Of a DNA stretch of 46,259 nucleotides, positions 1-46,259 are shown in pieces. Where the stretch lies: contig JAQWUF010000194.1 of assembly GCA_029242295.1 (NCBI GenBank), forward strand, positions 1 to 46,259. Direction: 5' to 3'. Positions within the stretch are counted from its first letter, which is position 1, and each line of letters begins with the position of its first letter. The stretch comes from Crocinitomicaceae bacterium. Its GTDB lineage: Bacteria > Bacteroidota > Bacteroidia > Flavobacteriales_D > Crocinitomicaceae. Both the position numbers and the translations under genes were made by a program. The notes beneath the pieces were generated by a model. That model ran no database searches. It was not told the origin of the DNA and saw only the letters and a program-made list of their open reading frames with translations.

Positions 1-260
1 GGCTCAGCGTTGTAGATGAACTCAAAATATTTTTGATCAGGGAGCAACAAGCCCATGATTCCTGCTTCTTGTTTCGAACCATTGAATTCTACAACACCGT
101 TTTTCATAAAGGCCGTGTCTGCATACAACAATTTCTTACCGTAATACTTAATTAGGTGAACAGTTGTGTCTGGAACTCCAGTCACTTTAAACTTCATTTT
201 TTGCCCAAAAACGGACGAACTCAGTATGGTGATGAAAACAAGTAGGAGAAAATTCTTCAT
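1..260 (-). CDS. 5' part of a secreted DUF4369/TlpA-like thioredoxin-fold protein (gene continues past window start)
   Basis: Minus-strand ATG at 258-260. My translation is MKNFLLLVFITILSSSVFGQKMKFKVTGVPDTTVHLIKYYGKKLLYADTAFMKNGVVEFNGSKQEAGIMGLLLPDQKYFEFIYN..., a signal peptide plus an N-domain pattern typical of DUF4369 thiol:disulfide oxidoreductases. Family call is from memory and the catalytic domain is not in the window. Confidence 0.4.
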   Translation of the reverse strand, partial: MKNFLLLVFITILSSSVFGQKMKFKVTGVPDTTVHLIKYYGKKLLYADTAFMKNGVVEFNGSKQEAGIMGLLLPDQKYFEFIYNAE

Positions 261-344
261 AGTTTTTTCAATTGTTTATTGTTGTGTTTTATAAAGACGA
301 ACAAAATTAGTATTCGTGCACGTATTAACAGAACTTTAACAGAA

Positions 345-1535
345 TTAATATTCGTTAAAAATTCCTCTTTTCGCATTCAAGTAGCTTGCCAATCCAAAGA
401 GGATATAAGCCAGGGCCAAGGCTGCTATTGACACGCATGCTAAATCTGTGCCAATGTACAATCCACCGGTTTCAAACATGTTGTCTAAGAAATATTTGAA
501 TATAAAAAATATACCTACTCCAATGACGGAAACGATTCCAAATATTTTTATGAAATACATGGAGAAACTTCGAATCAAATCTTTTGGGGGATAACCCATT
601 CGCAGTAAGGTTCTTACTTCATATGCATTTCTAGATAGGAGCAATTGTAGATACTGAATTAGTACTAATCCCGAAACGAAAACGGCGATTATTGAAACAC
701 CTAGAACAACGAAAATTAAAGTCCCTACGACACTTTTCAGTCGACCAACAACCATTTGCGAGTTCTTTGATTCCAAACCTCGTTCTTTCAACATTTCTTC
801 CACCAAACCGAACTCACTTTCTTTACCTGAAATCATTATTTGGGTGATTTTGTTTTCGACCGTACCGGCATACACCTCGTTTCCATATTGCATAAACGAT
901 GCGGGAACTAAGATGGATGACACTTCGTTTGTAAATCCAATGATTTGAACGTTGACATGTTCTTCTTTGCTTGAATTATTAGGATCGCGAAGACGGAATT
1001 TAAATTTCAACTTCATGGCCAGATCATCCGATACTTGAGGTATTTCTTGTGCGCTCATGAAGGTGTTGAGCATAACGATAAACTCTCGAGGTAGAATGAT
1101 AGGCACAAATGCATCGCCTTTTTTCCATTTCCAATTGGGAACTTTAATATCTAAAAAATCAGCATCGACTGTTTGAACAAAAACATCTGAACGAAAGTAC
1201 GGTACGAGTTTCTCTGTTCTGTCGGTTTCAAATGAAACGTCAAAATTGTTGCTTTCAACAGGTTTTACGTCTTGAATAAAGGATTTCGCCTTGATTTTTT
1301 CGATTTCTTTTAAAGAAAAGTCAGTTTTCGTCAAATTCAAGGTACTTGCATTGCTCACTTTCTTTTGAACGATGATCGTATTGGGCCCAAGAATTTCTTC
1401 TCCTTTTCCAAATTCATTCACTTTAATCAAGTAGTGAATAGAGGTTACGAGAAAAGTAATTCCCATGAAGGCGCCCATCATCGCAATGATCAATTGTTTT
1501 TTATCCTGATTTCTGAATAGAATTTTGTTCAGCAT
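345..1535 (-). CDS. ABC transporter permease, FtsX/MacB-type
   Basis: 396-aa ORF with an N-terminal TM (LIIAMMGAFMGITFLVTSIHYLI), a large extracytoplasmic domain and three C-terminal TMs. It starts 4 nt downstream of the ATPase gene on the same strand. Confidence 0.75.
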   Translation of the reverse strand: MLNKILFRNQDKKQLIIAMMGAFMGITFLVTSIHYLIKVNEFGKGEEILGPNTIIVQKKVSNASTLNLTKTDFSLKEIEKIKAKSFIQDVKPVESNNFDVSFETDRTEKLVPYFRSDVFVQTVDADFLDIKVPNWKWKKGDAFVPIILPREFIVMLNTFMSAQEIPQVSDDLAMKLKFKFRLRDPNNSSKEEHVNVQIIGFTNEVSSILVPASFMQYGNEVYAGTVENKITQIMISGKESEFGLVEEMLKERGLESKNSQMVVGRLKSVVGTLIFVVLGVSIIAVFVSGLVLIQYLQLLLSRNAYEVRTLLRMGYPPKDLIRSFSMYFIKIFGIVSVIGVGIFFIFKYFLDNMFETGGLYIGTDLACVSIAALALAYILFGLASYLNAKRGIFNEY

Positions 1536-1539
1536 GGTA

Positions 1540-2181
1540 TTATAATTTTAATTCTCGTGTATAGTTGTAATCGTAGGTGTCGCCCAAAGAAGTCAGTACA
1601 AATCCTGCACCCAATTCTTCGCAACGTTCATGAATTAATTTCATGCATTTTTGCGCATTTTCCTTGTCCAAGTGCGAAAAAGGTTCGTCCATGATTAACC
1701 ATTCGAAAGGCTGACTTAGTGCTCTTACAATTGCAACTCTTTGCTGCTGTCCCATGGAAAGTAATCCGCAATCTTGTTTCCATTTGTCGCCAATTCCTAG
1801 AAATTCAAGTTGTTTTTTCAATGTCTCAACGGTCACGTTTTCTTGTAACATGTTTTTTAGTATTAGATTGTCTTCGACGCTCAGATTTGGAAACAGCTGC
1901 AAATCTTGAAAAATAACAGACATTTTTCCTTGACGAATCGGCGTCCAATCATTGGGTGAAAATGTTTTTATGTCGACACCATCGTATGTGATTTCGCCAG
2001 AATAATCTTTTCGGAGACCAATAGAGGTGAAGGTGAAAGTCGATTTTCCTTTACCACTTGAGGCGTTCAAAAGGATCCGTTCGCCAGATTTGAGCTCAAT
2101 TTTATTTCCCCAAATACTTTCCGCACTATGGTTTATAGATGCAAGTGGAGTAGGCATAACCTGGTTAAAAACAATATTCAT
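1540..2181 (-). CDS. ABC transporter ATP-binding protein
   Basis: Walker A SSGKGKST, ABC signature LSMGQQQR and Walker B LIMDEPFSHLD. 213 aa. Confidence 0.85.
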   Translation of the reverse strand: MNIVFNQVMPTPLASINHSAESIWGNKIELKSGERILLNASSGKGKSTFTFTSIGLRKDYSGEITYDGVDIKTFSPNDWTPIRQGKMSVIFQDLQLFPNLSVEDNLILKNMLQENVTVETLKKQLEFLGIGDKWKQDCGLLSMGQQQRVAIVRALSQPFEWLIMDEPFSHLDKENAQKCMKLIHERCEELGAGFVLTSLGDTYDYNYTRELKL

Positions 2182-2223
2182 GTGTCGCTTTTTACGGAAT
2201 GATTTTCAATAATCATTCCAAAG

Positions 2224-3147
2224 TTAAGAGATGATTTCTTTTTGGCGTAAGTCTTCGATTATTTCATCCAATCGACCTTGGGTTGTATTAGAGGTAAGCC
2301 ACTTATTATCATTGTCTCTGCGAAACCATGTTAGTTGACGTTTGGCATATCGACGACTGTTTTGTTGAATTTGAGAAATAGCTTCGTCAAGTGTTATTTC
2401 TTCTGAAAGATGAGCGAAAATCTCTTTGTAGCCAACTGTGTTCATACTTTGTAAATGCGAAAAATGGGCGACACTTTTGACTTCTTCAACTAATCCTTTG
2501 TCTATCATCTGAATCACACGATGATCAATTCTTTTGTACAGCTCTTTTCGCGGAAAGTCGATTACGTAACGAAGGGGTTCGAAATTCCTTTTTTGCTGAG
2601 AATTCGTTCTTACTTGCTTCATCGTTTTACCGGAAAGGGTATTGATTTCCAATGCTCTTAGTACGCGATGCGGATTATTCAAATCGACAATTTCAGCGTA
2701 TTCAGGATCCCTTTTCGTTAGTTCCAGTTGAAGCGACATTAATCCCTCTTTTTCGAGTTTCGCTTGCCATTCTTTCTTGACTTCTTCATTGGAAGGCAAA
2801 GGATCTAAACCATAACATAGCGCATCTATGAATAATCCTGAGCCTCCTGCCAAGATCGCAAAGTTTTGATTTTCAAATAGTTTATCTAAAACTGATAAGG
2901 CTTCTTTTTCAAATTGAGCAGCAGAAACAGGGTTTTCTATAGAATGAGAATTGATGAAATGATGTGGGGCACTATTGATTTCTTCTGGACTTGGTTTTGC
3001 TGTGCCAATTGAGATTTCGGTGTAGAACTGGCGAGAATCTCCAGATAAAATTTCACAGTTCAACTGCTGAGCTAGAGCAATAGCCAATTGCGTTTTACCG
3101 CTTGCCGTGGGTCCTTGAAGTACGATTAATTTCTTATCAGAACTCAT
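2224..3147 (-). CDS. miaA: tRNA dimethylallyltransferase
   Basis: P-loop GPTASGKT at the N-terminus, ..FYTEISIGTAKP.. and ..YAKRQLTWFR.. motifs, 307 aa. ATGA start/stop overlap with the upstream gene at 3144-3147. Confidence 0.9.
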   Translation of the reverse strand: MSSDKKLIVLQGPTASGKTQLAIALAQQLNCEILSGDSRQFYTEISIGTAKPSPEEINSAPHHFINSHSIENPVSAAQFEKEALSVLDKLFENQNFAILAGGSGLFIDALCYGLDPLPSNEEVKKEWQAKLEKEGLMSLQLELTKRDPEYAEIVDLNNPHRVLRALEINTLSGKTMKQVRTNSQQKRNFEPLRYVIDFPRKELYKRIDHRVIQMIDKGLVEEVKSVAHFSHLQSMNTVGYKEIFAHLSEEITLDEAISQIQQNSRRYAKRQLTWFRRDNDNKWLTSNTTQGRLDEIIEDLRQKEIIS

Positions 3148-4583
3148 TTGTATAAAACCTTGTATTCTAGATAACGGGCGTAGATTTCCCGCACGTATTT
3201 ATAAGTGATTGACCCTCTCATGGCACCGTGACGAACGACTTCATCGCCATAAAACTCTTTTTTGGATAGACGTAGAATCATTTCCTCGACATTGTCATCC
3301 CAAATTTTTGGGTCTTTTCCATATTTTGTAGCGAGTCGCTGAGCATCGTATACGTGTCCTTGACCACAATTGTAGCTTGCCAAAGTAAACTTCATACATT
3401 CGATATCATCCTTTATGGTTTTCTTCCAAATTTTAAAGTCGTAGCTGATTTTCTTTGCACCACCATTGATTTGCACTTCTGGCGGAGAATCGGGATAAAC
3501 GCCGTACGTTGGACCAATTTCAGGCATAAATTGCATGATTGAATACGCTCCACCAAATGAAACGGCGTTGGGGTTGAAGCGAGATTCTTGGAAACTCAAA
3601 GCTGCGAGCCATCGCCAATCTACATTGTGTTTGATACCTGCATTGCGGAAGAATTGTTCATAATCCGCCAATTTGCCTTTCGAATAGTTCTTCGTCGAAT
3701 TTGTTTCAGTTTTATCTCCTTCTAAATACCCAGCTTGTCCAAGCTCGAAGTATTTGTGATAGATGTATTTGTAAACAGGTGTTTTTGTGAATCCATCCAG
3801 CCAATTGTCCATTCTTGCTTTCAACAGAGGACTTGACTTCCGCATACCGAAAGCAATTTTTTGTTTTGCTGAAAGGGGCACTGTAACATCCAAATTATCA
3901 AAGAGTCGTGCATTGATTTGGGCAACGTTTTGTTCAACTACCGTATAATCGATCATTCCTTCCGACACCATTTCAATAAGTTCTTCTGTGCCGAGGATCC
4001 CATTTTCTTTTTGGATATATATTGTGTCACCAATTTCTTCCTGAAGATTTTTTAAGCGATCGAAGTAACTAGATTCCTTCCAGACATTGACCTTCTTTTT
4101 GGCTAATTGCGAGGCATCAGAAACAAAAAGGGTGCTTCCTAATGTATCTGAATTGGCCTTTCTTTGCACCAAGACTTGCGGAATACTCATTAGCGGTCTA
4201 CTAAAATTGATGATCTTTTTCCGGTCTGCAGTAACTGTAAGGTTACAGGCAATTACATCGCCATCACCATTTTTCACTTCGTCGATGACATGGTCGAGAT
4301 TATCAATTACCTTTATTTCCAGTTCGATACCTAATTCTTTCGTGAACTCCTTTAAGATTTCGTATTCAAATCCCATTTCCTTTTCTCTGTACTCGAAATA
4401 GGAGCTAGAACTATTTTCAGCCAAGACGATCAATTTTCCTCTTTTCATGATTTTGTCTAAATCAGAAACGTACTCATTTGTGTCGTAAACTGTAGGGTTT
4501 TCTTTTTCTTCCATCACACAGCCCAAAAGAAGAAAAGTCAGTACGAAACTGACCCATAGGAACTTATATGTGGATTGCGCCAT
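3144..4583 (-). CDS. MltF-like lytic murein transglycosylase (solute-binding family 3 domain + SLT domain)
   Basis: Signal/lipobox-like N-terminus (FLLLGCVMEE), a periplasmic-binding-like middle region, and a C-terminal SLT motif ..LSFQESRFNPNAVSFGGAYSIMQFMP.. Confidence 0.8.
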   Translation of the reverse strand: MAQSTYKFLWVSFVLTFLLLGCVMEEKENPTVYDTNEYVSDLDKIMKRGKLIVLAENSSSSYFEYREKEMGFEYEILKEFTKELGIELEIKVIDNLDHVIDEVKNGDGDVIACNLTVTADRKKIINFSRPLMSIPQVLVQRKANSDTLGSTLFVSDASQLAKKKVNVWKESSYFDRLKNLQEEIGDTIYIQKENGILGTEELIEMVSEGMIDYTVVEQNVAQINARLFDNLDVTVPLSAKQKIAFGMRKSSPLLKARMDNWLDGFTKTPVYKYIYHKYFELGQAGYLEGDKTETNSTKNYSKGKLADYEQFFRNAGIKHNVDWRWLAALSFQESRFNPNAVSFGGAYSIMQFMPEIGPTYGVYPDSPPEVQINGGAKKISYDFKIWKKTIKDDIECMKFTLASYNCGQGHVYDAQRLATKYGKDPKIWDDNVEEMILRLSKKEFYGDEVVRHGAMRGSITYKYVREIYARYLEYKVLYK

Positions 4584-4635
4584 TGAAATTTGAATAATGA
4601 ATATGAAATTTACAAAATAATTGTGAAACCTGAGA

Positions 4636-5223
4636 TTACTTGGGGAGAAGGACGAGGTTGTTCAGATAAACATGAGCGTCTCTCATATATATATCGAATG
4701 TTTTTTCTATTTCTGGTCTGAACTCATGGAATACGTCTAGACCGTTCACTAATTCATTTTCGAAGGAAATTCTTCGAGAAACACCTTGACACGCTTTGTA
4801 CAACTCATGTTCAAATTGATATTGGTACAGCCAGTTTTTTTCTCCCATTTTTGCAATTAATAAGCGAAAATGATCAGTGAATTCATCGTGAGAAAGGTCT
4901 GCAGAATCATAGAAATCTTGTGTGAAATCGGCTAAATCTTCCTCGTGGAAATCCTTCCAACTTTCAGCGAGTAGATGATCGAAATATAAATCGATTGCGA
5001 TGCCAGCAATCTTGGGAAGAGGTTTGTACAAAATTTGGAGCAGGTCATGAACTGCGGGATGATTGTCGATGTACGAGTCAATGCTTCTATGAAGAAATAC
5101 ACCTTGTTGTGTTTTGTGCCGCAAATAGGACAAATCCTTTCCTCGTACGAAATCACCGAAGAGATTTGCGAGCATCAGTTCTTTGTCGTTTCGAGAGAAA
5201 TAAAGGTGTCCAAGAAAATTCAT
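4636..5223 (-). CDS. acpH: acyl carrier protein phosphodiesterase
   Basis: The MNFLGHLYFS N-terminus and the 195-aa length are characteristic of the AcpH family. Confidence 0.75.
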   Translation of the reverse strand: MNFLGHLYFSRNDKELMLANLFGDFVRGKDLSYLRHKTQQGVFLHRSIDSYIDNHPAVHDLLQILYKPLPKIAGIAIDLYFDHLLAESWKDFHEEDLADFTQDFYDSADLSHDEFTDHFRLLIAKMGEKNWLYQYQFEHELYKACQGVSRRISFENELVNGLDVFHEFRPEIEKTFDIYMRDAHVYLNNLVLLPK

Positions 5224-5243
5224 CTGCTAAAGATAGATGGTTT

Positions 5244-5272
5244 GCCACGAATTGTACGAAATTGCACGAATG
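5244..5272 (-). repeat. 29-nt phased ATT(C/A)GTG-word repeat, copy 1 (reverse orientation)
   Basis: Plus strand reads GCCACGAATTGTACGAAATTGCACGAATG. Its reverse complement CATTCGTGCAATTTCGTACAATTCGTGGC matches copy 3 (36559..36587) at 25/29 positions. Confidence 0.7.
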
Positions 5273-5423
5273 TTTGTTTTGCATTATGGTTTGTTTTGCC
5301 GCGATCGCGAAGCCGAAACGAAGTTAATTATACTAAATTACACCATTTTTTGTACGGCGGCATAGCGATTGGGCCCAGCAGTATTTCTGTATTGTTCTCA
5401 TAGAAAATCACAGTTTTCATATA

Positions 5424-5452
5424 GTTTAGTGGAAATTAGTGTCATTCGTGGC
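5424..5452 (+). repeat. 29-nt phased ATT(C/A)GTG-word repeat, copy 2
   Basis: GTTTAGTGGAAATTAGTGTCATTCGTGGC matches copy 3 at 23/29 positions. It is inverted relative to copy 1, which lies about 150 bp away. Confidence 0.65.
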
Positions 5453-5465
5453 GAGAAAAAAGAGG

Positions 5466-5499
5466 ACAAAAAAAATCCTGTCTCGTTTGAAACAGGATT
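5466..5499 (-). terminator. rho-independent terminator of the DUF2795 gene
   Basis: Stem AATCCTGT (5474..5481) pairs with ACAGGATT (5492..5499). An A8 run at 5468..5475 is a U-tract on the minus-strand transcript. It lies 20 nt after the stop at 5519. Confidence 0.7.
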
Positions 5500-5518
5500 A
5501 CAGATTTATTAATTTTGA

Positions 5519-5740
5519 TTAATATTCGTCTTCGTTGAATAAGAAATCTTCGCGAGACGGGTAGTCAGGCCAGATATCTTCGATACTCTCGTATACGTCA
5601 CCTTCGTCTTCCAAATCTTGCAAGTTTTCAACCACCTCAAGTGGCGCTCCAGCACGGATTGCGAAGTCGATTAACTCATCCTTTGATGCCGGCCATGGGG
5701 CGTCTTCTAAATATGAGGCAAGTTCGAGTGTCCAATACAT
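5519..5740 (-). CDS. DUF2795 domain-containing small protein
   Basis: 73 aa. MYWTLELASYLEDAPWPASKDELIDFAIRAGAP.. matches the DUF2795 pattern as I remember it. Confidence 0.7.
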   Translation of the reverse strand: MYWTLELASYLEDAPWPASKDELIDFAIRAGAPLEVVENLQDLEDEGDVYESIEDIWPDYPSREDFLFNEDEY

Positions 5741-5772
5741 TTCTAATTGTGTTTTTGTTGTTTAATTTTCGG

Positions 5773-5780
5773 CAAAAGTA
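5773..5780 (-). promoter_or_regulatory. candidate Bacteroidota sigma-A -7 box (TACTTTTG)
   Basis: Minus strand reads TACTTTTG, which fits TAnnTTTG. It lies 33 nt upstream of the ATG at 5740. Confidence 0.35.
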
Positions 5781-5851
5781 ACCCTATTTTCAAAACTTCC
5801 AAATTTTGAGCCATAAAGTTTAACAACAATTATTTTTTATGTGGAATTTTA

Positions 5852-6400
5852 TTACATCCTAGGCGTCCAAGTACTTTCTTCTGCACCCAAATCTTGTGTC
5901 AATTTTCGGCTTAAAACAAATAAATAATCGCTCAAACGATTCATGTATTGAGGTACAATTTCTTCGACGTGGTCGTGTCTCCCTAAATCGACTATAATTC
6001 GTTCCGCTCGTCTGCAAATACATCGTGCAACGTGTGTATGAGAAACGGTTGTGTGTCCACCGGGTAATACAAAAGAATGCATTTCGGGCAATTCTTTGTC
6101 CATTTCGTCCATCCAATGTTCTAGGTTGATAATATCTTGATCGAACAGGCCTGGAATTTTCATTTTCGCTTTTTCGGGATCGCTTGCTAAATGCGAACCT
6201 ATGGTGAACAAACGGTCTTGAATTTCAAGAATCTGGTGGACATATTCTTTGCCGATTTCTTGATCGCGCACCAATCCCAAATATGAGTTAAGTTCATCAA
6301 CTGTGCCGTAGGATTCGATTCGCATGGAAGATTTAGGAACTCTTGTTCCACCGATAAGTGAGGTTTGACCTTTGTCGCCTTTTTTAGTGTAAATTTTCAT
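5852..6400 (-). CDS. PduO-type ATP:cob(I)alamin adenosyltransferase
   Basis: The track ORF 5852..6532 is trimmed to the ATG at 6400 (MKIYTKKGDKGQTSLIGG..., the canonical family N-terminus). There is an ATGA overlap with the stop of the HD gene at 6397-6400. Confidence 0.85.
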   Translation of the reverse strand: MKIYTKKGDKGQTSLIGGTRVPKSSMRIESYGTVDELNSYLGLVRDQEIGKEYVHQILEIQDRLFTIGSHLASDPEKAKMKIPGLFDQDIINLEHWMDEMDKELPEMHSFVLPGGHTTVSHTHVARCICRRAERIIVDLGRHDHVEEIVPQYMNRLSDYLFVLSRKLTQDLGAEESTWTPRM

Positions 6401-7023
6401 AGTTGAATTTCCTTCTTTTTTCGCTTTAACACAGCGATATTGTTCTTTTTGGTTTCCGATCGATTGGCTCTCGACCAATCTGTCCAATAAACATGTTTTA
6501 GGTCTAAATAGTTCAATTGGAAATCGAGCCATTCTAATTCTGAAAAATCACGACCGTAAAATGAATATTCTTTTCTTAATCTTTCGGCAATATTAAAATA
6601 ATCGGGTCGTCCAAAATAATCGTGGTCGGCATCTGAGATGATTTTATCGTAGATGTTTTGTACGTCAAATCCGGCTTTGGTTGAATGTATCATTTCACAA
6701 ACGAGTTGGATTTGTTCAACAGAATAATTGAACTTAGGCAATTCCGTTTCTGCCATTTTAATCGCCAACAGTTCGTTGTGTTCATGTTGGTGTATAAATC
6801 CTAAATCATGGTAAAGTGCTGCTGTTCGGATTAGTTCAACCTCCTGCGTTTCAAGTTTCTCTTGCTGAGCAATTTCTTCAGCAATTCGTTCCACATTAAT
6901 CGTGTGCTCATAACTGTGGTATTTGAGGGTAGCGGAAAGTTGATTTGAAAGTTTTAGGATCACATTCTTCCGCATTTCGTTGAATTGAAATGGATGTTGA
7001 AGTATATGGGTTAAAATATCCAT
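6397..7023 (-). CDS. HD-domain phosphohydrolase
   Basis: ..YHSYEHTINV.. and ..AALYHDLGF.. form the H...HD metal-binding signature. 208 aa. Confidence 0.75.
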   Translation of the reverse strand: MDILTHILQHPFQFNEMRKNVILKLSNQLSATLKYHSYEHTINVERIAEEIAQQEKLETQEVELIRTAALYHDLGFIHQHEHNELLAIKMAETELPKFNYSVEQIQLVCEMIHSTKAGFDVQNIYDKIISDADHDYFGRPDYFNIAERLRKEYSFYGRDFSELEWLDFQLNYLDLKHVYWTDWSRANRSETKKNNIAVLKRKKKEIQL

Positions 7024-7097
7024 GAGCTGATAAATCGAAGGTACTGAATTTTGCAGAAAACTGAAGGCAATATAGCCAAAGCTTTTGTGGTTTGTGC

Positions 7098-8315
7098 TTA
7101 TTTCATTCCCCTAAGGGCTTCCTCAATAGGGAAATCATTCTCAGTCAGTTCTAGAATTCGCTGAATTACTCGATCGACTGTTGCATCAGGACACGAAGCT
7201 CCCGAACTAATAATAATTCTCAAAGGGTAATTGTTGAGATTCACCTTCACTTTTTCTTCTACTTTTCGGTGAATATCGAAACTGGACCACTCCTCTTTGG
7301 CGTGTAATTTTGTTTCGTCATTGATGAAGTAAGTTGTAAATTTCTGTTCCAACAACTCAACCAAATGTGTCGTGTTTGAACTATTGTATCCTCCAACAAC
7401 CAAGGCAATATCAGCCTCAATATCGAATAAGCCAATAGTCGAACTCTGGTTGTCGTTTGTCGCGTAACACAGCGTGTCTCGTGTCTCGGCAATATGATCT
7501 TTCACATTTTCTTTGCCATATTTATCGATCATCGTTTGACGCAGATAATCGGTAATTTCTTGCGTTTCAGTGGCCAACATCGTTGTTTGATTAACCACTC
7601 CAATTTTTTCTAAATCTTTCTCAGGATTAAAGTTCTCAGAATATTTGCCTTCGAAATCTTGATTAAATTGTTCCAATGAAACTTTGCCAAGAATGAAATT
7701 AGAAAGTTTCTCAGCTTCCATTATGTCTTTGATGACCAGGCTTGGTGCATTTTGTCGACTGTGAGAGAAGGTAGCACGAGTTTCTTCGTGGTTGTACTTC
7801 CCATGAATGATGATTGTATGGTCACTTTTCCCCAATTTAACGGCGCGATTCCACACTTTTTCCACAAACGGACAAGTTGTATTGTACGCATTGGTTTGAA
7901 CACCAATTTCATTTAATTTTACTTCAATTTCTAACGAAGTTCCAAAGGCTGGAATGATGATAATGTCTTCTGCCATGATCTCGCTCCAAGGAATCAATTG
8001 ATTGCCCAAAGTGTCTTGTATGAAATCTAAACCATGACTTTGCAAATCTTCATTTACGCTAGGATTATGAATTATTTGACTCAGCAAATAAATGCGTTTC
8101 CCTGGGTTTTCAGCAATTGCTTTATAGGAAATTTCAATGGCATTCTCTACACCATAGCAGAAACCAAAATGTCGAGGAATCCAAAATTGAACTGTACCGA
8201 AGTCCAGAAGGGCAGGAGAGAAGTCCTTTTTTCTTGGATCATTCAGTTTGCGTTTGTTCTTAACGGCAGATATAATTGGCGAACGATAAAAGCTGGGGAT
8301 TACGAATGTTTTCAT
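7098..8315 (-). CDS. ispH: 4-hydroxy-3-methylbut-2-enyl diphosphate reductase (long form)
   Basis: Three Fe-S cysteine motifs: FGFCYGVENAI, NTTCPFVEKVW and SGASCPDAT. Also IIHNPSVN. It is 405 aa and has about 45 aa N-terminal to the first Cys motif. Confidence 0.9.
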   Translation of the reverse strand: MKTFVIPSFYRSPIISAVKNKRKLNDPRKKDFSPALLDFGTVQFWIPRHFGFCYGVENAIEISYKAIAENPGKRIYLLSQIIHNPSVNEDLQSHGLDFIQDTLGNQLIPWSEIMAEDIIIIPAFGTSLEIEVKLNEIGVQTNAYNTTCPFVEKVWNRAVKLGKSDHTIIIHGKYNHEETRATFSHSRQNAPSLVIKDIMEAEKLSNFILGKVSLEQFNQDFEGKYSENFNPEKDLEKIGVVNQTTMLATETQEITDYLRQTMIDKYGKENVKDHIAETRDTLCYATNDNQSSTIGLFDIEADIALVVGGYNSSNTTHLVELLEQKFTTYFINDETKLHAKEEWSSFDIHRKVEEKVKVNLNNYPLRIIISSGASCPDATVDRVIQRILELTENDFPIEEALRGMK

Positions 8316-8462
8316 GCTTGATTATAGTAAAACAAAGTTACTGATTTTTGTTTGAATGTATAAGTATCGATATAAGACTCGATGAATTAAAAATTCAACT
8401 AATTTTTTCAAGCTTTGCGTTTGTGTAGAAACAAGTTTTTCAAGAAATAGTGAACAGGTCTT

Positions 8463-8996
8463 TTATTGAAACAATTCTATTTTATCTATTTGCAGTTCGA
8501 ATGATTCATTATTCTTGTTGGCAATTAAAAAGGTGATTTCTTCCAAAGTTAAATGATTAAAATTTGGCATATTTAATTTTCTGCCTCGAAAAGAAGGATA
8601 AAGTTCGCTAAGTTGAATTTGAATCGTTTGCCATTCGCCTGAGGTTGAAAATGTTGTGATGTAGGAATACTCATGATTTTTATTCGCTTTGACTCTAAAC
8701 TGATAGTTCTTCCCATCTCCCTTTAGTCGAATATTTACGACTTCATTTTCTTTTGTTTTGATTTTATCAAAGCTATGTTGAACAGAAGCAAAACCGCCGT
8801 TATTTTTTGTTGATACCGTACCAGAGAAAACACCATTTCCTTGTTGGTTTATTTTTATTGAACTGGTCGATATGCCGCCCATCACACTATCATTAACAAT
8901 TCGCCATTTCGTGAGGGATGAATTTTCGTTAAAATCAAAAATTGTTACATTTTGAGTCGACATAAAAAGAAAGATTAATGAGAGGAAAAACGTCAT
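8463..8996 (-). CDS. CIA30-family (complex I intermediate-associated protein 30-like) secreted protein
   Basis: Signal peptide plus the ..WRIVNDSVMGGISTSS.. and ..GGFASV.. motifs typical of the CIA30 domain. Confidence 0.7.
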   Translation of the reverse strand: MTFFLSLIFLFMSTQNVTIFDFNENSSLTKWRIVNDSVMGGISTSSIKINQQGNGVFSGTVSTKNNGGFASVQHSFDKIKTKENEVVNIRLKGDGKNYQFRVKANKNHEYSYITTFSTSGEWQTIQIQLSELYPSFRGRKLNMPNFNHLTLEEITFLIANKNNESFELQIDKIELFQ

Positions 8997-9070
8997 ATTT
9001 GTAAGATTATGAAGTTATAACAGTTGAGTGAGTTTATAGTTTCGATTGTTCCGTTTTTACTTAAATCAAC

Positions 9071-9101
9071 AAAAACGGTCAGAAGCTATTGCCTCTGACC
9101 G
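9071..9101 (-). terminator. rho-independent terminator after the DUF4139 gene
   Basis: Stem CGGTCAGA (9076..9083) pairs with TCTGACCG (9094..9101). On the minus strand it is followed by TTTTT (9071..9075). It lies 22 nt after the stop at 9123. Confidence 0.6.
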
Positions 9102-9122
9102 TTTCCACTTTATTCCATATAC

Positions 9123-10841
9123 TTACAAGAAAATCTGCATGTCCTTGTTGTGTTTCACGCGGTATCGGAAATTGATGTTTTCTTTTTCTTTCGGTTTGAT
9201 TTTTAACTTCCATTCGAGATTACCGCTTTTTTCGGTGTGCATCGCTCTATCTTTGTCCAATACTATAATCTCTATTTCAGGATTCGTTGTGATTGGAATT
9301 TGATCCAAAACGATAATTTCTACTGGTGCCGATTTCAAGTTTCTGATTTCGATATTGTAGGCTTTTGTTTGTTCCTTGTTGCTGCCAACAATTCTTTCCT
9401 TGCATTCGTCTTTCATCAAAGTACGACGAACGATAATGTTTGGATCTTTTCCTAAACTAAAGTTCACCGTGTCGTCCAATTGCGAAGGATTCAAGTATGT
9501 TTCTCCAATATAACTTCCATCAAAGAAGATATTGGCTTGAGCAGGAACCAATTGTAAATCGGAAAGGTTCGTCAATTCAGCAATCAAATACGCTTGTTGA
9601 TCCAATTTTGGAATGGTGTAATATCGATATTGAGCTGGAATATTCATGTTTTTAATCAAAACCATGTGCTGTTCATTGTTGCTTTTAATGTCGTATGGCA
9701 AGTCAATTTGAAATTCAGCTGAAATCATGTGATCCACAACAGTTGTGAAATCTGCTGTCGTTTTAGCGTTGTACGCAACACCTGAATTGTTGGTGTAAAC
9801 GGCATCTTCAATAGCTTCTGTAACAGGTCTTGGAACATTTCCATAATTGACGTTGTTGTTCCGCGAAATTTCCAAGTTCTTACGTTTATAGTCCAACTCT
9901 TTTTGTTGCAATTGGTAATTGTTATAAGTGATGTACCAAGGGTGCATTGTTGGCAATGTTTTATTCTGGAAAGGATTGTTGGTGGAAATATTCAATTTGA
10001 TATTCTCCCAATCTTCACCTGAATTCTGATAGACTTGCGCCTTGTAGTTCATGTTGATATTTCCGCTTGTTACATCAGCACGCATATCGTAAAGTGGCGT
10101 CCAACCTGCTTCGCTGACTAGATACGAAACAATCATTTTTCCTGTTGCGGCTGCTGTGGAAGAGAGTGTTACGGTAATTCTATGACTTGGTCCTTTCGGT
10201 TTAGGATGTAGTTTGGCATCGTTTTGGAAATTTTTCAGTTTCGATAAACGAGCATTCATTTCATTTCTAACTTCCGATTTATCGGCATGTTTTTTCTTTT
10301 GAATGGTCAAATTCTGGTTGAGCTCCAACATTTTTGACATGTAGAAATCGATGGCTTGTTTCAAAAGTTGAATCGAGTCGTTTACCTTTCCTTGACCTTT
10401 CATCGATCCATTGTTGGATAAAATGTTCTTCGTAGCTGTATAAACGTCAATGTTATCTTGAATTTGTTGGATTTCATAATTGATTTGTTTCAAGGAATCT
10501 TCCAACTTGGAAATGTCCAAACGAACCTTTAAAGGAAGTCCCTCCAATTTTATTACTTCTGGTTTTGGGTAAAAAAGGGAATACTTAGAATCGATAATAA
10601 TCACAGAATTGCCACTTGCAATGACCTGAAGACTATTCGGATCAATGTTTGGACTTACTCCATCGATTATGACTTTCGTTACTCCGGATTTGATCGAATA
10701 GGAAGCTTTTCGTTTGATTTGAGCTCCTTTTGCGTACACCGTTACCTCGGTGATATCAGATTTAATAATGTCTTCCTCGTTGGCATATATGGATGTAGTA
10801 AAGACAAAACTGATGAGTGTAATAAAAATTGATTTGTACAT
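9123..10841 (-). CDS. DUF4139/DUF4140 (MuiA-like) secreted protein
   Basis: Start moved to MYKSIFITLISFVFTTSIYA (signal peptide). It has a central coiled-coil-like stretch, and the overall pattern (..GWTPLYDMR.., ..NIFFDGSYIGETYL..) fits the DUF4139 family. Confidence 0.65.
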   Translation of the reverse strand: MYKSIFITLISFVFTTSIYANEEDIIKSDITEVTVYAKGAQIKRKASYSIKSGVTKVIIDGVSPNIDPNSLQVIASGNSVIIIDSKYSLFYPKPEVIKLEGLPLKVRLDISKLEDSLKQINYEIQQIQDNIDVYTATKNILSNNGSMKGQGKVNDSIQLLKQAIDFYMSKMLELNQNLTIQKKKHADKSEVRNEMNARLSKLKNFQNDAKLHPKPKGPSHRITVTLSSTAAATGKMIVSYLVSEAGWTPLYDMRADVTSGNINMNYKAQVYQNSGEDWENIKLNISTNNPFQNKTLPTMHPWYITYNNYQLQQKELDYKRKNLEISRNNNVNYGNVPRPVTEAIEDAVYTNNSGVAYNAKTTADFTTVVDHMISAEFQIDLPYDIKSNNEQHMVLIKNMNIPAQYRYYTIPKLDQQAYLIAELTNLSDLQLVPAQANIFFDGSYIGETYLNPSQLDDTVNFSLGKDPNIIVRRTLMKDECKERIVGSNKEQTKAYNIEIRNLKSAPVEIIVLDQIPITTNPEIEIIVLDKDRAMHTEKSGNLEWKLKIKPKEKENINFRYRVKHNKDMQIFL

Positions 10842-11237
10842 GATTGATTTATTTTTGGGTCTGTACAAGTAAGTGCTGAATGGGTTCAGATAAAGTTGTG
10901 TGTTGGGGCTTAAGTGATTGTTTTACAATTGATTAGAGTTCAGTTTGAAATTCACAAACATCTGATTAAATGACATTTAGCGCAGTCGTCAACAGCACCT
11001 CATCTAAAAATTTAAATTTTTATTTGATGATTTTAAACCAAATGTAGATGCGATAAACGCAGCTAGAAAATCGAATTGCGCAAGCTTTTGTTTAGAGTTG
11101 TGAAAATCCTAAATTTTGTTTTGTGCCAATGGATTCAGTTAAACGTCAATCTATGTTAATTTTCTTTCAGTATAAGATTGAAACCCAGTCAATTCTTGTC
11201 GAATGTGTACTTTTACTCTTCTTAAAAGTGTACGAAT

Positions 11238-12404
11238 TTGTCCGTTAAATCAGCTTATACATCCAAAATTAAAAAGAGCATTTCTGAAATCAATCAGAAA
11301 GATTGGACGGAAGTTGTCGCGAATAGAAACATTTATCTCAGTGTTGCATATCTTCAATCATTAGAGAAATCAATGAATGAGGACATGACTTTGTTCTATT
11401 CCGTGGTTTATGATTCGGATAGAAAACCGGTTTTAGTGGTTGCGTTTCAACTCGTATCCTTCGAGTATTGCGGCGGAAATCATCCGCACATTTTCAAACA
11501 TTTTTCGAACGAAAAGACCGAAGAAGGTTTTAACATGAAAACACTGGTTTGCGGAAACGTATTCTCGGATGGAGAAAATGGCTTTCTTTGGAACGATAGT
11601 ATATCCGATGCAGATGCTATTGGACAAATGACGAAAATCGCCGATGAAATCAAGAAAGATCCTTCGGTTAAGAAACAGCTTTCCATCATCTTATTCAAGG
11701 AGTTTTTTCCTGGTTCAGAACCGTATGCTGATCTTTTGAAAGACCACAGCTACAAGGATTTCATGATCGATGTGAACATGGTTCTTGAAATGCACGATAC
11801 TTGGAAAACTATGGACGATTACTTGGAAAGTATGACCACCAAATTCCGCACAAGAGCAAAAGGAGTCTTTAAAAAATCGGCCCAATTAGAACTGAAATCG
11901 CTTTCAGCAAAAGAAATTGAAGAGCAACATGATCGCATAAATGAGCTGTTTTCAAAAGTCGTTGCAAAATCAAATTATAACCTTGGAACCATGATGCCCG
12001 ATACTTTTGGGGCACTCAAAGCATCCTTGGGCGACCATTTTTCTTTCCGCGGAATTTTCCTAAAAGAAGAATTGGTCGGATTCAGTACTTCATTCATCCA
12101 CAAAGGAATAATAGAAGCCAATTATGTAGGCATGGATTATGAACACAACAAGGACATGGCGATATACCAAAGACTTTTGTACGATTATGTCGAACAAGCT
12201 TTGGCCCTGAATGCGAAAGAACTCCAACTCGGTCGAACTTCAGAATTGATCAAAAGTTGTTTGGGCGCGAAACCTGTGAATATGAAATTGTATGCCAAGC
12301 ATAAAAAACCTGTGACGAATATTTTGTTGTCGACTGTTTTGAGTTTTTTATCGCCTAGCAAATTCGAATTGAGAAAACCTTTTAAAGCTAATTTCCCGAA
12401 CTAA
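11238..12404 (+). CDS. GNAT/FemAB-like acetyltransferase-fold protein
   Basis: 388 aa. The N-terminal ..INQKDWTEVVANRNIYLSVAYLQSLEKS.. resembles the FemAB-like/BioF2-like acetyltransferase families. It apparently starts at TTG, because there is no in-frame ATG before the conserved N-terminus. Confidence 0.55.
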   Translation: MSVKSAYTSKIKKSISEINQKDWTEVVANRNIYLSVAYLQSLEKSMNEDMTLFYSVVYDSDRKPVLVVAFQLVSFEYCGGNHPHIFKHFSNEKTEEGFNMKTLVCGNVFSDGENGFLWNDSISDADAIGQMTKIADEIKKDPSVKKQLSIILFKEFFPGSEPYADLLKDHSYKDFMIDVNMVLEMHDTWKTMDDYLESMTTKFRTRAKGVFKKSAQLELKSLSAKEIEEQHDRINELFSKVVAKSNYNLGTMMPDTFGALKASLGDHFSFRGIFLKEELVGFSTSFIHKGIIEANYVGMDYEHNKDMAIYQRLLYDYVEQALALNAKELQLGRTSELIKSCLGAKPVNMKLYAKHKKPVTNILLSTVLSFLSPSKFELRKPFKANFPN

Positions 12405-13543
12405 TGGATTCATTAACGCAAATAGTACTTGGAGCTTCCGTTGGTGAGGCCGTTCTCGGAAAGAAAATTGGAAATAGAGCCATGCTTTGGGGTGCAATTG
12501 CCGGAACGATTCCTGATTTGGACGTTTTTATCCGCTATTTCACCGATCCAATTACTTCAACGGAAATACACCGAGGCGTATCGCATTCTATTCTGTTTGC
12601 TATTGTGATGGCCTTTGTTTTGGGCTGGCTCGTCCATAAAAATGAAAAACTGACCTTTGGATTGCTGACTCTTTCTGTTTTTGGATTGACGGCAATTGTG
12701 ACGCCTTCGGCTATGTTCAGAATCATAATGATTCTTCTAATTCTAGGTGTTTTTACGCTGATCTATTTTACTAAAATTAAATCGACAGTCACTGCCAAAG
12801 ATTGGGGTAAACTCTTTTTCTGGAGTTTGGTTACGCATCCTTTGCTAGATGCCCATACAACTTGGGGTACACAGCTGTTTTGGCCTTTCGAATACCGTTT
12901 GGCATACAAAAACATATTCGTTGCAGATCCATTGTACACGGTTCCTTTTCTCATATTGGTAATTGCAGCCCTGTGTTACAAAAGATCGAATACAAAGCGC
13001 ACGAAAATCAACAATTGGGCGCTCATTATCAGTACTTCCTACATGGCTTTAACCCTTGTTTTCAAAGGAATTGCTCAATATAAGTTTGATAGCGCATTGA
13101 AGGAACAAGGCATTGCATATACTGAAATGGATACCCAGCCGACGCCACTAAACAGTATACTTTGGAGCGCTCAGATTGAAACGAAAACTGGATTTACTTC
13201 TGGATATTATTCCCTTTTCGATTCTCGTCCGATTGCCTTCCATACAGAAATTCCGAAAGGGCATTACTTATTGAAACCTTATGAAAACAACAAGCAGGTT
13301 CAACAGATTAAAAAAATTGCGACCAGTTGGTATTTCGTTGAAAAAGACACGAATGGATTAGTTTTCACCGACATTCGTTTTGGCCAGTTTGGCTTCGACG
13401 ATTCGGCTCAATACATGTGGAAATACAACCTCAAAAAAAATATCAATGGAAAACTAGAAGTTGAACGTTCTGATTTTTCACCAAGAGATATAAATATGAA
13501 AAAGGCCTTTGGTGACCTTTGGACACGTATTAAGGGGAATTAA
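12404..13543 (+). CDS. membrane-bound metal-dependent hydrolase (YbcI/DUF457 family) with C-terminal extension
   Basis: MDSLTQIVLGASVGEAVLGKKIGNRAMLWGAIAGTIPDLDVF.. is the typical DUF457 N-terminus, and the protein has multiple TMs. TAATG overlap with the upstream gene. Confidence 0.7.
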   Translation: MDSLTQIVLGASVGEAVLGKKIGNRAMLWGAIAGTIPDLDVFIRYFTDPITSTEIHRGVSHSILFAIVMAFVLGWLVHKNEKLTFGLLTLSVFGLTAIVTPSAMFRIIMILLILGVFTLIYFTKIKSTVTAKDWGKLFFWSLVTHPLLDAHTTWGTQLFWPFEYRLAYKNIFVADPLYTVPFLILVIAALCYKRSNTKRTKINNWALIISTSYMALTLVFKGIAQYKFDSALKEQGIAYTEMDTQPTPLNSILWSAQIETKTGFTSGYYSLFDSRPIAFHTEIPKGHYLLKPYENNKQVQQIKKIATSWYFVEKDTNGLVFTDIRFGQFGFDDSAQYMWKYNLKKNINGKLEVERSDFSPRDINMKKAFGDLWTRIKGN

Positions 13544-14044
13544 TTATCCCCATTGAAATAAAATTCCGCCCATCAAAGAAAGAGTGATAATCCAGTAACC
13601 TGCATTTACGAATCCGTATTTTACTTTTTTACGCTCGAATAAACCGTTCGTCATCAAAATTGGTAATGCAACGAAGATTCCAATCAGTGCTCCGTGCAGA
13701 TCGCCATGTTTATAGGTTCTGAAATTTTGACCGTATTGATCGATGAAAGCTTTCATCGTGATATCCAATTCTGAACCAGACACGCCGAATCCTTCTTCAT
13801 TAATCAAGATTGAAGAGTAATCTGTTTGATGAACAACGAAAGAAAACAGCATAATTCCCATCAAGAAACTCAAGAAATAAGCAAGTCCGTAGATCATGCC
13901 CATATTTCCTTCTCGCATCTTTTCTTAGGCCATTCCAGTGACTTTCATCCAGGCAGTGTCCACTACTTTTGGGTGATAATAAATGAATCCTATAAGAAGA
14001 GGAACAAGAGCCGAAAGGGCAACAATACCGATGTTTGGAAACAT
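13544..14044 (-). pseudogene. DUF1761 membrane protein gene interrupted by one in-frame TAA
   Basis: The ATG at 14044 opens MFPNIGIVALSALVPLLIGFIYYHPKVVDTAWMKVTGMA, followed by TAA at 13927..13925. The same frame then continues EKMREGNMGMIYGLAYFLSFLMG... to 13544, which is track ORF 13544..13918. The two parts together form one DUF1761-like protein. Confidence 0.65.
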
Positions 14045-14081
14045 AATACATTAATTTATGGGTTACTCAAATATAGCATTT

Positions 14082-14690
14082 TCAAATTTGGAAGAACAAA
14101 AGAAGTAGACGTATCCCAAATGCAACCATCACAATGCCAACTAGTTGAAAGAGTACTTTGAGGTGTTTTGGCTGAATGTACCTTTTTAATTTAAAGGCGA
14201 AAACGGATTTTAAACAGTCGGTTAAGAAGATGGTCAGTAAGGAAGCTAAAAGAGAAAGAAAAATTTCGAATTCGGAATCAAAAACTTCTTGATTAAAGGA
14301 GTAATAACCAATCCATACGGCAAAAACGAAAGGGTTCAAAAAATTGATAAGGAATCCGTTTACCGCATAGGTCCATAAAAATTTGGACTGGAATTTACCT
14401 TCGGTGTTTGTGTTTGCGGTTGGTTTTACAATGTATTTTATTCCCATGGACAAGAGAATGATTCCTCCTGCCAAAGCCAACCATCGTTGATTAACTGTAT
14501 GCTCGAAAATAACGCCTAAACCTTTCGCTGCAAGTATGACACAAATTATGTCTCCAACGATAATTCCAAGTGCAACGGCGATTCCTGCGCGAACTCCGCT
14601 CTCCAGCGAACTTTTTATCAGGTAAAAAAGAACCGGTCCAATAAAAAGGAGCGTGCTCAAACCGAGAAGAATACCGATAAAGATAGGCAT
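14082..14690 (-). CDS. LysE-family amino-acid/metabolite exporter
   Basis: 202 aa with about 6 TMs. The N-terminus MPIFIGILLGLSTLLFIGPVLFYLI.. is typical of LysE/RhtB translocators. Confidence 0.7.
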   Translation of the reverse strand: MPIFIGILLGLSTLLFIGPVLFYLIKSSLESGVRAGIAVALGIIVGDIICVILAAKGLGVIFEHTVNQRWLALAGGIILLSMGIKYIVKPTANTNTEGKFQSKFLWTYAVNGFLINFLNPFVFAVWIGYYSFNQEVFDSEFEIFLSLLASLLTIFLTDCLKSVFAFKLKRYIQPKHLKVLFQLVGIVMVAFGIRLLLLFFQI

Positions 14691-14708
14691 GAGTAAAAGT
14701 AATATTAC

Positions 14709-15206
14709 TTATTTAAACGCTTTTCGAATTTTTTTAATCGCCCAATCGCAGTGACTTGAGGCACAAGATATCAAATAAGCGCCTAAAGAAGTCGAACCTG
14801 TCCAGCTATATCGTTTCTTTTCGAAAAGTTCTTCGTTGGTCCTTGATTCTATCAAACTATAGACCGAGGAAAAAGACTCTTGAAATAATTTTCTTGCTTC
14901 GTCCAAATTAGTCGATTGGTATTTCGTCCAAATTTTGACATTCAATTCAGGCAAGGTCTTCCACGAATATCCTTCTCCGGGAATAGCTGGTTTCCCTCCT
15001 TTTTCGCCCGTTTCATACCAAGAAAGAACCATGGTATTCCATTCATGAAGATGGGTGATGACATCCCGAATATTTCGATAGAGACTATCGTCTGGAAATT
15101 CTTCGTCATGGCGGTCGATTTCAATTGCATCTATCGTTGCATTCAGTTTGTCGAAATTCGATTTACTCAGATTCAGAAGTTCTTCTTTTGTTTTAGGACG
15201 TGGCAT
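14709..15206 (-). CDS. ClbS/DfsB-family four-helix-bundle protein (DUF1706)
   Basis: MPRPKTKEELL.., ..RNIRDVITHLHEWNTMVLSW.., ..YSWKTLPELN.., ..WTGSTSLGAYLISCASSHCDWAIKKIRK match the family consensus along the full length. Confidence 0.8.
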   Translation of the reverse strand: MPRPKTKEELLNLSKSNFDKLNATIDAIEIDRHDEEFPDDSLYRNIRDVITHLHEWNTMVLSWYETGEKGGKPAIPGEGYSWKTLPELNVKIWTKYQSTNLDEARKLFQESFSSVYSLIESRTNEELFEKKRYSWTGSTSLGAYLISCASSHCDWAIKKIRKAFK

Positions 15207-15207
15207 A

Positions 15208-16167
15208 TTACTGTTTTGTCAATATTATCCGATTATAACTCTGCATTCCTTGCATGATTGAAAACGGCATCAACCACCCAGCAATGGTGTTTTTAATCAA
15301 GTTTTTAGACATGATTTTATACTCCACTTTAGCCAAGCCGATTCTTTTGAAATACTTAACAGCGATGCGATGAAAACGTACCAAATTCGGCATAATAGCT
15401 TCGGAAATATCGTCGTTCATTTCTACTTCAAATCCAATTTTCTCAGCAATTTTCAACCATTCATCAATGTTGTGTCCGTTGCTTACACCCATCGTTTTCT
15501 CGATGAGGTAACTCGCTTTTTTCTGAGTAGGAGAGAGCTGGTCGAAATTCTTCGAGCGAAAACCTTCAAAAAGAATGAATTTTCCTCCCCGCTGCAAAAC
15601 ACGGTGAACTTCTGAAAGCGCTTTCTCCGGATTATCCGAATGACAAACGGATTCCAATTCAAAAACATAATCGAATCGCCGGTCGTTGAATTGCAAGTCA
15701 TGGAAATCACCAAAAGCGACAATCAAATTTTCAATTTCCTTCGATTTGGTTGCAGTATAATTCAAATGCTGTTCTGTAATTTCTATACCTTGAAAACCAA
15801 TATTCGGATTCCGTTCCGCTAAATATTTAGAATTGAATCCCTTACCGCAACCCAATTCGAGAACAGTAGCTTTTTTTTTAATGATTATTTCGTCTATTTC
15901 TTTGACTTGCTGATAGTATCCATCTTCATGAAATGCACCGTCATAGTTTATTGCCATGTGCACCGAACCTTCTTTGCTGTGTACTAAATTGTAGCCGAAA
16001 TTACTGTCTCGGTAATATTTCTGAATTTTCGTTCGATTGATGTCTTTGTTGAGAATTTTCTCTGTTTCAAAAATCTTCTCAATCAATGCGAGATGCTCTT
16101 CTAAAGTAGCTTCACTTAAAAAATAATCATTTTTCAGTAGCTTCACGATTGTATGAATTTCCGCCAA
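15208..16167 (-). CDS. class I SAM-dependent methyltransferase
   Basis: Motif I VLELGCGKGFNSKYLA and post-I/II ..RVLQRGGKFILFE.. It apparently starts at TTG (16165..16167), since the first in-frame ATG is about 70 codons in. Its stop lies 1 nt from the ClbS-like start. Confidence 0.75.
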   Translation of the reverse strand: MAEIHTIVKLLKNDYFLSEATLEEHLALIEKIFETEKILNKDINRTKIQKYYRDSNFGYNLVHSKEGSVHMAINYDGAFHEDGYYQQVKEIDEIIIKKKATVLELGCGKGFNSKYLAERNPNIGFQGIEITEQHLNYTATKSKEIENLIVAFGDFHDLQFNDRRFDYVFELESVCHSDNPEKALSEVHRVLQRGGKFILFEGFRSKNFDQLSPTQKKASYLIEKTMGVSNGHNIDEWLKIAEKIGFEVEMNDDISEAIMPNLVRFHRIAVKYFKRIGLAKVEYKIMSKNLIKNTIAGWLMPFSIMQGMQSYNRIILTKQ

Positions 16168-16204
16168 CTTTAAAACGTTTGTCCTTGTAATTCATAAAAT
16201 CAGA

Positions 16205-16768
16205 TTAACAACTCGGTAATTCAATTTTCATTACTCCATCCTTGCGATAAACTCTGAAATTATAATTCTCCATGGTGCATTTGGGTTCGATAACAAATTG
16301 CACCTTGCCTAACACTTCAAAATCAGCATCAGAACGTATTTTGAACTTTTGTTTGTACGTGGTCTTTTGTCGAACGAAATGAGCAGGCAAACCTGAAAAA
16401 GGATCTACTTCGACAATCGATGCGGGTGATTCCAGATAATCTTTGCTTACCTTTAAAAGGTTTTTGGTGTCATAAAATTCTATTTGAAACGTGCCTTTGT
16501 AAGCTTTTGAAGATAATGGAGACAGGAAATGACTTCCTTCGTCTGGAACTATATTTACGGTGATGTAATATTCGTTGTTTTTCAATTCCTCCACTCCGAA
16601 AGCTAACGTGTATGGATCTTGTTCTGCTAATTTCTGATTGAATCTTCTGGGTGTATTCGCAGAACTAGAATATGGATCTGAAGCTGTTCTGATAGCATTC
16701 TCTTTTGTTTTTTCCTTAGAACAACTAGAAAGAGATAGGAAAATTAAAATGTATAGTACCTTGAACAT
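16205..16768 (-). CDS. hypothetical lipoprotein
   Basis: Lipobox in MFKVLYILIFLSLSSCSKEK. 187 aa, with no family recognised. Confidence 0.55.
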   Translation of the reverse strand: MFKVLYILIFLSLSSCSKEKTKENAIRTASDPYSSSANTPRRFNQKLAEQDPYTLAFGVEELKNNEYYITVNIVPDEGSHFLSPLSSKAYKGTFQIEFYDTKNLLKVSKDYLESPASIVEVDPFSGLPAHFVRQKTTYKQKFKIRSDADFEVLGKVQFVIEPKCTMENYNFRVYRKDGVMKIELPSC

Positions 16769-16828
16769 AATGTAGCGTATTGATTCAGCTGAAAGGTAAG
16801 TAAATTCCTTCAGGCAAGATCAGTTTAC

Positions 16829-16848
16829 AGTGTAAATTAGTGTAAAAC
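16829..16848 (+). repeat. direct 10-nt repeat AGTGTAAATT/AGTGTAAAAC
   Basis: Two adjacent 10-mers share AGTGTAAA. They lie in the 91-bp spacer upstream of the lipoprotein gene. Confidence 0.5.
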
Positions 16849-16859
16849 TTTACTGTAAT

Positions 16860-17495
16860 CTACAAATATTTATGCGAACCATCGCAACGCGGATATCGCT
16901 TCGATTGACCGCAATAGCAGTCTTGCATGCCCAATCCAGCTAAAATTTTTGGAGATGCCTCGATAACCCGAGAAGTGCGAGTTGCCGATTGTTTTGCTCC
17001 TGAAAAATGAAGATTATATCCTCTTTGTCGACCAGGAGTTAAGGCGTAAAAGGCTTTTTTTAAGTCGGGCTTTTCTTCCAATATTTTTAGTAATTCCTCT
17101 GGGAAGTCTAATTTATCTGTTGGTTGTATATCAACCTTCAATCCTGCCTTTTCGATTTCTATCGCTTCGTAGATGCAGGATTTGATATCTTGTTCGATGT
17201 CGAGAATTTCTTTGTTGGACGTAAACTTGAAAATCATAATGGATCTCGAATTTTCGCCAGGCTTTTGTAATAATTTTAAGTCGTCCTTGAGCAAAACGCC
17301 TTTCATAAAACTCAAAACCACATATTCTTTGAATTTACCAATGATGCAAACGTTTTTACCGTTGAATGTATAGGTCGGAACCTTCCACTTCAATTCTTCA
17401 GTGAGTGAGCACTCCAACAGCATTCCACGCAAAGATTCCATTTCGGATTGCAAATTGGAAGATCTCGCTATATAATCGTCTATCAAAGGATTCAT
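16860..17495 (-). CDS. DUF1801/YdeI-family protein with C-terminal CDGSH iron-sulfur motif
   Basis: The N-terminal ..ELKWKVPTYTFNGKNVCIIGKFKEY.. is DUF1801-like. ..KKAFYALTPGRQRGYNLHFSGAKQSATRTSRV.. is the YdeI C-domain. The last 19 aa, CYCGQSKRYPRCDGSHKYL, fit C-x-C-x2-S-x3-P-x-C-D-G-S-H exactly. Confidence 0.7.
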   Translation of the reverse strand: MNPLIDDYIARSSNLQSEMESLRGMLLECSLTEELKWKVPTYTFNGKNVCIIGKFKEYVVLSFMKGVLLKDDLKLLQKPGENSRSIMIFKFTSNKEILDIEQDIKSCIYEAIEIEKAGLKVDIQPTDKLDFPEELLKILEEKPDLKKAFYALTPGRQRGYNLHFSGAKQSATRTSRVIEASPKILAGLGMQDCYCGQSKRYPRCDGSHKYL

Positions 17496-17511
17496 GAAGG
17501 AAAGTTAGAAA

Positions 17512-17865
17512 TTATTTACGATGTAATTTCAATCCTAGATCAAGAATTTCGCAGATTTCTTTGAGATTCAAATCCAAATTTGGGTCGACAGAATAACTCT
17601 TCATACGCTTTCTATCGCCTTGTTCCAGTTTGGGGTGTTCGATTAATCCACCATCCGCCATCTAAATATAAGTATGACTCGTTTTTTATCTTGCCACAAA
17701 TAACACAGAATCTTTTTCCTATATAGGAAACAGGGTAAACCGCATTTAATCGTTTCGGATTATCTCAGGATCTTGGTGGAGAATAATATTGCGTAAAGCA
17801 AGGAAACAGCTTTTCAGCGGATCTTCTTTCTTGCAATAAAAATCGTCCTCAGATATGAAATTATT
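17512..17865 (-). pseudogene. decayed DUF1801-like small gene (two frameshifts, no start codon)
   Basis: Reading the minus strand, frame A gives ..DDFYCKKEDPLKSCFLALRNIILHQDPEI then stops at 17748..17746. Frame A+2 gives ..LNAVYPVSYIGKRFCVICGKIKNESYLYLDGG. Frame A resumes (ATG at 17661) with ADGGLIEHPKLEQGDRKRMKSYSVDPNLDLNLKEICEILDLGLKLHRK*. Concatenated, the pieces look like one small conserved protein of about 115 aa. Confidence 0.5.
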
Positions 17866-20479
17866 TCAATTTTTCAAGCACTTCAGCAATAGCTTTGTCT
17901 AAACCGTTTGCGTTTTTTCCTCCAGCAGTTGCAAAGAAAGCTTGCCCGCCTCCACCACCTTGTATGTGCGATGAAACTTCGCGGATAATATTTCCAGCAT
18001 TCAGATCTTTGGCTATAGCAAAATCTTCGTTGAACATAATGCTCAAGCTGCATTTGTCACCTTCTTTTCCACCGATTATTCCAACAAAATTAGGAAATTC
18101 ACCTTTGAATTGAAACAACAAATCTTTTACTGAACCGGCATCCAAATCAACAACTGAATGAAGAATTTGATAATCGCCTTTGTCTTGCACTTTTGCTTTT
18201 AGATTTTCTTTGACACGTTGAGCATTCTCTCTTTTCATCACATCAATTTCTTTTTGCAATTCGGAGTTCTTTGTCAATAAATCTTCAACAGCTTTTTGTA
18301 AGTCTTTTGGTGCCTTTAGTGTTTGCATCAGACCGTTAACCTGTGCATCCTTATCTCTGAAATATTTCTCTGCTGCAGGTCCCGTAATCGCTTCTATTCG
18401 TCTCACACCAGCCGCAACTGCACCTTCGGAAAGAATTTTAACAAGAGCAATTTTACCAGTTGTTGACGCATGCGTTCCACCGCACAATTCTATCGAATCT
18501 CCAAACTGAATCATTCGGACTGTATCGCCATATTTTTCCCCAAACAAGGCCATTGCTCCTTTTTCTTGAGCAACATTGATTGGAATATTTCTTTCTTCAT
18601 TCAAGGCAATGTTCATCAGAATTGCTTCATCCATGTGCGCTTGAATCAAAGACATTTCTTCGTCCGTAACTTTGGAAAAATGACTAAAATCAAAACGTAA
18701 ATAATCAGCATTCACCAAAGATCCTTTTTGCTCCACATGTTCACCCAAAACTTTACGCAAAGCGTGATGAAGAAGGTGAGTGGCCGTATGATTTAAAGCT
18801 GTTTTATTTCTTTTATCAGCATTTACGTTTGCTTTGAATTTACATGTTAAATTCTCCGGTAGTTTCTCTGTCAAATGAACGATCAAGTTGTTTTCTTTCT
18901 TGGTGTCGAAGATGAATATTTTCTCACCCTGTTCGTTAACCAAAACTCCTGAATCTCCAACTTGTCCGCCACCTTCAGGGTAGAACGTTGTTAAGTTCAA
19001 TACGATTTGAAAGAAGTTCTTTTTCTTCTGAGAAACCGCTCTGTATTTTACGATTTGAACGTCTGCTTCCAAATAATCATAACCAATAAATTCTTCGACT
19101 TGGTCTTCTAAAATCTCTGTCCAATCACCAGTTTCCAGAACTGTTGCAGCTCTTGAACGCGTTTTCTGAACCTCCATCGCTTTTTCAAATTCAACTTCAT
19201 TGACACTCATGTCGTTTTCACGAGCAATGAGAGACGTCAAATCCAAAGGAAATCCAAAGGTATCAAACAATTCAAAAACGGTTTCGCCATCCAGTACTTT
19301 TTCGCCTTTGCCTTTCGCGTCGGCAATAGTCGTATCGATACGTTTTAGACCCAGTTCCAAGGTTCGGAAAAAGCTAATTTCCTCCTCTTTGATTACTTTG
19401 TAAACCAATCCTTCTTGCGCTTTTAATTCAGGGAAAGCATCACCCATTTCTTTGACCAAAGTCTGAGAAACTTCGCACATAAAAGGTTCTTTCAAACCCA
19501 ATGATGTGTATCCATAGCGAATCGCTCTTCGCAATATTCTTCTGATAACATATCCAGCACCTGAATTGGCTGGCAATTGTCCGTCGGTAATTGAAAAAGC
19601 TATTGCGCGAACGTGGTCAGCTATCACACGAAGTGCAATATCTGTTGGTTCTGATTGTTTGTAGGCAACGCCTGAAATCTTAGAAACAGTGCTAATTAAA
19701 GCTTGAAATAAATCGGTATCATAGTTGGATTGTTTTCCCTGCAAAGCCATCGCCAAACGTTCGAGTCCCATTCCAGTATCTACATGCGTATTTTTTAATT
19801 TCTCCAAACTTCCATCCGCCTTGCGATTGTGCTGCATGAAAACGTTGTTCCAAATCTCAATTACTTGCGGATGATCCTGATTTACCATGTCTCTGCCCGA
19901 CTTTTTGGCTAATTCAGCTGCGTCGCGTAAATCGATGTGTATTTCCGTGCAAGGTCCGCAAGGTCCTGATTCGCCCATTTCCCAGAAGTTGTCCTTTTTG
20001 TCGGCAAGAATAATTCGGTCTTTGGTTATGTATTTCGACCAAATGTCAATACTTTCTTGATCCAACGGAACGCCATCTGTTGTATCGCCTTCGTAAACAG
20101 TGACATAAAGTCTATCCTTCGGCAATTTGTAAATTTCGGTCAACAATTCCCACGCCCAAGCGATAGCTTCCGTTTTAAAATAATCACCGAAAGACCAGTT
20201 GCCCAGCATTTCGAACATCGTATGGTGATAAGTATCTACACCAACTTCCTCCAAATCGTTGTGTTTTCCTGAAACTCTTAGACATTTTTGAGTATTTGCT
20301 ACTCTCGGATTCTTTGGTTCAGCATTGCCCAAAAAATAATCTTTGAATTGATTCATTCCGGCATTCGTAAACATCAAAGTCGGGTCATTTTTAACCACCA
20401 TTGGTGCCGAAGGAACGATTTCGTGTCCTTTTGATGCGAAGAATTGAAAGAATTGCTCTCTTATTTCCTGAATTGTCAT
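17861..20479 (-). CDS. alaS: alanine--tRNA ligase
   Basis: Start set at MTIQEIREQFFQFFASKGHEIVPSAP.., the canonical AlaRS N-terminus. The C-terminal DHHA1-like domain has GGGGQ. The TTG at 20515 used by the track lies inside the predicted -7 box. Confidence 0.95.
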   Translation of the reverse strand: MTIQEIREQFFQFFASKGHEIVPSAPMVVKNDPTLMFTNAGMNQFKDYFLGNAEPKNPRVANTQKCLRVSGKHNDLEEVGVDTYHHTMFEMLGNWSFGDYFKTEAIAWAWELLTEIYKLPKDRLYVTVYEGDTTDGVPLDQESIDIWSKYITKDRIILADKKDNFWEMGESGPCGPCTEIHIDLRDAAELAKKSGRDMVNQDHPQVIEIWNNVFMQHNRKADGSLEKLKNTHVDTGMGLERLAMALQGKQSNYDTDLFQALISTVSKISGVAYKQSEPTDIALRVIADHVRAIAFSITDGQLPANSGAGYVIRRILRRAIRYGYTSLGLKEPFMCEVSQTLVKEMGDAFPELKAQEGLVYKVIKEEEISFFRTLELGLKRIDTTIADAKGKGEKVLDGETVFELFDTFGFPLDLTSLIARENDMSVNEVEFEKAMEVQKTRSRAATVLETGDWTEILEDQVEEFIGYDYLEADVQIVKYRAVSQKKKNFFQIVLNLTTFYPEGGGQVGDSGVLVNEQGEKIFIFDTKKENNLIVHLTEKLPENLTCKFKANVNADKRNKTALNHTATHLLHHALRKVLGEHVEQKGSLVNADYLRFDFSHFSKVTDEEMSLIQAHMDEAILMNIALNEERNIPINVAQEKGAMALFGEKYGDTVRMIQFGDSIELCGGTHASTTGKIALVKILSEGAVAAGVRRIEAITGPAAEKYFRDKDAQVNGLMQTLKAPKDLQKAVEDLLTKNSELQKEIDVMKRENAQRVKENLKAKVQDKGDYQILHSVVDLDAGSVKDLLFQFKGEFPNFVGIIGGKEGDKCSLSIMFNEDFAIAKDLNAGNIIREVSSHIQGGGGGQAFFATAGGKNANGLDKAIAEVLEKLK

Positions 20480-20512
20480 GCTGTGTAGAATTGCTATTGC
20501 TTTTAAAGTATA

Positions 20513-20520
20513 CAAATTTA
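20513..20520 (-). promoter_or_regulatory. candidate -7 box (TAAATTTG) for alaS
   Basis: Minus strand reads TAAATTTG, which fits TAnnTTTG. It lies 34 nt upstream of the ATG at 20479. Confidence 0.4.
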
Positions 20521-20587
20521 GCGGAATTCATCGAAAAGCGAATTGGTAAGGACAGGAAGTTTAATTTTTCTGATATTTACCCCGATA

Positions 20588-22111
20588 ATGATGGAGGAAA
20601 ACAAACAATTTTATCATCGATTTCTGAATGAAGGTGCTACTTGGCAATTCGTTCTGAAAATGTTTTTACTGATGCTCTTGTTAAACGTACTAATCCGATT
20701 GCCGCTTTATTTCTCTAAGAATTTTTGGTTTGATGGCGATGAAGCAATAATTGGTATCATGGCACAAGATTTCCTTCGAAAGGGCAAATTGCCCTTCTTT
20801 TTTTATGGTCAGCACTACGGTTTCGCTTCGGTGGAGACCTTTTTCTCGGCCGTTTTTATTAAGATTCTAGGGTCTAAAATTATTGCTCTAAAGTTGGCCG
20901 GAATGATCATTCATTCTTCGGCTGTGGTATTTATAGCACTTTTTCTGAGAGCGAAGAAGGTAAGTCCACGAACCTGGTTTTTTGTGTTATTTCTTGTTCT
21001 GTTTTTTCCACCTTTCTATCTATGGGCGAGCCAAATGCGAACGACAGCTTTTCTTTTGGCGGCGATTCTATTTTTTATAACAGAAACGAAATCGTTCTCA
21101 TGGTGGCGATTTGTATTGGTTTTCATCCTAAGTTTATTCCTTTTGGAATCCCAAGCCATGTTTTTCCTGTTTGCCATGGTTTTTGTCGGAAATTGGCTGT
21201 GGGTGGCAAAAAAGAAGTTTGTTCCACTCGCAGGATTTGTAATTGGTCAGAGTGTCTTAGTTTTTCTTGTGAATTATTACTGGACAGGAGATAAAACGGC
21301 ACATAGTGTTCAATTAATAGCAGATGGAAACCAATGGAACCAGTTGATGCTCCAATTTTTTGGATTTCGCTCAGGTTTTTCCGGATTTCATTATTTCACG
21401 ATGGATATTGATATGCCCAGCTGGTATTCTGTTTTCATATTGCTCATGCTTGGTACTTTTATTGGATTGTTTTTGGCCGTTATTATTTGGTCATGGCAAG
21501 AGAACAAACGGATGTTACTATTTTATGGCTTGGCTCTGATTGGTTTTCTCGTTTTTCTTTCGTTTTTTAAAGAATATGGACCAAGGTATTGGATAAATTT
21601 TTTCGGAGGGACTTTATTGGTAATCCTGTCTTTGCTGATGAAGTCTGAAGCAAAGGATTCTATGAGGAAGAAAATGTTGTTACCCTTGCTTCCTTTTATT
21701 GCAGTTTACTTTGCTGCATCAGATATGCGGGTTCACTTTTCTGACAATGATATTTCTGAGAAAGCAGCCTTCGCAGCAGTCAACCACGAAGTTCGGACGT
21801 CGAATCAGAAAGCGATGTTCACAACGGATGTTTATTTGCAATGGCAATGGAACTTTATTAATGGTGAGGAAATTCCTTGTTGCGCCTTTAATGAAGAGGA
21901 TAGGACAGATCGGTTTTCAAAACGTGTTTTTTCAAAATATCGAAAGAATCCTGAACAAGTGGGTTTAATGGGTTATTGGGGAATATTTTGGGAGATGGAT
22001 CTAATGGAAGGCTTTAACGATAATCGATATCAAGTAGGACAGAAGTATTACTTTTTAAAAGAGATTCAGTTGGATTATCTTGAGACAGGAATAGAAGTTA
22101 GTGGTGACTAA
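20588..22111 (+). CDS. ArnT/PMT-like (GT39/GT83-type) integral membrane glycosyltransferase
   Basis: Polytopic membrane protein. The N-terminal loop ..FDGDEAIIGIMAQDFLRKGKLPFFFYGQHYG.. resembles the DxD/E loop of ArnT/PMT_2-family enzymes. Start set at ATGATG (20588). Confidence 0.55.
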   Translation: MMEENKQFYHRFLNEGATWQFVLKMFLLMLLLNVLIRLPLYFSKNFWFDGDEAIIGIMAQDFLRKGKLPFFFYGQHYGFASVETFFSAVFIKILGSKIIALKLAGMIIHSSAVVFIALFLRAKKVSPRTWFFVLFLVLFFPPFYLWASQMRTTAFLLAAILFFITETKSFSWWRFVLVFILSLFLLESQAMFFLFAMVFVGNWLWVAKKKFVPLAGFVIGQSVLVFLVNYYWTGDKTAHSVQLIADGNQWNQLMLQFFGFRSGFSGFHYFTMDIDMPSWYSVFILLMLGTFIGLFLAVIIWSWQENKRMLLFYGLALIGFLVFLSFFKEYGPRYWINFFGGTLLVILSLLMKSEAKDSMRKKMLLPLLPFIAVYFAASDMRVHFSDNDISEKAAFAAVNHEVRTSNQKAMFTTDVYLQWQWNFINGEEIPCCAFNEEDRTDRFSKRVFSKYRKNPEQVGLMGYWGIFWEMDLMEGFNDNRYQVGQKYYFLKEIQLDYLETGIEVSGD

Positions 22112-22141
22112 CAAACTTGTAACGTATAGTTAGAGGAGGAG

Positions 22142-22172
22142 TTCGAAACTTTTGAAAGTTTCGAAGTTTATT
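22142..22172 (+). terminator. rho-independent terminator after the glycosyltransferase gene
   Basis: Perfect 10-bp stem, TTCGAAACTT (22142..22151) with AAGTTTCGAA (22156..22165), and loop TTGA. It is followed by GTTTATT. Confidence 0.55.
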
Positions 22173-22312
22173 CTGTAAAATTGATCTTTGGATTCCAATT
22201 CAGAATACTCCGTAAATATATAATAACCATAACGTTATCTATACTGCACAGGTTTTTTAACATAGTCCATTTTCTTCATGCTAACTCAATTCCTTATATT
22301 TACCGTTCTTAT

Positions 22313-23284
22313 ATGTCCAAAGCCAAGTATAAATACAATCCAAAAACACTCGCCTACGAAGAGGTGCGCGTGCATTGGACTATTAAAGTGCTCAAGATTT
22401 CCCTTCTTGTTGCACCCAGTATTCTTATTGGTTTGGCTCTATCCTTTCTCTTTACAAATAGAATCCAAGCTCCTCAAACAAGAAGTTTGAAAAAAGAAAT
22501 TGTTATTTATAAGAAAGAAATGAACCGTATGCAAGCGGATTTGTCACTCGTTCATAAAGTATTAGCGGATGTTGAAAAACGAGACGAAGATTTATACCGA
22601 GTAGCATTGTACGCTGATAAGTTTCCTGAAGAACTCCGAATGATGGGCTCTGGAGGAAGCGATAAATATGCTGCTTTGGACGGATTAACGAATTCAAAAC
22701 TATTGATAAAAACCGCCGAAAGTCTTGATGCAGCTGAGAAAAGATTGAACGCCCAACGATTGAGTTTCAAAGAATTGTTGATTCTTGCACGAGATAAAGA
22801 AAAGGTTTTGGCAAGCATTCCAGCTATCCAACCCGTTCGAAATGATGATTTAAAAAGAATGGCATCTGGATACGGTTGGAGAATTGACCCCATCTATAAA
22901 ACACGCAGAATGCACACCGGAATGGACTTCACTGCTGCTACTGGAACAGATGTCTTCGCGACAGGTGACGGAACCGTTGAAGCAACGGAAAAAAATGGTT
23001 GGGGATATGGAAATTGTATCGTCATCAATCATGGGTACGGTTACAAAACGCGTTATGCTCACCTAAGTGCTTTCAAAATTAAAGTTGGCGATAAAGTAAA
23101 ACGAGGCGATTTAATTGGTTTGGTTGGAACTTCAGGAAAATCTACTGGACCCCATTTGCATTATGAAGTGGAGAAAAATGGAGAAAAAGTGAATCCCATA
23201 CACTATTACCACACCGATTTATCACCAGAACAATACGAACGATTGCTGAAAATTAGTCAGAATTCGTTCAAGGCATTTGATTAA
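22313..23284 (+). CDS. M23-family metallopeptidase (membrane-anchored)
   Basis: Start set at MSKAKYKYNPKTL. One TM and a coiled-coil. M23 motifs HTGMDFTA, ..GYGNCIVINHGYGYKTRYAHL.. and GPHLHYEV. Confidence 0.85.
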   Translation: MSKAKYKYNPKTLAYEEVRVHWTIKVLKISLLVAPSILIGLALSFLFTNRIQAPQTRSLKKEIVIYKKEMNRMQADLSLVHKVLADVEKRDEDLYRVALYADKFPEELRMMGSGGSDKYAALDGLTNSKLLIKTAESLDAAEKRLNAQRLSFKELLILARDKEKVLASIPAIQPVRNDDLKRMASGYGWRIDPIYKTRRMHTGMDFTAATGTDVFATGDGTVEATEKNGWGYGNCIVINHGYGYKTRYAHLSAFKIKVGDKVKRGDLIGLVGTSGKSTGPHLHYEVEKNGEKVNPIHYYHTDLSPEQYERLLKISQNSFKAFD

Positions 23285-23296
23285 ACTACTTTCTTT

Positions 23297-24622
23297 ATGA
23301 ACAACTTGAAATTCATTTTCGCACTTGCGCTAACATTTGCCGCTTCTACTGTTCTTTTTGCTCAGAATAGATCTTTCTTAGGCCGAAATCCCTTGGGTAC
23401 GGAATCTGACGAAGGTGCTTCAGCAGTTAAAATGAAACTGGTTGCACGCACACAATCTTTCAATAGTGATGATTTGTTAAAGCACGATCATTACGATCAA
23501 GCTATAAACTCGCCTAAATCTGTCATTTTTTCAAGTGACGGAATGAAATATTATGTGAATTCATTAGAAGGATATACTACGCACGTTTTCGAAACACAAA
23601 CCCATAAAAAGTTAAGCGACATTAAACATAAGTTTGATGCTGATGATAAGAAACTCTTTTTGAATAATGAGTATACTGTTTTCGACTATGAACAAAAAGA
23701 AGGTCAGGAAAACTATAATCATTTTTCAGGAAAACCTGTTGAATCGTGCCTTTCTCATAATGGGAAATATTTATGGGTGACATATTACCGCAGAGATTGG
23801 GACAACAATGCTCAATATCCATCTGCTTTGGCGATTATTGATACCGAAACGGATAAAATTGTTCGTGTTATGCCAACAGGACCACTGCCAAAAATGATTG
23901 CGGCCTCGCCAGATAACAAATACATTTGTGTGACGCATTGGGGTGATAATACCGTAGCCATTATCGATATCGAATCCGACTTACCATTTGAATTTAAGTA
24001 CACCAAACATTTAGCAGTTGGTGAAAGAATAGTTCTGTCTTATGATGAAAATGTAGAAATCGACAGAGACAACGATTGTGGCCATTGTTTGAGAGGAACC
24101 GTTTTTACAGAAAACAGCAAGCACCTCTTAGTAGGACGTATGGGTGGAGCAGGTGGAATAACTGTTTTCCAAACTTCCGATTTTAAATCTTTAGGGACCG
24201 TTCAAGGCATGAAAGCCAATGTGCGACATTTGGAAATTGTAGGAAACAATCTTTATCTAAGTTCTAATCGATTAGGGTACGTTCAAAAGTGTAATGTAGA
24301 TGATATGATTCTAAGTCTTAAAAATTCTCAGAAATCAATTTATACTTTTAAAAGATGGAAATCTGCTTACGTTGGAATTGGTGCTAGAACGATCTCCGTA
24401 ACGAAAGATAGAAAGTATATTTTTGCTGCAGTCAACAACGAAAAGAAAATAGTAGTTGTTCGATCCAGTGATATGAAAGTCGTTTCAAAAATAAACGCAG
24501 ATCCTTATCCCGTTGGAATGGCTTTATCCAAATACGAAACTAGATTGATGGTGACCGCGCAAGGGAAACGTGGTCAAGGAGGAGGAAATTCGGTGACGAT
24601 TTATTCGATTGAGTACTTGTAA
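23297..24622 (+). CDS. secreted beta-propeller protein (YncE/YVTN-like repeats)
   Basis: Signal peptide MNNLKFIFALALTFAASTVLFAQ. Repeated ..G.YL.VT...DN.V.IID.. blade-like segments. Confidence 0.5.
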   Translation: MNNLKFIFALALTFAASTVLFAQNRSFLGRNPLGTESDEGASAVKMKLVARTQSFNSDDLLKHDHYDQAINSPKSVIFSSDGMKYYVNSLEGYTTHVFETQTHKKLSDIKHKFDADDKKLFLNNEYTVFDYEQKEGQENYNHFSGKPVESCLSHNGKYLWVTYYRRDWDNNAQYPSALAIIDTETDKIVRVMPTGPLPKMIAASPDNKYICVTHWGDNTVAIIDIESDLPFEFKYTKHLAVGERIVLSYDENVEIDRDNDCGHCLRGTVFTENSKHLLVGRMGGAGGITVFQTSDFKSLGTVQGMKANVRHLEIVGNNLYLSSNRLGYVQKCNVDDMILSLKNSQKSIYTFKRWKSAYVGIGARTISVTKDRKYIFAAVNNEKKIVVVRSSDMKVVSKINADPYPVGMALSKYETRLMVTAQGKRGQGGGNSVTIYSIEYL

Positions 24623-24629
24623 AAGGTTT

Positions 24630-24650
24630 TTGGCAGTTGGCTATTGGCTA
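24630..24650 (+). repeat. heptad array TTGGCAG-TTGGCTA-TTGGCTA
   Basis: Three exact-period 7-nt units that begin 8 nt after the stop at 24622. The array is the inverted complement of the CAGCCAA units at 24733..24746. Confidence 0.65.
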
Positions 24651-24732
24651 ATTTGTAGCTTAGGCTGTGGTTATGTTTATGAAACGATGATTGATTTAAA
24701 TAATAAATAAACTATCGGAGTTTTTCTCTAAA

Positions 24733-24767
24733 CAGCCAACAGCCAAAGTCAACCGTCAAAGTCAATC
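24733..24767 (+). repeat. heptad array CAGCCAA-CAGCCAA-AGTCAAC-CGTCAAA-GTCAATC
   Basis: Five consecutive 7-nt units with a G-N-CAA core, located about 150 nt upstream of the dnaK ATG. Confidence 0.65.
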
Positions 24768-24915
24768 AAAATGTCATAAAATCTGCCAATTCGACATTCA
24801 ATAACACTCCATTTTACTAGCTTCCTGTCATTTGTGTCAGAAAGAAGTCAGAAAATCGACATGGCATAATCCTTGACTAATGCTTACTAAGTTTAAAAAT
24901 GAAAAACACAATAAA

Positions 24916-26817
24916 ATGGGAAAAATAATTGGTATAGATTTAGGAACTACCAACTCTTGCGTATCCGTAATGGAAGGAAATGAGCCAGTAGTTATCGCTA
25001 ACTCCGAAGGTAAAAGAACTACACCTTCAGTTGTAGCTTTCGTTGAAGGTGGTGAGCGTAAAGTTGGAGATCCAGCAAAACGTCAAGCTATCACCAACCC
25101 GACGAAGACTGTAGCATCAATCAAACGATTCATGGGTTCTTCTTTCACTGACAGCTCAGCTGAAGCAGATAAAGTACCTTACGAAATCGTAAAAGGTGAC
25201 AATGATACACCTCGCGTGAAAATTGACGATAGAAATTATACACCTCAAGAAATTTCAGCAATGATCTTGCAGAAAATGAAAAAAACGGCGGAAGATTACT
25301 TGGGAACTGAGGTTACTGAAGCAGTTGTTACTGTTCCAGCTTACTTCAACGATTCGCAACGTCAAGCAACAAAAGAGGCTGGTGAAATCGCTGGTTTGAC
25401 TATCAAAAGAATTATCAACGAGCCTACTGCAGCGGCATTGGCTTACGGATTGGATAAAAAAGGAGTAGATCAAAAAATCGTTGTATTTGACTTCGGTGGT
25501 GGAACACACGACGTTTCTATCTTGGAATTAGGTGACGGTGTATTTGAAGTATTGTCAACAGATGGTGATACACACTTAGGAGGTGACGATGTAGACAACA
25601 TCTTGATCAACTGGTTGGCTGACGAATTTAAAAACGACGAAGGAATCGACTTGAGAAAAGATCCGATGGCTTTGCAACGTTTGAAAGAAGCAGCAGAAAA
25701 AGCAAAAATTGAATTGTCTTCAACGACATCTTCAGAAATCAACTTGCCTTACATTATGCCTGTAGACGGAGTTCCAAAACACTTGGTGCGAACGTTACAA
25801 AGAGCAAAATTTGAGCAATTGATCTCGGATATCGTGGAGAGAACTATCGCACCTTGTCGTTCAGCACTGAAAAACGCTGGTTTGTCAACGGGTGATATCG
25901 ACGAAGTAATCTTGGTTGGTGGTTCAACTAGAATCCCTGTTATCCAAGCAGCAGTGGAGAAATTCTTCGGAAAAGCACCTTCAAAAGGAGTTAATCCAGA
26001 TGAGGTTGTTGCTTTAGGAGCAGCTATCCAAGGTGGAGTTCTTACTGGAGAAGTGAAAGATGTCTTATTATTAGATGTATCTCCACTTTCTTTAGGAATC
26101 GAAACAATGGGTGGTGTATTCACGAAATTAATCGAAGCGAATACAACAATTCCAACGAAAAAATCAGAAGTGTTCTCTACGGCATCAGATAATCAACCTT
26201 CAGTTGATATCCACGTATTGCAAGGAGAACGTTCAATGGCAACAGACAACAAAACGTTGGGTCGTTTCCAATTGACAGACATTCCACCAGCACAGCGAGG
26301 AACTCCTCAAATTGAAGTAACATTCGATATTGATGCAAACGGAATCATGCATATCTCAGCGAAAGACAAAGGAACTGGAAAAGAACAATCAATCAAGATT
26401 GAAGCTTCATCTGGATTGTCAGATGCAGATATCGAAAAAATGAAAGCAGAAGCTGCTGCTCACGCTGATGAAGATACGAAGAGAAGAGAAGAAGCGGACA
26501 CGGTAAACAAAGCCGATTCGTTGATTTTCCAAACGGAACGTCAAATGACGGAATACGGAGATAAAATTCCAGCTGACAAAAAACAAGCAATCGAAGATGC
26601 TTTGGCGGAATTGAAAACACAGTTCGAAGCGAAGAATATGGAGAATTTGCAACCGGCAATGGACAAATTAAACGAAGTATTCCAAGCGGCTTCACAAGAT
26701 ATGTACAATGCAGGAAACGAAGGAGGTGAAGCAGGTGCTGAACCAACTGGCGATGCAGGTGCTGGAGAAGAAGAAGTAACTGATGTTGACTTCGAAGAAG
26801 TAGAAGATCAGAAGTAA
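24916..26817 (+). CDS. dnaK: molecular chaperone DnaK (Hsp70)
   Basis: [20 protein letters not shown].., DLGGGTFD-like [11 protein letters not shown], ..[12 protein letters not shown].. and an acidic C-terminus. The track ORF was trimmed by 12 codons. Confidence 0.97.
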
Positions 26818-26843
26818 TATTCGAACGAATACTATATTGAAAG

Positions 26844-26876
26844 AGCGTTGTCCTTAGTTGGGTAACGCTTTTTTGG
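26844..26876 (+). terminator. rho-independent terminator of dnaK
   Basis: 10-bp stem AGCGTTGTCC/GGGTAACGCT with two G:U pairs and loop TTAGTT, followed by TTTTTTGGTTTT. Confidence 0.7.
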
Positions 26877-26956
26877 TTTTATTTTTTTGAAAAAAGAATA
26901 CACTGCGCACCAATGAAAAGGTAAGCTTGGCAATACAAGATGTATCTATATCTCCT

Positions 26957-26991
26957 AAAAAGAAAAAGGTGACTCGATTAAAAGCCACCTT
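26957..26991 (-). terminator. rho-independent terminator of katG
   Basis: Minus strand has AAGGTGGC, a 10-nt loop, then GTCACCTT, followed by TTTCTTTTT. It lies 25 nt after the stop at 27016. Confidence 0.6.
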
Positions 26992-27015
26992 TTCATTCTA
27001 TTAAGATATCAAGTT

Positions 27016-29226
<2,211 letters not shown>

Positions 29227-29242
29227 TTATTAGTATCTCTAA

Positions 29243-29250
29243 CAAATATA
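29243..29250 (-). promoter_or_regulatory. candidate -7 box (TATATTTG) for katG
   Basis: Minus strand reads TATATTTG, 32 nt upstream of the ATG at 29211. Confidence 0.4.
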
Positions 29251-29348
29251 AAAAGAATGTGTTTATTAATTTTTATTTTAAATTTTTTATAACGTTTCTT
29301 GAATTCTAATTATAGTGCTGAATTAAATGCTCATCCATACAAAGATGC

Positions 29349-29356
29349 TAGCTTTG
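29349..29356 (+). promoter_or_regulatory. candidate -7 box (TAGCTTTG) for the peroxiredoxin gene
   Basis: TAGCTTTG fits TAnnTTTG and lies 39 nt upstream of the ATG at 29395. Confidence 0.4.
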
Positions 29357-29394
29357 CAAATTGATAATGGTTAAAATTTAAAATAAGTATAAAA

Positions 29395-30026
29395 ATGTCA
29401 GTATTAGTAGGAAAAAAACTCCTTCATTCTTTGCTCCAGCAGCTGCAAATGGTGGAATAATTGAACAAGGCTTTTCATTGGTTGAATACATAGGAAAGAA
29501 TCACGTATTGTTTTTCTTTTACCCAAAAGATTTCACTTTTGTTTGCCCGTCAGAATTACATGCTTTCCAGGCAAAATTAGCAGATTTTAAAGCACGTGGT
29601 TGTAAAGTTGTTGCTTGTTCAACAGATACAGAAGAGTCGCATTGGGCTTGGTTGAATACGCCCAAATTTAGCGGTGGAATTCAAAGAGTAACTTATCCAA
29701 TCGTTGCCGATACAACAAAAATGATTTCAGATACTTACGGTGTTTTGGCCGGTGAGTACAATTATTATATGGATGGTAAGTTTGTTGCAAACGGACCAAT
29801 GATTGTGTACCGTGGTTTGTTTTTGATCGACAAAGAAGAAAAGGTGATGCATCAATTGGTGAACAACTTGCCTTTGGGAAGAAACGTTGATGAAGCTCTT
29901 CGTATGGTTGACGCTTTACCATTCTTCGAGGAGAATGGTGAGGTTTGCCCAGCGAATTGGACAAAAGGAGACCAAGGAATGACAGCTTCTTTTCAGGGAG
30001 TTGCTGAATACCTTTCGGTGAACTAA
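29395..30026 (+). CDS. typical 2-Cys peroxiredoxin (AhpC/Tsa family), reading frame broken at an A7 run near codon 8
   Basis: The ATG at 29395 gives MSVLVGKK, then runs out of frame (..LLHSLLQQLQMVE*). The frame one back reads ..KKTPSFFAPAAANGGIIEQGFSLVEYIGKNHVLFFFYPKDFTFVCPSELHAF...GEVCPANW.. to 30026. Joined, these give the canonical N-terminus MSVLVGKK(T/A)PSF. Both the peroxidatic Cys (FVCP) and the resolving Cys (VCP) are present. Confidence 0.85.
29412..29418 (+). other. A7 homopolymer at the peroxiredoxin frameshift point
   Basis: The sequence is GG AAAAAAA CT. One extra A, or -1 slippage on A_AAA_AAA, restores GGA AAA AAA ACT CCT TCA = GKKTPS. Confidence 0.8.
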
Positions 30027-30089
30027 AAACATTTGATTAATTAGCATTACGCTTCCGTAAGGAAGTTACGAGGTTAATTTTCAGACGCT

Positions 30090-30130
30090 AAAAGCCCCGA
30101 CAAGATTAAGTTTTTGTCGGGGCTTTTTTA
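30090..30130. terminator. bidirectional rho-independent terminator between convergent genes
   Basis: AAAAGCCCCGACAA, a 10-nt loop, then TTGTCGGGGCTTTTTT. The GC-rich 10-bp stem is flanked by an A-tract and a T-tract. Confidence 0.85.
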
Positions 30131-30226
30131 GTGCAAATATTTTTCATGTAAGCGTTGAACTTATCATTAAGCCTCAAAAAGTTGTTCGCCGATTAGCTTC
30201 GTTGCTGTTTTCTGTGGTTTCTATTT

Positions 30227-31336
30227 TTAGAATTTACTAATTACCAATCTCTCAGAATAACCAAACTCATTCTTCAACAAATAAACTCCTGAAGGTAAAT
30301 CAAAGCTAAAATCATTAACTCCTTCTTTTAATATTAAAGTCTCCAATAATGTCCCGTTCAAATTGAACAACATAAACGTTTCATCAGAATCTGCAGTAAT
30401 TTTCCATTTACCAGAACTTGGATTTGGAGAAATTGAGAAACTATAGTCTTTGACCAAGGGCTGTGTGCTCAAAGTCGGATTTGGATGTTGCCACTTATAG
30501 AAGAATCGCCAAATCTCTTTTGCTTCAGTAATATCATTCACCGGTTCATACAGATAAATATGATCCGCACCATTCAATCTCCATAATTCAACTGAACCAG
30601 AAGGACTGCACGTATTGTAAACAAAGCGATCAACTGTTATTCCATCCGATGCAGTATTTGGCATTTGCGTACTATCAGCTGTTGCAGCACATCCGTGAAC
30701 ATTTCTCCAAAAATTCATTGTTTCCGGAACCAAACTTAAACTAGGTAATGAATTGGAATTATAAGGTACAGTTCCATCAGCGGTTCCATGTAAATGAATC
30801 ACAGGTGTAGCATATGACGGAACGCAATTTGCAATATCATCTGTTGGCATAGTTCCAGCCATTGGTCCAATCGCTGCAAATCTGTCGTTCAGGGCACAAG
30901 CTAAATGATGCGACATAATACCGCCCATCGAAAAACCGGTAACATAAATTCTAGATGCATTGGCGTTTTGATTGTTCAACATTTCGTTAATCATCAAATT
31001 GAAAAAAGTGATGTCGTCTGCCGCGCTGCTCGCTAAAGTTCCATTATTCCATGCCGTTTGGCCAAAAATATTTGGAAGGGCATCGGGATAAATTGCAATT
31101 ACTCTCGCCGTATCTGCAATCAAATTAAATCCTGCCAACGTCATCTGTTGTGCATTTCCACCGAGCCCATGTAAAATAAAAACTACAGGTAAATTCTCAG
31201 ACGTTTGATAGTTTGCAGGAAGATATTTGTAATAATTTCTTGAGACAGTGCCGACCATCATAGAATGTTGCGTCAATTGGGCAGACAAACTAAAGGTTAA
31301 GATCGCAGCAAGTAAAGCTGTAATGAATTGTTTCAT
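30227..31336 (-). CDS. secreted esterase/PHB-depolymerase-family serine hydrolase with T9SS C-terminal sorting domain
   Basis: Signal peptide, nucleophile elbow GFSMGG, and ..VFILHGLGGNAQQM.. The C-terminal 80 aa or so (..SISPNPSSGKWKIT...GVYLLKNEFGYSERLVISKF) fit the Por/T9SS CTD pattern. Confidence 0.75.
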   Translation of the reverse strand: MKQFITALLAAILTFSLSAQLTQHSMMVGTVSRNYYKYLPANYQTSENLPVVFILHGLGGNAQQMTLAGFNLIADTARVIAIYPDALPNIFGQTAWNNGTLASSAADDITFFNLMINEMLNNQNANASRIYVTGFSMGGIMSHHLACALNDRFAAIGPMAGTMPTDDIANCVPSYATPVIHLHGTADGTVPYNSNSLPSLSLVPETMNFWRNVHGCAATADSTQMPNTASDGITVDRFVYNTCSPSGSVELWRLNGADHIYLYEPVNDITEAKEIWRFFYKWQHPNPTLSTQPLVKDYSFSISPNPSSGKWKITADSDETFMLFNLNGTLLETLILKEGVNDFSFDLPSGVYLLKNEFGYSERLVISKF

Positions 31337-31424
31337 AGAGTTGTTTTGCTCAAAAATAGAACATTTTCATCTATATTTCATAAACCGTTCATAATAAATT
31401 GAAGTGAACCACAAAACAAACCGT

Positions 31425-31432
31425 TAGCTTTG
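31425..31432 (+). promoter_or_regulatory. candidate -7 box (TAGCTTTG) with upstream TTG
   Basis: TAGCTTTG lies 18 nt upstream of the ATG at 31450. A TTG at 31399..31401 gives a 23-nt spacer. Confidence 0.4.
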
Positions 31433-31449
31433 TTATTTTAGTGCTGGAA

Positions 31450-32259
31450 ATGAAGAAAATATTATTTGTCCTGTTTTTTGTCCCAATTATATCCAATGCC
31501 CAAGGATGGATGCCCACTGGAGCTCGTTCAGGCGGTGTTTTAAACACCAGTTTGACCATAGTAGATAATTGGGCGTATTTCAACAATCCTGGGGCAATTG
31601 GCATGGTAGAAGACCTTTCGGTAGGTGTGTGTTATGAAAATCGTTTTTTAGTACAAGGTTTACAATCTCAATCCATTGCTGTCGCTGTTCCAACAAAATA
31701 TGGTGTTTTTTCAGTAGGTGGATTCAATTACGGAAGCACTGAATTCCGAAATTTCAAAACGGGAGTAGGTTACGCCATGAAGTTAGCCGATAATTTTTCG
31801 GCTGGAATTCAAATCAACTACCAAGGACTTCGTTTGCCAGAATATTATGGATCGTCAAATACAGTTACGGGTGAAGCAGGTGTTCTCTTGAAAATTACAG
31901 ATGAATGGAATTTTGGAGCGAGTGTTTTTAACTTAGGACGTGCCAAATTATCCGATTTCCAAGACGATCGTTACAATACCGTTTTACGAGTTGGAACAAG
32001 TTTTACACCATCTAAATTGATAAAAATTTCAGCTGAAATCTGGAAGGATTTGGATGGACCCGTTTCTGTTCGGGGTGGCATAGAGTACCAGCCTTTCGAT
32101 GACTTTTATATGCGAGCAGGCATCGGGTCTCAACCAACGGCCTTCGCTTTCGGATTTGGCTACAAATGGAAAGTAGTTCGATTTGATATCGCAACGGCTT
32201 ACCACCAAATATTGGGCTGGTCACCTCAGATTTCGTTTACCTATGAAAAAAAGAAGTAA
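31450..32259 (+). CDS. outer-membrane beta-barrel protein, PorV/PorQ-like
   Basis: Signal peptide MKKILFVLFFVPIISNAQ. ..GARSGGVLNTSLTIVDNWAYFNNPGAIG.. resembles the N-terminal motif of PorV/PorQ/FadL-like barrels. The protein has alternating beta-strand patterns and ends ..QISFTYEKKK. Confidence 0.5.
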   Translation: MKKILFVLFFVPIISNAQGWMPTGARSGGVLNTSLTIVDNWAYFNNPGAIGMVEDLSVGVCYENRFLVQGLQSQSIAVAVPTKYGVFSVGGFNYGSTEFRNFKTGVGYAMKLADNFSAGIQINYQGLRLPEYYGSSNTVTGEAGVLLKITDEWNFGASVFNLGRAKLSDFQDDRYNTVLRVGTSFTPSKLIKISAEIWKDLDGPVSVRGGIEYQPFDDFYMRAGIGSQPTAFAFGFGYKWKVVRFDIATAYHQILGWSPQISFTYEKKK

Positions 32260-34335
32260 ATGAAATTGAGAAGGCTCTTCTTGGTTTTATCATTCTTTGC
32301 TTGTGCGTTGACGTCCCTTGCGCAAGAAAAAAATGACGTTATTCAACAACGAATAGAGTTTATTTCAGAACAATTGGAAGATGAGAGTCCCGATTTGACA
32401 AATCTTTTCGATCAACTGTTCTATTTCTATGACCATCCAATTAACCTGAACAATACCAATATTGATGAACTGAACGATCTTGGGCTTTTAACTGATCTTC
32501 AAATAAATGATTTATTTCTACATCAAAAACTTTTCGGGAAGTTAATTTCTATTTATGAACTGCAAAGTCTCCCGTATTGGGGCATGGAAACCATTCGTAT
32601 GGTTCTGCCTTTTGTTCGTGTAGATGATAAATTGGACAACCTAAACGTAACATTGAAAGAAGCTCTAAAAAATGGAAAAGTAGAAGCGTTTTTCCGTTAT
32701 CAAACTGTTCTGGAAGAAAAGAGTGCCTATCAAGATGTGCCGGATAGTGCACTGTTGAATAGTAATAGCTATTACTATGGAAATCCGGATCGTTATTATT
32801 CACGTTTCCGATATACTTATCGTACCAACCTGAGTATGGGAATTACCATGGAAAAGGATCCAGGAGAACAATTCGCAGGAGAGGCTCAGCCTTACGGTTT
32901 CGATTTTTATTCCATGCATGCCTTTTATAAAGGGGGAAAATATTTGAAAGCAGTGGCTCTCGGAGATTATCAAATTCAAATAGGTCAAGGTTTAAACTTA
33001 TGGTCTGGGTATGCCTTTGGAAAAACGGCGGACGTGACAAATATTAAAAGAAATGCAAACTCGTTAAAACCATATACATCGGTGGATGAAACACGTTTTC
33101 TGAGAGGTGCCGCTACAGAATTGGGCTGGAAGGATTTTTCCCTTGTTCTATTTGGAAGTCGAAAAAAGGTAGATGCAACTTTAATTGCCGATTCATTGCT
33201 GGAAGAACAAGAGTTTGTCTCGAGTATAAACTTGTCGGGATTACACCGAACGAATAGCGAAATCGCTAGAAAAAATACTTTTGAAGAAACAATAGCTGGT
33301 GCCAATCTTAAATACCAAAATAGAAACCTTCGTTTGGGGGTATCCTCTGTTTACCAAGGCTATAATAAAACGTTTAGCAAAACAATCGCACCTTACAATC
33401 AATTTGATTTCCGTGGAAAAAATTTCATGAGTCATAGTTTTGATTATTCTTTCGTTGTAAAGAATTTTAGCTTTTTTGGAGAAACAAGTATTGCTTCGCA
33501 CAGCAATAAAATGGGGAATTTACATGGAGTTCTTTTGGCAGTCGACCCGAGAGTAAGTTTTAGTCTGTTGTACCGGAATTACGATAGGGCTTATCAGACT
33601 CTTTACAACAATGGTTTCTCTGAAGGCAGCAATACACAAAACGAAAGAGGAATTTATTTTGGAGCGAAAATCAAGATTTCAAAAAGCTGGACCTTGAACA
33701 CCTATGCCGATTATTTTACCTTTCCGTGGATGAGATATTTAGTAGATGCGCCTTCAACTGGACATGAAGTTTTGTTTCAACCGACCTACCGACCTGATAA
33801 AAAACTGGAGTTGTATTTCCGTTTCCGTCAGCAAGAAAAGGCAAGAAATAGCCGTTACCAAGATGGAACGGTTACGGCAATTCAAAATGTGCTTCAAAGA
33901 AATTATCGAATCAATTTTAGCTACAAAGTGACGGAGGGCATTACCTTAAAATCAAGAGCTGAAATTATGACCTTGAACAGACCAAGTAGTCCAAATGAAA
34001 CTGGATTTTTAATCTATCAAGATTTACTCATTCGTCCAAAAACGTGGCCGATAGATTTGTCCATGCGCTACGCTTTCTTCGATACAGATAGTTACGATAC
34101 CCGTTTATACGCTTTCGAATCGAATGCTTTGTACGTGTTCTCTGTTCCAGCTTATTTTTACAAGGGAACCAGAGCATATTTAATGGTGCGTTGGACTTTC
34201 CTTCGCAAATTTGACCTCTGGGCGAGATATGCCGTCAATTTATACACCGATAGAGATTCATTGGGTTCTGGTGCAGAAATGATCAATACAAATCGTAAAT
34301 CGGAAGTGACTTTGCAGTTGAGGGTGAAGTTATAA
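32260..34335 (+). CDS. large putative outer-membrane protein with N-terminal helix-hairpin-helix (ComEA-like) motifs
   Basis: Signal peptide MKLRRLFLVLSFFACALTSLAQ. ..INLNNTNIDELNDLGLLTDLQINDLFLHQKLFGKLISIYELQSLPYWG.. is a ComEA-type HhH pair. The remaining 560 aa or so are Y/G/N-rich with amphipathic strand periodicity. It starts 1 nt after the upstream stop. Confidence 0.55.
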   Translation: MKLRRLFLVLSFFACALTSLAQEKNDVIQQRIEFISEQLEDESPDLTNLFDQLFYFYDHPINLNNTNIDELNDLGLLTDLQINDLFLHQKLFGKLISIYELQSLPYWGMETIRMVLPFVRVDDKLDNLNVTLKEALKNGKVEAFFRYQTVLEEKSAYQDVPDSALLNSNSYYYGNPDRYYSRFRYTYRTNLSMGITMEKDPGEQFAGEAQPYGFDFYSMHAFYKGGKYLKAVALGDYQIQIGQGLNLWSGYAFGKTADVTNIKRNANSLKPYTSVDETRFLRGAATELGWKDFSLVLFGSRKKVDATLIADSLLEEQEFVSSINLSGLHRTNSEIARKNTFEETIAGANLKYQNRNLRLGVSSVYQGYNKTFSKTIAPYNQFDFRGKNFMSHSFDYSFVVKNFSFFGETSIASHSNKMGNLHGVLLAVDPRVSFSLLYRNYDRAYQTLYNNGFSEGSNTQNERGIYFGAKIKISKSWTLNTYADYFTFPWMRYLVDAPSTGHEVLFQPTYRPDKKLELYFRFRQQEKARNSRYQDGTVTAIQNVLQRNYRINFSYKVTEGITLKSRAEIMTLNRPSSPNETGFLIYQDLLIRPKTWPIDLSMRYAFFDTDSYDTRLYAFESNALYVFSVPAYFYKGTRAYLMVRWTFLRKFDLWARYAVNLYTDRDSLGSGAEMINTNRKSEVTLQLRVKL

Positions 34336-34356
34336 TTGACGGTTGATTATTGAAAC
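34336..34356 (+). repeat. heptad array TTGACGG-TTGATTA-TTGAAAC
   Basis: Three 7-nt TTGA-initiated units that start directly after the TAA at 34333..34335. Confidence 0.6.
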
Positions 34357-34403
34357 GCTTTGCTTTTACCTTTGACTAACTTTCGCTTTAAATTACATTT
34401 CCG

Positions 34404-34427
34404 CCAATCCACCAATCCGCCAATCCG
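34404..34427 (+). repeat. tandem octamer CCAATCCA-CCAATCCG-CCAATCCG
   Basis: Three exact-period 8-nt units, 12 nt from the dnaX stop (34439), in the spacer between convergent genes. Confidence 0.7.
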
Positions 34428-34438
34428 AAATCGATAGA

Positions 34439-36159
34439 CTAATAATCGAAATCCAAATTAAAGGAACTCTTAAACGTGTGCAGATTCGGATACTTTCTCG
34501 CTAAAGTGTTGAATTGATGTTTTGGAGATTGAAACTGTTGTTCCGAGTCTTCATTTTCGGTTACGAAGCAATCCAATTGTATATCGAAGTTTTTTAAATG
34601 CTCTCTGAAAAAATTGGTCATTTTTTGTCTTGAAGCATCGATCATATTCATTTGAACGGCGTTATCCACTTCAATTCTAATTAAGTTACCTTCCGTAATG
34701 ATAGGTTCGCGTTTCACCATAGCATTGTACAAGGTCTCTTGCGCTTGCTCTTTTGCCTGAAAGGCGTATTGTCGCCAATACATGCGGAGTTGATCGCTCG
34801 AAAAGGATTCACGAGGCAAATCTTCATTTGGAATTACCTTGCTGTTTTCTTCCTCGTCTTTGAGAATTTGTTTGATGCTCGGATTGTGTGTTTTCAATTG
34901 CCCAGTTGGCGTAACCAGTGTTTTTAATTTTGTAACGGGCGGATCGTAAACAGGTCTTTCCGTAACATTGGGTTTGGCAACGGGCTTGGGTGCTGCATCT
35001 CTCAGGCTTTGACCTTTGAAAGCAATAATCTTGACGGGATCAGTTAAGGATTTTTTTTTTCGAGCTCACTTTTCAGCGAACACAATTGCATCAATCCTAC
35101 TTCGACGAGCAGCCTCGAGTTCTTGGCCGTCTTATATTCAATGTCGACTTTACTCAAAACAGCGATTGCACGCAACAAGTAATTCGGATCGATTTCTTTG
35201 GATTGTTCCAAATATTTCTGTTCCACATTCTCAGCTACTTCCAGTAATTTAGAAGTTCGAGGGTCTTTGCAGACCAACAAATCACGGTAATGATTCGCCA
35301 ATCCTGTCGCAAAATGATGCGGGTCAAATCCTTTTTCTACAACATCATTCAATAGGAGTAAAGCGGCTGGAATATCTTCTTTCAATGCCACATCTACAAT
35401 ACGGAAATAGTAGTCATAATCTAGAATATTCAAATTCTCCAGTACCTGTTTGTGGGTAATGTTGTTGCCAGCGAAAGTGACTATTTGATCGAAAATTGAA
35501 AGTGCATCTCGAAGTGCGCCATCTGCTTTTTGCGAAATTAGGTGCAATGCTTCTGGATCGGCGGTGATGTTTTCTTTTGCCGCGATATTGGCCAAATGAT
35601 TTGCCATGTCAGACACCTTGATCCGGTTGAAATCAAAAATTTGGCAACGAGATAAAATCGTCGGGATAATTTTGTGTTTTTCGGTTGTCGCTAAAATGAA
35701 AATGGCATGTTTTGGCGGCTCTTCCAAAGTCTTCAAAAAAGCGTTGAAGGCTTGTGCAGATAGCATGTGGACCTCATCAATGATATACACTTTGTGCGTA
35801 CCCAATTGAGGTGGTACCCGGACTTGATTGATCAATTCACGAATGTCATCCACCGAGTTATTCGAAGCGGCATCCAATTCATAAATGTTCAAAGAAGCAT
35901 TATCGTTGAAAGAAACACAAGAATCACATTTGTCGCATGCTTCCACATTCTCACCACGATCCGTACAGTTGATGGTCTTCGCTAAAATTCGAGCGGTGGT
36001 TGTTTTACCAACACCACGAGTTCCACAAAACAAAAACGCCTGAGCCAAATGATCCGTAGCGATTGCGCTACGCAAAGTAGTCGTAATGGACTTTTGTCCA
36101 ACAACCGTATCAAAGGTTTGGGGTCTATATTTTCTCGCGGAAACAACGTAATCACTCAT
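34439..36159 (-). CDS. dnaX: DNA polymerase III subunit gamma/tau; two-frame gene joined at an A10 run
   Basis: Frame 0 (36159..35044) reads MSDYVVSARKYRPQTFDTVVGQ.., P-loop GTRGVGKTT, Zn module C-x-C.., SRC motif ILSRCQ, and ends ..SELEKKNP*. The -1 frame is open from the run (35060..35051) to 34439 and encodes a P/K-rich linker plus a conserved C-terminal module (..NLIRIEVDNAVQMNMID..LARKYPNLHTFKSSFNLDFDY*). Confidence 0.85.
35051..35060 (-). other. A10 slippery/homopolymer tract at the dnaX gamma/tau junction
   Basis: There are ten T on the plus strand. On the coding strand this reads GAA AAA AAA AAT CCT TAA, with the stop 5 nt after the run. Confidence 0.9.
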
Positions 36160-36165
36160 GCTGCA

Positions 36166-36173
36166 CAAATATA
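36166..36173 (-). promoter_or_regulatory. candidate -7 box (TATATTTG) for dnaX
   Basis: Minus strand reads TATATTTG and ends 6 nt before the ATG at 36159, which implies a very short leader. The box overlaps the TTG used by the ORF track. Confidence 0.35.
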
Positions 36174-36280
36174 ACCAAAAGCTTTTTCGTGAATGCAGAG
36201 TAGTGGAGAAAGTAGGTCGATTTGTTGATAAAATTTAGGTTTCTCAACAATTCTTGTATTTATCGTGCAAACCAACTCCG

Positions 36281-36622
36281 TCAGCAATCATTGGTGTAAT
36301 TTTCTCTAATCGAGATTCTTTCGTATTCAAACCCTCGTTTCGCTTCAGAAATATAATCGGCGCACTCCCTTTGTTTTCCTGGCGATAATCTTTCAAAAGC
36401 ATTTTTTAATTTACCGTCGGACGATAGCCGAATTTTCATTTCAGCCATTGAATCAAACCGCCACTGACGCATTCCTTTTGTCTTTTCTTCATTAGCGTTC
36501 ATCAATTTTTTATTTCCATCCTTCAGGAATAAACATCTTTCGTGACCAACACACCATCCATTCGTGAAAATTAGTGCAATTCGTGGCCAAAATTCCCTAT
36601 TATTTTCCCTAACTTTATCCAA
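36281..36622 (-). pseudogene. N-terminally truncated YdeI/DUF1801-family remnant
   Basis: ..FLKDGNKKLMNANEEKTKGMRQWRFDSMAEM.. and ..LKNAFERLSPGKQRECADYISEAKR.. align with the middle and C-terminal parts of the 211-aa paralogue at 16860..17495. About 60 N-terminal residues are missing, there is an internal gap, and the only full-length start is a TTG overlapping the recF ATG. The first ATG is at 36502. Confidence 0.45.
36559..36587 (+). repeat. 29-nt phased ATT(C/A)GTG-word repeat, copy 3
   Basis: The repeat is CATTCGTGAAAATTAGTGCAATTCGTGGC, made of the words ATTCGTG, ATTAGTG and ATTCGTG at spacings of 10 and 9 nt. It ends 34 nt upstream of the recF ATG. Confidence 0.7.
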
Positions 36623-37749
36623 TGTATCTCAAGTCCATCCAACTCCTCAACTTCAAGAATTACGAAGAAGCGGAACTGCAACTTTCACCATCTGTGAATT
36701 GCTTTACAGGCGACAATGGATCAGGCAAAACCAATATCCTTGATGCAGTGCACTATCTCTCCGTTTGTAAATCTTACCTGAACGCTGTTGACCGGCAAAA
36801 CATACGTTTCGATCAACCTTTTTTCGTAATTCAAGGCATTTTTGACACTCCTGAACGAGAGGTCGATATTCAATGTTCCGTCAAACTCGGTTCCAAGAAA
36901 ATTTTCAAACGCAACAAAAAAGAATACGAAAAACTAGCAGAACATATCGGTCAATTTCCGTGTGTGATGATTTCACCTTACGATCGAAACCTAATCGGTG
37001 ATGGAAGTGAAGTTCGACGTAGATGGATGGACGGAATTATTGCACAATCCAACAGAGGATATCTGGAAGATTTACAGCGCTATAAAAAAGTACTGGACCA
37101 GCGAAATGCTTTGTTAAAAAACATGTACGAAAGTCGACTTTTCGATCGGGAATCTATCGAAGTCTGGAACGAACAATTGATTCGCTACGGGACTAAAATT
37201 CACGAAGCGAGAAAAGAGTTTTTGACAGAATTTATTCCCGTTTTTCAGAGATCCTACAATTTCATCGGGGAAGAAGACGAAAAAATTGATTTGGAATACC
37301 GTTCGCAATTGAATGATTTGACTTTTGCCGAATTGCTAGAAATCAATGAAAAGAAAGATGCTTTTACCCAATATACTCAGGGCGGAATTCACAAAGATGA
37401 TTTGCTTTTTACTATCAAAGAACATCCTGTTAAAAAATTTGGGTCGCAAGGTCAACAAAAAAGCTACCTAATTGCCCTACGTTTGGGGCAATTCGAATGG
37501 ATGAAGGAACATCTCAAAGCCATTCCAATTCTGCTGCTCGATGATATTTTCGATAAACTGGATGATAAAAGGGTAGAACGTCTACTTCAACTGGTTTCTG
37601 ATCACTCTTTCGGACAAGTTTTAGTTACAGATACTAACCGTGATCGACTGGAGAACATTTTCGGGCAAAGTGAAATTCCAATCCAATATTTCAGTGTCAG
37701 CAAAGGTGTTGTAACTCCAGAACAAACACTTAAAGCCGTTTCATCATGA
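36622..37749 (+). CDS. recF: DNA replication/repair protein RecF
   Basis: MYLKSIQLLNFKNYEEAEL.., Walker A GDNGSGKTNILDA, signature ..GSQGQQKS.. and Walker B LLLDDIFDKLD. Confidence 0.95.
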   Translation: MYLKSIQLLNFKNYEEAELQLSPSVNCFTGDNGSGKTNILDAVHYLSVCKSYLNAVDRQNIRFDQPFFVIQGIFDTPEREVDIQCSVKLGSKKIFKRNKKEYEKLAEHIGQFPCVMISPYDRNLIGDGSEVRRRWMDGIIAQSNRGYLEDLQRYKKVLDQRNALLKNMYESRLFDRESIEVWNEQLIRYGTKIHEARKEFLTEFIPVFQRSYNFIGEEDEKIDLEYRSQLNDLTFAELLEINEKKDAFTQYTQGGIHKDDLLFTIKEHPVKKFGSQGQQKSYLIALRLGQFEWMKEHLKAIPILLLDDIFDKLDDKRVERLLQLVSDHSFGQVLVTDTNRDRLENIFGQSEIPIQYFSVSKGVVTPEQTLKAVSS

Positions 37750-38039
37750 GTAAAGATAGAGATCCTAAACCCTTATCGGGACTAGTCGACCGATTCATGA
37801 AAGCCTACGGTCTAGAAGGCAAAATGGAGGAGATGAACATCATCAACAATTGGGAGGAGATCATGGGTAAAGCCATTGCCAACCGGACGAAAAGTGTTCG
37901 AATTCACGAAAAAGTGCTCTACATTGACCTCCATTCTTCTGTTATGCGAGAGGAATTACAAAGCGCTAAATCTTTGATTATTCAGAAAGTAAACGATTAC
38001 GCCGGCAAAGATTTGGTGATGAATGTTTGGCTGGGGTAA
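37746..38039 (+). CDS. DUF721 (DciA-like) protein
   Basis: 97 aa with an ATGA overlap with the recF stop. ..NWEEIMGKAIANRTKSVRIHEKVLYIDLHSSVMREEL.. is typical of DUF721. Confidence 0.8.
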   Translation: MSKDRDPKPLSGLVDRFMKAYGLEGKMEEMNIINNWEEIMGKAIANRTKSVRIHEKVLYIDLHSSVMREELQSAKSLIIQKVNDYAGKDLVMNVWLG

Positions 38040-38106
38040 AAATTGTTAAGATTTTCGTTTAGTAACAAAAGTCATATGTAAATCCTAAGCTTAAGTCTAA
38101 CTTTAG

Positions 38107-38618
38107 CCTATTAAGTATGCTATCGTCTTACCACTTTTAATATTGTTTTCCTGTGGCGAAAATCAGGAAACGATTCAGCCTGTTGAATCGGCTATCGCAG
38201 AGTCTATTTATGCATCTGGAAGCATAGAAAGTCGGAAACAATATATTCTTTCAAAAATCGGTCGAAGAAACAGAAATTCGGGAATACTTGGTTCTAAATA
38301 TCCAATTTGTAACGAATAAGGCATTGATAATTTCGCAGTCGTATCCTTTGGTAGATCAATTGGTCGATAAAATAAAAGTAGATAAGGTTACGAGTTGAAT
38401 TGCACGGACACGTTTGTTGCGGACCCGACATGGAACTCTCGCAAAACAGAGTGTTGGCTGCGCGCAAAAAATTGGTTGACAAAGGAATTGATGCCGAAAT
38501 AATTTCGTGCTTCGGTCACAGTAATTTCGAACCGCTTTATCCTGAACATCCTGGTGCGGGAAACGATAAGAATAAAAGGGTAGAGGTGGTGTTGATTCGG
38601 GAACGGGTGGAATACTAG
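38107..38618 (+). pseudogene. composite gene remnant: lipoprotein/HlyD-adaptor-like N-terminus joined to a frameshifted OmpA-like C-terminal domain
   Basis: Frame 1 (38107..38319) reads ..AIVLPLLILFSCGENQETIQPVESAIAESIYASGSIESRKQYILSKIG.., and the nearest ATG (38117) is out of frame. Frame 2 (38228..38398) reads ..EYLVLNIQFVTNKALIISQSYPLVDQLVDKIKVDKVTS*. Frame 0 (38382..38618) reads ..VELHGHVCCGPDMELSQNRVLAARKKLVDKGIDAEII..NKRVEVVLIRE.., which is OmpA_C-like. Confidence 0.55.
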
Positions 38619-38715
38619 GATAAATTTTTACGCAAAGCACACTGAGAATTTCGCGGAGAACGTCCAGAAGAAAAAGGGTTTTGAAATTGACTTTTAAAGC
38701 ACATTGCATGGTGAA

Positions 38716-38748
38716 CTCTGCGGAACACTCTGCGTTACTCCGCGGTTA
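38716..38748 (+). repeat. three tandem CTCYGCG words (CTCTGCGGAA / CTCTGCGTTA / CTCCGCGGTTA)
   Basis: Word starts are at 38716, 38728 and 38738. The array ends 7 nt from the stop of the OstA-like gene (38755). Confidence 0.55.
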
Positions 38749-38754
38749 TTTATG

Positions 38755-40293
38755 TCACTCCAATATCTCCAACCAACTCTTGGGCCTTAGACCCTCATTC
38801 CAACGAAAACCTTGAATGAACTGCTCTTCTTTTTTAATCTTGATCATCGGATAAAAAACACCTTCTGGTCGATCAAAATACGTGATACTCACCACTTCAC
38901 CGCTGTCCAAATAAACGCGTAAATCGCCGGCATAAAGTCGATTCATACCGCTTCTTGTGATGGTGATATTTGAATCGTTTTCATCTGTTTGTTCAATGTA
39001 ATACACCGTTTGTGCATTGCCTTGAGCATCTGCTCGGGTGACTTCATTTTCCGTCATCCAAGCAATGATTTTTCGGCCTGCAATTTGATTAAAATAACCA
39101 ACCGTATCGACTAAAAAGAGTGCGCTCGCATTTTCAAAAATATCAGCTCGTTCTATAACACTGTCATTCAGAAAAACTAAAATGGTGTCGCCTTTTAATT
39201 CACCTTTGTTTGCCCATAAAATGGGACTGTTGTACATTTCAAGGACGTCTTTATTTTTATCGTAAATCAAACTATCGCATTGACCTTGTAATTTATTTTG
39301 GAAAATTTTCACCCCATTGTGAGCCATTATTCTCGATGTTTCATCTATCGAATCGCCTATTGTAAATAGGGTGTCGGCGTGCAGAAATAGACTGTCTTTT
39401 TTATCCGCTTTCACTGCCAAAGCATGTCCTGTCAGAAAAGTGCGTTTTTTCATGTCATTCTTGTACAGATAATCGCCTTGAAACTGAAATTTTTCGATGC
39501 TGTCTTCCAAATATACATTTCCTTTTCCTATGACCAATTCTTTCTGCGGTTGATAATACAATGTGTCGCTCTTAATCAACTGTGAGCCCTGGGTTACTGT
39601 TGCGTTGTTCATCAATTCGCCTTCTTCTTTGTCTGTTCTATACCAGCCTTTTGAACATGTTATGACAGTGCTGTCTTTATAAATTGTCGTCGGTCCAAAA
39701 AAGTTAACTTTCCGACGGATATAAGAATATTGCAAAGTATCGGTCGTCATTTTTATATCTGAACCTCGATAATCGACATTTCCCTTGAAGAAAAAATCTT
39801 TGGTATCTGGATAGAAGTACCCTACTCGGCTAGTAATGGTTTCGTTACCTGCAATACTTTCAATTTTTCCACCATTTCTATACGTTGCTCGACCTGCTTT
39901 CGTGTCATACTCCAAAGCTTTCGTAGTCAATTTGTATTCCTGGTCTCTTGCACGAACATTTCCAGATAAAAAAGCCGTTTCGGTATTGCCGTCGTAAGAA
40001 AGATAATCGCAAAACAGATTCAATCCACCCGGTTTGGTGATGTGTACATTTCCAAAAGCACGAACTTTATTGGTTTTGTCGTAGTACAAAGCTGAATCGC
40101 AGTACATAGTATTTCCTTGATAGGTGAAAACAACATTTCCCGCGAGACTCGTCGCATGCAGATGTGGTTGACGTGTAGCACGTTCAGAACCAGGCAGCAA
40201 CTCTAGGTAACTTTGCGTGAAACCGGTTGAGGCCACCAAAAAAAATGCGCTTACGAGAAGCGCATTTAAAATTCTATTTTTATTTGCGTTCAA
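38755..40293 (-). CDS. OstA/LptD-N-like repeat protein (putative periplasmic LPS-transport component)
   Basis: Signal peptide ..ALLVSAFFLVASTGFTQ. Repeated beta-jellyroll-like segments (..GNVVFTYQGNTMYCDSALYY.., ..GNVHITKPGG.., ..GNVRARDQEY..) as in OstA_N domains. It starts at TTG (40293), 3 nt after the purA stop, with no in-frame ATG in the signal peptide. Confidence 0.6.
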   Translation of the reverse strand: MNANKNRILNALLVSAFFLVASTGFTQSYLELLPGSERATRQPHLHATSLAGNVVFTYQGNTMYCDSALYYDKTNKVRAFGNVHITKPGGLNLFCDYLSYDGNTETAFLSGNVRARDQEYKLTTKALEYDTKAGRATYRNGGKIESIAGNETITSRVGYFYPDTKDFFFKGNVDYRGSDIKMTTDTLQYSYIRRKVNFFGPTTIYKDSTVITCSKGWYRTDKEEGELMNNATVTQGSQLIKSDTLYYQPQKELVIGKGNVYLEDSIEKFQFQGDYLYKNDMKKRTFLTGHALAVKADKKDSLFLHADTLFTIGDSIDETSRIMAHNGVKIFQNKLQGQCDSLIYDKNKDVLEMYNSPILWANKGELKGDTILVFLNDSVIERADIFENASALFLVDTVGYFNQIAGRKIIAWMTENEVTRADAQGNAQTVYYIEQTDENDSNITITRSGMNRLYAGDLRVYLDSGEVVSITYFDRPEGVFYPMIKIKKEEQFIQGFRWNEGLRPKSWLEILE

Positions 40294-40296
40294 TTC

Positions 40297-41580
40297 TTAA
40301 TTGTTCAATGTTTGCGAACGGTCTGGACCAACGGAAACAACTTTTACAGGTACTTCCAATTTTTGTTCCAAATATTCCACGTATGCTTTCAATTCAGCCG
40401 GAGCATCAGTATAACTTGTCAATTTTGTCAAATCTGTATTCCAACCTTTGATTTTTTCGTAAACAGGAATACATTCCATATTTGCGATATCGTAAGGTAA
40501 ATAATCCATTCGTTTGCCATCAACGATATAATGTGTACAAACTTCAATTTCTTCAAACTTGTCCAATACGTCACCTTTCATCATCGACAATTCAGTAACG
40601 CCATTTATCATGATTGCGTATTTCAAAGCAGGTAGATCTATCCATCCACAACGTCTAGGTCGACCAGTTGTTGCGCCAAACTCAAATCCTTCTTTTCGAA
40701 TTCTTTCACCGACTTCATCGCTTAATTCAGTAGGGAAAGGACCACTTCCAACTCTTGTACAATACGCTTTGAAAATCCCTATAACGCGTCCTATAGAATT
40801 TGGCGGTACGCCAAGACCTGTGCAGGTTCCAGCAGTTACCGTATTCGATGAAGTTACGAAAGGATAAGTTCCAAAATCAATGTCCAACATGGTTCCTTGT
40901 GCGCCTTCAGCCAAAATTTTCTTTCCTGCTTTTCGAGCTTCGTATAAATATTGTTCGCTATCTACAGCTGGCAATCCTTTCAAAATTTCAATCCCTTTCA
41001 TCCAAGGGCCTTCTAATTCCGCTAGATTGTATTCGAAATCTTCGTAATGTTTCAAGATACCTTCGTGTTTTTCTACTAAGGCCTTGTACTTTTCTTTGAA
41101 ATTGGGCAAATAAATGTCTCCAACACGAAGTCCATTTCTTCCCGTTTTGTCCATGTACGTTGGGCCAATTCCTTTCAAAGTTGAACCAATTTTATCTTTT
41201 CCTTTGGCGTGTTCTGAGGCAGCGTCTAATAAACGATGCGTAGGTAAAATCAAATGTGCTTTTTTCGAAATGACCATTCTCTTGGGTAAATCCAAGTTGA
41301 AAGGAGCCAATTTTTCCAATTCAGCTTGAAAAATAACTGGATCAATTACTACACCATTTCCAATTAGGTTCATTACTCCATCTCTGAAAATGCCAGAAGG
41401 AATGGTGTGCAAGACGTGTTTATGACCTTCAAATTCTAAGGTGTGTCCAGCATTTGGTCCTCCTTGAAAACGAGCAATAATGTCGTATTGTGGAGTTAGT
41501 ACGTCAACGATTTTTCCTTTTCCTTCGTCGCCCCATTGCAAGCCTAATAGTACATCTACTTGGGTCATATTATTTTTCAT
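40297..41580 (-). CDS. purA: adenylosuccinate synthase
   Basis: ..QWGDEGKGKIVD.. P-loop, ..GGPNAGHT.. and ..GTTGRPRRCGW.. motifs. The start is either ATG 41580 (MKNNMTQ..) or ATG 41568 (MTQVDV..). Confidence 0.95.
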   Translation of the reverse strand: MKNNMTQVDVLLGLQWGDEGKGKIVDVLTPQYDIIARFQGGPNAGHTLEFEGHKHVLHTIPSGIFRDGVMNLIGNGVVIDPVIFQAELEKLAPFNLDLPKRMVISKKAHLILPTHRLLDAASEHAKGKDKIGSTLKGIGPTYMDKTGRNGLRVGDIYLPNFKEKYKALVEKHEGILKHYEDFEYNLAELEGPWMKGIEILKGLPAVDSEQYLYEARKAGKKILAEGAQGTMLDIDFGTYPFVTSSNTVTAGTCTGLGVPPNSIGRVIGIFKAYCTRVGSGPFPTELSDEVGERIRKEGFEFGATTGRPRRCGWIDLPALKYAIMINGVTELSMMKGDVLDKFEEIEVCTHYIVDGKRMDYLPYDIANMECIPVYEKIKGWNTDLTKLTSYTDAPAELKAYVEYLEQKLEVPVKVVSVGPDRSQTLNN

Positions 41581-41920
41581 TAAAATGTTGTAACGCCTCT
41601 TTTTGATTTGAATAGAGACTAAATATTTCATTCAATTTTGTAATCGCAAATAGTTTGTCCATGTTATCATTTATGGAACAAACCACCGCATCACCATTTT
41701 TTGTTCTTGTTTTTGTCAAAGTCCGAATCAATACATTCAATCCGCTTGAATTGCAATTTTCTAGTTCGGTCAAATCGAAAACAACATTTTGAATTCCAGC
41801 CTCAAGTTCTTTTGCAATGGTGTCGTTCAAACACAGCGAATCACCTTCATTAATCAATTTTCCCTTCAAAAGAATAATTGCAGAACCATCTTGTTCACGT
41901 ATGTCAACTGAGAAATCCAT
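41570..41920 (-). CDS. STAS-domain protein (anti-sigma-factor antagonist-like)
   Basis: 116 aa. ..AIILLKGKLINEGDS..VVFDLTELENCNSSGLNVLIR.. fits the SpoIIAA/STAS fold pattern. Confidence 0.7.
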   Translation of the reverse strand: MDFSVDIREQDGSAIILLKGKLINEGDSLCLNDTIAKELEAGIQNVVFDLTELENCNSSGLNVLIRTLTKTRTKNGDAVVCSINDNMDKLFAITKLNEIFSLYSNQKEALQHFNEK

Positions 41921-41921
41921 G

Positions 41922-42380
41922 CTATTTTTTGTCGTTTTTTTTCTTTCTTACACCATAGAAATAAAGAGAATGGTGTTGGATTTCAACGCCAAGTATGTCC
42001 TCAATTGTCGCTTTTATATTCTGAATTCTTGGATCGCAAAATTCTATAACTTCTCCCGTATCGGTGCAGATAACGTGATCGTGCTGTTTACTACCATGGG
42101 CTTTTTCGAATTGTGAATTGGACGCACTGAATTGGTGTTTACGAACTAAATTACAGGCCAACAATAAATCGATTGTGTTGTACAAAGTCGCTCTTGAAAC
42201 TCGGTAATTGTGACTCTTCATTTTGAAGTAAAGCGACTCAATATCGAAATGACCTTCGTAATCGTAAATTTCTGAGAGTATTACAAATCGTTCAGGAGTT
42301 TTCCTGTGACCATTTTGTTCCAGATATGCTGAAAAAATATCTTTAACTCTAGACTGTAAATCCTGATTAGACATGGTCAA
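41922..42380 (-). CDS. fur: Fur-family transcriptional regulator
   Basis: ..[15 protein letters not shown].. winged helix, ..[18 protein letters not shown].. and ..HHSLYFYG.. metal-site motifs. The metal specificity (Fur, PerR or Zur) cannot be told from the sequence. Confidence 0.8.
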
Positions 42381-42472
42381 AATACAAAGGTCAAATTTAC
42401 GTATTTAAAAGCAATCAAGGCCATTAGAATTGGCGATTGTGTATTACTTTCCGAAAGTGTTTATAATTCGAC

Positions 42473-42526
42473 GTTGACGTTGACTGTTTACCTTGACCAA
42501 TTCACGGTAAATAGTCAAAGGTCAAC
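42473..42526 (-). terminator. long imperfect hairpin built from TTGAC/GTCAA words, 3 nt after the TerB-like stop
   Basis: GTTGAC-G-TTGACTGTTTACC (42473..42492) pairs with GGTAAATAGTCAA-AG-GTCAAC (42506..42526). That is 13+6 bp with one mismatch or wobble and a 13-nt loop. There is no clear U-tract. Confidence 0.45.
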
Positions 42527-42529
42527 AGC

Positions 42530-42952
42530 CTAAAGAATAGAATCTAGAATATCGTTACGGTCCATTCCGTTTTTCACTTTTTCAAGAATAAGCGGGTATT
42601 TTTCATCCAATCTTTCTTGCGTGAATCCTAGGGCGATTCCATAACGGTGAACCAAAATATCTTCTTTTGGATCGATTTCGCCGTCTACACAGATCATTTG
42701 CACCAATTGGATTAAACGCTCGTAACGCTCTTCGCGAGATACAGGTGGAATCATAGGGTAACTATTTGAATCGTTTTTCACGTCTTTCACTTGTTCGTCC
42801 GTTAACCCTAAACGGTTTGAAATACGTTCCAAAAGAGCTTTTTCTTCTTCTGCAACCATACCATCAATGCGTGCAAGCATAATTAAATTGCGGAAATGTC
42901 CTTTTTGACTTGATTGTTCTCCTGTTTCGAATCGATGTGCGATAGTACCCAT
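42530..42952 (-). CDS. TerB-family (tellurite-resistance-like) protein
   Basis: 140 aa. ..LIMLARIDGMVAEEEKALLERISNRLGLT.. and ..ICVDGEIDPKEDILVHRYGIALGF.. form a tandem TerB-like helical pattern. Confidence 0.6.
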   Translation of the reverse strand: MGTIAHRFETGEQSSQKGHFRNLIMLARIDGMVAEEEKALLERISNRLGLTDEQVKDVKNDSNSYPMIPPVSREERYERLIQLVQMICVDGEIDPKEDILVHRYGIALGFTQERLDEKYPLILEKVKNGMDRNDILDSIL

Positions 42953-43035
42953 GTAATAAATATTTTCGGCAAAGATAAGCTTTTCTTCATTTTAAAACTT
43001 GTCTTTCCACCAGAAAACAATTCACAAAGTTCTGT

Positions 43036-43043
43036 TATCTTTG
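43036..43043 (+). promoter_or_regulatory. candidate -7 box (TATCTTTG) for the SDR gene
   Basis: TATCTTTG fits TAnnTTTG and lies 26 nt upstream of the ATG at 43069. Confidence 0.35.
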
Positions 43044-43068
43044 AGGGACTAATTTTTTAACCTTTAAT

Positions 43069-43860
43069 ATGTCTTTTAAGAACAAAACCGTTTGGGTAAT
43101 TGGAGCATCTTCTGGAATAGGTGAGGAGCTTGCTAAACAACTGGCTAATGGGGGTGCTCGAGTGATTTTGTCGGCGAGAAATTTAGTGAGCTTGAACAAA
43201 GTGAAAGCCCAATTGACGAACTCAGAAAAGCATATCGTTTTTCCTCTGGACCTTGAGAAATCAGCTGAAAATATTGGTAAAATCAGAAAAAAACTAGAAT
43301 CTTTCGGAGAAATTCATTTTTTATTCAATAACGGAGGACTAAGTCAACGATCGGATGCTTTTGATACTGAAATTGCGGTCGACAAAAAGATAATGGAGAT
43401 CGATTATTTTGGAAATATAGCATTGACTAAAGCCATTTTACCAATGTTTAGAAAGCAAGGCTATGGACATATTCTAGTCGTTTCGAGTATTGCAGGAAAA
43501 TTCGGATTTTATCTTCGCTCGGCTTATAGCGCTTCAAAACATGCCCTTCACGGGTTTTATGAGAGTTTACGGCTAGAAGAAGAGAAGAATAACATTCACG
43601 TCACTATCGTTTGCCCAGGGAAAATAAATACCCCAATTTCAACCAATGCATTGACTGGAAAAGGTGATGCCTACGGAGTAATGGACCACAATCAAGAAAC
43701 TGGTATGCCAGTTGAGGTTTGTGTGAAAAGAATACTTCGAGCAGTTGAAAAAAACAAGTTCGAAGTTCTAATTGGCGGTAAAGAAACTTTCGCGGTGAGA
43801 ATCAAACAATTGTCCTTTTCTTTATTCTATAAAATTATTAGACGTCAGAACTCAACCTAA
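43069..43860 (+). CDS. SDR-family oxidoreductase
   Basis: The cofactor motif is VIGASSGIGEELAKQLA (TGxxxGxG-type). Catalytic YSASKHAL and NNGG are present. Confidence 0.85.
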   Translation: MSFKNKTVWVIGASSGIGEELAKQLANGGARVILSARNLVSLNKVKAQLTNSEKHIVFPLDLEKSAENIGKIRKKLESFGEIHFLFNNGGLSQRSDAFDTEIAVDKKIMEIDYFGNIALTKAILPMFRKQGYGHILVVSSIAGKFGFYLRSAYSASKHALHGFYESLRLEEEKNNIHVTIVCPGKINTPISTNALTGKGDAYGVMDHNQETGMPVEVCVKRILRAVEKNKFEVLIGGKETFAVRIKQLSFSLFYKIIRRQNST

Positions 43861-44066
43861 TAAGAGTTTGCTTCGTATTATTAGATACCTATTTTAATGC
43901 GGATAGTTTTGATTCAAAGCAATGAATGAAAAGCATGCGTTTTTGTATTTTAAAAAATGACTAAACGCCTTTTTCAATACTTTTTCGCATTACGTTTTAT
44001 TTGGTTAAGAAATAAGTCTGATGTCAATTCAATTTTCGTTAAATTCACGCTAAATCATAGTTATTT

Positions 44067-46151
44067 ATGAAACTACTTTTAACCGTTGCTGGATTCATGC
44101 TCAGCACTATTGGTATATCTCAAACTTTTTCTGGAGGAACAGGTCCAATATTGGACAATCAAACGATTGATATCCCCCTTATCGTATTGGGACTTCCGAC
44201 ATCCATTAATACTACATCATTCGGATTGGAGGAAATATGCATCGATCTGAATCATACGTATTTGAATGATTTAACCGTTTCGTTATTGGCTCCTGATGGC
44301 ACACTTGTAGAATTATTCTCGTCTGTTGGTGGTGGTGATGACGATATGCAAGTGACCTGTTTAAGATCGGATGCCGCAAATCCACTATCATCGGGAAGCG
44401 CACCATACAATGGAACCTTCCAACCGATGGGTCAAATGGGACTGGCAAACAATGGTCAAAACCCCAATGGAACTTGGTACTTGCGAATTCATGATGGAGC
44501 GGGAGCTGATGAAGGCGTATTGAATACCTGGAATTTAACTTTCGGATCCAGTCCAGCGGATTACTTTCAATTTTCCGAATCTGATTTACCAATTGTTGTC
44601 ATCAATACGAATGGACAATCAATTCCCGATGAACCGAAAATCCTTGCTGATATGGGGATTATCTACAACGGCCCAGGAGTGCGGAATTACATGACTAATC
44701 CAATGAATGAATACGATGGAAGAATTGGAATTGAACGTCGTGGTAATTACTCAGCATCACTCCCGCAAAAACCCTATGCGCTTAAGCTTCAAGATAATTT
44801 AGGGAATCAAATTGATTCGTCTTTAATAGGGATGCCTGCTGAACATGATTGGTTATTGGTAGCGAATTACAATGATAAATCCTTCGCCCGAAACATTATT
44901 CCTTATCACATTTTTGATGAAATAGGTCATTACGCCCCGCGAACAAAATTGGTTGATGTCGTTTTGAATGGAGAGTACAAGGGCATTTACCTTTTGACAG
45001 AGAAGATCAAGCGTGATGCAAACCGAGTTGATGTTGACGACCTTTATCCCTTTGAAACTGCTCCACCTGATGTGACGGGAGGATACATTTTAAAAGTCGA
45101 TTATTGGGACAATCAAAACTCATGGCAACTAGCGAATAGTCCTATAGACCATCCAACGTTTGACATTCACATGGTCTATGTTTATCCAAAAGTTGTCAAT
45201 ATAGTAGGCGCTCAAACGAATTTTATCCAAAACTATGTTGATCAATTTGAAACGGCGCTTTACGGACCTAATTTCGCTGATCCAATTAATGGTTTCAGAA
45301 AATACATTAGTACTCGCTCCTGGTTGGATTACTTCATTGTAAACGAATTAGCGAGGAATGGTGATGGTTTTAAAAAGAGTCGTTACTTCAATAAAGAGAA
45401 AGATCATTCGGATGGAAGTTTGGGCAAACTAAAAGCTGGACCCGTTTGGGATTTCGATTGGGCTTGGAAAGACATGTGGGATTGCATGTATGATGCAACG
45501 GATGGTTCTGAATGGGCATATAAGGTGAATGACTGTAATCCTGATGTATCGTCACCTGGTTGGTTTGTTCGCATGTTTGAAGATCCAATTTTTCAAGATG
45601 AAATGCGATGTCGATATGAAGATTTGCGAAGAAATGTGTTGAGTGAATCGTACTTACACGGATTGGTTGATTCTGTGGCGAATGTCGTAGATGAAAGTCA
45701 GGAATGGCATTATTTAACTTGGGGGCATATGGGGGCGGCAACGGGTACGCCAGAAGTTCCAGCTCCAGCTCAAACCTACGCTGAAGAAGTTCAACGCTTG
45801 AAAGATTGGATTACTCGACGTTTGGACTGGTTGGATTTAAATATTCCTGGTACTTTGAATGGGTGTAGCATGACAGGCATTGCAGAAATCACCAATGAAC
45901 CTAAGGTGGAAAGTTATCCGAATCCATTTCGAACGGATTTATCGTTAAGTGCGGAACATCAACCGTTGGCATGCACAATTAGAATTCTAGATCAAGCTGG
46001 AAGATTAATAAAACTGATTGATGTTGAACCGTCCGACTGGGTCAATAATGCACTGAAAATTGATGATTTGAATGATCTTACAACGGGGATTTATCTTTTT
46101 GAAATCTCATTGGATGGAAAGACGACAATAAAAAAATTGACGAAATTTTAA
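44067..46151 (+). CDS. secreted CotH-family protein with N-terminal proprotein-convertase P-domain and T9SS C-terminal sorting domain
   Basis: Signal peptide. The P-domain pattern is ..HTYLNDLTVSLLAPDGTLVELFS...NGTWYLRIHDGAGADEGVLNTWNLTF. The CotH-like core is ..LPIVVINTNGQSIPDEPKI..ERRGNYS..PKPYALKL...NGDGFKKSRYF.. The C-terminus ..SYPNPFRTDLSLS...GIYLFEISLDGKTTIKKLTKF is a T9SS CTD. Confidence 0.7.
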   Translation: MKLLLTVAGFMLSTIGISQTFSGGTGPILDNQTIDIPLIVLGLPTSINTTSFGLEEICIDLNHTYLNDLTVSLLAPDGTLVELFSSVGGGDDDMQVTCLRSDAANPLSSGSAPYNGTFQPMGQMGLANNGQNPNGTWYLRIHDGAGADEGVLNTWNLTFGSSPADYFQFSESDLPIVVINTNGQSIPDEPKILADMGIIYNGPGVRNYMTNPMNEYDGRIGIERRGNYSASLPQKPYALKLQDNLGNQIDSSLIGMPAEHDWLLVANYNDKSFARNIIPYHIFDEIGHYAPRTKLVDVVLNGEYKGIYLLTEKIKRDANRVDVDDLYPFETAPPDVTGGYILKVDYWDNQNSWQLANSPIDHPTFDIHMVYVYPKVVNIVGAQTNFIQNYVDQFETALYGPNFADPINGFRKYISTRSWLDYFIVNELARNGDGFKKSRYFNKEKDHSDGSLGKLKAGPVWDFDWAWKDMWDCMYDATDGSEWAYKVNDCNPDVSSPGWFVRMFEDPIFQDEMRCRYEDLRRNVLSESYLHGLVDSVANVVDESQEWHYLTWGHMGAATGTPEVPAPAQTYAEEVQRLKDWITRRLDWLDLNIPGTLNGCSMTGIAEITNEPKVESYPNPFRTDLSLSAEHQPLACTIRILDQAGRLIKLIDVEPSDWVNNALKIDDLNDLTTGIYLFEISLDGKTTIKKLTKF

Positions 46152-46216
46152 AAAGTGTTATACAATTTCATTAAAATCCATGACTTTGCGCTCGCTCTGC
46201 CAGAGAGAACACAAAT

Positions 46217-46259
46217 GCCTTGGTGGCGGAATTGGTAGACGCGCTGGATTCAAAATCCA
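46217..46259 (+). tRNA. tRNA-Leu(CAA), 5' part only (truncated by window end)
   Basis: GCCTTGGTGGCGGAATTGGTAGACGCGCTGGATTCAAAATCCA contains an acceptor 5' arm, a D-arm with GG, and the anticodon stem CTGGA/TCCA(G) with loop TTCAAAA, giving anticodon CAA. The long-variable-arm class cannot be confirmed. Confidence 0.8.

Follow-up and report, generated by a model that had tools for sequence, protein, structure and literature searches.

An A10 run divides dnaX in a Crocinitomicaceae bacterium and is a probable reversed-polarity slippage site for making tau

The dnaX gene is essential, and one of its products, the subunit tau, tethers the polymerases and the helicase. How, then, would a bacterium obtain tau from a dnaX gene whose DNA encodes the gamma-like product alone? 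The question is raised by a locus on contig JAQWUF010000194.1 of a Crocinitomicaceae bacterium; we refer to the whole 46,259-nucleotide stretch that was analyzed as the window. An earlier note, made from the letters of this DNA, had proposed that dnaX is split here at a run of ten A's, such that the gene specifies only a gamma-like protein and tau needs either an mRNA with eleven A's or a shift into the -1 frame. This proposal holds, the two alternative products being 371 and 573 aa long.

Read directly on the minus strand, frame 0 ends ...AGT GAG CTC GAA AAA AAA AAT CCT TAA, the ending that had been claimed, with the A10 at 35060..35051 and the TAA stop at 35046..35044, two codons past the run (Table 1). 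The ORF finder lists this frame as 35044..36168, with a TTG start and 374 aa; given that the homologues begin MSD, we took the product to be the 371 aa that start from the ATG at 36159. The -1 frame was said to stay open past the run as far as 34439, and translation from 35053 confirms it, yielding 204 codons (KSLTDPVKIIAFKGQ...FNLDFDY*) before the first stop at 34441..34439. It was also said to have no credible start of its own; indeed, the earliest canonical start in this frame is the TTG at 34897, 52 codons downstream of the run. With one A fewer, an A9 mRNA, the reading becomes EKKILN*, as predicted in the earlier note, and is closed by the TGA at 35042..35040, three codons past the run. 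The bases TAACTGA that hold both stops are read as L-T-D in the tau frame. The only slippery heptamer available is A_AAA_AAA, in the phase gA_AAA_AAA_Au; the run is followed by T, and there is no AAG. No other homopolymer of at least 10 occurs within the 46 kb window.

Table 1. Positions of the features of the dnaX junction in the window.
Feature	Position	Strand	Description
dnaX frame-0 ORF	35044..36159	minus	371 aa plus TAA; gamma-like clamp-loader subunit, domains I-III
RNA hairpin, core GUUCGCU-GAAA-AGUGAGC	35062..35083	minus	3' end adjoins A10; 7-8 bp; candidate slippage stimulator (putative role)
A10 slippery run (T10 on the plus strand)	35051..35060	minus	Candidate recoding site; read from the sequence
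Overlapping stops TAACTGA	35040..35046	minus	TAA ends frame 0 (A10 mRNA); TGA ends the +1 frame (A9/A12 mRNA)
Tau-specific extension, -1 frame	34439..35053	minus	204 codons plus TAG; P/K-rich linker plus C-terminal DUF8439/KH-like domain

The two frames encode the two parts of a DnaX protein. The 371-aa product has Pfam matches to DNA_pol3_delta2, DNAX_ATPase_lid, and DNA_pol3_gamma3 (gamma domain III), and it covers positions 1-369 of the 614 in the NCBIfam model NF011531 (DNA polymerase III subunit gamma/tau) with 689 bits, the score cutoff of this model being 685 bits. The 204-aa product of the -1 frame matches positions 447-613 of the same model (E 3.7e-21), which supports the claim that it carries a tau-type C-terminal module, and the fused 573-aa protein aligns to NF004046 in a single stretch, 9-544. 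The -1 product had no match in our local copy of Pfam; PF28557 (DUF8439) is recorded in precomputed annotations for the equivalent product of relatives, and this family is confined to full-length DnaX and the downstream ORF. Since DUF8439 was seen in precomputed annotations only, the identity of the -1 ORF rests on NF011531.

An AlphaFold (AF2) model of the C-terminal part has a core at residues 81-160, where the mean pLDDT of 10-residue blocks is 84-92. The best fold matches of this model in the PDB were DnaA domain I (4TPS), DciA (8A3V, 7YKM), and FliK (2RRL); the search gave no match at E <=0.001, the best E-values lying between 0.07 and 0.4. Normalized to the length of the target, the TM-score was 0.63-0.68 for 4TPS and 7YKM and about 0.40 for 8A3V. 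Marsin et al. 2021 assign these matched structures and tau domain V to a single type-II KH class, and the fold class of our model is consistent with tau domain V/the tau C-terminus.

Comparison with relatives, to which the earlier note had pointed, found both the run and the frame offset conserved in close relatives. Among the best 120 homologue clusters retrieved with the fused protein as the query, 100 contain proteins of 371-383 aa that end in EKK[N/K] plus 1-5 residues, and the other 20 are full-length. The nearest population, P0003, has a 371-aa protein that is 98% identical and appears unchanged in 83 indexed blocks of the assembly collection (22 contigs read), and the A10 is present in 6/6 loci read for it, which come from different samples and include two NCBI MAGs. 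The A10 together with the -1 offset was found in L001, L002, L003, L006, and L082-087, and an isolate genome, that of Flavobacterium quisquiliarum (L079), likewise has a split A10 dnaX. Within the window, the runs T9 at 15871-15879, A8 at 13433-13440, A8 at 40238-40245, and T8 at 41935-41942, which had been offered as in-frame controls, do lie inside intact ORFs. We looked for further homopolymer-split genes in the window and rejected both suspicious overlapping ORF pairs, which prove to be distinct genes: a Cob adenosyltransferase and an HD-domain protein (5852-6532/6397-7023), and a STAS-domain protein and a Fur-family regulator (41570-41920/41922-42380). With dnaX the one gene of the window that a homopolymer splits, general homopolymer miscalling is unsupported. 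The A10 split in the window is real and is not an assembly error.

How widespread is this run? We fetched 80 Bacteroidota genome loci by similarity to the fused query, a set of phylogenetically related loci, and found inside their dnaX genes 62 runs of A10, six of A9, two of A11, and one of A13. The run lies at dnaX codon 351-387 in all loci but one. In 334 kb of flanking DNA, taken as a control, there is one run of 10 and there are thirteen of 9; given these counts against 62 of 80 loci, the A10 in dnaX is far above chance. To judge from its conservation, the A10 is an ancient and selected feature of dnaX in free-living Bacteroidota of both polarities.

The frames behind the run are arranged just as consistently. 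In each of the 67 scored loci the tau frame has no stop for about 160-290 codons past the run, including three in which it runs off the contig. The two non-tau frames reach a stop after 4 codons at the median and 15 at most, compared to a median of 18 at control positions, and both are closed within 7 codons in 93% of loci vs 16% of control positions. Tau lies in frame 0 in 52 loci, in the -1 frame, as in the window, in 13 (14 counting L003), and in the +1 frame in two (L041, Paludibacter, and L056, Bacteroidaceae). The A10 itself is found in all three codon phases. Opposite polarities occur inside groups that share at least 80% N-terminal identity; in Flavobacteriaceae the flips correspond to indels of 1-2 nt next to the run, with the A10 retained, and the in-frame lineages of the window's own family have A11 (P0013, 9 contigs), A14 (P0012, 4 contigs), or A12. 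The double-stop motif TTAACTGA is retained in relatives of both polarities, and most in-frame lineages of the window's family keep it.

We conclude that the dnaX A10 is probably a maintained recoding site at which RNA polymerase slips as it does in Thermus, with the polarity reversed so that slippage yields tau. The case for recoding is built on how the site is arranged, on its conservation, and on the identification of the second ORF as tau. An unslipped A10 transcript would be read in frame 0 up to the stop two codons past the run and would give the 371-aa gamma-like subunit. Slippage of RNA polymerase on the A10, a tract of about the length of the RNA-DNA hybrid, would create a mixed mRNA population. 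In mRNAs with A11 (also A8 or A14), the first ORF would be joined to the -1 frame, giving a 573-aa tau (...ELEKKK-SLTDPVKIIAF...) that would include both linker and C-terminal KH-like domain. Transcripts with A9 or A12 would stop at the third-frame TGA and would also give a gamma-like protein. A hairpin in the nascent RNA just 5' of the run may boost slippage. Ribosomal -1 slippage on A_AAA_AAA would produce the same tau protein and may contribute. If insertions fall off geometrically as in Thermus, tau would by this analogy be the minority product, a surprising place for a subunit that holds the polymerases. The predicted junction peptide of tau is ELEKKKSLTDPVK, against the C-terminal peptide ELEKKNP for the gamma-like protein, and replacing the A10 by AAGAAGAAGA would be predicted to abolish transcriptional and ribosomal slippage alike.

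Could the ribosome, rather than RNA polymerase, be the main source of the shift? Tau would then come mainly from programmed -1 frameshifting on A_AAA_AAA in the A10 mRNA, much as in E. coli with the two products swapped; we consider this unlikely. An X_XXY_YYZ heptamer does lie inside the run in the right phase, and an A11 mRNA would yield the very same protein; because an A10 holds A_AAA_AAA in every phase, ribosomal -1 shifting is a possible route for loci of the -1 type. Moreover, Atkins et al. 2016 (PMC5009743) treat the reversed dnaX genes under ribosomal frameshifting and include one Chlorobium candidate with E. coli-like stimulators. No such stimulators were found in the window. The 90 nt downstream of the run contain no significant stem-loop (z -0.39 in the window; mean z +0.17 over 67 loci), a scan of 34300-36300 against Rfam at E up to 10 returned chance matches only and no frameshift element, and direct reading of the 20 nt upstream, ...GAAAAGTGAGCTCG, found no GGAG/AGGA-like Shine-Dalgarno motif before the run. 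In E. coli, A_AAA_AAA is reported to be far less shift-prone than A_AAA_AAG (PMC5009743). A mechanism tied to the heptamer also fails to explain why a length of 10 is kept in three codon phases, where it serves loci with tau in +1 and in frame 0 as well.

We favor slippage at the level of transcription over a codon-specific ribosomal event, and infer that the shift occurs mainly there, because the length of the run is kept near that of the RNA-DNA hybrid, because the run is independent of codon phase, because there are loci with tau in the 0, -1, and +1 frames, and because close relatives switch polarity by changing the length of the run. The same directional criterion for transcriptional realignment was applied by Antonov et al. 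2013 (PMC3711429).

It is very unlikely that the two ORFs are expressed separately, as a gamma-like clamp loader and a free C-terminal protein made from an internal start such as the TTG at 34897, with no fusion between them. The TTG is present, and gene callers annotate a distinct downstream product of 152 aa with DUF8439. The tau frame, however, is open right from the run in 16/16 split loci, and similarity to in-frame tau proteins begins at the first residue past the K run and spans the 52 codons that precede the TTG. The residues SLTDPVKII[AP]F past the K run are the same in relatives that encode them in frame and in those that encode them out of frame, which argues that the -1 ORF is the translated continuation of the first ORF and does not use a start of its own. 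In relatives whose run is A11, A12, or A14, this sequence is part of a single polypeptide. A search for an internal promoter or terminator at the junction found none, the counts being equal to the shuffled expectation.

The least likely reading is that a homopolymer miscount, a recent inactivating frameshift, or DNA-level phase variation conceals a true or ancestral single-frame A11 dnaX: L081, a contig of the same population with 92% nucleotide identity to the window, does have A11 and encodes a 573-aa tau without interruption (a miscount or else a rare variant), and two near-identical JGI contigs (40329 and 40330 nt) whose proteins end EKKILH vs EKKNPSLI would fit A9 and A10, but the uniform A10 in the loci read, the wide indexing of the 371-aa protein, the same truncation in about 100 diverged clusters, the like split in complete and isolate genomes, and the lack of a second split gene in the window all stand against it, and an off-switch for dnaX is implausible because the gene is essential.

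The proposed slippage on the A10 has precedents. In their GeneTack dnaX cluster, Antonov et al. 2013 (NAR 41:6514, PMC3711429) report two-ORF dnaX in 17 genes from 12 genera, nine of them with A10; Flavobacterium, Cytophaga, Capnocytophaga, Chlorobi, and Coraliomargarita are among the genera and groups included, and F. johnsoniae, F. psychrophilum, and Cytophaga hutchinsonii show the same arrangement (their supplementary figure S3). With Thermus as the analogy, they put forward transcriptional realignment as the mechanism; the reversed two-ORF dnaX is restated by Atkins et al. 2016 (PMC5009743). The reversed polarity emphasized in the earlier note is thus real in the window but not new, as both papers contain it. 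As in the published genes, the N-terminal ORF of the window stops just past an A10 and tau lies in the -1 frame, in the same phylum, and the position and direction of the frameshift are kept among the window's relatives; the difference is that its lineage, near MAGs labelled Crocinitomicaceae or Flavobacteriales, is absent from the 2013 list. Given that two-ORF A10 dnaX was published in 2013 and that there is no difference in kind, the window is a further member of a described class. The available text of Antonov et al. 2013 makes no mention of the in-frame A10 across the phylum, the +1 variants, the double stop, or the 5' hairpin. In our literature search we likewise found no description of a phylum-wide in-frame A10 or of the hairpin, and no experimental test of reversed dnaX genes or of dnaX slippage in Flavobacterium or Bacteroides.

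The closest functional parallel is Thermus thermophilus dnaX, in which, according to the accounts of Larsen et al. 2000 in PMC1088944 and PMC5009743, slippage on an A9 adds A's to the mRNAs, and gamma arises from stops in both non-zero frames. Both genes have an A run at the gamma/tau boundary (A9 in Thermus, A10 in the window) with stops close behind in both alternative frames, and both subunits come from one gene by way of heterogeneous mRNAs, as predicted for the window. In Thermus, however, frame 0 encodes tau and slipped mRNAs give gamma, whereas frame 0 of the window encodes gamma and only the +1/-2/+4 class of mRNAs would give tau. The Thermus type, with tau in frame 0, is absent in the window and occurs in 52/67 other Bacteroidota loci. 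The E. coli gene is similar in the position of the site between domain III and the tau-specific part, in the A-rich slippery sequence, and in the N-terminus that the products share. In contrast to E. coli, where A_AAA_AAG is accompanied by Shine-Dalgarno and stem-loop stimulators, the window has no AAG, SD-like motif, downstream stem-loop, or significant Rfam match, and its polarity is reversed.

A likeness had also been drawn to poly(A) rescue in the endosymbionts Buchnera and Blochmannia, where, as proposed here, the function of a frameshifted gene relies on the infidelity of polymerase at a poly(A) tract. The endosymbiont cases are lesions in decaying genomes, whereas both the run and the split in dnaX are conserved over many free-living Bacteroidota, and the tract is kept across the phylum in both polarities with purpose-built stops in the remaining frames. 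Because the dnaX tract appears ancient and selected, this comparison is weaker than the Thermus analogy.

What of the sequence just upstream of the run? Closed hairpins that end 0-3 nt short of the run on their 3' side were scored. The hairpin in the window has a folding energy of -8.4 to -9.0 kcal/mol and a rank of 0.05 among control positions in the same gene. Across the loci, the 36 nt 5' of the run are more structured than control windows taken within each gene (mean z -0.92, median rank 0.18, n=67); the rank of the hairpin is at most 0.05 in 26% and at most 0.1 in 40% of 68 loci, and when these are reduced to 39 clusters at 80% identity, 38% still rank at 0.1 or below (binomial p = 3e-5). 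The stem sequences are wholly different across taxa, as in CUCUAUCA/UGAUGGAG, GCCGUU/AACGGC, and CGCUUGUG/CACAAGCG. A weaker consensus stem is present in 9/10 members of the window's family. There is no hairpin in 10/68 loci, and it is weak in some close relatives (L001, -2.4 kcal/mol; L002, -0.4 kcal/mol). In the window's family the hairpin overlaps conserved Cys-Ser...Glu-Leu codons, and part of the signal may therefore reflect coding constraint. A precedent is the Roseiflexus IS630 element (Penno et al. 2015, as outlined in PMC5009743), in which a stem-loop stimulates slippage on T5C5 and gives a product one nucleotide short; the window resembles it in placing a nascent-RNA stem-loop directly 5' of the slippage motif and differs in that the motif is A10 and that tau needs +1 or -2, whereas IS630 gives a deletion. 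On these statistical grounds the hairpin may take part in slippage, which we regard as a lead and not as a finding.

More speculatively, and with some doubt on our part, the A10, the 5' hairpin, and the paired non-tau stops might form one conserved, hairpin-assisted slippage cassette, employed by most Bacteroidota for producing both DnaX subunits, whose polarity has flipped many times. The flips may reflect gain or loss of 1-2 nt beside the run, or a changed run length (A10, A11, A12, A14). If the cassette exists, slippage would be efficient enough to support replication from either genomic frame. This view of the phylum, with its frequent changes of polarity, was not found in the literature searched and deserves follow-up.

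For genome annotation, the locus is a case in which pipelines report a 371-aa 'gamma/tau' protein and a hypothetical DUF8439 protein that should be merged as one recoded gene. The comparative picture, with A10 in both polarities, paired stops, and an enriched 5' hairpin, gives simple predictions that are testable in culturable relatives, Flavobacterium johnsoniae among them, and dnaX of the window's type offers a good natural system for gauging how efficient and how tunable transcriptional slippage can be. Given that the DNA encodes gamma alone and that dnaX is essential, replication in this organism would rely on an error-like slippage.

We compared 80 Bacteroidota dnaX loci fetched with a fused DnaX protein (L001-L080). 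The gamma/tau boundary carries A10 in 62 of these genes, at dnaX codon ~351-387. In most of them the DNA encodes tau in frame 0. Both non-tau frames are closed by stops within 15 codons past the run. A boundary A10, tau mostly in frame 0, and nearby stops in the other frames imply that gamma is produced phylum-wide by slippage as in Thermus. We found no description of the phylum-wide boundary A10 in the literature searched.

Features of the window at and around the dnaX boundary
Feature	Coordinates	Strand	Remark
A10 run	35051-35060	-	gamma/tau boundary
Double-stop motif TTAACTGA	35040-35046	-	puts TAA in one non-tau frame and TGA in the other
Hairpin upstream of A run	35062-35083	-	3' end 0-3 nt from run
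recF, then DciA gene	within 36622-38039	+	recF adjoins dnaX divergently
691-aa ORF	32260-34335	+	convergent with dnaX; N-terminus signal-peptide-like

The compact double stop, which reads Leu-Thr-Asp/Glu in the tau frame, is kept within the window's family; the site is also present in L001, L002, L088-L093, and L095. Tau itself has a conserved II(P/A)F motif 5-8 residues past the run. On the 5' side, hairpins that leave 0-3 nt between their 3' end and the A run are enriched: compared with control positions, 40% of loci have a rank of 0.1 or lower. Such an upstream hairpin is also found in L004, L010, L013, L017, L028, L029, L035, and L036, and further in L040, L041, L052, L073, L079, and others; the stem sequences are unrelated between different taxa. 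This run-adjacent hairpin of Bacteroidota dnaX resembles those of hairpin-stimulated transcriptional slippage.

In Flavobacteriaceae, polarity (the subunit encoded in frame 0) flips through indels of 1-2 nt directly before or after the run, which itself remains A10. We compared L035, L036, L040, L044, and L038 with L079, L080, and L072. In-frame loci have 13 nt between the run and the conserved ATAATTCC, as does L072, which is split because its run is in another phase. L079 has 12 nt there; in L080, 11 nt separate the run from ATAATACC.

Among the neighbouring genes, recF encodes a 375-aa SMC_N/AAA protein and is followed by the gene for the helicase loader DciA (PF05258, 97 aa), with which the tau C-terminal domain is predicted to share the KH type II fold class. 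The 691-aa ORF has no Pfam match; its gene also adjoins dnaX in the closest relatives, L081-L087.

For two lake MAGs with close relatives of the window's dnaX, L001 and L003, the record titles give the names 'Chryseobacterium gleum' and 'Chitinophaga pinensis'. Both records look mislabelled, because their DnaX is 73-76% identical to that of the window and of MAGs labelled Crocinitomicaceae.

Within the window's own family, run length ranges from 10 to 14: A10 in L082-L087, A11 in L081 and L088/L089, A12 in L094/L095, and A14 in four independent marine contigs (L090-L093). Two DnaX products come from JGI contigs that differ in length by one base: P0019 (372 aa; 40329 nt) ends in EKKILH and P0020 (374 aa; 40330 nt) in EKKNPSLI. 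Judged from these protein ends, P0019 would be consistent with an A9 run and P0020 with an A10 run. The difference may mean that assemblies of a single population vary in run length, through either sequencing noise or real slippage in DNA. Across the window's family, whether frame 0 encodes tau or gamma is switched by run length alone.
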